From the NCBI GenBank assembly GCA_038087875.1, contig CM075991.1, positions 372,001-436,000 of the forward strand: DNA of 64,000 bases, in the 5' to 3' direction. The stretch is from Malacoraja senta (taxonomy: Eukaryota). The translations under genes were made by a program, and so were the position numbers. Positions 1-64,000 of the stretch are shown piece after piece; within the stretch, counting starts at the first letter, position 1, and each line of letters begins with the position of its first letter. The notes below the pieces were generated by a model. The model ran no database searches. It was not told where the DNA came from and worked only from the letters and a program-made list of their open reading frames with translations.

Positions 1-1933
1 AGCGCCGCCATTCATTGTGATCATGGCTGATCGTCCCATATCAATAACCCGTGCCTTCTCCCCATATCCCTTGACTCCACTAGCACCTAGAGCTCTATCT
101 AACTCTCTCTTAAATCCATCCAGTGATTTGGCCTCCACTGTTCTCCGTGACAGGGAATTCCATAAATTCACAACTCTCTGGGTGAAAACGTTTTTTCTCA
201 CCTCAGTCTTAAATGACCTCCCCGTTATTCAAAGACTGTGGCCCCTGGTTCTGGACTCGCCCAACTTTGGGAACATTTTTCCTGCATCTAGCTTGTCCAG
301 TCCTTTTATAATTTTATATGTTTCTATAAGATCCCCCTCATCCTTCTAAACTCCAGTGAATACAAGACTAGTCTATTCAATCTTTCCTCATATGACAGTC
401 CCGCCATCCCAGGGATCAATCTCGTGAACCTACGCTGCACTGCCTCAATCACAAGGATGTCCTTCCTCAAATTAGGAGACCAAAACTGTACACAATACTC
501 CAGATGTGGTCTCACCAGAGCCCTATACAACTGCAGAAGAACCTCTTTACTCCTATACTGAAATCCTCTTGTTATGAAGGCTTTCTTCACTGCCTGCTGT
601 ACCTGCACGCCAACTTTCAGTGACTGGTGTACAAGGACGCCCAGGTCTCTCTGCACCTCCCCCTTGCCTAACCTAACCCCATTGAGATAATAATCTGCCC
701 CCTTGTTTTTGCCGCCAAAGTGGATAACCTCACATTTATCTATATTATACTGCATCTCCCACGCATCTGCCCACTCACTCAACCTGTCCAGGTCACCCTG
801 CAACCTCCTAACATCCTCTTCACAGTTCACACTGCCACCCAGCTTTGTGTCATCCACAAACTTGCTAGTGTTGCTCCTAATTCCCTCTTCCAAATCATTA
901 ATATATATGGTAAACAGTTGCGGCCCCAACACCGAGCATTGCGACACTCCACTCGCCACTGCCTGCCATTCTGAAAAGGACCCGTTCACTCCTACTCTTT
1001 GCTTCCTGTCTGCCAACCAATTTTCTGCAGACCATCAGGCCCAGGGAATTTATCATCGTTCAGTCCCATTAGCCTACCCAATACTATTTCTCGCTGAATG
1101 AAAATTTCTTTCAGTTCCTCTACCCCCTTAGATCCTATGTCCTCCAGTACATCTGGGAGATTGTTTGTGTCTTCCTTAGTGAAGACAGATCCGAAGTACC
1201 TGTTCTACTCTTCAGCCATTTCATTGTTACCCATAATAATTTCACCCATGTCTGCATTCAAGGGACCCACATTTGACTTTGCTACTCTTTTTCCCTTAAC
1301 ATATCAAAAGAAGCTTTTACTGTCCTTCTTTATATTCCTGGCCAGCTTCCCTTCGTACTTCATCTTCTCAGCCCGTATTGCCTGTTTTGATTCCTTCTGT
1401 TGTCCTATGAAAGTTTCCCAATCCTCTGGCTTCCGGCTACTCTTTGCTGTGTTATACTATCCCTAACTTCTCTTGTCAGCCACGGTTGCTCCTACTCTTT
1501 GCTTCCGGTCTGCCAACCAATTTTCTATCCATGTCAACGCCATACCCCCAATACCATGTGCTCTAATTTTAGTCACCAGTCTCCCGTGTGGGACCTTATC
1601 AAAGGCTTTCTGAAAGTCTAGATACACTACATCCACTGGCACCACTTCATCCATTTTACTTGTCACATCCTCAAAAAATTCCAGAAGATTAGTCAAGCAT
1701 GATTTCCCTTTCATAAATCCATGCTGACTTGGACTAATCCTTTTACTGCTATCCAAATGCCCCATTATTACCTCTTTAATAATTGACTCCAGCATCTTTC
1801 CCACCAGGCTAACTGGTCTGTAATTCCCCGTTTTCTCTCTCGCTCCTTTCTTGAAAGGTGGGATAACATTAGCTATCCTCCAATCCACAGGAACTGATCC
1901 TGAATCTATTGAACATTGGAAAATGATCACCAA
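1..1933 (-). mobile_element. CR1 (HER1-like) LINE ORF2/3' region with shuffled internal block order
   Basis: ORFs carry YLDFQKAFDKVPH, SVLGPQLF, FVDDTKLGG and RPHLEYCVQFWSP. Confidence 0.92.
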
Positions 1934-1934
1934 T

Positions 1935-2312
1935 TACTCATGGAAAAAAACTGTTTTTATGTCTGGCTGTCGCAGCTTTGACAGTCCGGACTCGCCTTCC
2001 AGAGGGAAGTGATTCAAAGAGTTTGTGGCCAGGGTGAGAGGGGTCAGAGATGATCTTACCCGCTCGCTTCCTGGCCCTTGCAGTGTACAGTTCGCCAATG
2101 GAGGGAAGGTTGCAACCAATAACCTTCTCAGCTGATCGGACGATTCGCTGCAGCCTCCGAAGGTCGTTCTTGGCGGCTGAGCCAAACCAGACCATGATGG
2201 AGAAAGTGAGGACAGACTCTACAATGGCCGCAGAGAATTGGACCATCATTGCCTATGGCAGATTGTGCTTCCTCAGCTGCCGCAGGAAGTACATCCTCTG
2301 TTGTGCCTTTTT
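1935..2312 (-). mobile_element. Rex1/Babar-like LINE C-terminal fragment (a relative lies at 27470-28000, plus strand)
   Basis: ESVLTFSIMVWFGS...DPSHPGHKLFESLPSGRR...KNSFFP. Confidence 0.85.
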
Positions 2313-2553
2313 GTCTGTGGAGTCCAATCAACCAATTTACCGCCGATCCCACGTGACAATCATCTGGACCAGCCAACCACAGAGTACCTTGCCAGATGCT
2401 TTACTCAAGTCCATGTATACAATGTAAGACACCAAACACTTCCTCCTCCTTAATATCAAAATGAGGAAGGCGACATCACTGACAAAAGCCAGGGGAAGGC
2501 AGGTGCCAGTAGCTTGTGCTACAAAGCAGCAGCTTGTGCTGAGCCACACTTAC

Positions 2554-2649
2554 CTGCTGCTCCTGGTACTCTGCAAACTCGATTCCATATCTCTTCAGAA
2601 GCTCACCCTTCAACTGCTCCGCCTTCGGAAAGGCAATTTCTTTTAGTTT
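2554..2649 (-). CDS. STAMBP: STAMBP third coding exon (96 nt); the gene continues beyond the left window edge
   Basis: ttcttttcct[40 protein letters not shown], phase 0/0, in frame with the previous exon. Not visible in the ORF track; found by reading the minus strand. Confidence 0.95.
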
Positions 2650-3136
2650 CTAGGAAAAGAAAAACAAGATTCCGACACGTTACCTAATTTGGCATTCTGA
2701 TATCAATTGCCAATGTAGATTTAGCACAATGCTCAATTCAAAATCATTCACAATCTAACAATCACTGTGATAGTCAGAACGCTCCAGCACAAATTGTAAA
2801 CCAGGTTCTTGCCAGGGATTCCCTGACAGTTAAGTCCTCGCTTGCTCAGTGTGTGCTCACAAGCAGCAGAGAATCGAGTCTGAAGAAAAAGACCTGATCA
2901 GAAATATCACCTATCCATGTCCTCCAGAGATGCCGCCTGACCCGCTGAGTGACTCCAGCACTTTGTCTTTTGACCAAACGAGCCAGCCATTGTGCCCACC
3001 CTGCCCATGCTAGTTGAGAAAGGACTACCCAGTTTGTTGCCACAATCCTGCTCCAGGTTTGGACCCATGTTCATGGATCGTCAAGTGTACACAAAGCACT
3101 TTTTAAAACATGCTCCCTCCACCAGGCTTTCTGCAA

Positions 3137-3252
3137 GCACTGGGACATAGCATACAAAAGGAATGCTATGCATACACGCAGCACTGGGACATAGCATACA
3201 AAAGGAATGCTATGCATACACGCAGCACTGGGAAATAGCATACAAAAGGAAT
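3137..3252. repeat. 44-bp tandem repeat, about 2.6 copies
   Basis: gcactgggacatagcatacaaaaggaatgctatgcatacacgca at 3137 and 3181, partial at 3225. Confidence 0.9.
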
Positions 3253-3919
3253 TGTAATGGCACTCAGGGAGCAACAGCACCAATAGTGACAAAATGACTT
3301 GGGCATACTTTCATGCAAATGTCAAGCAGATTCAAGTCTGAATTTTTTTGAGGGTCAGAAGCTTAATCTGAGATAACAAAATGGAGGAGCTCCCCATGTC
3401 CAAACACCCTCCTCCGAATAAAGTTCTTATCAGATGCAATGAGATACCCAATGTATTATTCTCTGATCTGTCTAACATTTATACATATCTAATTCATGCT
3501 ACGATCCCTATTCCTGTAGTGAAGATCGAGTAGCAAGTTTGCTGACTACAAGTCTGTTTAAATGAAGGCAGAACTAATCAGCACAGCATCCATCTTACAG
3601 TAACATACAAGGTGGAAAATGCAGCTGATATGTTACTCTTCCAGTCTGCCAGAGGCAATTTCGGCAAGTTATTCAGTGGGGCACACGCCAATCTGTTTCC
3701 AGCCACTGATGGACGGGATTTCTTCTGGAGTGTTGGCGCTTCAGACAAGGGCATGGAGAATAGGTGGCACAGTGGCACAGCTGATAGAACTACTGCCTCA
3801 CAGTGCCAGAGACGTGTTTGATCCTGACCTCGGGTGCTGTCTGTGTGGAGTTTGTCGATCTCCGTGTGACTATGCGGGTTTCCTCCCATATCTCAAAGAC
3901 GTGCGGTTTTGTAGATTAG

Positions 3920-4655
3920 TCACATTTCACTACTTCCTTTTTTATCTGACACCTTTTGTCTCCTTTTCATCTCTGGCTTTTGTCCACCCATCTGCCAATT
4001 AAACCACCCTCACCTGTATCCACCTATCACTTAGGTAAACACAAACTGCTGGAGTGACTCAGCGGGACAGGCAGCATCTCTGGAGAGAAGGAATGGGTGA
4101 CGTTTCGGGTCGAGACCCTTCTTCAGACTGATGTCAGCGGAGTGGGCGGGACAGAGATAGAATGTAGTCGGAGACTGTAAGACTGGTGGGAGAACTGGGA
4201 AGGGGAAAGGGATGGGGATGGAGAGAGGGAAAGCGAGGGCTATTTAAAATTAGAGAAGTCAATGTTCATACAGCTGGGGTGTAAACTACCCAAGCGAAAT
4301 ATGAAGTGCTGGTCCTCCAATTTGCGCTGGGCCTCACTCTGACAATGGAGAAGGCCCAGGGCAGATGGATCAGATTGGGAATGGGAGGGGGAGTTAAAAG
4401 TGCCGAGCAACCGGGAATTCAGGTAGGTTAAGGCGGACTGAGCGGAGGTGTTCAGCGAAACGATCGCCGAGCCTGCGCTTGCTCTCGCCAATGTACAGAA
4501 GTTGACACCTGGAACAGCGGATACAGTAGATGAGGTTGGAGGAGGTGCAAGTGAACCTCTGCCTCACCTGCAAAGACTGTCGGGATCCTTGGATGTAGCC
4601 GAGGGGGGAGGTAAAGGGACAGGTGATGCATCTCCTGCGGTTGCTGGGGAAAGCA
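3920..4655 (-). mobile_element. Penelope 3' fragment (GIY-YIG C-terminus plus pLTR with hammerhead motif at about 4095-4130)
   Basis: LGLLHCQSEAQRKLEDQHFIFRLGSLHPSCMNIDFSNF; minus strand ctgaagaagggtctcgacccgaaacgtc. Confidence 0.85.
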
Positions 4656-5281
4656 CTTTATGTTTTACTCAAGTTTCCGGCATCTGCAGGTCCTTCGGTC
4701 TCCAATGTAGATGCAACCCTGGCATCTACCTGACAATATGGACGGTTTCACAGTCATGTCCTGTGATAACCGGCAGGCCAAATCCAATCCGGCTAGTTCT
4801 TCACAATTCTCTCAAGTGGCACATACTGACAAATACACCAGAGTCTGGGTTTTGCCAGACCACCTCACGGCCTTGATCCAGCATCTGAGTAAATTCCTCA
4901 AAAGGGTAACCAAATATATTGACCAGGATTTTAGTTTAATTACATATTACATATTAATGAATTGTTTTTATTTCAGTTTCGAGTATGTGGGATGGCACAA
5001 CTTGTAGAGGTGCTAACTCATAGTGCCAGAGACCCGGGTTCAATCCTGACTTCCGTGTGCTGCTTGTGTGGATCTTGCACATTCTCTCTGTGATCGCGTG
5101 GGATTCCTCCGGGTGTTCTGGTTTCCCCTCCCATCCCAAAGAGGTGTTGGTTTGTTAGTTAATTGCCCAAAGGTGTTGAGGGTGGGTGAGAAAGGCAGAA
5201 CTAGTATAGAACATAGAACAGGTGATCATGGATGGTTGGCATGGATTCGATGGGCTGAGGGTCATGCTTCCATGCGATCTA

Positions 5282-6375
5282 TCTATATTACTAAAAGTCT
5301 GATCTTGACCTCTTCCTGTTGTTCTATATATTGATTTTAGAAAAAACGCTGCCACTTACGGCTGTGATTTTTGGCCATCTTACTCAGAGTCCCCCTGAGT
5401 TCAAACCAGAGTTGGTTTGAAAATGCTAAAGTTGCCTTGCCTAATTGAAAAGTTGGGTTGAGAATGCTAAAGTTGCCTTGCCTAATTGAAAAGTTGGTTT
5501 GAGAATGCTAAAGTTGCCTTGCCTAATTGAAAAGCTGGTTTGAGAATGCTAAAGTTGCCTTGCCTAATTGAAAAGTTGATTTGAGAATGCCTTCCCTAAT
5601 TGAAAAGTTGGTTTGAGAATGCTAAAGTTGACTTGCCTAATTGAAAAGTTGGTTTGAGAATGCTAAAGTTGCCTTGCCTATTTGAAAAGATGGTTTGAGA
5701 ATGCAAAAGTTGCCTTGCCTAATTGAAAAGTTGGTTTGCGAATGCTCTGCCCAATTGAAAAGTTGATTTGAGAACTCCTTGCCTAATTGAAAAGTTGGTT
5801 TGAGAATGCTAAAGTTGCCTTGCCTAATTGAAAAGTTGGTTTGAGAATGCCTTGCCTAATTGAAAAGTTGGTTTGAGAATGCTAAAGTTGCCTTGCCTAA
5901 TTAACCTAGGCGGTGCTGGCTCGAAGGGCCGAATGGCCTCCTCCTGCACCTATTTTCTATGTTTCTATTCTAGGGGCTAGTGGAGTCAAGGGATATGGGG
6001 AGAAGGCAGGCACGGGTTATTGATAGGGGATGATCAGCCATGATCACAATGAATGGCGGTGCTGGCTCGAAGGGCCGAATGGCCTCCTCCTGCACCTATT
6101 TTCTATGTTTCTGTTTCTAATTGAAAAGTTGGTTTGAGATTGCTAAAGTTGCCTTGCCTAATTGAAAAGTTGGTTTGAGAATGCTAAAGTTGCCTTGCCG
6201 TCTATATAATTAAATGTCTAATCTTGACCACTTCCTGTTTGCACTGTATATTGATTTTAGGAAAAGCGCTACCACGTACGGCTGTGATATTTGGCCATCT
6301 TACTCAGAGTCCCCCTCCGCTCATCAGATGCCGAGGATTTTTCCCATTGATGAAAAATAAAAGAGTTATTAGTTA
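5282..6375 (+). mobile_element. Helitron-like non-autonomous element: two 5' ends (5282, 6201) bracketing a minisatellite
   Basis: a|TCTATATTACTAAAAGTC and TCTATATAATTAAATGTC starts resemble Helitron 5' termini and begin a ~115-bp direct repeat. No convincing 3' hairpin/CTRR was found. Confidence 0.5.
5405..6199. repeat. 41-bp minisatellite with shorter variants, interrupted by CR1 tail pieces at about 5908-6117
   Basis: Unit gcctaattgaaaagttggtttgagaatgctaaagttgcctt; period 41 (5411 to 5452); no unique spacers. Confidence 0.92.
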
Positions 6376-7309
6376 TCTACACCTCACGCTGCCTTGGCAC
6401 CAGCATAATCATGAACGAATCTCGTCCCGGACACTCTCTCCTCCCCTCTCACAGCAGGCACAGATGTGTGAAAACGCACACCTCCAGATTCAGGGACAGT
6501 GTCTTCCCAGCTGTTAATCAGGCAACATAACCATCCAATCACCGACTGTCTGACCATCTACCTCATTGGAGAACCTTGAACTATCTTTAATCGGACTTTA
6601 CCTTGCACTAAAACTTATTCCCTTCATCCTGTATCTGTACACTGTGGTTAGACCTTTAGTGTGTCGGGAATGGATGAGAAGGTGATATAACATAGAACTA
6701 GTGTGAACGGGAAATCGCTGGTCGACGTGGACACGGTGGGCCAACGGACCTGCATCCATGATGTATCTCTAAAGTGAACTAAACACTTGCGCAGAACCTG
6801 ACAAGGAAATATGTTCTTAGTCATTCATCGGCAGTGGGTGTAGCCCTATCCCACATAATGCACTCTGAGAATACCTTCACTGGAGGGACTGCAACAGATT
6901 CACAGTGGCTGACTACACATTCTTGTGGGCAATAACTGTCAGCAACACCAAAATTAAAAAAAATACTTTTTAATAATTAATTTCCTATTCCAATGGATTA
7001 GTTGTGATACAAAAATGTGAAGTAATTTCAAAGGGCCTGTCATAGTTAACCCCATTACCGTGGATCCGGGGCCAGAATGGGCAAATGTGCCATACATTGC
7101 CCAAGGGGCATTGATGAACCATACACCCACCACCCCTCCTCCTTCCCAACCCACTCCTCCCTCCCCACAACACTCCAAGGACCATTGATGAACCAAATAT
7201 CCACCAGCCCCTCCCAACCCACCCCACCCCAAGGGCCATTGGTGAACCAGAAAATAATGTTATTGCAATCTCATACTTTTGTGTTTTTCCTTATTTATCT
7301 TCGTTTTTT

Positions 7310-7620
7310 AGTTCAGAGATACAGCTCGGAAACAGGCCCTTCGGTCCACTGGGTCCGAGCCAACCAGCGTTCCCCACACATTAACATTATTCTACACACG
7401 CTGGGGACAATTTTTACATTTACTAAGCCAATTAACCTACAAATCTGTACATCTTTGGAGTGCGGGAGGAAACCAAAGATCTCGGAGAAAACCCACGCGG
7501 TCACGGGGAGAACGTACAAACTCCGTACAGACAGCGCCCGTAGTCGGGATCGTACCCGGGTCTCCGGCGCTGCATTCGCCGTAAGGCAGCAACTCTACTG
7601 CTGTGCCCCCATGACTGCCC
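7310..7620 (-). mobile_element. tRNA-derived V-SINE (HE1-like); other copies near 3762-3920(+), 4990-5280(+), 9855-10130(-), 40965-41260(-) and 49432-49658 plus 51671-51720(+)
   Basis: tRNA-like head with A/B boxes (ggcacagcggtagagttgctgcc...cccgggttcgatcc), V-domain-type core gagtttgtacgttctccccgtgaccgcgtgggttt and CR1-like tail gggccgaagggcctgtttcc. Confidence 0.8.
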
Positions 7621-10160
7621 TGAGGCCAACTTATTGAGGCCAACTTACTTATTAAAATAAAAGTCTGCAGTAATTGGATTTGAATTCCACTTCTGCGCAT
7701 CTGCGTTACAAATCTAGAATCTTAGCCACTGCAGCTCCAGCACATCCTAAAGGCCTTGTATCTAGCATTTAATAGAGCTGTGCAACATAGAAACAGGCTC
7801 AATCTGTCCGTGCAGACCAAATTGGCATATTGGGCTAGTCCCATTGATCTGTATGTGGCCAATTACCCTGGAAAACCATTTCTACCCATCTATGTATCCA
7901 AATGTATTTTAAAGTCAGAACTGTATCCTCTTATATGGTTAATGTAGATAAGACAAGATAAGACAGGATAAAAGCGCAGCAAGTTTTGTTCCAATCACAA
8001 CCAAACACTTCATCCATCCTCAACTCCTCAAAAGCTGATATCAATAAAAGGCACGGATTAACTTCCACATGAAACTGCCAGAAATAATTCAGTCATCAAT
8101 ATGTTGCATGACACTTGAGTCGTAGAACATGCAAACAGGCCCGTAACCCACCATGTGATGCCTAAACCAAAACCTCTAGTTTTAAAAAGAGAAAGTGCTG
8201 GAGTAACTCATTTGGAGTAAGGCAGCACCTCTCGAGAAAGTGAATAATTGTTCTCCAGAGATGCTGCTTGACCCGCTGAGCTACTCTTGCACTTTGTGTC
8301 TTCCTATTTTTTTGTAAAGCCACATCTGCAGTTCCTCCTTTCTACCCTCTAGTTTTAGATACCTCATCTAAAGTGAAAATGCTTATGTTATCTGCCCTAT
8401 CTATGCCCCACATGTACTCCTCTGCTTGGTCCTCCTTCAGCCTTTGCTCCAAGAAAAAACAAACACAGACTATCTGGTACTATCAAGCAGCTACAACTGT
8501 CTGTACAGTCCACATATTTAATATTGGCCTTAAGTACACCCTTTGCTTAATCTATTGTACTTGTGTTTAAACTGATTGTATCGATGTACGATATATCTGA
8601 TGTGTTTGGACAGCATGCAAAACAAAGCAAAATAAACCTAAATCCAAATACTAATGCAGGCTGTTCGATGTGCAAAAGACAAGGTTTTTAAACATCTTTG
8701 AACATGAAGAAAGACTGAACATTTGTCCAGCACGACAGAACCTGCCTGCTGCTGGAATGAAATGAGAATCAGGCCTAGAGAGCTCTTCACCGATGACATC
8801 CCCACATTTGAGATTTTAATGTGATAGGATAAGAAAATCCAATACTCCCAGACGCTGTTGCAGCTCACAAACCCACATGAGGAAGAGGCTCCATAGTTTC
8901 CTGGGTGGGTCAGTATTACCAAGGCCAGGGGCACATTTCCAGTTACCCAACTGTGGTCACAGTTTAGTTTAGTTTAGTATAGATTGGTTCCAAGAATGTG
9001 CCGCGTGTGGCAGCCTCGCCAACTTTTGTTATTTTTAGTGTGTCCTAGTGTATGTGTTAGTGTCTCCCAGTGTGCCTTATGCCGGGGGTGCTGGCAGGGG
9101 TGTGGGGGAAACCATTTCCAGTCACCTACCTCGGCGGCGATGCGACTTCTCTCCATGTCGCATTTTCGTCCCCCTCACGGCCTATCAACTGGATTGGTGT
9201 GGCCTTCCCGACCGGATACCGGCCCAGAGCCTAGAGCTTCAGCAGGGGGCGCAGTGTGGACTTCAACATCGCAAAGCTCCAGTGTTGGAGCTCCGACCAC
9301 GGGGTCCTGCTTGAACACCGTGGAGCTCAGTCTGTGGAGCTTCTAGCCACGGACGCGGCACGGACTTTACCACCATGGAGCTTCCTGCGACCTTTCGCCA
9401 AGGATCGCCTGAAGAGGTGCTCCTACCGCTGGGCCTGTGGACTTGGCATTGTGAAGCTGTGGTCTCCGGCAGGAAGCAGCCGATTCGGGAATTCCGAGCC
9501 GCGGGGTGCTCCGATCCGTCCCGACGTCAGAGTTTCCATCATCCCAGCTAGAGGGCCTATACATCGGGCCGTCCGTAGCGGCGACTGCGGAGGGTGCAAG
9601 GCCCCAACCACGGGTCCACAGAACGAGGAAGACTGACTGAACTTTTGTGCATTCCAACACAGCGGGAAGTGCTGGTCCCACTGTGGTGGATGTTTTATGT
9701 TTAGTGTTTATTTTCTGTCGTGTATTGTGTACTTTATTTCTTGCTGGGACTGCGCATCCTCCCAGCTTACCCTTGAGCAAAACTGCAAAATGCAGATGGC
9801 ACCACTCAACCTCGGTTGGAGTGAAAGCGACTTAATGTAATGTAATGTAATGTAGTTTAGAGATACAGCATGGAAACAGGCTCATTAGCCAACCATATCC
9901 GCTCTGACCAACAATCACCCTTACACTCGTTCTATCCTACATGCTGGGGGCAATTTACAGAAGCCTATTCACCAACAAACTGCACGCCCTTGGAATGTGG
10001 GAGGAAACTGGAGAACGGGGGGAAAACCCACGTGCTCACAGGGAGAATGTGCAAACTCCACATGCACCATCCGTAGTCAAGATTGAACCCAGGTCCTTGG
10101 CATTGTAAGGCAGCAACTCAACTCTGTGCAATCAAGCACCAAAGGAAGAGATTCACTTAC

Positions 10161-10236
10161 TTTTACAGTTTCCTTTTTTTCTGGTATGACAATGGTTTTA
10201 TAATCCCGGTGTTTAGGTACCTTTTCCAAGAACAAC
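10161..10236 (-). CDS. STAMBP: STAMBP second coding exon (76 nt)
   Basis: ctgtgcAG|G TTG TTC... gives (T)[25 protein letters not shown], then GTAAGT. The phase completes the AC+G Thr codon left by the previous exon. Confidence 0.95.
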
Positions 10237-13200
10237 CTGCACAGTAAGTTGAAAAACAAGAATGACTTAGTGGAAGCAGGAGAATGAAAGAAGTAAATGC
10301 ACACAAAGTGGTATGGCAGCAACACAAGTACAACAGTGATCTGCATTTCCTTTCAACTGTACCTATAACTACAGTAAAATCTGTACGTTTGTGATACAAA
10401 TAACTTGTGTGGCCATATTTTCCAAATAATCTCTGGGTATGTTGCTGCTGAACTTACTGCATTCTTGCCTCCTTGTCACCAGATGTCCGTCCCATTGTGC
10501 AGCACATGAGCAACACCCGGGAGGGCGGGACTGTCATATGATGAAAGAATGGAGCGAATGGGCTTGTATTCACTGGAATTTAGAAGGATCAGAGGGGATC
10601 TTACAGAAACATATACAATTATTAAGGGATTGGACACGCTAGATGCAGGAAACATGTTCCCGATGTTGGGGGAGTCCAGAACCAGGGGCCACAGTTTAAG
10701 AATAGGGGTAGGCCATTTAGAACTGAGATGAGGAAAAACTTTTTCACACAGAGAGTTGTGAATTTGTGGAATTCTCTGCCTCAGAAGGCAGTACAGGCTG
10801 ATTCACTGGATGCATTCAAAAGAGATAGAGCTCTTAGGGTTAGCAGAATCAAGGGATATGGGGAGAAGGCAGGAATGGGGTACTGATTGTGGATGATCAG
10901 CCATGATCACATTGAATGGCAGTGGTGGCTCGAAGGGACGAATGGCCTACTCCTGTACCTATTGTCTATGTATATATCCCTTCTCTTGAGATGCTGCCTG
11001 TCCCGATGAGTTACTCCAACATTTTGTATCAATCTACCATCTTTCACATGCTCTGTTAACCCAAAGCCCAATCTGCCCGCAGGCAGATAACAGAGACTCT
11101 AAGACATTACTTTGAGGAAGAGAGGAGAGTCGGTTCAGTATTCGAGGCACTCAATATAGAAACATAGAAAATAGGTGCAGGAGGACGCCATTCGGCCCTT
11201 TGAGCCAGCACCGCCATTCATTGCGATCATGGCTGATCGTCCCCAATGAATAACCCGTGCCTGCCTTCTCCCCATATCCCTTGATTCCACTAGCCCCTAG
11301 AGCTCTATCTAACTCTCTCTTAAATCCATCCAGTGATTTGGCCTCCACTGCCCTCCACAGCACTCTGTGGCAGGGAATTCCACAAATTCACAACTCTCTA
11401 GGTGAAAAAGTTTGTTCTCATCTCAGTCTTAAATGGTCTCCCCTTTATTCTTAGACTGTGGCCCCTGGTTCTGGACTCACCCAACATTGGGAACATTTCC
11501 TGCATCTAGCTTGTCCAGTCCTTTTATAATTTTATATGTTTCTATAAGATTCCACCTCATCCTTCTAAACTCCAGTGAATACAAGCCCAGTCTTTTCAAT
11601 CTTTCCTCATATGACAGTCCCGCCATCCCAGGGATCAATCTTGTGAACCTACGCTGCACTGCCTCAATCACAAGGATGTTCTTCCTCAAATTAGGAGACC
11701 AAAACTGTACGCAATACTCCAGATGTGGTCTTACTAGAGCCCTATACAACTGCAGAAGAACCTCTCCTATACTGAAATCCTCTTGTTATGAAGGCCAACA
11801 TTCCATTAGCTTTCTTCACTGCCTGCTGTACCTGCACGGCAACATTCCGTGACCGGTGTACAAGGACACCAAGGTCACCTCCCCTTTATCTAACCTAACC
11901 CCATTGAGATAATAATCTGCCCCCTTGTTTTTGCCACCAAAGTGGATAACCTCACATTTATCTATATTATACTGCATCTGCAACCCATCTGCCCACTCAC
12001 TCAACCTGTCCAGGTCACCCTGCAACCTCCTAACATCCTCTTCACAGTTCACACTGCCACCCAGCTTTGTGTCATCCGCAAACTTGCTAGTGTTGCACCT
12101 AATTCCCTCTTCCAAATCATTAATATATATGGTAAACAGTTGCGGCCCCAACACCGAGCCTTGTGGCACTCCACTCACGACTGCCTGCCATTCTGAAAAG
12201 GACCCGTTCACTCCTACTCTTTGCTTCCTGTCTGCCAACCAATTTTCTACCCTACCATGTGCTCTAATTTTAGTCATCAGTCTCCCGTGTGGGACATCAT
12301 CAAAGGGTTTCTGAAGGTCTAGATACACTAGATCCACGGGCTCCCCTTCATCCATTTTACTTGTCACATCCTCAAAAAATTCCAGAAGATTAGTGAAGCA
12401 TTTTCCTTTCATAAATCCATGCTGACTTGGACTAATCCTTTTACTGCTATCCAAATGCCCCATTATTACCTCTTTAATAATTGACTCCAGCAGCTTTCCC
12501 ACCACCGAAGTCAGGCTAACTGGTCTGTAATTCCCTGTTTTCTTTCTCGCGCCTTTCTTGAAAAGTGTGATAACATTAGCTATCCTCCAATCCACAGGAA
12601 CTGATCCTGAATCTATTGAACATTGGAAAATGATCACCAATGCGTCCACTATTTCTGGAGGCACCTCCCTGAGGACCCTGGGATGCAGTCCATCAGGCAC
12701 CGGGAATTTATCATCCTTCAGTCCCATTAGCCTACCTAATACTATTTCTTGCCTAATGAAAATTACTTTCAGTTCCTCGACCCCCTTAGATCCTCTGTCC
12801 TCCAGTACTTTTGGGAGATTGTTTGTGTCTTCCTTAGTGAAGACAGATCCGAAGTACCTGTTCACCTCTTCTGCCATTTCCTTGTTCCCCATTATAATTT
12901 CACCCGTGTCTGCCTTCAAGGGACCCACATTTGACTTTGCTATTCTTTTTCCCTTAACATATCTAAAGAAGCTTTTACTGTCCTTCTTTATATTCCTGGC
13001 CAACTTCCCTTCGTACTTCATCTTTTCAGCCCGTATTGCCCGTTTTGTTTCCTTCTGTTGTCCTATGAAAGTTTTCCAATCCTCTGGCTTACGGCTACTC
13101 TTTGCTGTGTTATACATCTTTTCTTTTAGTTTTATTCTATCCCTAACTTCTCTTGTCAGCCACAGTTGCCTCCTACTCCCCTTAGAATCTTTCTTCCTTT

Positions 13201-14074
13201 TTGGAATGAAATCATCCTGTGACTTCCGGATTATGCCCAGAAATTCCTGCCATTGAAAGGCTCTCACTTAACTGTTTTTCCCTGTTGCCAGCCGGGCAAC
13301 CTTGGCAGCTTTTTAGGTTGCCAAATGACAGTTTAGGTGGTCATTTAAGACAGTTTGCATAACGTGTGCGATAATGTGCTCGGACGAAGTGCGTAGTTAC
13401 CAGTCGGAATTATGCTCAATGAAGCATTCACATATTATTTTTGCTTCAAATAAAGTTACAAGCTAAACATATTCACCAATCAAGACATGATATATACCAC
13501 AATGACGCAGCAAAATTATAATACGGTATCTCAACTCTTTTTACACATTGCAATTAATACAATTTCTATTAGTTCTTTCCACTTCCAAACAAAAATGTGG
13601 TCGGATTATTCAGTGTATGATCAACCTGTGTCAATAAATCCTGGACCATGATAACATATATGCTTAACCATGCACACTACAGATTGATGCAAGCATGTTT
13701 TCTGTGAAGGACCGAAAATTACCATGACATGGCCATAGCAGAGGGTCGTTATTGCTATTGGTACAGAAACACTCTCTCTTCCCACATAATTTATCCATAA
13801 CAAAATATACAGGTTACAAGGAAATTTCTAAAGGCATTTTATGATAATAACTGTAGCAAATGTTCTTTTGGTAATATGTTTAAAGGTGTCAAAACGCCAC
13901 ATTACCGGACATTCACATTAGATGTACTTGTTGTGAACAGCAATGAAGATACCCAGTTTGAACGCACCAGATTAAAAAAAAATATTTGATAAACGTTGTT
14001 TCCATCATTCCCACTTCAGAACTAACATTAAAATTTCAACTGAAATATCTCCTGACCAAATTTATGATGTATAT

Positions 14075-14480
14075 CCAATCCAATCCAACTTTATTTGTTA
14101 AGCACTTTAAAACAACCAATGTTGGCCAAAGTGCTGTACAGAAGAATAAACAATACATCATAAACAGACAACATAACAGAACATAACATAACAGCTCACA
14201 TGAGGCGCAAAAATTACATATGAAATACAACAATAAATTAAAAGTCATAAAACATGAGTAAAAATAATAGCCACGCAATAAAAGCAATCAAAATAAGAAA
14301 TTAGAAATTAGATCAAGTAAATAAAGTCGACATCTTACTGGGTATCAAAGGCCACGGAGAAGAGATGGGTTTTAAGAAGTGATTTAAAAACAGACAGAGA
14401 AGAGGCCTGTTTAATGTGGAGAGGCAGATCGTTCCATAATTTGGGTGTCGACACAGCAAAGGCACGGTCCCCTATGAGCT
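14075..14480 (-). mobile_element. L2-like LINE 3' end inside the composite insertion
   Basis: GDRAFAVSTPKLWNDLPLHIKQASSLSVFKSLLKTHLF; tail ...aaagtgcttaacaaataaagttggattggatt. Confidence 0.8.
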
Positions 14481-15673
14481 TCAAATAAAAAAGTAAAAAA
14501 GGTAGAATAAAAAAGACACGACACACTATTGGAGATTCAACATGAACATCCCCCCCCACAGCAGAATCGACTCTCCACTGTGAGGGAAAGGCACCAAAAT
14601 GTCCAGTCCTCCTCCTAGTCCACCCGAGGTCGGGGCCAGTTTGAGGGCTCCGCAGCCAGTCGCCGCAACGGCAGCCCGATGATTATAGGCCCACCCGCCG
14701 GGAAGCTGGAACACCGGCATCGGGTGGAAAGTCCTCAGCGGCTTGGAAGTGTCTGGAGCGGCCGCTCCCTCCCCGGAGACTGCGACGCCCGTAGTCTTCA
14801 GGCCGTGCCGGTTGGAGCTTCGACTCTGACTCCACGGTGTTTTCGATCCAGCGCCGCCCGCCCTCAGACCGCAGACCGCAGACCGCAGCTGCTCGATGTT
14901 GGTGGTCGGCAGAATATAGTTGTGAATGTGTTAAAGAAGGAACTGCAGATGCTGGAAAATCGAAGGTACACAAAAAAGCTGGAGAAACTCAGTGAGGCAG
15001 CATCTATGGAGCAAAGGAAATAGGCAACGTTTCGGGTCGACACCCTTCTACAGACTGCTCCCCCATCAGTACAGGATGAATGGGGGGGGGGGGGTCAGTA
15101 CAGTGTGGATCGGAGGATCTGTGCAGGATCAATGGGAGATCACTACAGGTTGAATGAGGGGATCAGTACAGGATGAATGGAGGAGATCAGTACAGGATGA
15201 ATGGAGGGATCAGTACAGGATGAATGGAGAAGTGCAGGATGGATGGGAAGGAGGGTAAGTACAGGATGAATTGGGGGACCAGTATAGGATGGATGGGTGG
15301 GTGGCAGGAGAATCAATGCGAGGTGTATAGGGTGATCAACGCAGGATGAATAGATTGGGGGGTAGATGGGGAGGGGAGCACAGGGGATGTCAGTGAGGAC
15401 TGAATAGAGGGCGGAATGGGGATCAGTGCGGGTTGGAGGAGTCCCAGGATAAGGGGGGGAGGAGGGGGGCGTACAAGGGAGGGAGAGAGAGAGAGAGGGG
15501 GGGGGGGGAGGTGGGGCTGAAGGAAGGTCAGTGCTCCTCGGACAACATCGCCCCGCTGCCTTGGACGTCCCTGTCCAACGCCAAGTGCGGCCGCCAAAGG
15601 GGGAGGCGGTTGGGATCTCCTCGCCATCGCCTCCCCTCCTCCGCCAGCCAACAGCAAGGTGCAGGGCCGAGCG

Positions 15674-15717
15674 GTGCAGCTCAAAGATCCTATAGCTATA
15701 GGATCTTTGGTGCAGCT
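15674..15717. mobile_element. 28-bp perfect palindrome flanked by an 8-bp direct repeat (transposon footprint or minimal MITE)
   Basis: GTGCAGCT + CAAAGATCCTATAG + CTATAGGATCTTTG + GTGCAGCT. Confidence 0.8.
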
Positions 15718-16941
15718 GCTTCTGACGGCGGAAGAAGGGCTCCCCCTCCCTCCGTCCGCCCGGCCTCGGCGTGCGGGAGGGTTTGTTTTGAAAGCGCCGT
15801 TAGCGGATTTGCAAGCAGCGGCCGCTATCAGGGCGGGCTGTGTGCGGGAGGAGGAGGAGGAGATGTCGCGGCTGCTGCTGCTGCTGTGCGGGGCCCGTCA
15901 TTCGCTCCGACCCTTTGTCACCCTGCACCTAGTATCTTTGCCCCGCAATACAGCCGCCGCCGACACGAAACATCACGTTCCTTTTCTCCAGAGATGCTGC
16001 CTGACCCTCGGAGTTACTCCAGATTTTGTGTCTATCTTCGGTATAAACCAGTATCTGCAGTGCCAAGCCGGGCAAAATGACTCGCCGTTTAGGTTGCCCA
16101 GCGGCACTTTGGGTGGTCAATGGCACCTGGGCAACTGCTAATTTCGAGCCATGCATTCCACCGTCGTTCCTACTAGTATCCATTTCCGGTCTACCTTGGC
16201 CAGCTCGTCCCTCATGCCTTCATAGTCCCCTTTGTTCAACTGCATCACAGCCACTACCGATTTAACCTTCTCCTTCTCAAATTGCAGATTAAAACTAATC
16301 ATATTATGATTACTACCTCCAAGCAGTTCCTTTACCTCAAATTCTCTTATCAAATTTGGTTCATTGAACAACACTAAATCCAGAATTACCTTTTCTCTGG
16401 TCGGCTCCATTTCAAGATGCTCCAAGAATCCATCTCGGAGGCACTCTACAAACTTTCTTTCTTGGGGTCCTGAACCAACCTGATTTTCCCAGTCTACCTG
16501 CATATTGAAATCCCCCATCACCACAGTGGCATTACCTTTGTTACATGCCAGTTTTAACTCCTGCTGCAACTTACACCCTACATCCGGGCGACTATTTGGG
16601 GGTCTGTAGATAACACCAATTAGTGTCTTCTTGCCTTTGCAATTCCTCAACTCAATCCACAGTGACTCTACCTCGTCAGTCCCTATGTCTTCCCTCGCAA
16701 GGGACTGAATTCCATTCCTCACCGGAAGAGCTACCCCCCCCCCCTCCTCTGCCCTCCTGCCTGTCCTTTCTATAGGATGTATAACCCTGAATATTAAGTT
16801 CCCAGACCCGATCCTCCTGCAGCCACGACTCGGTAATCCCCACAATGTCATATCTACCAACCTCTATCTGAGCCTCAAGCTCATCTACTTTACTTCTTAT
16901 ACTTCGCGCATTCAAATACAGTACTTTTAATTCCTTATGCA

Positions 16942-18418
16942 CTGCCTAATTTTTTATATTATTATTGGGCAGTGCATATTAAGAATATAATTTATTGGTT
17001 GGACTGTCCTTCTCAACAGATGGAATGGATAAGAATGGAGAAAGAGGATTGTTTTCCGTACGATTTAGGAGCGATCCTCTTCTCGCCGATAAAATTGAAT
17101 AATACATTATATAAGAAGAATCCAATTATACACAATATAATTCGAATTTGGAAACAAATAAAATTAACTTTAAAATTAAGAAACTTATCATCATTAACAC
17201 CAATAGTGAATAATCCGGTATTCAAACCATCTTTTATGGATAAAATATATAGACAATGGGAAAGATTGGGAATTAAAAAGGTGGGTGATATGTATGAAAT
17301 GGGAAATTTATTATTATTTCAACAATTAAAATCAAAATGTAATCTGAATAATAACCAATACTTTAAATATTTACAGATATGTGACTTTATAAATATATAT
17401 ATACCAAGATTACAGAGCATAATGATAGACCCACTGGAAGAAGTAATGAATATTAAGGTGGACTCACAAAAATTAATATCATATTTATATAATAGTATTC
17501 TTAATAGAGAATTGGCATCAACAGAGGCAATTAGAGAAGACTGGGAAAAAGAATTAATTGCAACAATTTCTAAAGAAACATGGGAAAGGTATTTGATATA
17601 TATACATAAATGTTCGATTAACGCTAGACATAATTTAATTCAATTTAAAATATTACATAGATTATATTATTCAAAAGTTAGGATGAATATATTTTATTCA
17701 AATATTTCTCCCACCTGTGATAAATGTCTTTCTCAAAATGCCAATATCACACATTCTTTCGTTTCTTGCACAAAACATCATGGATTTTGGTGTGATATAT
17801 TTGATATATTCACTAGTTTATTTAAGATAAAAATGGAACCTAACATGGAAATTATTATCTTTGGAGTAATAGGAGATGGAAACAAATTAAATATATCCCA
17901 AATTTCATTTTTTTATTATGGTTTAATAACAGCAAAAAAACTCATACTTAAATTTTGGAAAAATGCTACTATACCAACATTCAAAATGTGGATTGGTAAT
18001 ATGTTGGAAACTGCCCACTTGGAAGAAATGAGACTCCTCCTAATAGACAAACAAGACCAATTCTTAACGAGTTGGTCTCCATTTATTGACCTTTTGGATT
18101 CATGTGGTGCAATAGTATCGTAAAATTAAAAATTCTGGGTTTGGGCGAAAAATGATTAAGAACATAAAAAAGCATCGACTTGTGGCAAGGGAGAATCTCC
18201 TTTCTGCTTCACTTTCTTACTTATTTCTTTTCTTTACCTCACACTCACTAGACTTTCCTTTACTCTTCACTACTTCTTTCTTTCTCATTTCTTTCTAAAA
18301 AAAAAGGAAGTTGTACAAAGAATGTTATAATAATTCTGGGAACCTGTAAAAAGGTACCATCAAAATGTAATAAATTCTAATAAATAAAAAAGTAATTTTT
18401 TTTTATTTTTTTAAACCC
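16942..18418 (+). mobile_element. 5'-truncated L1-clade LINE (ORF2 C-terminus 16972-18123) inserted in a CR1
   Basis: AT-rich ORF with CCHC knuckle CDKC...HSFVSC, T-rich 3' UTR and AATAAA near 18380. TSD aattcctta(t/c)gca at 16929-16941 and 18419-18431. Confidence 0.88.
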
Positions 18419-18575
18419 AATTCCTTACGCATCTCACCATTCACATCGATCCCTACTACACTTGGCCATATTTTGGTCATTAGATTCTCTGATCATTGTT
18501 ACAAAGCTGATGGCAAAGTAGCAACCTTGCTTCCTACTTTACCTCAGTGACTCTACTTCATAAAGTCCTGAGATA

Positions 18576-20217
18576 CAGTGCCCTCCATAATGTTTGGGAC
18601 AAAGACCCATCATTTATTTATTTACCTCTGTACGCCACAATTTGTGATTTGTAATAGAAAAAAATCACATGTGGTTAAAGTGCACATTGTCAGATTTTAT
18701 TAAAGGCTATTTTTATACATTTTGGTTTCACCATGTAGAAATTACAGCTGTGTTTATACATAGTCGTCCCCCATTTCAGGGCCCCATAATATTTGGGACA
18801 CATGGCTTCACAGGTGTTTGTAATTGATCAGATGTGGTTAAATGCCTCCTTAATGCAGGTACAAGAGAGCTCTCAGCACCTAGTCTGTCCATCACCTTTG
18901 TAAACTTTTATTGCTGTTTATCACCATGAGGACCAAAGTTGTGACAATGAAAGTCAAAGAAGCCATTATGAGACTGAGAAACAAGAATGAAACTGTTAGA
19001 GACATCAGCCAAACCGTAGGCTTACCAAAAATCAACAGTTTGGAACATCATCAAGAAGAAAGAGAGCACTGGTGAGCTCACTAATCGCAAAGGGACTGGC
19101 AGGCCAAGGAAGACCTCCACAGCTGATGACAGAAGAATTCTCTCTATAATAAAGAAAAACCCTCAAACACCTGTCCGGCAGATCAGAAACATTCTTCAGG
19201 AGTCAGGTGTGGATTTGTCAATGACCACTGTCCGCAGAAGACTTCATGAACAGAAATACAGAGGCTACACTGCAAGATGCAAACCACTGGTTAGCTGGAA
19301 AAATAGGATGGCCAGGTAACAGTTTGCCAAGAAGTAGTTAAAAGAGCAACCACAGTTCTGGAAAAAGATCTTGTGGACAGATGAGATGAAGATTAACATA
19401 TCAGAGTGATGGCAAGAGCAAAGTATGGATGAGAGAAGGTACTGCCCAAGATCCAAAGCCTACCATCTCATCTGTGAAACATGGTGGTGGGGGTGTTATG
19501 GCCTGGGCATGTATGGCTGCTGAAGGTACTGGCTCACCTATCTTCATTGATGATACAACTACTGATGGTAGTAGCATAATGAATTCTGAAGTGTATAGAC
19601 ACATCCTATCTGCTCAAGTACAAACAAATGCCTCACAACTCATTGGCCGGCGGTTCATTCTACAGCAAGACAATGATCCCAAACATACTGCTAATGCAAC
19701 AAAGGAGTTTTTCAAAGCTAAAAAATGGTCAATTCTTGAGTGGCCAAGTCAATCACCCGATCTGAACCCAATTGAGCATGCCTTTTATATGCTGAAGAGA
19801 AAACTGAAGGGGACTAGCCCCCAAAACAAGCATAAGCTAAAGATGGCTGCAATACAGGCCTGGCAGAGCATCACCAGAGAAGACACCCAGCAACTGGTGA
19901 TGTCCATGAATCACAGACTTCAAGCAGTCATTGCATGCAAAAGATATGCAACAAAATACTAAACATGACTACTTTCAGTTACATGACATTGCTGTGTCCC
20001 AAACATTATGGTTCCCTGAAATGGGGGGACTATGTATAAACACTGCTATAATTTCTACATGGTGAAACCAAAATGCATAAAAATGGCCTTCATTAAAATC
20101 TGACATTGTGCACTTTAATCATCTGAGATTTTTTTCTATTACAAATCTCAAAGTGTGGAGTGCAGAGGCAAATAAATAAATGATGGGTCTTTGTCCCAAA
20201 CATTATGGAGGGCACTG
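18576..20217 (+). mobile_element. Full-length Tc1 (DD34E) transposon with a disrupted transposase (about 18926-19962)
   Basis: TA TSDs. Long (~220 bp) TIRs starting CAGTGCCCTCCATAATGTTTGGGAC with an inner direct repeat (IR/DR type). Motifs VKHGGG, QQDNDPKH and SPDLNPIE, with 34 residues between D and E. Stops and frameshifts in the 5' half. Confidence 0.95.
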
Positions 20218-21007
20218 TAGCTATGGCCTTTCCAAAAGGGATATGAAAAGGCACATCAAATACTTAAAACAATTAGTGCAGTCTGCACTGGAAAAGCCAA
20301 AATTTCTCAGGTGTATGTATTGAACTAGAGAACAGTCCTGAACTACTTTCCATCTCATTTGGATACCCTCAGACTATCTTTGATCGGACATTACTGGCTT
20401 TATCTTGCACTAAATGTTATTCCCCTATCATGTATCTGTACACTGTCTCGATTGTAATCATGTGTTGTCTTTCCGCTGACTGGTGAACACGCAACAAAAG
20501 CTTTTCACTTTACCTCGATACACGTGACAATAAACTAAACTAACTAAACTAAATTGCTTGCAGTTTTACTCCTTCACCCTTACCCAGGATAGTAGCAAAT
20601 TCTAGTGCACAACAGTACCATTTGACTTTGTGTTGATCACTGCGTTGTCTCATAGAACACAGAACAGTGCAGCACAGGAACGGCTCATTCGTCCCACAAT
20701 CTTTGCGCTGAACATGATGCCAAGTTAAACCGATCTCATCTGCCTGTACATGATCCATATCCCTCTATTCCCTGCACTTCCATGCTCCTATCTAAAAACC
20801 TCTTAAATACCACTATTGTTTCTGCCTCCACCACCACCCCAGGCAATGCGTTCCAGGGCCCCACCGCTCTCTGTGTAAAAACATATCCGGATCATCTCCA
20901 TTATACTTTCCTCCTCTCACCTTATAGCGATGCCCTCTAGTGTTGGAGGGCATAGTGAAAAAGGTTCTGTCTGTCTACACTATCCATGCCTCTCATAATT
21001 TTGTATA

Positions 21008-21736
21008 CAGTGAAACCTTGTTATAGTGGACCATAGGGAAGGAGGGGGGGGGGGGGGAATACATGTTGTCTGTTCTTGCCGACTGTCCATTATAACCGTG
21101 AAAGGGATTATCAGTGCATAAGTAGTGGAAACAAAGAAATGTAGATGCTGGTTAATACACAAAGAGGCACAAAGTGCTGGAGTAAATCAATAGGTCAGGC
21201 TGCCTCTCTGGAGAATATGGATAGGTGATGTTTCAAGTTGAGACCCTTCTTTAGAGTCTTGGTCTGGAACCAGGCCTGGAATCCAGGCGAGTTGACAGCC
21301 CTGACCTGCTGATGGCCAGTTGAGAGGTGAGGATCGGCTGAGTTAATGGTCTTGAGTAGCCGGAGTGCAGGCAAGGGTCGGCGGCAGGCATAGCCTGAAA
21401 GTGGCCGAGGAAACGATGTAGGCTGGTAGTGGTGGCAGCAGGTCCAGCCTGGAAGCAACCGTGGAGGCTGTGCAGGTCGGCATTGGCAGCCCGGCCTAGA
21501 AGTGGTCAGGGAGGTGGTGCGGGCCAGGGATGGTGTCAGCAACCTGGCCTAGTATCAGCCGGAGATAATGTCGGCAGCTCGGCCTAGAAGTGGCCAAAGG
21601 TTGCGTCCGCAGTCAGGACAGGAAGTGGCCGGGGAGGTGTGGCGTTGACAGTCTGGCCAGCCGGAGAAGGTCGATAGGTCCGCCCACAATAAAGAGATTC
21701 TGTTATAAAGAGGTTCATAAAATTGACGGTTTACTA
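21008..21736. mobile_element. Decayed Tigger/pogo-like non-autonomous element with a GC-rich interior
   Basis: TA|CAGTGAAACCTTGTTATAG start and ...gacggtttacta|TA end. The host CR1 tail (ataattttgtata-cttctatc) rejoins across it. Confidence 0.55.
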
Positions 21737-24507
21737 TACTTCTATCATCTCCCTTCAAAGTGCGGCGTTCCAGAGAAAACAATCCAAGTGTATCTAACCT
21801 GTAGCTGAAACCCTCTTTAATACAAGCAGCATTTTGATAAACATCCTCTACAGCATCCTCAAAGCTTCCATATCCATCTCTAATGGGACGACCAGAACTG
21901 CACACAATACTCTAAATGAGGCCTAACTTTACAGATCTACATCTGTCTCAATTCATTGCTATCCTGTAAACCTTCCTCATTTATGAGGAGAATGTAGACA
22001 GGCTGAGTTTGTTTTCCCCTGAGAAGAGATGGTTGAGGAACAATCTGATATTATAAAGAGTTACACAGCATGGAAACAGGCCCTTCGACTAAACACATTC
22101 ATGCCGACCAAGTGACAGATCTCCGCTAGTACCATTTGACTGTTTGGCCTATATCCCGCTACACCATTTCTATCCATGTACCTGTCCAAGTATCTTTAAA
22201 TGTTGTTATTGTACCTATACCTCAACTACCTCCTCTGGCAGTTTGTTCCATATATCCACCACCCTGTGAAAATGTTCCCCTCAGGATCAAGTTTAATCTT
22301 TCACTTTAAACCAATGCTCTATCCTGGGTAAAAGTCTCTGTGCATTTATTCCCCTCATGATTTTATACGCCTTTATAAGATCGCACCTCCACGTCCTGCA
22401 CTCCAAGGAATAAAGTCCAAGCCTGCTCACCTTTTCCCTATGACTCAGGCACTTGCGTAAGGGCGACATCCTTGCAAATCTTGGATGCTTCCTCTGGCAG
22501 GGTTGCCAAAATTGTAAATGGTACTCCATATGTGGCTTCACCAACATCTTGTTAAACTGTAACTCAATTTCTATATTTAATAGCCCGATTAATAAAGGTC
22601 AGCATGCGAAAAGTCTTCTTCACTACCCCATCTACCTGTGATGCCAATTTCAGGAAACAATGTTAATGTACCTGTGCTCTTAGATCCCTCTGCTCTACAA
22701 CATTCCCCATGAGATACCATTTACAATAATGATGCCAGGAATGATTAGGTTAACCTATGATGAGCGTTTGTCGGCACTGATCCTGTACTCGCTGGATTTT
22801 AGAAGAATGAGGGGGGACCTCATTGAAACATACAGAATAGTGAAAGGCTTGGATAGATGTGGGGAGGATGTTTCCATTAGTGGAAGAGTCTAGAACTATG
22901 GGCCATAGCCTCAGAATCAAAGGACGTTCTTTTAGGAAGTAGAGGAGAAATTACTTTAGTCAAAGGGTGATGAATCTGTGGAATTCTTTGCCACAGAAGG
23001 CTGTGGAGGCCAAGTCAGTGATCAGGCAGAGATAGATAGATTCTTGATTAGTACAGGTGTTAGAGATTATGGGGAGCAGGAGAATGGGGTTAGGAGGGAG
23101 GGATAGATCAGCCATGATTGAATGGCGTAGACTTGATGGGCCGAATGGCCTAATTCTACTCCTGTCACACGACCTTATTCAATGTGATGGATTGAATTTG
23201 TAAGGTAATATTTGAAATTATGAACAGATATTGATACAATTGTATCACCGTTGCAGGGTGAAGTGGGGTTTTTTTTGGGGTGTGAAGCTGTTTGTACAGA
23301 TTTTACATGGGATTAAATGCCACAGGTCATTCTCCAAGTAGTGTTCTTCCCATTGCGTCTCCTCTGATGGAACTATCTGCTCACATCTGACATACATGAC
23401 TCATTAGCACTATTCTCCAGGTCAGAAGTATGGGATCCAAGCTGCACATCATGCTTTGAGCGAGCAACCAAATTATCCTCCAGAGCAGCAACAAAAACTA
23501 GTCTATCGTCGTCACCACGTTTTAAGCCATACAGACCATAGCTTCTTGAATAGTATGGGAAAGTATTGAATAGTATGGGTGCCAGGGGTTATGGGGAGAG
23601 GGCAGGAGAATGGGGTCAGGAGGGAGATATAGATCAGCCATGATTGAATGGCGGAGTAGACTTGATAGGCCAAATGGCCTACTTCTACTCCTATCACTGA
23701 TGATCTTATGACCTATGACTTCCCCTAACAGGCCAATACTTTCTGTGTGTGTTTTTTCTTTTGCTTTTTGAAATGTGGCTTAAGAAGCGGGACTTAAACA
23801 AAAATGTGTGTTCTATCCTGCAGAAAGAGGAATAGGTCAACCCATCGTTTTCTGGCAGGAAAAGCTAACTGTATACAAAGGCTGTCTAACAACTTTTAAG
23901 TAAAATACTTTGGGGAATCCTTGATATTGCCCACATTGCCATTTTTTTTTAAGTATTCATACACAGGATCTGGGTGTAACTGGCAAATTTGTTGCTTATC
24001 ACTAGTTGCCTTCACATGAATCTCTTTCCTGACGCACAACAATAGGTGACGTTTCGGATCAGGACCCTTATTCAGACTGAACATCATTCAACAACATCCT
24101 CCACAGATGCTGCCTGACCTGCTGAGTTACTCCATAATTGTGTGTGTTTTTTTGGTAAACCAGAAACTGCAATTTTTTGCATCTCTAATTCATAATACAA
24201 AGAAGTTGGACAAAGTGATTGGCCTGTGATAAATGAACAGGCACATTTTCAAGTCAGAAAAGTTTCCAACACTGCTTCAATATTTCTCTATTCTCTGATC
24301 GCCACCAGCACACGATAGCACAAACTCCAAACTGTTCCTTCTTGCAGGAAAATTTGCAGATGGTGCTGTAGTGTGCATAACTCGTACTGGTGGAGCAGAC
24401 AGGCTATGGAAGTATTAAAACAGCATTGGAAATCTGTTGAAGAACACCTTACAGATAGTACACAACGCCAGAACTGCAACACAGGGCAATGGGATTGTTG
24501 AACTTAC

Positions 24508-24710
24508 GTGATGTATTTATTGTAAAGCACGAACGCACTTTCCAGGTTGCCTTCATCCACATACACTGCAGCCATGCGAATCATTTCAACACCAGAGCGG
24601 AAGTACCTCCGCAGAGGGACATCATCGTTGATGTCGACAGAGCTTCCTTTCTTTGTGAGGGCCCGCACACGCTCCACGGGAGATAAACGAACATCGGAGT
24701 GTTCTGGCAT
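24508..24710 (-). CDS. STAMBP: STAMBP (AMSH) first coding exon, 203 coding nt; exon extends to the acceptor at 24728
   Basis: Translates [67 protein letters not shown](T), the AMSH N-terminal/MIT region. Acceptor ctttccctgcAG at 24730-24729, donor GTAAGT at 24507-24502. YNKYIT, KHRDYK and FPKAE across the exons fit STAMBP better than STAMBPL1. Confidence 0.95.
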
Positions 24711-24796
24711 CGCAAGCAAGCCACTCCACTGCAGGGAAAGGACGAGAGCAACACATCACACAACAATTAGCACACTATTTCATAGACCTGGACAAG

Positions 24797-25390
24797 GTCT
24801 TTTGGAGGAAGGGTCAAGAACCCAGACACACAAAATGGGAGTGATTGCCAAAGGAACCAAAGTTCTAGATTCTCTTAAAACATCCTCTCCACGGCCAATA
24901 CTTTACATGGTATTCAAGCAAGTGGGCAGAGAAATGCCTTCTGTAGGAGGCCCTTGTATTAGTCAGGGCACCCGTGAGAAAACTGCCAATCCTGCTTTCA
25001 GCACTTTCATCTGATCTGACACTACGGTTTCTGATGTCACCAGAGAATGAGCCACAACTGTCAAACTGACCAGTTCTGGGCATCGCTCGACAGACAGGCA
25101 GAAAGACTTCATAAAGAATGCAGAAAATCCAAGCTCGGGGGACTTAACATGTGGATCGACTGGAAAGGCTGGTGACACTTGGACCAGAGGAGGTTGAAAT
25201 GGTATCCAAGGGAAATATTCACAATCATGACGGGGATACGTGAAGTGATAGAGACGTCTTTTGGTGGAAGGGACAAGAAACCAAGATAATTTCAGTGAAT
25301 GCCAAAGAAACCAAAGTTCTCGATTCTCTTAAAACATTCTTTCCACGTCCAATACTTTGCACAGTATTTAACCAAGTGGGCAGAGAATGT
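24797..25390. repeat. Dispersed ~140-bp imperfect direct repeat (24797-24936 and 25256-25390) in STAMBP intron 1
   Basis: Both copies read gtcttttgg.ggaaggg.caagaa...tgccaaag.aaccaaagttct.gattctcttaaaacat.ct.tccacg.ccaatactttN...caagtgggcagagaa. Confidence 0.88.
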
Positions 25391-25467
25391 TTAAACCAGA
25401 CAAGTGTGAGGTGATGCCATTTGGGAGGTTAAATGTATGAGGAAAATGTACAGTAAATTGCAGGGAT

Positions 25468-26115
25468 CTTAGGCATGTTGGCCTTCATAACAAGAGGAGT
25501 TGAGTATAGGAGCAAATAGGTCCTTCTGCAGTTGTACAGGGTCCTAGTGAGACCACACCTGGAGTATTGTGTGCAGTTTTGGTCTCCAAATTTTAGGAAG
25601 GACATTCTTGCTATTGAGGGAGTGCAGCGTAGGTTCACGAGGTTAATTCCAGGGATGACAGGACTGTCATTTGTTGATAGAATGGAGCGGTTGGGCTTGT
25701 ATACTGTGGAAATTAGAAGGAGAGGATATATTATTGAAACATATAAGATTATTAAGGGTTTGGACACGCTAGAGGCAGGAAACATGTTCCCGATATTGGG
25801 CGAGTCCAGAACCAGGGGCCACAGTTTAAGAATAAAGGGTAAGCCATTTAGAACGGAGACGAGGAAAAACGTTTTCACACAGAGGGCTGTGAATCTGTGG
25901 AATTCTCTGCCTCAGAAGGCAGTGGAGGCCAATTCTCTGGATGCTATCAAGAGAGAGTTAGATAGAGCTCTTAAAGATAGCGGAGTCACGGGATATGGCG
26001 AGAAGGCAGGAACGGGGTACTGATTATGGATGATCGGCCATGATCATATTGAATGGCGGTGCTGGCTCGAAGGGCTGAATGGCCTACTCCTGCACCTATT
26101 GTTTATTGTCTATTG
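25468..26115 (+). mobile_element. CR1 3' fragment (similar plus-strand pieces at 10510-10975, 22730-23180, 39710-40380 and 60270-60890)
   Basis: RPHLEYCVQFWSP...SRTRGHSLRI...NLWNSLP and the conserved ggctcgaagggccgaatggcc tail hairpin. Confidence 0.9.
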
Positions 26116-26469
26116 ATGTACAAAGAGATCTTGGCGGTGCAAGTTCATAGTTCCCTGAAAGTGGCAACACAAGAAGATAGAGTGGTAGGAAGGCATATGA
26201 CACACTTACATCTCGATCAGGGAATGGAATGTACAAATCGGGAAGTCACACTACAGCAATAAAACTTTAGTTAGACCATGTTAACTGTATTTTATGCAGC
26301 TTATATCACCATATTACTGGAAGGATATAGAGGCTTTGGAGAGGGTGCAGAAATGATTCACCTTTTGATATTGCATGAATTGGGGAGTATTTGCTACACG
26401 GTGGAATTGGATAAACTTGGATAGTTTTCCATGGAATATCAGAGGTTGAGGGGTAACGTGATAGAAGCA

Positions 26470-27242
26470 TTTAGAATTTGTTTTTTGTACAAAAATTCAA
26501 AAATTTTGGATTGAAATTTTTGAGATCTTTACAAAATTATTTAAAATAAAACTGATACCAAAAGCAGAATGGATTATCTTCGGAACAATGGAAGATAACT
26601 AAATGTCCTGAACTAAATGTGTTTCAAAAGAAATTAATAGATTACGGGTTAATAACTGGAAAAAAGTTAATCCTAAAATTCTGGAAAAACGCTCCAATAC
26701 CAACTATAAACATGTGGATTTCAAATATGTTTGAAACATTACACCTAGAAGAGATAAGACTCCTCCTGGCAGGTAAACCAGATCACTTCCACCTGACGTG
26801 GTCTGCATTTATAGAATTATTACAAGTATAGGGTGCAAAAGTACTTTAAAAAAAAACTGAGGGCAGGTAAAGGGGGATGAAAGCTGGAGAGTTGGTATAT
26901 CCCATTTGCGTGATGCTTATAACAAAGTATTTGTTTTTCTCTTTTTTCCTCTTTCTCTTTTTTTTTCTTCTTTAGGGTCTATCTCTTAATCCTTTCTTTT
27001 TAATTTCTTTTCTACAGGGTCTATGTTCTTTCTTGTTGTCACGTTTTTACACCTTCACTATTTTCCTTCACTTTCTCTTTTTTTCTTAATCTCAACCTTT
27101 CCTTTTTATCAGTGTAAAAAATGACGGAGTACATTAATTGTAATAAGATATACGTGATGAGTACTAATGTAATTGGTTGTAATGTAATGTACTTCTAATA
27201 AATAAATTTAAAAAAATAAAAATTAAAAAAAATTAAAAAAAA
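26470..27242 (+). mobile_element. L1-clade 3' fragment
   Basis: YGLITGKKLILKFWKNAPIPTINMWISNMFETLHLEEIRLLL is homologous to the 16972-18123 ORF; AATAAA and A-rich tail. Confidence 0.85.
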
Positions 27243-29819
27243 GAATTATGAGAGACGTAGATATGGGTAGAAATGTCAAATATTAAAGGGCAAAGGTTTA
27301 AGATGGGATTGGGAAAGTTGAAAAGAAATTCATGATGCAAGCTTTGTTTTATTTTACACAGAGTATTGGGTACCTGGAGCAGGCTATCATGGGGAATGGT
27401 GGAAGTAGGTAAAACAGCAATGATTAAGAGGCATATAGACGGGCATATGAACAGGCTGGGGTGGGGAGATATCCTAACTGGCTGCATCTTGGCCTGGTAT
27501 AGCAATTCCAATGTACAGAAAAGCAAAAGGCTACAGAGAGTGATGGCTTAGCCCAGTACATCACGGGCACAACTCTCCCTATCATTTATATGAGGCACTG
27601 TCCCAAGAATGCAGCATTTATCACTAATGATCCGCACCAACCTGGCCATATCCAGTACTTCTTGTTGCTGCCATCAGGCAAGAGGTACAGGAGCCTAAAG
27701 TCGCAAACTACCATGTTCAGGAAGAGCTACTTTCCTACAACCATCAGGTTGCACAACCTTAATCTTACCGCAACAACCAAACACTATGGGACCACCTCTA
27801 GCATCACATGGACTCGTTTCATAATTGTGTTTTGCACTAATATCTTATTTTTAGCTGTTTATCTTTTCACTGCCCCGTAGAATTTAAATAATTTATACAT
27901 ACTTTGTTTCTTTGTGTTGCCTGAATCTATCTGTCTGTGATGCTGCTGCAAGCAATTTTCATTGCTATACTTGTGCAAATGACAAGAAACTCAACTTGAC
28001 ATTTGTTGCTGATTTTGCTTCATCCTCTAATCTTTCCAAGCTTTTCCTGTTCATATTGGAATTCCTTGGTGAACTTGACTTGACACCCATTTTTATGCAA
28101 TTTATTACTTTTTTGAAGTTTTCTTCAACTATTTTTTGAATAACCAGATGGAGCATCCTCCATGTTGTTTTCACCCATTCCTTCTCTCCAGAGATGCTGC
28201 CTGTCCAGCTGAGTTACTCCAGCATTTTGTCTATCTATGATTTAACCCAGCATCTGCAGTTCCTTGATACACATTGTGTCTGCTCCACTGTGAAATCTAC
28301 TCAATGTCTACCTTGAAGAAATTCTCCTCCTCTCTCCGACAAGAGTTCAGCTACCCAATCCTTCTCTTGAGATGCTGCCTGTCCCGCTGAGTTACTCCAG
28401 CACTTTGTGCCAATCCTCCATGTGGAGTTGTCAACGTTATGCGTCCATCTTGCATAAAAGGGCAGAGGCATTATTAATAGCAAGGCACATAGTTGACTTT
28501 GCATGATAAATGCCGTTTCTTGGATAGGCGGAGATTGGACAGTGGTGTTCGCAGGTTTCAATGTTGGGGGCCCTTCCTTTTCAAAAATCTATATTAAGGA
28601 CCTAGATCATGCATGCCATGATTTTAAAATTTGTTGATAACACAAAACTTAGCAGTATTATGAAATGGAAAGAAGACAGATTCAAACATGCCAGTAGAAA
28701 AGGACGAGCTTGTGGTGAGATGAAGATGATAGAGAGAATGACGAGAGACAATACAATAAGAAAGGATACTCATCTGAAAGGCTCCTGGGGTTCAAGTGCA
28801 CAAGTAATTGAAAATGGCAGCAAAACACAAAATGCTGGCGTAACTCAGCGGGTCAGGCAGCACATGTGGAGGGAATGGTTAGGCAACATTGCAGGTCAAG
28901 ACCCTCTTTGGATTGATTGCGGGGGGTGGGGTGGAGGAAGCTGGAAAAGATGGGTGTGGGACAAAGCCTGGCAAGTTATGCTTTCTACCCTTGAACATAG
29001 TCCCCCCCTTTCTGTCATGGCTGTGTGCCTCATAGCCAGGATTTTGGGTACGTTACATCAGGGGATAAAATTGGTATGTAAAAAAGGCAATGCTAAGGTG
29101 GTCATGGGAGATTTCGATATGCAGGTAGACTGGGTAAATCAGATTGGTACTGGACCCCAAGAAAGGTAATTTGTAGAGTGCCTCCGAGATGTATTCTTAG
29201 AGCAGCTTGAAGTGGAGCCTACCAGGGAAATGGCAATTCTGGATTTAGTAATGAACCGGATTTGATAAGGGAACTCAAGGTAAAGGAACCAGTAGGAGGT
29301 AGAGACCACAACATGAGGGAGGAGCTGGCCAAAGTTGACTGGAAAAGGACCCTAGCAGGGTTGCCGGTAGAACAGCAATGGCAGGAATCCCTGGGAATTA
29401 TCCGGAAGATGCAGGATCTTTTCATTCCAAAGAGGAAGAAAGATTCTAGTGGGAGAAAGACGCAACAGTGACTGTCAAGGGAAGTCAAGGAAAGTATAAA
29501 ACTAAGAGAAAAGGCATATAACATAGTAAAGATTAGTGGGAAGCCAGAGGATTGGACAAATTACCAATATTACCCCGCTGCACAAAAAGGGAGCAAAACA
29601 GAATAATGGGAACTACAGGACAGTTAGTCTGACATATGTGGTTGGTAAGATTTTAGAATTCATTATAATGGATGAGGTTACAGAGTACTTAGAAGTTCAC
29701 GATAAAGAGGCCAGTCAGCATGGCTTTGTGTAGGGAAGGACTTGCTTGACAAATTTGCTGGAATTGTTTGAAGAAGTAAATAGCAGGACATGCAAAATAG
29801 AGTCAGTAGATGTTGTTTA

Positions 29820-31921
29820 TATATAACCATATAACCATCACAGCACGGAAACAGGCCCTCGGCCCTTCAAGTCCGTGCCGAACATTTTTTTGTTTTTGTT
29901 TTAACTTCCCCCTAGTCCCATCTACCTGCACTCAGACCATAACCCTCCATTCCTTTCCCGTCCATATACCCATCCAATCTATTTTTAAAGGATAAAATCG
30001 AACCTGCCTCCACCCACTGGAAGCTCATTCCACACAGCTACCACTCTCTGAGTAAAGAAGTTCCCCCTAATGTTACCCCTAAACTTCTGTCCCTTAATTC
30101 TCAAGTCATGTCCCCTTGTTTGAATCTTCCCTACTCTCAATGGGAAAAGCTTACCCACGTCAACTCTGTCTAACCCGCTCATAATTTTAAAGACCTCTAT
30201 CAAGTCCCCTCTTAAACTTCTGCGTTCCAAAGAATAAAGACCTAACTTGTTCAACCTTTCTCTGTAACTTAGTTGCTGAAACCCAGGCAACATTCTAGTA
30301 AATCTCCTCTGTACTCTCTCTATTTTGTTGACATCCTTCCTATAATTAGGCGACCAAAATTGTACTCCATACTCCAGAATTGGCCTCACCAATGCCTTGC
30401 ACAATTTTAACATTACATCCCAATATTCAATGCTCTGATTTATAAAGGCCAGCACACCAAAAGATTTCTTTACCACCCTATCTACATGAGATTCCACCTT
30501 CAGGGAACTATGCAGTTATTCCTAGATCCCTCTGTTCAACTGCATTCCTCAATTCGCTACCATTTAACATGTACGTCCTATTTTGATTTGTCCTGCCGAG
30601 ATGTAGCACCTCACATTTATCAGCATTAAACTCCATCTGCCATCTTTCAGCCCACTCTTCCAAATGGACTAAATCTCTCTGTAGACTTTGAAAATCGACT
30701 TCATTATCCACAACACCACCTATCTTAGTATCATCTGCATACTTACTAATCCAATTTTCCACACCATCATCCAGATCATTGATGTACATGACAAACAACA
30801 GTGGACCCAACACAGACCCCTGAGGCACCCCCACTAGTCACTGGCCTCCAACCTGACAAACAGCCATCCACCATTACTCTCTGGCATCTCCCATTCAGCC
30901 ACTGTTGAATCCATCTTGCTACTCCACCATTAATACCCAACAATTGAACCTTATTAACCAACCTTCCATGTGGAACCTTGTCAAAGGCCTTACTGAAGTC
31001 CATATAGACAACATCCACCGCTTTACCCTCATCATTTTCCCTAGTAACCTCTTCAAAAAATTCAAGAAGATTAGTCAAACATGACTTTCCAGGCACAAAT
31101 CCATGTTGACTGTTCCTAATCAGATCCTGTTTATCCAGATGCTTATACATATTATCTCTAAGTATCCTTTCCATTAATTTGCCCACCACTGACGTCAAAC
31201 TAACAGGTCTATAATTGCTAGGTTTACTCTTAGAACCCTTTTTAAACAACGGAACATGCGCAGTACGCCAATCCTCCGGCACTATTCCCGTTTCTAATGA
31301 CATTTGAAATATTTCTGTCATAGCCCCTGCTATTTCTGCACTAACTTCCCTCAATGTCCTAGGGAATATCCTGTCAGGACCTGGAGACTTATCCGTTTTC
31401 ATATTTTTCAAAAGTGTCCGCACCTCCTCTTCTTTGAATCTCATAGTTTCCATTGCTACTCTGCTTGTTTCCCTTACCTCACATAATTCCATATCCTTCT
31501 CCTTGGTGAATACCGAAGAAAAGAAATTGTTCAATATCTCCCCCATCTCTTTTGGCTCTGCAGATAGCTGTCCACTCTGACTCTTTAATGGACCAATTGT
31601 ATCCCTCGTTATACTTTTGCTATTAATATAGCTGTAGAAACCCTTTGGATTTACTTTCACCTTACTTGCCAAAGCAACCTCATATCTTCTTTTAGCTTTT
31701 CTAATTTCTTTCTTAATATTCTTTTTACATTCTTTATACTCCTCAAACACCTCATTTACTCCATGCTGCCGATAATTATTGTAGATCTCTCTCTTTTTCC
31801 GAACCAAGTGTCCAATTTCCCGTGAAAACCATGGCTCTTTCCAATTTTTACTATTTCCTTTCAACCGAACAGGGACATAAAGATTCTGTACTCTTAAAAT
31901 TTCACCTTTAAATGTCCTCCA
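29820..31921 (-). mobile_element. CR1 LINE of a second subfamily, 5'-truncated
   Basis: 401-aa ORF with YMDFSKAFDKVPH, then YADDTKIGG and RPILEYGVQFWSP; (atggttat)n-type tail. Same subfamily as 54395-55545. Confidence 0.92.
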
Positions 31922-31954
31922 TTTACTTAGATTTTCAGAAAGCCTTTGATAATG

Positions 31955-32730
31955 ATTACCGCACGGTGCCAGCCTCACCAACAGTCAATCTTTTTGTCTT
32001 TTTTTAGTTTTTTTAGTGTGTTTTAAAAGTTTGTGTTAATGTTCTCTGGTTTGTTTTATGTGGGGGTGGGGGTGGGGGAGGGGGTGTGGAAGGGGGCCGG
32101 GGGAAACTTTTTTTCAATCTCTTAACTTGCCGGAGATGCGATTGTTTTCCGGATCGTATCTCCGGTCGCTCGGCGGACTAACATCGTGGAGCTGGCGGTC
32201 TTGCTCGGGACTGGCTTTGAGCCCCACCGCCGGGACGTGAACTTACCATTGGAGCCAATCCCTTGCCTGGGATCGACGCTCCAACTGCAGCCTGTGGATT
32301 TCACCATCGAGGAGCAAGCAGTCTCTGGTAGAGACTGATGTCGGGAAGCTCCAAACGACGCAGAAGGATCGACTAGCCCCGACCCGGGGTCAGATCGTCC
32401 GGCGCGGGATAGCTGACATCCCCCCCGATGCAGAAGCTTGATCGCCCCAAACGTGGAAGGCCCGAACGCCGCCGGCAACGGGAGCCAAGGTCGTCCCGTC
32501 AATGGAAGGCCCGAGGCACCCGACCGCGGGAGAACAAAGAAGGGAAGAGATTGAACTTTTTTTCCCTTCCATCACAGTGAGGAATGTGGAGGAGTCACTG
32601 TGGTGGATGTTCATGTTAACATGTATTTTGTGTGTTTTGTTGCTTTTTACTGGTATTACTGAATCAAATTCCTCGTATGTTGCAAAACATACTCGGCTAA
32701 TAAAGTATGATTATGATTATTATGATTATA
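31955..32730 (+). mobile_element. GC/CpG-rich non-coding retroposon with AATAAA and microsatellite tail (relatives at 8990-9760 +, 14510-14910 -, 43310-44045 -)
   Basis: Shared blocks (ttagtgtgt...ggggaaac; ccttccc/atcacagtg...gatgtt) and tails (tatgat)n or (cttata)n. Inserted cleanly into a CR1 at gataa. Confidence 0.65.
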
Positions 32731-33884
32731 AGGTGCCACACGTGAGGCTGCTCAGGAAGCTGAGAGCCAACCGTATCAAAGGGCAGATACTAGCATGGAA
32801 AGCAGGTTGGCTGGATGGCAGAAAACAAAGAGTGGCAACAAAGGGGGCTTTTTGTAGTTGCCTGCCAGTGACTAGTGGAGTTCCGTAGAGGTCGGTGCTG
32901 GGGCTGCTGGTCTTCCCTTTGTATATTAATGATTTGGATGAGGGGATTGAAGGCTTTGTGGCAAAGTTTGCGGATGATACAAAAATAGGTGGAAGGGCAG
33001 GTAGTGTAGAGAAAACAGGGACTCTGCAGAAAGACTTGGACAGGTTGGGAGAGTGGGCAGAAAAGTAGCAGATAGAATATAGTGTAGCAAAGTGTGGAGT
33101 CATGCATTTTTGTAGTAGGAATAAAGGCGTAGACTATTTTCTTAATGGGGAGATAATCCAGAAATCGGAGATGCAAAGGGACTTGGGAGAGCTGGTGCAG
33201 GATTCCCAAAAAGTTAATCTGCAAGTCGAATCAGTAGTAGAGAAAGCAAACTCAATGCTACCATTTATTTCAAGATGGATTGTATAAAAAAACAGGGATT
33301 CATGTTGAGGCTCTATAAGATGCTGGTAAGGCCGCATTTGGAATATAGTGAGCAATTTTGGGCACCATATCTGAGGAAGGATGTGCTGGCTCTGGAGAGG
33401 GTCCAGAGGAGGATTACAAGAATGATCCCAGGAATGAGTAGGTTAACCTATGATGAGCGTTTGTCGGCAATGGGCCTGTACTTGTTGGAGTTTAGAAGAA
33501 TGAGGGGGGACCTAATTAAAACATATAGAATAGTGAAAGCTTGGATAGAGTGGATGTGGAGAGGACATTTCCACTAGTGGGAGAGTCTAAGACTAGAGGT
33601 CATAACCTCAGAATTAAAGGACATTATTTTAGGAACGAGATGAGGAGAAATGTCTTTAGTCAGATGTGGTAAATTTGTGGAATTCTTAGCCACAGAAGGC
33701 TGTGGAGGCCAAATCAGTGGATATGTTTAAGGCAGAGATAGATAGATTCTTGGTTAGTACAGGTGTCAGAGGTTATGGGGAGAAGGCAGGAGAAGGCAGG
33801 AGAATGGGGTTAGGAGGGAGAGATATATCAGCCATGATTGAATGGCGGAGTAGACATCATGCGCCAAATGGCCTAATTCTAACT

Positions 33885-34490
33885 ACGGGATGGGTCTCCG
33901 CTGCATCCCGTAGCTCTGCTCTTACTCCTCTTCCACCCAGAAGCAACAGGGACAGAGCTCCCCAGTCCTCACCCTTTAACCTACCAGCCTCTGCATCCAA
34001 CACATCATCCTCCAACATTTCCATCATCTCCAACATGATCTCACCACTAATCACCTGTTCCCATATCCACCTTCCGCAGAAACCACTCCCTCCTCAGCTC
34101 TTTGGTTCACTCCTCCCCTCCCACCAAAACCACCCCCTCCTCAGATATCTTCCCCTGCAACAGCAAAAGATGCAACACCTATCCTTCTACTGCCTCCCTT
34201 GATTCCATCCAGGGACTACAACAGTCCTTCCAGGTGAGACAAAGGTTCACATGCACCTCCTCTAACCAAGCGAAGACTCAGTGACCGTTTTGTTGAACAT
34301 TTACGCTCAGTCTGCCAAGGCCTACCAGATCTCCCAGTTGCTAATCATTTTTAACTCTTTCCCATACTGACCTTTCTCTCCTGGGCCTCCTCCACAGCCA
34401 GAGTGAGGCCACGGGTAAATTGGAGGAACAGCACCTCATATTTTGCTTAGGTAGCTTACAACAAAGAATGTTGAATTCTCTCAGTTGAAT
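33885..34490 (+). mobile_element. Decayed Penelope GIY-YIG fragment
   Basis: FPCNSKRCNTY...IQGLQQSFQVRQRFTCTSSN is homologous to 58248-58937. Confidence 0.85.
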
Positions 34491-35354
34491 TCTCCTTAAA
34501 GTGGACAGGTACATGGGTAGGACAGGTTTAGAGGGAGATGGACCAAGCGCAGGCAAGTGGGACGAATGTAGCTGCGACATTGTTGGGCCAAAGGGCTTGT
34601 TTCCACACTATCACTCTATGACTCGAAGTGGCAGTACCTTGAACAACGTGGAAACAAAGAACTGCAGATGCTAGTTTAAACCAAAGATAGACACGATCTG
34701 CTGGAGTAACACAGCGGGTCAGGCAGCATCCCTGGAAAGAAAGAATGGATGACGTTTTAGGTCGAGACTCTTCTACAGACTTTTTATACAGAGAGGGTGG
34801 TAGGTATATGAAACTAACTGCCGGAGGAGGTAGTTGTGACAGGTTCTATCGCACCAATCGCAACAGGTCCATGGATAGGATAGGTTTAGAAGGATATGGA
34901 CCAAACGCAGGCAGGCGGGACTTGTTAGATGGGGAATGTTGGCCAACGGAGACAAATTGAGCTGAAGGGCCTGTTTCCACCCTGTACGACTCCCCTCTCT
35001 CCAACCCCCTTCCTCCAATAAAAGTTGGTTAACCAGTTTAACAGTTCGCAATGATATTTGATAGTTTTAGCAACAAAGTTCTAGCACTTTGTATCTATCT
35101 TTGAGATAACAATCATCTGCAGTTCATATTTATTACATTAAGTGACAGTTGCTTGCAGGTGAAGGGGATTTGATTGGCAGATGGGAGGAGTAAGTGACAA
35201 AGGCCAGAGATGAAAAGAAGACAAAAGGATGTCAGGCAAGGAGGGAAGAGGAGTAAATGCCAAGCCAGAAGGCGGGATATAAGTGGTGGAAAGATGGGGA
35301 CAAGACACGGTGTGGAGAAGGGAGACAGAGCATGGGATAAATGGGTGCCGACGG

Positions 35355-37839
35355 CAGAGCAGCCAACGCTCACGCATTGAGCGTGAGACTCACGCATTTC
35401 GCCCAATTCTCACGCTCTCACGCTGATCACAGAATTTCTCACGCTGTCATGAAATATTCTGTGATCAACGAGAATTTCAAAACTAATATCAACTGCATGG
35501 GCCGCGGGTGTTGGAGAGCCGGGGCTGAGGGAGGGATGGAAACAGAAGCAGCGGCGGGGGCAGATGCGGACGTGGAGCTGAGGCTGGCGAGTGTTTGCCA
35601 AGCTGGCGAGTCGGTCGCTGCAGCTCCGGCCATGGAGCAGCCTCATTTTCTCCAACCACCCCCATTTGAAGGCCACTATCTTCCACTACTTCTACCCAGT
35701 GCTTGGTATTTTCCTCCAGCAGCAACTGGTTGTCCTCCAGGATGCACCGAGCTGCAGCCTGGTCCATGCCGGTCACCAGGGCGAATTCGGCACAGAGACT
35801 CTCACGGCAGCGGCGCAACGCTTCCGTCGCCTCTGACGGCCCGGGACTCTTGCATTTCTATTCAACCTGTCCTATCCATGTATCAGTCTTTCTTAAATGT
35901 TGGGATAGTCCCTGCCTCAACTACCTCCTCTGGTTACCCCTCAAAAATACTTCAAACAAAACAAATTGAAATCATACTTCTACAATGCACTAAAACATGA
36001 TTTTAATACATAAAATTTCAAAAAAGGCCCTACCTTGGGAGGGGGGCACCCCCCTCCCACACTCGGTTGCTCCACCCCCAAGGCCAGTGATCACTCAGCC
36101 CACCCACTTTCAAAAACGCTCCGCGGCCCCTGGTTCAGACGGAGAGCACTGCCAGATGTGAGCGGGGAACTGAGGCCAGTTGTCCGTGATGTCTGGATCC
36201 CATGATCAGCGCTTTGTGTTTTGGAGTTGGCTAATGTTATTGATTTGTAATTAGCCTGATTTGTAATTAGTTGACAAAACCTTAATTTATTAATCCGGAA
36301 TATCCAGGGGGATGGGATAAGTGTAATATTAAAATGACATGCAAGGTGTCAGGCTGTCTGTCACAACATACAGCCCCGATAACCTATTATTTCCTTCAGT
36401 TAAATATTGGGAAGGTAGCACTATTGTCATTTGCCACTCAACTATTATGTTTGTTTGCCTCACTGATTATTCATAACCCCCCCCCCCCCCAAATTCCTTT
36501 GACAGGTTGAATAGAAATGACCCCAATCTCGTTGTTTTATTAATTGAACACGTAGATGAACATCCTCAAGGAATGTAATCAGATGGAAACTGATTCAGAT
36601 GTGATGTTTATGAGCTTGTTCAAAGAAGGGGCATATTTTAAAGGAGTGACAGAGATACTTGCAGGGGAATGTGTGAGGAGGTTATTATTTGTCTTTACTT
36701 TTAGCTTGAACCAGGACATCTGAAGATTCAAAGTTTAATATAGTAATTGTGTATCATTGTTGTGTTATGAATATCACAAAAAATATTATGTACTCTCAAG
36801 ATCACATTAAATAGAATATTATTGCTTAAATATATAGTTATTGGACTTTGCATTTCGGCAAAGTCCCAGCTGAGAGGAAGACAGCAAAATACTGAAAATA
36901 TTGGGGGTGAAAATGACTTCAGGACAGTTTGTTAGGAAAATGAAGGAAATGGTAACAGAATATTTATACAGCTGAGTGAGTATAATTTTATGGATAAGAA
37001 ATTATGTTCAACCAATGGATTACTTCTTTGACAAAGTAACTAGCATGTTCGATAACAAGGAAGCCAATGGATGTAGCAAATACAAAATTTGGTCCGTGAA
37101 GTGCCCCATAAAAGATTACCGCATTAGATAAGCACCTGTGGACTTGAACGTAATAGGTTAAGTCCAGGGGGTCAGATATGGGGCTTTATATGTGGGCCAG
37201 TTATATTGTCAGTGCAGAGGGGCTAGGAGCAAGGCCAAGTGTGCATCCAGAGTCAAAGTCTGGAATAGTACTAGGTGTGCAGTCAAAGCTGGCACAATTT
37301 GAGTGTTCAGCACAGGGAACCTAAGCAGGTAAGCAGCTATGATCAGGGTAGAATAGGGTGTAAGGCTGGACTCAGGGTCAGGAATGAGAGAATGTATGCA
37401 ACTGGAGTCAGGGTCAGTAGTACCAATTGTGCAGTGAGACCCAGGTTGGCCAAGTGCTTGATTATAATCTGACTTCCATACATGAATACACTGAGATCAT
37501 CCATGTGCTGCACCTGTTGATCAGAAGTCTGAAGAAGGGTTTCAGCCCGAAACGTTGCCTATTTCCTTCGCTCCATAGATGCTGCTGCACCCGCTGAGTT
37601 TCTCCAGCATTTTTGTGTACCTGTTGATCAGAGCCTGGCTCTACTATGGAATGTAATTTAGATCAACCTTATTCATAGCTAATCCAATTTAAAGCATAAA
37701 TATTGCATTTAAGAAAAGACTCGCAACAGTATGCACCAGATTGCACAATTTCAAGCTGAAAAATGCAAAAGCTCCATACCAATGGGAGGGGGGACTCGGG
37801 CTTGGTCTCACTCATTTCCCAACTCTCACCCAATGTTGG
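35355..37839 (+). mobile_element. Second, more decayed copy of the same TIR family with different cargo
   Basis: Left end cagagcagccaac followed by the same ctcacgc subterminal repeats. Right subterminal block 37640-37839 matches 51400-51662. It splits a Penelope-derived tail that rejoins across the insertion (compare 44320-44560). Confidence 0.75.
37526..37618 (+). mobile_element. About 93-bp Penelope pLTR-derived mini-element with hammerhead motif
   Basis: Nearly identical to 59051-59146. 14-bp TSD acctgttgatcaga at 37512-37525 and 37619-37632. Confidence 0.85.
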
Positions 37840-38487
37840 GGGGAGGGGCACAGGAAAGAGGAGTAGGGGGGGGGGGGCATGTTAGTTAAAGCTGGAGAAT
37901 TCAATGCTCATACCCTCTGGTTGTAAGTTACCCACACAGAACATGAGGTGTGCTGTTCCTCCAGTTTGTGTGGCCTCACTCAGCCCGGATCAGAAAGGTT
38001 AGTATGGGAATAGGAATGGGAAGGTTAGCAACCGGGAGATCCAACAGACCGAGCGCCCTGAACAAAAATGGCATTTACAAAGTAAATAAGGCAAACACAA
38101 TTGTGGTCTTTAACAATATAGGCATACCGTATATAAACAAGGAAGTCGTGCTGAATCTTTAGAAATGACTGGCCCTGCCTCAGCTGGAGTTTGGTGTTGA
38201 ATCTTAGCCACCCGGCTCAACGTGGAGAGGATGTGATGGTGGGGCTGAGGTATTTGCTGTGAAAGAGGAGATAGTGGGAGCGCGGGGCGCCGGGCGGTGA
38301 CACAGGGGACCCGGAACGGGACGACCAGGTACGGGGAGGAGCAGCCGCGGGGCGGGGTTGGCCAGTCACCGACACAAAGTGAACGCGAGCGTGCAATGAC
38401 TGCTGCTCGGACCCCCGGGGGCAGGGAGCGGCGCCCGCAGAGACAGCACTACTACAACGGGCCGAACGGCCTCCGCTCTTCACTCAC

Positions 38488-38560
38488 CCGCCCGGATCCC
38501 TGCGCCGACCACTAGGCCGCAAGCCCCGCCCCCCCCACATCATCACAGCAGTCCGTCATC
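38488..38560 (-). other. STAMBP: Putative non-coding exon 1 of STAMBP (TSS not defined)
   Basis: Strong donor CGG|GTGAGTG at 38487-38481 inside the only non-TE CpG island upstream of the ATG exon, directly downstream of a promoter motif cluster. Confidence 0.65.
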
Positions 38561-38920
38561 ACGTTAATTACGCCGCAAACCACCCCGCTGCACCATTACG
38601 TCACTACGCCGCGACGTCATTGCGCCGCAACTTCCGCCCTCCTCGTTGTCACGTGACAGTTCCACCTCGGCCAATCACAGGCTGGTCCGCACCTCAGCCG
38701 TCCAATGACCACAGACCATGCTCTCCTCCAATCACAGCTCCTGACCAATCAGCACAGCTTACCGCCGCCCAACAGCCAATCACCCGCTGTGTTTCTCAGC
38801 ATTTTTGTGTACCTTCGATTTTCCAGCATCTGCAGTTCCTTCTTTAACAGCCAATCACCGCACGCGGTATCCGCCCGGCGACCAATTAGAATGGAGGCCA
38901 CCCTGTGCCCGAGACTGGAG

Positions 38921-39028
38921 AGCTCGTCACTTCCTCCCGACACGCCCACACGCATCTCGTCACTTCCTCCCGACACGCCCACACGCAGCTCGTCACTTCC
39001 TCCCGGCACGCCCACACGCTGCTCGTCT
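38921..39028. repeat. 33-bp tandem repeat, about 3.2 copies, in the promoter
   Basis: Unit agctcgtcacttcctcccgacacgcccacacgc; ctcgtcac recurs at 38923, 38956 and 38989. Confidence 0.9.
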
Positions 39029-42000
39029 CCAGGACACGGATCCAGCCGCGGCACCAAAGGGCCCGAGCGGCCTCTCCACAGATGCTGAGTGACCGCTGAA
39101 TTACTCCAGCACTCTGTATATCTTTTTGTAAACCGGCATCTGCGGTTCCTTGTTTCTCCTCCCTGCTCTCATATCGATTTGCTCCACCTCCCCCATGCAC
39201 CTTCAAGCCCACAATAGCCTGTTTCCATGCTGTGTCACTAGAGCTCAGGCAGTGGAGGGAATAGATAGGCGACATTTCATGTCGGGAGCCTAGATGCTGC
39301 CTGACCTGCTAAGTTACCCCAGCGCATCGTGTTTTGCTTAAGATTGCAGCTTGACTGGTCTGTCTGTGGCTTCCTGCTTTGTAACAACAAACCCACCAAA
39401 AGCTTGAAGAGCAACATACCGTCTTCAGTATGGGCACATTGCAGCCACCTGAACTGATTATCAAATTCTCCAACCTTATGTTATTTTGTCTATCAGAACT
39501 GACCACTTCTGCCAGTCATCCATCTATGATTTGGCCGAATTTCTGTTTACATTGGTATAGTCTAGCTTTTGGGGCATATCTCACAGCTCTGGTGGCAGCA
39601 ACTTTTAACTGCCACACTAACACACTTGGTCTCACCCCATCACTATATTTCCCTTTGTTCAATCTACGTACACCTTGTCTGTTACTGGAAAACTATACTG
39701 CTTTAGAAAATACATGCAGGTACAGCAAGCTGTGAAGAAAGCTAATGGGATCTTGGCCTTCGTTGCGAGAGGATTTGCTTTTAGGAGCAAGGAGATCCTA
39801 CTGCAGTTGTACAGGGGCCCTGGTGAGACTGCACATGGAGTGTTGTGTGCAATTTTGGTGTCCTAATTTGAGGAACGACATTATTGCTATTGAGGGAGTG
39901 CAGCGTAGGTTCACCGGGTTAATTCCCGGGATGGCGACTGACATGATGAAAGAATGGGTCGACTGGGCCTGTATTCACTGAAATTTAGAATGAGAAGAGA
40001 TCTTAAAGAAACATAGAATTCTTAAAGAATTGGACAGGCTAGATACAGGAAATATTTTCCTGATGTTGGGGGGGAAGTCCAGAACCAGCTGTTTAAGAAT
40101 AAGGGGTAGGCCATTTAGGACTGAGATGAAACATTTTTTCACCCAGAGAGTTATGAATCTGTGGAATTATTTGGCACAGAAAGCAGTAGAGGCCAATTCA
40201 CTGGATGTTTTGAAGAAAGAGTTATATTTAGCTCTTGGGGCTAAAGGAATCAGAGATATGGGGAAGAAAGCAGGAACAGAGTACTGATTTTAGGTGATCA
40301 GCCATGATCATATTGAATGGCGGTGCTGGCTCAAAGGGCCGAATGCAAACTCCTGCACCTATTTTTCTATGTTTCTATGCTTTAGCTTTTTCTAAGGTTC
40401 CTGGACTTTGGTTTAGAGAAAACCCACTTGCTCACATGGAGAACGTGCAAACTCCACATAGACACCATACAAGGTCAGGATCTAACCCGATCTCTAGCAC
40501 TGTCAGGCATCAGCTGTGCCATTTTGCCTGTGCCACAGATGCTGCTGGCCTGCCGAATGTTTCCAGCATTTTCTATTTTATTTTATTTTCTTATATTATT
40601 TCAAATGTTCACAATCCAAAGTGGTATCCACTTCAAGAGAGAGTTAGATTTGTCTCTTAGGACTAAAGGAATCGAGGGATATGGGGAAAAAGCAGGAACG
40701 GGGTACTGATTTTAGATGATCAGCCATGATCATATTTCCCCAAAAAGTGAATAACATTGTTAGTGCATTACCACCTCATCAATCAGAGGAGGGCATGATT
40801 ATAAACACCAGGTCGTTCCCCAGTAACAAATCTCCCATCCCTTCATCAAATGCTACTCAAGATCTATGATAAGACTTTCCCAAAAATGGATTTACTATCA
40901 TCCGAAACAATCGCACAACTATTTTAAATCTCTTTTCTACCTGTAAATCTAGAACCAGATTAGATTAGAAATACAGCACGGAAACAGGCCCTTTGGCCCA
41001 CCGCATTCACGCCGACCAGTGACAGCACTTTTAGCACTATCCTACACAATAGGGACAATATACAATTTTACCAAAGCCAATTAACCTACAAACCTCATCG
41101 TCTTTGGAATGTGGGAGGAAACCGGAGCACCCAGCGAAAACCCACGCGGTCACAGAGAGAACGTACAAACTCCGTACAGACAGCACCCATAGTCAGGATT
41201 GAACCCGGGTCTCTGGCGCTGTAAGGCAGCCAGAGATTGCTGCGCCACTGTGCTGCCCCATATCTAATTGTTCTAATAATATTCCCTGTAATAATACCCC
41301 ATTGCAATTTGTCTACAGAACTAATGCGCTACAATTCTGAGCACTATATTCTGCATTCTATACCTTTCCCCTTGCTCTACCTATTGTACTTGAATTTGGC
41401 GAGTGTATTTATCCATGGTATTATCTGATCTGGTTGGATAGCATGCAAAACAAAGCTTTTCCTTGAACCTCGGTATATGTGACAATAATAAATCCAAACT
41501 TCCCATTCCTCTGCCCTTGCCGAGCCATGGCGGAAATGATGATGAAATGCACCATTCTTTCAGTAACTCGGCTCACTGCGGTATAGGAGATTTGTAAACC
41601 TGAACGTCAAATCGAGCTCATAATTATAAGGATAATTCTGTAAGTAGGACCAAAAAGACATTTGGACAAGGATAGGGATAGCAAAAGTTTAGAAGCATAT
41701 GGGTCAAGCGCAGGTAGGTGGGACTAGTGTAGATCTTGATCAATGATAGACACAAAATGCTGAAGTAACTCAGCGGGACAGGCAGCATCTCTGGATAGAA
41801 GGAATGGGTGACATTTGGAGTCAAGACCGTCTAGAAATGTTTCGACCCAAAACGTCACCCATTCCTTCTATCCAGAGATGCTGCCTGTCCCGCTAGGTTT
41901 TTCCAGCATTTTGTGGAAATGCAAAATTTATGGTGTCTGCAGTTCCCTCCTACACATAGATCTTGCTCGAAGGGCCTGTTTCCATGTTGTATGACTCTCT

Positions 42001-45000
42001 GACTGGGGATGTTGGCACCTTGTGCCTGACCCGCCATTCAATGAGATCATAATTGATCTTTCTCCTCAGCATTGCTTTCCTATCTAAAACCCATATCCCT
42101 TGATCCATTGAGCAGCAGTGATCTGTACTTGAAACATGGTCAGATCATTGCATGCATCTCAATGTACTGAAGAGTGTGTGAAGAGAATGACGGGCTACGG
42201 GAATTGTGGAGGAAAATGGAGTGGAGGTAAATCACCCATCAGAGTATCAGGCAACCCCACTACTGTTCCTAATTCCTATGCTTTGGTAATTTTTTACTTT
42301 AAAAAAAATGTTTTATTCATAAAAAATCAAAATGTCTGTACCAGAATTTTCCAGCCAACAATATCATCACAAGCCACGTTATTCCGATTATTCTCTGTTT
42401 GCACATCAGTTGCAATAGCCCTTGAGCAAATAGTTGCGTGCAGTGGGAAGAGGGCCTTGAACTTTGCTCTCCCCATAGAGCCTTAGCTCTATTGTGAAAA
42501 TAAGATCACACAGTGCAGGCACTAACACATCGACATTGATCAGTAGATTGACAGGGTGACAGGAAACTGAATTGGCATGAGTAGTCTTTAGCTGGTTGGC
42601 AAGATGCAGAGAGTCAAGTGTCTTATTGTCCGATGTCCTGACAAGGAACAATGAAGCAGCAGCACTACAGGTTGTAAACACAATACTCTGTAGATAATAT
42701 AATAAACAAAAAGAAAAGTTCAATAAGTAAAAAACACAATATAGTGCCAACACACCACAATGCCCAAATCCCTAGTGTAACCCAGGAAGTTGATAGTTCA
42801 GCTGGAGCTTATTATGTTCAATGGCTTGATGGTTGGTCATTGGGATGAAGTTGTTCTTGAACATGGATGTTACAGTTTTTATATTCCCTGGCAGGAGTGA
42901 AATGAGAGTGTGGCCAGTATGGTGTGGGTCCTTATGATGCTGGCTGCCTTTTGCTGCAATGACTCCTATAGATCCCCTCTATGGTGGGGAGGTCAGTACT
43001 GGTGATGGACCAGGTAGGGCACACCACTTTTTGTAATCTCCTTTGTTCCTAGGCATTCGAGTTGTAATGAGTGACGTTCCAGAGGGATCAGTGTTGGGCC
43101 TCAATGTTTTATAATTTACATAAATGTCTTGGGGAAAGGAACCAAATAGGTTTGCTGAACTGTTTGATGGCATAAAAAGAGTAAGAAATTAAGAGTCAGA
43201 CATAGGAACTACAAATGCTGATTTATCAAAAAAAAAGATACGAAGTGCTGGGTTAATTAGTCGGGCCAGGCAGCATTTCTGGAGAACATGGATAGGTATA
43301 AGCATAAGTATAAGTATAAGTATTTTTATTAGTCACATTCACATACACCCAGGTGTAGTGAAGTGAAATGCTTCTTGCCATTATGCAGCACACAAAAGAA
43401 TAGAATACAAACATAACACCAAGATAGCCTTAACACAAAGAACATCCCCCCACAATGGCTCCCACCATGAGGGAAGGCACAAAGTCCAGTCCCCAACCCC
43501 AGTTCACCCATAGTCGGGCCCATTGAGGCCTCCACAGTTGCCTCTACGGAGGCCCGATGTTCCAGGCCGTTCTCGCCGGGTGATATTGCTCCGGCGTCGG
43601 GAGAGTCCTCCCAGCGGCCTGGGAACCCTGGAACGGCCGCTTCCGCACTGGGGGCCGCGGCTTCCGAAGCCAACAAGGCCGCGCCGGTTGGAGCTCCACA
43701 ACTGGCGATCTCATCTAGAGATCCCAGGCTCCCGGTGTAAAGTTCAGCGCCGCCGCCCGCAGCTGGTCGCTCCATAGTCCCGCAGCTCCGCGATGTTTTC
43801 TCCAGCGATCCTCAGCTCACCGGAGCTCCAGCGCGGCGACACGGGCAAGGCACCGCCCGCTCCGCGATAGCGCTCCAGCGCTGTGCCGCCGCCGAAGCCG
43901 GACGTTCTGGGCGGTCCCCCGACAGGAAACGCCGCTCCAGGCCCGCTGGTAGGCCGCGAGGACGGGTCGAAGCTGCAGCCCGGAGAAAAAGCTGCCTCTC
44001 CGGCCAGGTAGGGACCCTGAAAGGTAGTTTCCCCCGTTCCCTCGGGTAACGTTTCAGGTCGGACCCTCCTTCAGACTGATTGCGGTGGGGGGAGAGGTGA
44101 CGAAATCTGGAAGAGAGGTGGGCCCAGGACAAAGCTTGGTGAGTGATAGGTGGATACAGGTGAAGGGGGGGGGGAGATTTGCAAACCTTCACATGGGTCC
44201 GCCCGATTTCAACGAATGCAATCAATCTGGCGTGCACAATCAAATAAGATCAAATAGAACAAGTTGTCCTACAACTTTAGGCTCCGCACACCATTTGCAA
44301 GAAGAAGAAAAAGGTGAGGGGGGATTTTGATTGGCAAATGGTTGGACAAAGATCAGATATAAAAAGACAAAAAGAGAGACAAGAATAGAAGAGGAGTGAA
44401 TTGTGAAGCTAGATGAAGGAATGTAGGTGGAAAGGGGGCAGAAAGTGAGGGAAAAGGGAAAAAGAGAAATGGTGTGAGTCCAGATGAGGCACAGGGAAGA
44501 TAGGGGGAATATAACACGAGAGGTTGTTTGTAGGTTAGTTAGCTAAAATTGGAGAATGCTTGCAAGTTACCCAAGCAGAATGAGATATATGTGAGAAAGA
44601 TATAATGAGGCTACAAGAATACATAAATTAGTTAAGTGAATAAAGATTGGGAAAAGTAGCATGTGAAAAACTTGAAATTGTCTACATTTGCAGAGACCTA
44701 GTTGTCCCAATGAACAATTCCCAATAGGTTTACATGTAGATAAAAATAACAAACCGTTTGGAAAGCTAACAGAATGTTGCTGTTTATTGAAAGAGGAATC
44801 GAAACTGAAAGTGGGGAGCTAATGCTTTCGTTTCAGAGAACATTAAATGCTATAAATATGCTGGGAGCAGCTGGATGATGTGCTAAATCGGTATCAATAG
44901 ACAATAGGTGTAGGAGTAGGCCATTCGGCCCATCGAGCCAGCACCGCCATTCAATGTGATCATGGCTGATCATCCCCAATCAGTACCCCGTTCCTGCCAT

Positions 45001-46424
45001 CTCCCCATATCCCATGACTATCATATGGTCATACGTCATAGGAGTAGAATTAGGCCATTTGACACATCAAGTCTACTCCGCCATTCAATCGTGGCTTATC
45101 TAACTCTCCCTCCTAACCCCATTCTCCTGCCTTCTCCCCATAACCCCTGACACCCGTACTAATCAAGAATCTATCTATCTCTGCCTTAAAAATATCGCCA
45201 GACTTGGCCTCCATACCCTTCTGTGGCAAAGAATTCCACAGATTCACCACCCTCTGACTAAAGAAATTTCTCCTCACCTACTTCCTAAAAGAACGTCCTT
45301 TAATTCTGAGGTTATGACCTCTAGTCCTAGACTCTCCCACTAGTGGAAACATCCTCTCCATATCCACTCTGTCCAAGCCTTTCACTATTCTGTGTGTTTC
45401 AATGAGGTTCCCCCTCATCCTTCTAAACTGCTGCGAGTACAGGACCAGTGCCGACAAAAATGCTCATCATAGGTTAACCTACTAATTCCTGGGATTATCC
45501 TCTGGACCTTCTCCAGAGCCAACGTATCCTTCATCCTTCAGAAGCTGCTTCAGTAGGAGTGGCTGGATGGAGCAGGCTGGTAAACACTGGCGTTTAGAGA
45601 GTGAGAGGCAACTTTATTGTCGTATGTAAGATCTGAGAAAGCCTGACACAGAAGATCTGGAGGATCTTCCCTTTTTGAGTCTCAACCCGAAACGTCGCCT
45701 ACGCCATAGATGCTGCCTCACCCACTGAGTTTCTCCAGCATTTTTGTCTATCTTCCCTTTTTGAGAAGTCATCTGCAACTCGGGCTCAAGGTTACAAAAA
45801 GAAAGGGTTGCCCATTTCATACAAAAGGTATTCTTTGTCTCTTAAAGGGTTGAGAGTGAAACTTTTTTTTCTCAAAGGGTTCTCTAAGCAGATTCATTAA
45901 AGCTCCACAAAAGGAAAATAATTTCACTGTGCAGTGCATACATGACAATATTGAACCATTGACCAGTGAATATTTTTAGGGCTGATATTTGATAAGCAAA
46001 GGCAGAAAACTACCTCAATTGTATGGGAATGCAGAGTTGCAGCTCTTCCCTAATTAAATGGATCATGCAAGAGGGACTGAGTAAACTACTCCAGCTTTGA
46101 GTCAGATACTCACTCATATGTCCCCACAGAGCCACTGGCAGTGCAGGCAAGCCAAAGACCTACCCAAGGACAATTGATCACCTTACATCTGATTGTGCAG
46201 TTTGCTTTGATGGGTGGGCTAACATCTCAAGTCCAAGGTAAACACCTTTCTCTGAACATCAAGGCAATTTCCACTAGACAGTGATGTAGCTCAGAACAGG
46301 AATTGGGGGTGACACAGCAGCATGGATTGAGAGCTGGTTAACAGTTTATTAAGAGACACAGCAGGGAAACAGGCCCTTCGGCCCACCAAATCCACGCCGA
46401 CCATGGATCACCCGTTCACACGAG

Positions 46425-49310
46425 TTAGAAACATAGAAAATATGTGCAGGAGTAGGCCATTCGGCCCTTTGAGCCAGCACCGCCATTCAATATGAGCATG
46501 GCTGATCATCCATAATCAGTACCCCGTTCCTGCTTTTTCCCCATTTCCCTTGATTCCAATAGCCCTAAGAGCGAAATCTAACTCTCTCTTGAAACCATCC
46601 AGTGAATTGGCCTCCACTGCCTTCTGTGGTAGAGAATTCCACAGAATCACAACTCTCTGGATGAAGAAGTTTTTCCTCAACTTAGTCCTAAATGGCCTAC
46701 CCTTTATTCTTAAACTGTAACCCCTGGTTCTGGACTCCCCAACATGGGGAATATTTTTCCTGAACCTTAAGAATTTTACGTGTTTCTATAAGATCTCCTC
46801 TCATCCTTTCAAATTCCAGTCAATACAAGCCCAGTTGATCCATTCTTTCATTCAGTCCAGCCATCCCAGGAATTAATCTAGTGAATCTACTCTGCACTCC
46901 CTCAATAGCAATAATGTCCTTCCTCAAATTAGGAGACCAAAACTGCACACAATACTCCAGGTGCGGTCTCACCAGGGCCCTGTACAACTGCAGTAGGACC
47001 TCCTTGCTCCTAAACTCAAATTATCTTGCAATGAAGGCTAGCATGCTGTTTGCTTTCTTCACTCCCTGTTGTACCTGCCTGCTTACTTTCAGTGACTGAT
47101 GTACAAGGACACCCAGGTCTCGTTGCACCTCGTTTTTCTAATATGACACTATTCAGATAATAATCTGCCTTCCTGTCTTGCCACCTAAGTGGATAACCTC
47201 ACATTTATCCACAATATACTGCATCTGCCATGGATCTGTCCACTCATCCAACCTATCTAAGTCACCCTGCAGCCTCATAGCATCCTCCTCGCTGCTCACT
47301 CTGCCTCCCAGCTTTGTGTCATCCGCAAACTTGGAGAAGTTACATTTAATTCCCTTGTCTAAATCGTTTATATTGTAAATAAGTGGGGTCCCAGCACGGA
47401 GCCTTGCGGCATCCCACTAGTCATTGCCTGCCATTCTGAAAAGGACCCGTTAATTCCTACTCTTTGCTTCCTGTCTGCCAACCAGTTCTCTATCCATGTC
47501 AATACCCCCAAAACCAGGTGCTCTCATTTTGCACACTGTGAGGGACCTTGTCAAAGGCTTTTTCAAAGTCCAGATACACCACATCTCCCTTATCCATTCT
47601 ACTTGTTACATAGAAACATAGAAAATAGGTGGAGGAGGAGGCCATTCTGCCTTTCGAGCCAGCACCGCCATTCATTGTGATCATGGCTGATCATCCCCTA
47701 TCAATAACCCGTGCCTCCCTTCTCCACATATCCCTTGACTCCACTAGCCCCTAGAGCTCTATCTAACTCTCTCTTACACCACCTATGCATGTTCTCCAGA
47801 GATGCTGCCTGACCGTGGTAGGATACCAATGTGATTTAAATGGAGACACAATGGGAAATGTCAATGTACAGAAGTACATGCATGCCATGATGCAAAAATC
47901 ATTAGCATACAGATGCAGCAGGTGACCGAGAGGTCAGATGGTATGATGGCTTTTATTCAAGATGACTGGAGTATGAGCAAGGGTATCTTCTTACAATTAC
48001 ATTGGGCCATTGGGCCACTATACCTTGAGTATTGGGTGCAAATTTGCCATTTTACATAATAAGCCATACTTCTTGTATGGCTTATTAGATGTAACTAGTA
48101 GAGTGGATAAGGGAGAACTAGTGGATGTGTTATATCTGGACTTTCAGAAGGCTTCGACAAGGTCCCACATAAGAGATTAGTATACAAACTTAAAGCACAC
48201 GGTATTGGGGTTCAGTATTGATGTGGATAGAGAACTGGCTGGCAGACAGGAGCAAAGAGTAGGAGTTTCAGAATGGCAGGCAGTGACTAGTGGGGTACCG
48301 CAAGGCTCAGAGCTGGGACCCCAGCATTTACAATATATATTAATTATTTGGACAGGGGAATTGAATGCAACATCTCCACGTTTGCGGATGACACGAAGCT
48401 GGGGGGCAGTGTTAGCTGTGAGGAGGGTGGTAGGAGGCTGCAAGATGACTTGGATAGGCTGGGTGAGTGGGCAAATGCATGGCAGATGCTGTATAATGTG
48501 ATAAATGTGAGGTTATCCACTTTGGTGGCAAAAACAGGAAAGTAGACTATTACTTGAATGGTGGCCGATTAGGAAAACGGGAGATGCAACGAGACCTGGG
48601 TGTCATGGTACACCAGTCATTGAAAGTAGGCATGCAGGTGCAGCAGGCAATGAAGAAAGCGAATGGTATGCTAGTATTCATAGCAAAAGGATTTGAGGAG
48701 CAGGAGGTTCTACTGCAGTTGTACAGGGTCTTGGTGAGACCACACCTGGAGTATTGCGTACAGTTTTGGTCTCCTAATCTGAGGAAGGACATTCTTGCCA
48801 TAGAGGGAGTACAGAGAAGGTTCACCAGACTGATTCCTGGGATGTCAGGACTTTCATATGAAGAAAGACTGGATAGACTCGGCTTGTACTCGCTAGAATT
48901 TAGAAGAGATTGAGGGGGGATCTTATAGAAACTTACAAAATTCTTAAGGGGTTGGACAGCTAGATGCTGGAAGATTGTTCCCGATGTTGGGGAAGTCCAG
49001 AACAAGGGTCACAGTTTAAGGATAAAGGGGAAATCTTTTAGGATTGAGATGAGAAAAACATTTTTTACACAGAGAGTGGTGAATCTGTGGAATTCTCTGC
49101 CACAGAAGGTAGTTGAGGCCAGTTCATTGGCTATATTTAAGAGGGAGTTAGATGTGGCCCTTGTGGCTAAAGGGATCAGGGGGTATGGAGAGAAGGCAGG
49201 TACAGGATACTGAGTTGGATGATCAGCCATGATCATATTGAATGGCGGTGCAGGCTCGAAGGGTCGAATGGCCTACTCCTGCACCTATTTTCTATTTCTA
49301 TGTTTCTTAT
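46425..49310. mobile_element. Two oppositely oriented CR1 RT/3' fragments (46425-47610 minus; 48085-49310 plus)
   Basis: RT motifs YLDF(E/Q)KAFDKVPH and FADDTKLGG with CR1 tails at the outer ends. Confidence 0.88.
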
Positions 49311-50029
49311 GGAGGAAATACAGTGAAGATCAACAAACCAATTTGTGGAATGACAGCTTTACCACAAGGAGAGATCACGTACGTTAGTGTCCATTTTTTC
49401 TAAAGTTTCTTTTTAGTTGCTTTCTCCATATAAGGGGAGCTCAGCTGGAAGCTACTGTCTCACAGCGCAAGAGGCCCGGGTTTGATCCTAACCTCCAGTG
49501 CTGCCTGTGTGGAATTTGCACGTTTTCTCCCACATTCCAAGGTCATGCAAGTTTGTAGGTGAATTAGTCTCGGTAGGTTGCCCTTGTGTGCAGGAGTGGA
49601 TGAGAAAGTGGGATAACATAGAACTAGTGTGTTTGGGTGATGGATGTTAGTGTGCACCCAGGGCTGCCAACTCTCACGCTTTGAGCGTGAGAATCACGCC
49701 CTCAGGCAAACTCTCACGCCCTCACCGCTGATCAGAAATTTCTCACGCTCTGTGGTGAGAAATTCTGTGATCAACGAAAATTTAAAAACTCAGATAAACT
49801 GCATGGTCCGCGGGTGTTGGAGAGCCGGGGCTGCGGGAGGGATGGAAGCAGCGGGCGGATACAGATGCGGGGAGCCGGTGCTGGTGAGTGTTTGCGGGGC
49901 TGGTGAGTAGCTCGCTGCAGCTCCGACCATGGAGCAGCCTCAGTGCGAGAGTCCCGGGCCGTCGGAGGCGTCGGAAGCATTGCCCCGCTGCCGTGAGAGT
50001 CTCTGTGCCGAAGGGACAGACTCTCAAAG

Positions 50030-50417
50030 GGAGGTGGAGAGAGAGAGAGGGGAAGGAGACAGGGGGGAGAGAGAGGGGAGAGACAGAGGGGGGGTGAATG
50101 GAGTGAGAGAAGAGGGAGAGGGGGGGAGAGAGAGGGATTAGAGGGAAGAGAGAGGGGGTGGAGAGGGTAGGAGAGAATGGGAGAGAGGGGTGGTAAAAGA
50201 GAGAGGGGGAGAGGGAGAGGGGGAAAGAGAGATGGGGGGCAAAGAGAAAGAGGAGATAGAGACAGGAGAAAGAGAGGGGAAAGAGAGAGGGGAAAGAGAG
50301 CAAGGGGGAGAGTGAGGTGGGTGGGAGAAATGGGGGAGCGAGAGAGGAGAGAGAGAGGGGGGAGAGAGAGAGGGGGAGAGAGAGGGAGGGGGAGAGAGAG
50401 GGAGGGGGAGAGAGAGG
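50030..50417. repeat. Polypurine (GA-rich) low-complexity tract
   Basis: About 390 bp of almost pure G/A between the two left arms of the TIR element. Confidence 0.95.
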
Positions 50418-50641
50418 CAGGGCTGCCAACTCCCATGCATTTCGCCAAATTCTCACGCTGATCACAAATTTCTCTTGCTCGGTGGTGAGAAATTCTGTGA
50501 TCAAAGAAAATTTCAAAACTCATATCAACTGCATGGGCCATGGGTGTTGGAAGCAGAAGCAGCGACGGGGACAGATGCGGATGGGGAGCGGGGCTGGCGA
50601 GTGTTTGCCGGGCTGGCGAGTCGCTCACTGCAGCTCCGGCC

Positions 50642-50778
50642 ATGGAGCAGTCTCAGTGCAAGGCGTTGGAAGCGTTGCGCCGCTGCCGTGAGAGTCTCTG
50701 TGCCAAATTCGCCCAGGCATGGATCAGGCTGAGGCTCGGTGAATCCTGGAGGACAACCAGTGGCTGCTGGAAGTAAGT
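50642..50778 (+). pseudogene. Captured TDP2-like exon 1 fragment (UBA-like domain) with splice donor; related pieces at 49929-50012 and 35536-35854
   Basis: The three copies give a consensus MEQPQCESPGPSEASEALRRCRESLCAEFALVTGMDQAAARCILEDNQWLLE followed by GTAAGT (50773-50778). The pattern LCxEFAxVxxxDxAxAxCxLxxNxWxxE matches the vertebrate TDP2 N-terminus as recalled. Every copy is truncated, deleted or inverted. Confidence 0.75.
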
Positions 50779-53700
50779 ACCAAGCACTGGGTAGAAACGG
50801 TGGAAGATAGTGGACGTCAAATGGGGGTGATTGGAGAAAGCATCCTGCTTGCCTGCTAGATTTTCACTTACTGTAACTGCAGGAAAAATGTTCCCAATGT
50901 TGGGGGAGTTCAGAACCAGGGGTCACAGTTTAAGAATAACGGGGGGGGGGGGGGGGGGGCAGTTAGGACTGAGATGAGGACAAACTTTCTTCACACAGAG
51001 AGTTGTGAATATGCGGAATTCTCTGCCACAGAAGGCAGTGCAGGCCAATTCACTGGATGTTTTCAAGAGAGAGTTACATTTAGTTCTTGGGGCTAACGAA
51101 ATCAAGGGATATGGGGAAAAAACAGGAAAGAGGTACAGATTTTAGATGAATAGCCATGATCATATTGAATGGCAGTGCTGGCTCGAAGGGCTGATGGCCT
51201 ATTCCTGCACCTATTTTCTATGTTTCTAGGCTTGAGTATATGGCAATAAACTCGATCACTTGATTTTGAAGCATTCATGCATGGTGGAGGTATAATGTAG
51301 TCATAGAGTGATACAGTGTGAAAACAGGCCTTCGGCACAACTTGCCCACACCCGCCAACATGTCCCAGCTACCCTACCTGCTGGGGGGAATTCCCTACCA
51401 TACTGTGGAATGTAATTAGGAATGTAATTTACTCTAACCTTATTCATAGCTATATATTTAAAGCATATATATTGCATTCAAGTGTAGGTTAAAAGACTCG
51501 CTACAGTATGCACCATATTGCACAATTTCAAGCTGAAAAATGCAAAAGTTCCGTACTAATGGGAGGGGGACACCCTCCTCCCACCCCCCCCCCCCCAGTC
51601 GCCATGCTCCCTCGGGCTTGGTCTCTCGCAATTTCTCACTCCCAACTCTCACCCAATGTTGGCAGCCCTGTGCACCTGATGGGCCGAAGGGCCTGTTTCC
51701 ACGCTGTTTCTTTCCATCAATAAATTTTGAAAAATGCGTGATGAATCCACTTAAGCAAAACAAAAAAAGAGCTCAACCTGTAAGGAGAAAGCTTCCGGGC
51801 TCCGTCCAGAATTAGTGTAAAAATATTCTTATTTAGAACTGGACTGAGAGATTATACAGAGTGGCGAATCTCTGGAATATTCTAAGGCAGAGGGTTGTGG
51901 AGGCTCGGTCACTGACTGCACTCAAAACAGATTCGGAACATCAGGGCAATAAAGGGGGACATGGCAGGAAAGTGTGGGTTAGATCAGCAGTGATCACTTT
52001 GAATGGCAAAGTGGGCCTGACTGACCTGCTCTGTATTTGTACATACCATCCTGGTAAAGATCTATCATCCCCACCAACTCATGTTCATTACAAACCAGCA
52101 GAAAGGCTTCAACTACCAAGTCTCTTGAATGGAAGCCGATGGGGGGCAAACAATAATCTGCAAGCATGTAGTCAGCTGTGATGAAGGTAGACACAAAATG
52201 CCGGAGTAACTGAGGGGACAGGCAGTATCTCTGGGGAGAAGGAATGGGTGACATAGAAACATAGAAAATAGGTGCAGCAGGTGGCCTTTTGGCCCTTCAA
52301 GCCTGCACCACCATTCATTGTGATCATGGCTGATCATCCACAATCAGTACCCCGTTCCTGTCTTCTCCCCATATCCCTTGATTCCACAAGCCCCTGTAGC
52401 TCTATCTAACTCTCTTTTAAATTCATCCATTGAATTGGCCTCTACTGCCGTCTGTGGCAGAGAATTCCACAAATTCACAACTCTCTGGGTGAAAAAGTTT
52501 TATCTCATCTCAGTTCTTAGACTGTGGTCCCTGGTTCTGGATGCCTCCATCATTGGGCAATTTTTTCCTGCATCCAGCTTGTCCAGTCCTTTTATAATTT
52601 TATACGTTTCTATTAGATATCCTCTCATCCTTCTAAGTTCCAGTGAATACAAGCCCAGTCTTTCCAATCTTTCCTCATATGACAGTCCCGCCATCCCGAG
52701 GATTAACCTCGTGAACCTACGCTGCACTGCCTCAATAGCAAGGATGTCCTTCCTCAAATTAGGAGACCAAAACCGCACACAATACTCCAGATGTGGTCTC
52801 ACCAGGGCCTGTGCAACGGCAGAAGGACCTCTTTACTTCTATACTCAAATCCTCTTGTTATGAAGGCCAACATGCCATGTTATGAAGGCCAAACGTTGCC
52901 TATTTCCTTTGCTACACAGATGCTGCCTCACCCGCTGAGTTTCTCCAGCATTTTTATCTACATGCCATTCGCTTTCTTCACTGCCTGCTGTACCTGCATG
53001 TTTACTTTCAGTGACTCGTGTATAAGGACACCCAGGTCTCATTGCACTTCCCTTTTTCCTAATCTGGCACTATTGAGATAATAATCTGCTTCCTTGCTCT
53101 TGCTGCCTAAATGGATAACCTCACATTTATCTACATTATACTGCATCTGCCACGCATTTGCCCACTCACTCAACCTGTCCAAGTCACCCTGCAACCTCCT
53201 TGCATCCTCTTCGCAGTTCACTGCCACCCAGCTTTGTGCCATCTGCAAATTTGTTAGTGTTACATCTAAATCATTAATATATATTGTAAATAGTTGCGGC
53301 CCCAGCACCGAGAGTTGCGGCACTCCATTCGCCTCTGCCTGATATTCTGACAGGGATCCGTTTATTCCTACTCTTTGTTTCTCTATCCATGTCAATATCC
53401 TACCCCCAATACCATGTGCTCTAATCTTGCCCCCTAATCTCCTGTGTGGGACCTTATCAAAGGCATTCTGAAAGTCCAGATACACTACATCCACTGGCTC
53501 TCCTTCATCCTTTTTACTTGTCACATTCTCAAAAAATTCCAGAAGATTAGTCAAGTACAATATCCCCTTCATAAATTCATGCTGATTTGGACCAATTCAT
53601 TACTGCTGTCCAATGCGCTGTTATTAATTCTTTAATAATTTACTCCAGCATCTTCCCCACCACCGATGTCAGACTAACTGGTCTGTAATTCCGTTTACTC

Positions 53701-53799
53701 TCTCGCTCCTATCTTGAAACGTGGGATAACATTAGCAACCCTCCAATCCACACAAACTGATCCTGAATCTATAGAACATTGGAAAATTATCACCAATGC

Positions 53800-54528
53800 A
53801 ATAATAATAATACTTTATTGTCATTGTAAATACATACAACAACATTTCAGGCGCATTGCCCGAGCGGAGCTCCAACGTATCAGATAAATAATAACGACAA
53901 TGGAAACAACAAAAACGTCAAGAAAAACATAGTCAGAATGTTCAATATTTCACAATATAGTGTTGTGGCAGTATAAAATATTGGCTATGGGGGCTATGTG
54001 TTCAAAGCAGAGTTCAGAGTGGTGATGGCCTTGGGGTAGAAACTGTTCGTTAATCTTGTGGTGTGTGATTTGATGGATCAGTAACGCTTTCCTGAGGGCA
54101 GAAGGGCAAAGAAGTGATGTGCGGGATGAGATGGATCCTTTAGGATGTGTGATGCCTTCCGCAGGCAACGAGAGCTAAAGATCTCTTCCAGGGCAGGCAG
54201 GTGTGTGTTGGTGATCTTCTGAGCTGTATTGATGACTCTCTGCAGAACCTTCTTGTCTGCCGCAGAACTGTTGCTTTACCACACCAGGATGCCATGTGTC
54301 AGGACACTCTCTGTGGAGCAACAGTAGAATGACACTAGCAGCTGTGGCAAGTTAACTTTCCTGAGTGATCTTAGGAAGTAAAGCCGTTGTTGTCAGGTTG
54401 GAGGCCGGTGACTAGTGGGGTGCCTCAATTGCAGATCTGTGTTGGGTCCATTGTTGTTTGTCATGTACATCAATGATCTGGATGATGGTGTGGTAAATTG
54501 GATTAGTAAGTATGCAGATGATACTAAG

Positions 54529-54561
<33 letters not shown>

Positions 54562-55980
54562 GATTTTATTTATATAGCGCTTTTCAGGACTCAAAGTCGA
54601 TAGGTGGTGTGGTGGATAATGAAGTCGATTTTCAAAGTCCACAGAGATATTTAGGCCTTTTGGAAGAGTGGGCTGAAAGATGGCAGATGGAGTTTAATGC
54701 TGATAAGTGTGAGGTGCTACATCTTGGCAGGACAAATCAAAATAGGACGTACATGGTAAATGGTAACGAATTGAGGAATATGGTTGAACAGAGGGATCTA
54801 GGAATAATTGTGCATCGTTTCCTGAAGGTGGAATCTCATGTAGATAGGGTGGTAAAGAAAGCTTTTGGTGTGCTGGCCTTTATAGAGCATTGAGTATAGT
54901 AGTTGGGATGTAATGTTAAAATTGTACAAGGCATTGGTGAGGCCAATTCTGGAGTATGCAGTACAATTTTGGTCGCCAAATTATAGGAAAGATGTCAACA
55001 AAGTAGAGAGAGCAGAGGAGATTTACTAGAATGTTGCCTGGGTTTCAGCAACTAAGTTACAGAGAAAGGTTGAACAAGTTAGGTCTTTATTCTTTGGAGC
55101 GCAGAAGGTTAAGGGGGGACTTGATAGCGGTCTTTAAAATGATGAGAGGGATAGACAGACTTGACGTGGATAAGCTTTTTCCATTGAGAGTAGGGAAGAT
55201 TCAAACAAGAGGACATGATTTGAGAATTAAGGGACAGAAGTTTAGGGGTAACATGAGGGGGAACTTCTTTACTCAAAGAGTGGTAGCTGTGTGTATTGAG
55301 CTTCCAGTGGAAGTGGTGGAGGCAGGTTCGATTTTATCATTTAAAAATAAATTGGATAGGTATATGGACTTGGGATAGGGGAAAGGAATGGAGGGCTATG
55401 GTCTGGTCAGGTATATGGGAAAGGAATGGAGGGTTATGGTCTGAGTGCAGGTAGATGGGACTGGGGAGAATAAGTGTTCGGCACGGACTAGAAGGGCCGA
55501 GATGGCCTGTTTCTGTGCTGTAATTGTTATGTTATATGTTATGTCGTGCGTTCCTAACCAGGGAGTGCGTGTTAGTTGACCACCTGAGATGTGCTGAGAT
55601 GTGGGTGCCCAGGAACCTGAAACTGGAGACTGTCCACTCTTTCTCCGTTTATGTGCAGTGGGGGATGGTCACCATGCTTCTTCCTGAAGTCAATGATAAG
55701 CTCTTTTGTTTTCTTTGTATTGAGTGCTAAGTTGTTCTCTGAGCACCAGCCTATTAACCTCTGTACCTCCTCCCTGTAAACTGACTCATCGCCCTCAGTG
55801 ATCAGCCTGCGAATTTAATGATGGTGTTCTTGTTGTGGGTCGGTATGCAGTCATGCCTATAGAGGGAGTAGTGGAGGGGGCTCAGCACACAGCCTTGTGG
55901 AGCTCCTGTGCTGAGTGTCAGAGTGGGGGTGTGGTGGGGTCCCATCCTGACTGACTGCGGCCAGTCCGTAAGGAAGTCCT
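53800..55980 (-). mobile_element. Rex1/Babar-like LINE 3' half, split by a plus-strand CR1 at 54395-55545
   Basis: LTLSTGAPQGCVLSP and NTIIKFA motifs on one side, ITHPKG...LPSGKR-like C-terminus and (TAT)n tail on the other. Confidence 0.8.
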
Positions 55981-56944
55981 TGATTTCTCGAGCCACCTCC
56001 TTGAGTACCCTGGGATGCAGACCATCAGGCCCTGGGAATTCATCAGCCTTCAGTCCCATCAGTCTACCCAATACTATTTCTCGCCTAATGCAAATTTCTT
56101 TCAGTTCTTGTCTCCCCAGATCCTCTGGGAGATTGTTTGCTTCTTCCTTAGTGAAGACAGAACCAAAGTACCTGTTCAACTCTTCTGCCATTTCCCTGTT
56201 CCCGATAATAATTTCACCTGTTTCTGCCTTCAAGGGACCCAGATTAGTCTTTACTAATCATTTTCTCTTAACATACCTAAAGAAACTTTTACTACCCTTC
56301 TTTATATTCTTGGCCAGCTTATCCTCATACTTCATCTTTTCACCCCGTATTGCCCTTTTTGTTACCTTCTGTTGTCCTTTGAAAGTTACTCAATCCTCAG
56401 GCTTCCCGCTACTCTTTGCTATATTATACACCTTTTCGTTTAGTTTTATTCCATCCCTAACTTCCCTTGTCAGCCACTGTTGCCTCTTAGAATCTTTCTT
56501 CCTCTTTGGAATGAAATGATCCTGCATCTTCTGCATTATGCCCAGAAATTCCTGCCATTGCTGTTCCACCGTCATTCCTGCTAGGATTCTTTTCCAGTTG
56601 ACCTTGGCCAGCTCCTCTCTCAAGCCTTCATAGCCCCCTTTGTTCAACTGCAACACTGACACTTCTGATTTAACCTTCTCCCTCTCAAATTGCAGATTAA
56701 AATTTATCATATTATGGTCACTATCTCCTTGCAGTTCCTTTACCTTGAGTTCCTTTATTAAATCTGGTTCATTAGACAACACTAAATCCAGAATTGCCTT
56801 CCCTCTGTTAGGCTCCAGTGCAAGCTGCTCTAAGAATCCATTTCGGAGGCACTCTACAAACTCCCTTTCTTGGGGTCCAGAACCAACCTGATTTTCCCAG
56901 TCTACCTGCATATTGAAATCTCCCATAACCACAGTGGCTTTACC

Positions 56945-59146
56945 ACTGATGACCCCTTTTCCCGTCTCCAACGCACCCCATCCTCATGGAACCCCCCTCA
57001 TAGCCTTCCGGCTTTAGAACTCTTTATTCAAAACTGCCGCCGTGACATCAACCGCCTCAACTTCTCCACTCCCCTGTCTCACTCCAATCTCTCCCCCCCT
57101 GAACGCACTGCCATCGACTCACTCCGCAACAACCTAGATTGGGTTATCAAACCCACCGACAAGGGAGGTGCCGTGGTAGTCTGGCGCGTCGATCTCTACA
57201 AAGCTGCCACGCGCCAACTCTCGGACACCTCCTCCTACTTACCCCTGGACCATGACCCCACTGACGAGCACCAGGCCACCATCTCCAGCACCATCACCGA
57301 CTTCATCCACTCCCACGCCCTGCCCGACCGAGCCTTCAACCTCATCGTTCCCCAGCCCCGCACAGCCCGCTTTTACCTTCTCCCCAAAATCCACAAACCT
57401 GACTGTCCCGGTAGACCCATTGTCTCTGCCTGTTCGTGCCCCACCGAACTCATCTCCACCTACCTCGACTCCATCCTATCCCCCTTGGTTAAATCCCTCC
57501 CTACCTATGTTCAAGACACCTCAGACACTCTCCGTCATCTCCGCGCATTCCACTCTCTAGGCCCTCACCCCCTCATCTTCACCATGGACGTCCAGTCATT
57601 GTACACCTCCATCCCCCACCAGGATGGTCTCGAAGCCCTCCGTTTTTTCATCGACCGTAGAAGCAATCTATACCCGGCCACTGACACCCTCCTCCGCCTA
57701 GCGGAGCTGGTCCTTACACTTAATAACTTTTCATTTGACTCCTCCCATTTCCTCCAAATACAAGGCGTAGCTATGGGCACACGCATGGGCCCCAGCTACG
57801 CCTGCCTCTTTGTCGGGTACGTAGAACAATCCTTGTTCAATGCGTACCAGGGCCCCATCCCCGACCTCTACCTCCGCTACATCGATGATTGTTTTGGTGC
57901 CACATCCTGCACCCACACACAACTGACTAACTTCATCCGCTTCACCACCAACTTCCATCCGGCACTCAAATACACCTGGACCATTTCCGACACTTCCCTA
58001 CCATTCCTTGACCTCACTATCTCCATCGCAGGTGATAGACTCCTTACCGACATCCACTACAAACCTACCGACTCCCATGGCTATCTGGACTACACTTCTT
58101 CCCACCCTGCTTCCTGTAAGGACTCCATCCCCCACTCCCAATTCCTCCGTCTACGCCGCATCTGCTCCCAGGATGAGGCGTTCCACACCAGGGCATCTGA
58201 AATGTCCTCATTCTTCAGGGAACGGGGGTTCCCCTCCTCCACCATAGATGAGGCTCGCACCAGGGTCTCTGCCATACCCCGCAACACTGCTCTCTCTCCC
58301 CATCCCCACTCACAACAAGGGCAGAGTCCCCCTAGTCCTCACCTTTCACCCCACCAGCCGTCACATACAAGTGATCCTCCGTCAGTTTCGCCACCTCCAA
58401 CGTGACCCCACCACTCGCCACATCTTCCCATCTCCCCCCATGTCTGCCTTCCGCAAAGACCGCTCCCTCCGTAACTCCCTTGTCAATTCTTCCCTTCCCT
58501 CCCATACCACCCCCTCCCCTGGTACTTTCCCTTGCAACCGCAAGAGATGCAACACTTGTCCCTTCACCTCCCCCCTCCACTCCATTCAAGGACCCAAGCA
58601 GTCGTTCCAGGTGCGACAGAGGTTCACCTGCATCTCCTCCAACCTCATCTATTGCATTCGCTGCTCTAGATGCCAGCTGATCTACATCGGTGAGACCAAG
58701 CGGAGGCTTGGCGATCGTTTCGCCGAACACCTCCGGTCGGTCCGCAATAACCAACCTGAACTCCCGGTGGCTCAGCACTTCAACTCCCCCTCCCATTCCG
58801 TATCTGACCTCTCTGTCCTGGGTCTCCTCCATAACCACAGCGAGCAACACCGTAAATTGGAGGAAATGCACCTCATATTCCGCTTGGCCAGTCTACATCC
58901 TGGGGGTTTGAACATTGAATTCTCCCAATTCTGCTAGCCCTTGCTGTCCCCTCCCCTTCATCAGCCATCTGGTTGTCTCCTCCCCTCCCCCAGCCCTCGG
59001 GCTCCTCCTCCGCCTTTTTCCTTTTTTCCTTTCTTCTCCCACACCCTATCAGTCTGAAGAAGGGTTTCGGCCCGAAACGTTACCTATTTCCTTCGCTCCA
59101 TAGATGCTGCTGCACCCGCTGAGTTTCTCCAGCATTTTTGTGTACC
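56945..59146 (+). mobile_element. Penelope-like element (RT plus GIY-YIG endonuclease, frameshift near 58300) with a 3' pLTR hammerhead motif
   Basis: KPTDKGGAVV, LPKIHK, GRPIVS, GVAMG and YLRYIDD motifs, then a CNRKRCNTC linker and NLIYCIRC...YIGETKRRLGDRFAEH. TSD gtggctttacc at 56934-56944 and 59147-59157. Confidence 0.95.
59051..59084 (+). ncRNA. Minimal hammerhead ribozyme motif in the Penelope pLTR
   Basis: CTGAAGA (59054-59060), stem II gggt-ttcg-gccc, GAAAC (59074-59078), palindromic AACGTT. Minimal hammerheads are an established feature of PLE termini. Confidence 0.7.
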
Positions 59147-61071
59147 GTGGCTTTACCTTTGTTACATGCCAATTTAAACTCCTACTCCAACTTGCACCCC
59201 GTATCCAGGCTACTGTTCAGGGGCCTGTAGATAACTCCCATTAGGCTCTTCTTACCGTTACAATTCCTCAATTCTATCCACAATGACTACATCGTCAGTC
59301 CTATGTCATCCCTCGCAATGGACTGAATTCCATCCCTCATCAACAGGGCTACCCCAACTCCTCTGCCCACCTGCCTGTCCTTTCTATAGGACGTAGAACC
59401 CTGAATATTCAGTTCCCAGTCCCGATCCTCCTGCAGCCATGTCTCTGTAATCCCCACAATGTCATATCTACCAATCTCTAACTGAGCCTCAAGCTCATCC
59501 ACATTACTTCTTATACTTTGTGCATTCATATATAATTATTTTCATCCATTACTCACTTCACGTTTCACACTGATTCCTATTTCATTTGGGCATACTCTCC
59601 TATCCCATCGTGAGCTTTCTGTCCCATTAATTCTGGTGTCTTTCTTAACTTTTCTTATACTCACTTTCCCTTTAACTCCATCCTTGTATTTCCAATTTGT
59701 CTCTTCCCCCCCACTATTTAGTTTGAACTCATCCGTGTAACAGTGGCAAACCTGCCTGCCAGAATGCTGGTCCGTCCGCTTGGTGACATTTCAGGTCGAG
59801 TCTGAAGAAGAGTCTCGACTCAAAATATCACCCATTCCTTCTCTACCTTTGATTTAAACCAGCATCAGCAGTTCTTTCCTACACATTTTGTCAGCTGGGA
59901 TGATCTGGTCCACCTCATTACACCCGCTGCAATCCTTCATTGCACATCGGCTGGGAAGGTTTTCCCACAGACGATCTTATAGAGGAATATAAAACAATGA
60001 CAGGCATTGATAAGATGCAGTGGCCAGTCTTTTACCCAGGGTGGGGGAGGTATAAAACGCACGAGCATAGGTTTAAGGTGAGAGAAAGTTGTATAAAGGG
60101 ACCAAGCAGTGTGGTGCGTACTTGGAACGAGCTATCAGAGGAAGTAGGAAAGGGGTTTCATAGACAGCATTTAAGACAGTGGGACAGGTACATGGCTATG
60201 AAAGGATGCAGCCCAGACAAGTGGGACTGGCTCAGGGAGGATACTTGACCAGGTGTTGTAGACTTATGAGGAGTTCATGTACATAGCTCCCTGCAAGTGG
60301 CACGAGATGGGCAGGGTGAGGAAAGCAATGGGGACACTGAGCTTCATCAGTCAGGGACTCGAGTATAGAAGTTGGGACCTTATGTTGCAGTTGTACAAGT
60401 TGTTGGTGAGGCCACACTTGGAGTATGTTCAGCTTAGGTCACTCTGCTATAGGGAAGATGCCATTAAGCAGCAAAGAGTGCAGAGAAAATTGACAAGGAT
60501 GTTGCCAGGACTCCATGGACGGTTACAGGGATAGATTGGACAGGCTAGGACCCATCCTTTATACACATCTTATAGATGTGCATACAATTATGAAGGGAAT
60601 AGATGGGGATGAATGCAGAGGGTCTTTTTTCCCCAGGACTGGGCAATCAAGAACTAGAGGGCATAGCTTTAAGGTGAGAGGGGAAATATTTAAACGGGTA
60701 ACATTTCCACTCAGTGGTGGTATGTATATTGAACAAGGTGCCAGAGGAAGTCATTGAAGCAGGTATAACAACACAATTTAAAGGTTTCGAGGGATATGGG
60801 TCAAACGCAAGCTAATGGTACTTGCATAGATGGGGCATTTTGTACAATTTGAGCCTGGGCCGGGGCATGCTTCCATGTTGTGTGACTGACACGTCCATTG
60901 TGTCGACTGGATGTGGTTGGAAGCAAATGATCATGATGGCTTAGTGCTGTCAAACAGGGGGGTCTCATGGCCTTTATACAGATGAGGCTGCATCAAGATC
61001 ATCTCTGCTTTTTCTGAAGCTTCTAAACACTGCAGGAAGTGAAGATAAAATGATACAAATGAACAAATTCA

Positions 61072-61077
61072 TTTATT
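61072..61077 (-). terminator. AATAAA poly(A) signal of the putative neighbouring gene (3' UTR about 61055-62854)
   Basis: Minus strand reads caaAATAAAtgaatttgttcatttgtatcattttatc: hexamer, CA and a U-rich downstream element, in unique sequence. Confidence 0.45.
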
Positions 61078-62854
61078 TTGATTCCAGATTACATTTGATA
61101 CCAAAAACCGTAGAAAATCTTGATTAGTGACTTCCTCAATCACTGATGCAATGAATTTAGGGAGTCGGGTAAAAGGATGAAGCACCGAGCATCAGATACA
61201 CAAGCAGGAACACTGTCTCCTGAACCACCGAGCTGAGCCTCAGTGTGAAGGAGGCCAGTGTACAAGCTGTAGCCACCCTCCAGACCCAGTGCCCGCCCAC
61301 CCTCCACAGGAGCAAGACAATGTGGAACAACTGGCAACCCAGCCTAATCACTGAAGATGCTGGAGTAACTCAGCGAGTCAGGCAGCATCTCGAGAGAAAA
61401 GGAATACGTGACGGGTCATGACCCTTCATAGGACAGTTTGATGAAGGATCTCGACCCGAAACGTCACCTATTCCCTTTCTCCAGAGATGCTGTCTGACCC
61501 AATGAGTTACTGCAGCATTTTGTGTCTTTGGTGTAAACCAGCATCTGCAGTTCCTTCTCACACACAAGCCTAATCACTGCTCTCTAATAACACCACAGTC
61601 ACCAGAAAGATATATAATTTCCCGGTATCTGTGCAATGTGCTGGCAACCGACTTGCTGGGTGAAATATGCACCCTATTCCTTCAGACTGAGTGCCCCACG
61701 TTCTATTCAAGGACAGGTCTAGGCTGCAGATAGAGACCACTTGAACTGAGAGGGTCCTGAGGATTTTTCTTATCCTACTTGAGATAGCCAGAGATGAACA
61801 GAGTAGGCAACTAGTACAGATCAGTCTGAAGCAAGGTCTGGATCCGAAACGTTCACCTATCCATGTTCTCCAGGAAAGCTGCCGGACCTGCTGAGTTACT
61901 CCAGCACTTTGTGCTCATTTGTAGTACGGATTAGACTTGGGCTGTCACGGCACTCGAGTCAGACTACACTCAAACCCATGGAATTAAATAAATTAAGTTT
62001 TAAAGTAGCAAAGTAATAATGTTTTCTGAGCAGACTCAGTGAAATTTCAGCAACTTATTTGGAGCCCTTGGATAGATTAGAAATTGACCCCAATACTAAA
62101 ACAATCTACTGGATTAATTGCTTTTTGTCGAATCAAAGAGCAATTTAAACGATGCAGGGAAGTAGTGAAATTCCTCTCAGTAAGTCAGTGCTCACAGGAC
62201 GGTTAGGGTCATAGAGTTCCCTGCGCCCCACCTCAGCATCCTTCACCAGTTTCCCTGCTGGCCATTTAGTTAGTTCATTCAGAGGGTTGACTGTAGTCAA
62301 GGGGTGAATTAGTCACTGAGAACTGAGGTAACACTCGAGTGTTGGTCCATCAGAGGACTGTCAAGGCATGATCTGCTGCCCCCGATCTGAAGCATTGCAG
62401 CCGCACGTGTTTTAAGTTGTACAGGAAGCGGAGTTAATACAGTGTGGACTGCAGTGTGATCCCCTTCCTCAACAGGGGAGCAGTACCTGTACAATGTGCT
62501 GGCAATATTCACCATCCCTCGGACCACCTTCACAATATAGTATTCGAGGCCATGTCTTTTAAAATCTGCACTATGGATGGGGAGATTATGAACTGATTAA
62601 AAGTGTTTGTTTTGCTAAAAGAAGAAGTTCGAGAAGCAGTGACATCAGAAAATGAATCGAGGATTGGGAGCCAAGCACAATATTAAGGCAGATGAATGGA
62701 GGTTCCTCCACATTTCTGAGGCAGCAATAGACAAACGATCTACCGATACCTGAACATAGATGCAGCCACCAAAGCAGCCTCTCCGTTTCATCCTGCACAT
62801 TATTTCTTTCAGTTACGTTTAATCAAAGTGACTAAAATCTTTTGCATTTGCTTA

Positions 62855-63244
62855 TCAATTGTCCCATCGTCGATGTGTATTCAGCCTAACCTGACCTCGA
62901 GAGACTGATTTCCGTTCGCTGGTGTCCCTGGTTTCGTGAGGGAGCTGATAACCGTCCCAGTGGTTCACGGGCCGATTCTTCCCCCAGTCAGACGGTAGCT
63001 GATGAGAACGCCACGACGACTGTGACTGACAGCTCGTCCTTGACGAGTCCCACCACCCGCCAGTGGAGTCAGAGTAGGCCCTATGTCCATTGCCCAGCGC
63101 TGGGTGATGAACAGCAGGGGGTCCAAACCCCTGTTCTCTGGAACGCTGCCTCGGCAAGTAGGAATCAGCAGGCTGAACAGGCGGGCAGGCAAAGTGACTG
63201 AATTCACGGAAGTCGTTTCTTGGTGGATACTTTCCACGATTTGT
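62855..63244 (-). CDS. Probable terminal coding exon of a neighbouring gene; 5' end hidden in the N gap
   Basis: 129 open codons (TNRGKYPPRNDF...RLNTHRRWDN) ending TGA TAA. CpG-containing, with an abrupt switch to AT-rich sequence after the stop and a pyrimidine tract just across the gap. The R/S/H/P/W-rich tail and human DUSP11-STAMBP adjacency suggest DUSP11, but no domain is recognisable. Confidence 0.5.
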   Translation of the reverse strand, partial: TNRGKYPPRNDFREFSHFACPPVQPADSYLPRQRSREQGFGPPAVHHPALGNGHRAYSDSTGGWWDSSRTSCQSQSSWRSHQLPSDWGKNRPVNHWDGYQLPHETRDTSERKSVSRGQVRLNTHRRWDN

Positions 63245-63245
63245 T

Positions 63246-63445
63246 NNNNNNNNNNNNNNNNNNNNNNNNNNNNNNNNNNNNNNNNNNNNNNNNNNNNNNN
63301 NNNNNNNNNNNNNNNNNNNNNNNNNNNNNNNNNNNNNNNNNNNNNNNNNNNNNNNNNNNNNNNNNNNNNNNNNNNNNNNNNNNNNNNNNNNNNNNNNNNN
63401 NNNNNNNNNNNNNNNNNNNNNNNNNNNNNNNNNNNNNNNNNNNNN
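63246..63445. other. Assembly gap (200 N)
   Basis: Run of n characters. Confidence 1.
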
Positions 63446-64000
63446 GAACGAGACACAGAAAGCTGGAACACAACGCACACAAGCTAAGGCTTTTGAAATG
63501 GAAAAGAGACTGCTGGTGCCCTGCAATTTCCCTGCACCCTTCAGGCCGGCCAGAGTTAATGAAGTGCTTTTGAAGTGTAGTCACTATTACAATTTCAGAA
63601 ACACAACATCCAATTTAGGGTTGGAGCTATAGAGCAGGGAAACGGGCCCTTTGGCCCACCTTGTCCATGCGAACAAGGTCGTCTTTCTGAGCTAGTCACT
63701 TTCCATCCATGTAATCCAAAAAAAAAAAGGAAAACAAATTTTTTTTTTAAATGTTCGGCACGGACTTGAAGGGCCAGGATGGCCTGTTTCCGTGCTGTAA
63801 TGGTTAAATGGTAATGTCCAAATGTATTATAAACACTATAATTGTTCCCACCTCCGCTACTTTCTCTGGCAGCTCGTTCCATATAGTCACCACCCTCTGT
63901 GTGAAAAAGCTTTCCCTCACGTCCTCTAAGTGAAATTTGAGATAATCCTCTTCACAGTCCACTACACCATCAACTTCGGTGGTGTCTGCAAACTTACCAT

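Follow-up and report, generated by a model that had tools for sequence, protein, structure and literature searches.

Few multicopy Pack-TIRs have been published from vertebrate reference genomes, each with a handful of copies; the survey of 100 animal genomes by Tan et al. (2021, PMC8277862) found four cases (1.4%), with three to five copies in the examples given. Pack-hAT-N8_XT, described there, carries 291 bp of the CAPSL 5′ UTR. The captured pieces are biased to GC-rich 5′ ends, and the model put forward in section 9 of that work is capture by template switching followed by transposition. Because the survey picked young cases, it may have passed over old families with many copies, and in its main text the word ‘shark’ occurs 0 times. 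In the fungus Pseudocercospora fijiensis, hAT-mediated amplification of histone H3 has led to hundreds of dead copies with the parent gene intact (PMC6710886), and gene captures are common in bat Helitrons (PMC4224331).

The locus considered here lies in a window of 64,000 nucleotides of the skate Malacoraja senta (the whole stretch analysed, to which all coordinates refer). Judged from its sequence, 35355-37839 is a single old, damaged copy of a multicopy skate TIR element that carries the 5′ end and first exon of TDP2. The best explanation, and one that seems rather probable, is that a Pack-type master multiplied, that this copy decayed where it landed and that a second element in the window, at 49659-51670, is its reciprocal sister. 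A literature search retrieved no description of a skate TDP2 transposon family; Repbase and Dfam, which lay outside that search, may list it.

The captured piece of TDP2

The element opens with a decayed left TIR (35355-35367, plus strand) that departs at two positions from the 49659 element's 13-bp TIR and forms the tip of a subterminal arm with CTCACGC repeats (35355-35490, plus strand). The border between arm and captured DNA is somewhere in 35450-35535; unrelated ORFs match the left-arm frame at residues 2-39 only, up to about 35455. The same left-end sequence was also seen in unrelated contigs (P0007-P0012), two of which, P0007 and P0011, apparently have the right end nearby as well, and this suggests that short cargo-free MITEs with these ends occur in other organisms.

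Inward of the arm are the captured 5′ region of TDP2 and its first 36 codons (35491-35645, plus strand, 5′ limit approximate; GC 0.67, CpG observed/expected 0.77), then the inverted stub of TDP2 intron 1 (35646-35713, minus strand), which has a decayed donor and ends short of where un-inverted copies go on, and then the inverted remainder of exon 1 (35714-35854, minus strand), 47 codons with a UBA-like domain. A first-pass annotation of this DNA held that the left arm is the same as that of the other copy, and both other left arms in the window do match 35355-35645, namely 49659-49942 over 241 of 280 aligned bases (86%) and 50417-50655 over 209 of 237 (88%). It also took the ATG at 35536 for the real start, and that codon aligns with residue 1 of the annotated TDP2 of Rhinoraja longicauda and Amblyraja radiata.

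The translation of the captured exon matches skate TDP2 at 67-69% identity (E 2e-17). That of the inverted part matches the human TDP2 UBA structure 6q00 (E 0.0035) and, among 54 candidates, matched only two proteins, both skate TDP2. With skate TDP2 as the tblastn query against the window, the matching residues stopped at the end of exon 1, with no convincing match to the catalytic domain. Full-length TDP2 was found in three skates other than the window genome (P0002, P0003, P0014). A W codon of TDP2 is changed at 35724 in this copy, at a position where nearly all aligned contigs have the TDP2 letter.

In the 50418 arm the exon ends in GTAAGT followed by intron sequence, and TDP2 protein homology stops there; after the same last codon this copy reads GAAAAT, the donor decay that had been remarked on before. 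Because the 50418 arm retains donor and intron, exon plus intron were captured as DNA and not as a retrocopy. The N-terminus of the element combines features of Rajidae-type and Arhynchobatidae TDP2 proteins, and the mixture is a faint hint that capture occurred near or before the split of these two families. CpG observed/expected is 0.70-0.77 in the captured region and 0.70-0.89 in the other arms versus 0.24 in the interior, and the CpG retained in the captured region would leave room for residual promoter activity. We know of no hAT transposition step that involves a 5′-tyrosyl bond, and so the choice of TDP2 as cargo was probably chance, aided by a bias toward GC-rich 5′ ends.

A stop-free frame of 219 codons on the plus strand (35341-36000) runs from the flank across both inversion junctions. 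It has no Pfam match and no homolog that crosses a junction, and is probably a chance product of GC-rich DNA. Rfam gave 0 matches over 35000-38800.

Insertion site and surroundings

The element interrupts a Penelope-type relic, as the first-pass annotation had supposed. The 5′ half, which was the insertion target (35157-35354), aligns to 44312-~44490; the 3′ half (37840-38041) matches 58854-58925, at the end of a GIY-YIG ORF behind an RT ORF; and the two match consecutive parts of one uninterrupted repeat at 44312-44662. A near-intact Penelope-type element is present at 56834-58937, with a 523-aa RT frame and a 229-aa GIY-YIG frame offset by a frameshift, and the Pfam scores for the RT and GIY-YIG frames are both slightly below the curated cut-off.

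A single-copy contig from organism E (X9 record 24) spans 35049-35380 and so reaches 26 bases beyond the left border of the element; it shows 17 differences over its whole length. Were the site empty, those last 26 bases alone would contribute 16-21 further mismatches. In the flanks, organism E and the window are about 5-7% apart. As this contig enters the element, the insertion is older than the split of the window's species from organism E, and because the flanks form one interrupted relic and the left junction is common to another organism, it was a single old insertion. At the other side, a contig from organism B (X3 record 23) starts at 37840 with 32 unplaced letters, as it would next to either an intact end of the element or an empty site. 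No TSD was found at this copy, and its right arm (37648-37839, plus strand) ends without the last 8 TIR bases. Speculatively, one 12-base deletion between two GG pairs would explain both losses. Having lost its right end, the copy is immobile, and it is most likely inert.

The first coding exon of STAMBP is at 24508-24728 on the minus strand, and a CpG island at 38250-38950 (observed/expected 0.95), with an 8/9 donor at 38487, likely holds a putative non-coding exon 1 (38488-38600, minus strand, 5′ end approximate), which would place the element in intron 1. The inverted TDP2 exon sits on the STAMBP sense strand. Its exonisation into STAMBP was rejected from splice-consensus counts alone: the AG right before it has 6 pyrimidines in 20, versus 17 in 20 at the true STAMBP acceptor, the best of 22 candidate acceptors has 14 in 20 and lies 95 nt upstream, and no donor for it scores above 6/9, true donors scoring 8/9.

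Several other features of the window may be recorded here. Just upstream of the putative STAMBP exon 1, at 38890-39025, a GC-rich unit of 30 bases with a CACTTCCTC-type core is present four times in tandem. CpG-rich patches occur at 32001-32500 and 43501-44000 (observed/expected 0.95-0.98), the former being inside the presumed STAMBP intron 1, where it could be another first exon or a young repeat. A tandem array with 41- and 32-base periods occupies 5351-6263. TIR-like matches at 21303, 21494 and 22498 were judged by eye to be chance; a further one is at 1505.

Copy number and the inversion

Contigs of four (X1, X3, X9, X16) of 23 listed runs, among which no RNA set was named, were aligned to 34600-38800 at 80% likeness, and their summed depth was set against single copy; summed contig depth is no copy number, and SINE/LINE peak bins and a part-flank bin are excluded from the figures. 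X16, which is probably DNA, has no contigs over 38125-38800. In X1, X3 and X9 the depth was 1,878-10,877 times single copy over three TDP2 bins, 1,581-8,657 times over ten interior bins and 3,995-6,150 times in the right arm. All 14 tabulated bins are thereby 1,581-10,877-fold above single copy, with the TDP2 part, interior and right arm sharing one range, and past 38125 the depth is that of single copy. The consensus letter is present in 28-88 contigs at individual interior positions, versus 1 in the flank. The interior had been called ‘unique-looking’, which holds within the window and fails for the genomes, where it is high in copy. Division of the depth by 31, for worst-case overlap of short contigs, would put the floor at about 50-350 copies, and the family may number roughly from 50 to several thousand.

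When reverse complemented, 35646-35854 matches the rest of exon 1 and the intron stub of the 50418 arm over 165 of 183 aligned bases (90%) and the 49659 arm over 64 of 69 (93%), so that the inversion reported in the first-pass annotation is real. It is not the ‘precise’ one described there: the exon-side junction is short of one base, and at the other the continuation of the intron downstream is gone. Beyond the intron stub, un-inverted copies have a fixed sequence: the read-through proteins P0005, P0013 and P0006 and the 50418 arm all end in the same peptide; P0013 starts inside the transposon arm and is therefore a copy of the element. Here the flipped exon abuts a retroelement scrap (35856-35933). 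The inversion is unbalanced, being coupled to a deletion. Junction microhomology amounts to at most 2 bases, which is not convincing, and no arm is duplicated at this copy, so the inversion forms no hairpin. At this locus it is most likely an ordinary repair scar.

The un-inverted form is found in both of the other window arms and in all three of the read-through proteins, and its strand-switch joint, 35645>35854, appears in 4/4 runs (9, 4, 12 and 1 contigs). The depth of that joint is below 1% of local depth: 1,325 versus 285,000-357,000 in X1, 1,748 plus 399 versus 122,000-316,000 in X3, for which there was no undercount warning, and 257 plus 59 versus 55,000-91,000 in X9. An inverted majority would also give such a figure, and the possibility that the inversion and deletion arose in a master that then multiplied, leaving this locus near the consensus, draws further on an interior depth about that of the TDP2 part and on the bins with junctions showing no dip in X1 and X9. 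We regard such an inverted subfamily as unlikely. None of the 31 contig records listed, a sample biased toward joints, crosses either junction co-linearly, and three stop at one with unplaced letters (X1 record 3, X9 record 25, X16 record 9). The 219-aa frame across both junctions gave seven phmmer matches, 0 of which cross the first junction, and the minus-strand frame gave one match among 17 candidates, which is un-inverted. In reading these counts it has to be kept in mind that joints need about 19 letters per side, which short high-depth contigs presumably cannot supply, and that gene callers favour the un-inverted frame, with the result that protein and record samples are both biased to un-inverted copies. 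The missing reciprocal joint 35646/35855, looked for among the 15 joints listed (a further 911 lie outside the list), was considered as a sign of an inverted subfamily and dropped, as a deletion explains it equally well. Overall the inversion is reasonably likely to be private to this copy or minor.

It is improbable that dispersed CpG-rich copies of the TDP2 start in skates, hundreds to thousands of them and some in an amplified flipped-exon subfamily, act inside introns and near promoters as portable promoters or UBA exons, with sense and antisense RNA tuning the parent gene; if they did, this copy would be turned toward the STAMBP promoter at a distance of 2.6 kb. For the sense and antisense RNA that the first-pass annotation thought possible, the inversion is in any case not needed, since an un-inverted copy lying in reverse orientation within a gene would produce antisense too.

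The interior, the sister element and relatives

The scrap at 35856-35933 is from the 3′ end of an abundant retroelement, with a depth peak and loose contig ends. Next to it is the embedded right end of a second MITE-like family (35935-36132), with no partner end in the window; the TIR-like end expected near 36132 is at exactly that position, and the segment shares a 70% motif with the right arm of the element. A contig of another copy (X3 record 19) spans 36085-36246 and crosses this end, and the MITE end reads as a fixed part of the element interior. The remaining family interior (36133-37518) is high in copy and non-coding. Of the old CR1 relics claimed for it, a CR1-type RT relic at ~37000-37130 can be aligned, in register, to two stretches of the window that have RT motifs, but the match is weak, scoring 50 versus 41-48 for four shuffles. 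The mini-retroelement with a Penelope-associated end, recognized earlier as a PLE mini-element, is nested at 37512-37632 between two copies of a 14-bp word; 37526-37622 has more than 20 look-alikes in the window. It is missing from some family copies: a joint 37518>37630 in X3 (one contig, depth 533) skips it and ties the interior to the right arm, the skip being 111 bases where a clean empty site would give 107.

Among the 31 listed records of >358,000 pieces, diverged ones cover 36085-37525 apart from one gap of 25 bases and one place where two pieces abut, and the protein P0004 is co-linear with 36289-36720. Continuity is weak across 35935-36085, with depth down to 126-1,827 at 36027 and none of the listed pieces spanning 35855-36085; similar dips at 37808-37816 coincide with indels. 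No host-gene homology was found in 23 of 63 interior and arm ORFs scanned, nor for P0004. A tblastx search of 36133-37518 against the window gave no match, and exact-pattern scans of metagenome contigs gave 0 loci. An exon-like frame at 36556-36720 was considered as a second captured exon and rejected, having one match of 8 candidates (P0004, a family copy), no Pfam match and no Atlas match.

The sister element (49659-51670, plus strand), upstream of the CpG island and outside STAMBP intron 1, has perfect 13-bp TIRs, a perfect 6-bp TSD, an un-inverted TDP2 piece and an internal second left end at 50418, and is without the 35935-37640 interior. Its two left ends (49659, 50418) are in tandem with a 390-base GA-rich tract between them. 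The first TDP2 piece breaks off mid-exon; the second has an 18-base deletion, which also appears as a joint, 35645>35825, in three runs.

By BLAST the interiors of the two window elements share nothing except a generic MITE-end motif. Compared at these two loci only, they are nevertheless not unrelated, being adjacent parts of one order: 51295-51381 in the sister and 35856-35933 here are consecutive, same-orientation parts of one retroelement 3′ end, and in free copies of the retroelement the two scraps sit 19 nt apart (34821-34992) and ~30 nt apart (22029-22238). The crude chance of two elements breaking in adjacent parts of one scrap is 0.4-0.5%. Since both break within one retroelement scrap, reciprocal deletions of one master are indicated, and it is fairly likely that the two window elements both arose by deletion from a single longer, multicopy master of Pack type, a history for which cargo exchange is unneeded.

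The first-pass annotation had the family exchange its internal cargo. In such a scheme, of the kind seen in plant Pack-TYPE elements, arms and TDP2 piece would stay constant and captured interiors would be swapped between copies. Two window elements that share no interior beyond the MITE-end motif could be read that way, and the interior is a patchwork put together from several sources at some time; but one interior stops and the other starts within neighbouring parts of a single retroelement, the interior and right arm are linked in other copies, the interior matches the arms in repetitiveness, leaving little room for many cargos, and the ORFs scanned are without host-gene homology, all of which makes swapping quite unlikely. 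Barely credible is a chance adjacency of a left half bearing TDP2 and an independent interior/right-arm repeat, each a partial insertion, to which the missing TSD, the shortened right TIR, the depth dip at 36027 and the foreign TIR-like end at 36132 would be congenial, as both arms belong to the 49659-51670 element, the flanks rejoin as one repeat and there is no sign of the single-copy native interior that had been envisaged between two such insertions. Wear on this copy, and not a swapping of cargo, seems to be behind the inverted exon and the unusual interior.

The history favoured here, descent from one master, would run as follows. A non-autonomous cut-and-paste element with CAGGG-type 13-bp TIRs would have captured the TDP2 upstream region, exon 1 and intron stub as DNA, by template switching and then transposition if the Pack-TIR model is adopted. 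A master of ~3 kb, presumably in the order left arm, TDP2 piece, intron continuation, retroelement scrap, second MITE end, 1.4-kb interior, right arm, would then have multiplied in skates; the whole order was seen on no single molecule, the link from intron continuation through scrap to MITE end being a supposition. Before the lineages of organism E and the window's species parted, one copy would have entered the Penelope-type relic within intron 1 of STAMBP. A later inversion and deletion, most likely a two-step template switch in repair or replication, would have flipped 35646-35854 and in the same event removed the stretch between intron stub and retroelement scrap. This copy, with the mini-retroelement inside it, would also have lost its right TIR end, and the 49659 element would be the reciprocal derivative that retained the removed stretch and lost the interior.

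By its testable features the element can be classed as a non-autonomous multicopy Pack-TIR. Host-derived non-TE DNA, the TDP2 5′ piece, lies between TIR-element ends in both window elements; dispersed copies are represented by three arms in the window, by depth and diverged contigs in 4/4 runs and by P0005, P0013 and P0006; and the one intact copy, the 49659 element, has a perfect 6-bp TSD (1/1). No transposase domain was found in 28 of 63 listed ORFs scanned. An 8-bp TSD fails with the 13-bp TIR and would reach 7/8 if the terminal base were dropped, but that base is present in 3/3 left ends. The CAGGG-type TIR may be like Blackjack-type ends. On the strength of one TSD the superfamily is, tentatively, probably hAT6/Blackjack-like.

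A skate family with tens to thousands of repair-gene first exons would extend a plant-like outcome to vertebrates, and its loci would allow tests of whether the captured CpG-island starts remain active or bring about silencing of the parent gene. It also carries a warning, as skate TDP2 exon-1 reads and gene models can derive from repeats. A gene-carrying DNA transposon at this copy number is unusual in a vertebrate, and the copy number is the notable part.

The element is like the hAT6/Blackjack lineage of hAT (PMC12730594) in the 6-bp TSD of the one intact copy, and differs in having one TSD only and no transposase in the 28 ORFs scanned. IS3EU elements, in the same source, have a 6-bp TSD and TIRs of >30 bp ending TAYGG, whereas here the TIR is 13 bp and begins CAGGG. 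With multicopy Pack-TIRs of the Pack-hAT-N8_XT type (PMC8277862), the family shares a GC-rich 5′ gene fragment, DNA-level capture, spread by transposition and later loss of ends; in contrast to those cases, its copies number at least ~50, and perhaps thousands, in several skates, its captured exon is coding and includes the start codon, and its interior is long and composite. The hAT amplification of H3 in P. fijiensis (PMC6710886) is also a housekeeping gene captured by hAT and amplified, but in a fungus, by a transposase-bearing element and with inactivation by RIP. Bat Helitrons (PMC4224331) are alike in that in a vertebrate a DNA transposon has amplified host 5′ regions (promoters, exons, introns) and carries nested elements, and are unlike in being rolling-circle transposons without TIRs or TSDs.

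Follow-up and report, generated by a model that had tools for sequence, protein, structure and literature searches.

The element at 49659-51670 of the window (the whole 64,000-nucleotide stretch of Malacoraja senta DNA analysed here) is a non-autonomous DNA transposon that carries the start of the host DNA-repair gene TDP2, and belongs to a Pack-TIR family: non-transposon host sequence lies between the ends of terminal inverted repeat (TIR) elements, the parental locus can be identified and is not flanked by such ends, and distinct target-site duplications (TSDs) show independent transposition of copies that keep an intron. It is proposed, with a probability of roughly 0.78, that the TDP2 piece was likely captured once by an element termed X, was likely passed to a second carrier, Y, by nesting, and is now likely a passive passenger.

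Architecture of the window element and its TDP2 cargo

As originally predicted, the element is bounded by perfect 13-bp TIRs (49659-49671 and 51658-51670) and a 6-bp TGCACC duplication (49653-49658 and 51671-51676). The left TSD lies within a SINE, and removing the element together with one TSD restores the length of that SINE, which was thus the insertion target. The TIR occurs without mismatch three times in the window, the third time at 50418, and eight times with up to two mismatches, compared with 1.66 expected. A candidate match at 21291 is unrelated.

The window element is a composite with a double left end; the two left ends are parted by a GA-rich tract, and each is followed by a CpG-rich block. 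All parts are described on the plus strand. The outer left end of Y (49659-49801), comprising the 13-bp TIR and CTCACGC-rich subterminal repeats, matches a cargo-free Y copy (L181). It is followed by a 12-bp remnant of the left TIR of X (49802-49813), recognised by comparison with X termini, and by a first, truncated TDP2 copy (49814-50012). This copy aligns to both host genes and includes 5′ flank, an upstream ATG at 49842 and an ATG at 49929 that opens an exon interrupted at 50012, within UBA helix 1. A GA-rich low-complexity spacer (50013-50417), whose length differs among copies, leads to the inner Y left end (50418-50531), which has a perfect TIR and no TSD of its own, and which the GA tract also flanks in sister copies. 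Beyond a second 12-bp X remnant (50532-50543), the TDP2 match runs from ~50545 to 51382 and consists of the TDP2 5′ region with exon 1 (50544-50772; ATG at 50642) and part of intron 1 (50773-51382). The right end of Y (51401-51670) closes the element, which has lost the right end of X and the interior of Y.

Both the ggccATGG start and the GTAAGT donor of the original prediction are present, the donor beginning at 50773, but the ATG lies 224 bp inside the inner TIR and not 100-150 bp from the left end. The intron-like sequence had been put at ~60 nt; it extends over ~610 bp and contains a CR1 fragment (50878-51228) and a SINE fragment (about 51298-51382) of TDP2 intron 1 besides unique intron sequence. 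Likewise, the peptide first quoted holds as a reading of the family, whereas the main exon of the window copy is broken by a 7-nt deletion after 50715 and a TGA at 50740-50742.

The second predicted insertion was located at 35355-37840 (plus strand). It is an older copy of Y with X-TDP2 nested in it, in which the exon segment 35647-35854 is inverted, the donor is lost, the X right end lies at 36132, the Y interior is full and the right TIR is truncated. This copy is an intermediate form. The first coding exon of STAMBP also lies in the window; it is the one match in a Pfam scan of 150 open reading frames (159 extracted); as this exon is on the minus strand, the window element is antisense to STAMBP.

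The resemblance to TDP2 was borne out by an intact sister copy of 46 aa (L004), which matches the TDP2 UBA chain 6q00_B with an E of 3e-4 (the best of two PDB matches) up to the exon end, and Pfam UBA_4 with an E of 2e-5, above the cut-off, over positions 2-30 of 43. Two further copies tested against UBA_4 fell below the cut-off. Compared with skate TDP2, the sister copy gives 74-76%. With skate TDP2 as query, the host gene was found on the minus strand of G000:C19, where the single locus anticipated turns out to be a tandem pair, each gene with seven exons. At the end of host exon 1 stands a phase-0 GTAGGT donor, exon 2 starts with RALNS, and the host exon 1/intron 1 junction aligns at window 50772/50773, exactly as foreseen. 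Compared with the host exon, exon 1 of the window element's subfamily lacks 42 nt. The last residue of the exon is E in all elements and in other cartilaginous fish, and D in both host genes.

The CR1 and SINE fragments of host intron 1 recur in the cargo in the same order, and insertions private to either host paralog are absent from it. This collinearity with intron 1 points to genomic DNA as the source of the capture, in agreement with the original prediction. The converse, that the host exon derives from a transposon, or that the copies are retrocopies or segmental duplications, has a negligible probability. What speaks for it is sequence identity; against it, sharks, rays and the PDB chain all share a conserved exon 1, the host exon has no flanking X or Y ends, and the copies retain the intron and have TSDs of their own.

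The cargo exon ends two residues past the loop tryptophan, and helix 3 is encoded in exon 2. Helices 3-4 are consequently missing from the cargo, and with them the helix-3 aromatic residue that the TDP2 UBA requires for binding ubiquitin (PMC5137425). The TDP2 UBA is reported there to bind ubiquitin and not SUMO. The earlier idea that the family disperses a ubiquitin/SUMO-binding UBA module is therefore not supported.

Carriers X and Y

In older copies, the cargo is surrounded by element X, with left end CATGGGCCGCGGA and right end TCCGCGGCCCCTG. Free X(TDP2) copies are typically 1.83-1.93 kb long and hold the cargo between their own ends. This cargo starts ~230 bp before the annotated ATG and reaches ~1.1 kb into intron 1 of the host gene; ~1.13-1.2 kb of TDP2 lies in X, and the corresponding host span is C19:4712749-4711238. 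Among 15 free X copies with both ends, seven have an exact 5-bp TSD (two of these when the right end is read one base longer), six a TSD with one mismatch and two none. Because cargo-free X was not found among the X copies fetched, the capture junctions are placed by divergence from the host alone.

X(TDP2), trimmed to 1.2-1.4 kb, is also found inside Y at one fixed site. Y copies without X (L136/L181) are ~2.3 kb long and have one GTTCA at the X site. GTTCA lies to the left of X in two copies (L139 and L142) and to its right in most others; no single copy has it on both sides, and the duplication is assembled from different copies. The fixed site, together with the Y copies that lack X, establishes the structures expected of nesting.

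TSDs were tabulated across copies, as had been suggested. In 24 full-length Y copies, two of them read by hand, they measure 6 bp in nine, 7 bp in nine, 8 bp in two and 5 bp in one, with none in three, after removal of 12 of 36 rows whose left TIR either was the inner copy or fell within a simple repeat. Thus 21/24 Y copies and 13/15 X copies carry a TSD, and the distinct TSDs mark independent transposition events. The 8-bp TSD with a 12-bp TIR offered as an alternative reading of the window element is disfavoured by the 18/24 Y copies with 6- or 7-bp TSDs.

The hAT5 and hAT6 groups are defined by TSDs of 5 and 6 bp, respectively (PMC12730594). By TSD alone, X fits a hAT5-like element. Y, whose 6-7-bp TSDs come near hAT6, is assignable cleanly to no hAT group given its mixture of 6, 7 and 8 bp, and it departs from the 8-bp TSD of canonical hAT elements. 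Both carriers share short CA..TG TIRs with these groups (PMC12730594); the CMCT clade, too, combines a 5-bp TSD with CA..TG ends.

The original prediction named the element with CAGGGCTGCCAAC ends as the captor, yet these ends are probably not those that took TDP2, since the nested X, with its 5-bp TSD, carries the same cargo alone and in fuller form. That the CAGGGCTGCCAAC element itself took TDP2 and spreads a working UBA start module is very improbable and already largely refuted by the X(TDP2) and TSD results. The window copy does have complete TIRs of Y only, and in most young copies the exon is still open and followed by a GT donor. Against this stand the X remnants at both cargo starts, the additional host sequence and fuller exon in free X, and an exon that covers only positions 2-30 of the 43 in the UBA profile and lacks the ubiquitin-binding residue of helix 3.

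Capture by X followed by nesting would have proceeded in four steps. Gap repair or template switch may have brought TDP2 into X, at a time when the host gene had not yet been duplicated in tandem. One insertion of X(TDP2) into Y would have followed. A deletion reaching from the left TIR of X into the flank of TDP2, and the removal of the right end of X and of the interior of Y with doubling of the left end, would then have produced the young composite; the resulting structures are observed, and their order is conjectural. Finally, transposase acting in trans would move each form, and once inserted the exon would decay, its protein being under no selection.

An 8-bp hAT with an autonomous partner, as contemplated in the original prediction, finds no support: TSDs are mostly 6-7 bp, and neither X nor Y ends enclose a transposase at any of 50 hAT and 20 P-type loci. 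The hAT loci were 50 of 150 PF05699 places among those listed, with 1.2-1.5 kb of flank, and the P-type loci were 20 of 150 places, eight regions of which were extended. By eye, the open reading frames of cargo-free Y contain no transposase. An abundant P family, whose first intron contains a stray Y end, was rejected as the partner of Y, having other TIRs and an 8-bp TSD, and a hAT remnant between the TDP2 paralogs lacks X ends. The sole Y or X end met at the hAT loci belongs to an opposite-strand Y copy near L248.

Copy number, age and decay of the cargo

An exact 28-nt exon/donor pattern occurs at 493 places and an exact 23-nt Y right end at 1,013, with no occurrence of either reversed control. 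The pattern is present in 40/77 sampled copies, which gives ~950 copies; this estimate is low, well-preserved copies being overrepresented in the sample. The family, rightly predicted to be high-copy, therefore has at least 493 members and likely 1,000-2,000; first-look searches returned 2,019 and 1,701 candidates, which are not copy numbers. Between 58 and 60% of sampled sequence words are present in six runs from five coded organisms, one of which may be the source sample, and three proteins (P0002, P0003 and P0005) read the exon into the intron as in the element. On these matches, the family is probably common to several species. A fourth protein, P0010, is a chance match to repetitive sequence.

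A tree of the 77 sampled rows, without L005, L037, L110 and the copies lacking the ATG motif, had bootstrap values that had not settled. It groups the host pair as a clade (100/99), with the free-X copies of fullest exon as its nearest relatives at weak support, and the composite as another clade (97/89). Copies of free X and of Y(X) intermingle (13 and 12 changes). The mean difference is 3.4% in the young composite, compared with 9.8% and 12.4% in the older groups. Copies differ from the host by 10-12% and the host paralogs from each other by 4.5%, which fits a single capture predating the tandem TDP2 duplication, or later conversion between the paralogs.

Within subfamilies, dN/dS was 0.79 (18 copies), 0.89 (27) and 1.43 (30), measured against the per-column majority with flank-derived rates, and none of these values differs from 1. 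Pooling all subfamilies on one yardstick gave 0.74 (p 0.008), a value discounted because fixed subfamily differences are counted repeatedly. Frame-shifting indels account for 15/18 of those in the core. The stretch from ATG to GT is intact in 5/18, 13/27 and 24/30 copies, the last group being the young one, in which the donor has also moved nearer the usual consensus (GTAAGT in 28/30). Both features of the young copies, like the pooled value, weigh against a purely passive cargo. In-frame N-terminal deletions in 69/77 copies, considered as a sign of selection, are accounted for by a 9-nt repeat. No chimeric protein was found among 4 candidates, 65 candidates and 1.84 billion representatives. 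In contigs from four runs guessed to be RNA (two probably DNA), the listed pieces span the donor unspliced and contain no GT..AG joint. From its decay, the cargo looks like a passenger and not a working exon. One 208-nt contig from the guessed-RNA runs departs from the stretch at 50768; its other half, like 123 loose ends, falls outside the pieces listed.

The carriers also hold other cargoes. One of eight X copies fetched (L222) contains a different CpG-rich, CCAAT-containing fragment with the same left junction and a 5-bp TSD, and a Y subfamily with 680 first-look candidates contains another CpG-rich fragment. A host origin of both fragments is inferred; a search for the gene from which this Y fragment came found none.

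The same history could have run with an active cargo, the CpG island maintaining openness or transcription of the elements in germ-line cells and thereby aiding the amplification of each carrier, and some copies serving neighbouring genes as alternative promoters or first exons. This is unlikely, and several observations nevertheless point towards it. CpG observed/expected ratios are 0.75-0.93 in three different cargoes or interiors, and the promoter-side part has been retained, and doubled, through all deletions. CpG transitions are fewer in the cargo (40/959, 4.2%) than elsewhere in the element (84/1181, 7.1%, in 24 young copies), a comparison biased by the choice of copies for likeness in the cargo region. 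Gene-fragment-bearing elements of plants are reported to be less methylated (PMC6839031), and rice Pack-MULEs to favour GC-rich sequence (PMC5861414). Conversely, cargo CpGs mutate ~4x faster than other C/G positions (36/3235, 1.1%), the protein sets searched hold no chimera, open chromatin could bias capture with no later advantage, and the window copy lies antisense to STAMBP, whose first coding exon is 25 kb away. A broader reading, more doubtful still, is that skate TIR transposons acquire CpG-island promoters and first exons and exchange them across unrelated families by nesting, such cargo being favoured for keeping its carrier open in the germ line; the 1,000-2,000 TDP2 starts would then serve as promoter-plus-donor units, give rise to small RNAs that target TDP2 and perhaps act as conversion templates for the host exon.

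Relation to known capture systems

Tan et al. reported 370 Pack-TIR cases in 100 animals, four of them multicopy, and none in the elephant shark (PMC8277862). As in those cases, host genomic sequence has here been amplified between TIR ends with distinct TSDs; the TDP2 family differs in having at least 493 copies, at least 100 times the number in the survey's three-copy example, a frog 5′ UTR captured by a hAT element. In that one animal-wide survey, multicopy Pack-TIRs are thus rare and small. The word 'nested' is absent from its main text and TDP2 from 12 of its supplements (PMC8277862), and a family of this kind would tend to escape its unique-top-hit filter. Plant Pack-MULEs and GingerRoot elements likewise capture GC-rich gene pieces from genomic DNA, with several cargoes per carrier family (PMC5861414, PMC6839031). 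The short 13-bp TIRs and the 5- or 6-7-bp TSDs of the skate carriers are, however, not MULE or GingerRoot ends, and unlike the plant families, the skate family amplified one cargo to very high copy number in a vertebrate host. No description of a TDP2-carrying family was found in the literature; Repbase and Dfam, outside the search, may hold a repeat name for it.

Bat Helitrons have dispersed promoters and first exons, and so the 5′ end of a gene, at high copy number in a vertebrate. They are rolling-circle elements without TIRs or TSDs, and are not known to involve a hand-over between two TIR families. What is new here, as a two-step Pack-TIR capture in a vertebrate, is the combination of very high copy number with such a hand-over. 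Capture, nesting into a second family, trimming and re-amplification are each preserved as stages in one genome, and they outline how captured host sequence can persist beyond the lifetime of the transposon family that acquired it. Furthermore, as cargo-bearing carriers stand beside cargo-free ones, whether a captured CpG island helps a transposon to escape silencing becomes testable in a vertebrate. On a practical level, the near-copies of TDP2 exon 1, some 1,000 or more, may confuse annotation, read mapping and the design of guides and primers in skates.

Host TDP2 locus and its exon 1 in rays

The host genome carries two TDP2 genes in tandem at G000:C19:4603402-4712516 (L041-L054). Seven exons are recognisable in the second copy, the catalytic part of which is more diverged. 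A broken hAT transposase lies between the two genes (G000:C19:4661900-4663900); ends of the inner, hAT5-like TIR element that carries TDP2 cargo (X) or of its ~2.3-kb non-autonomous carrier (Y) were looked for at this transposase, and none were found.

TDP2 exon 1 of Leucoraja and Amblyraja (P0004 and P0006) has a 6-residue deletion and an L-to-Q substitution, both of which also occur in the element copy L036 (L036:1501-1662). In Rhinoraja, the deletion is present and the Q is absent, whereas both TDP2 genes of the Malacoraja senta genome and those of more distant rays have the longer exon 1 without the Q. The pattern common to L036 and the Leucoraja and Amblyraja genes may have arisen through recurrent mutation or through conversion between element and gene.

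Stacked ends and other cargoes in X and Y elements

A TDP2 intron houses a Y element with a 6-bp TSD (L042:7337-L043:1275; G000:C19:4687337-4691275), in which three stacked Y left ends accompany a CpG-rich cargo. Left-end stacking is recurrent in the Y family. At the site where X inserts, a cargo-free Y element contains a CpG-rich stretch that includes two ATGs (L136:1660-1820); this stretch may be the 5′ end of a transposase or the product of a previous capture. Locus L222 is an X element with a 5-bp TSD, the cargo of which differs from TDP2 and is rich in CpG and CCAAT boxes.

Other transposons and features of the window

A young P-superfamily family of ~7.9 kb, with at least 150 matches, is represented at L075-L076 (G000:C1:237358684-237366580). 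Its TIR starts CAAAGATACTAGAGG, its TSD is 8 bp, and it contains THAP-like exons and a 769-aa frame; a stray Y end and a GA tract lie inside its first intron.

A 509-bp element at L184:3539-4047 (oriented) has related ends, TAGGGTTGCCAAC, and an exact 8-bp TSD.

Within the window, the first coding exon of STAMBP occupies positions 24507-24710 on the minus strand, and a tandem array with a 41-bp period spans 5351-6263.
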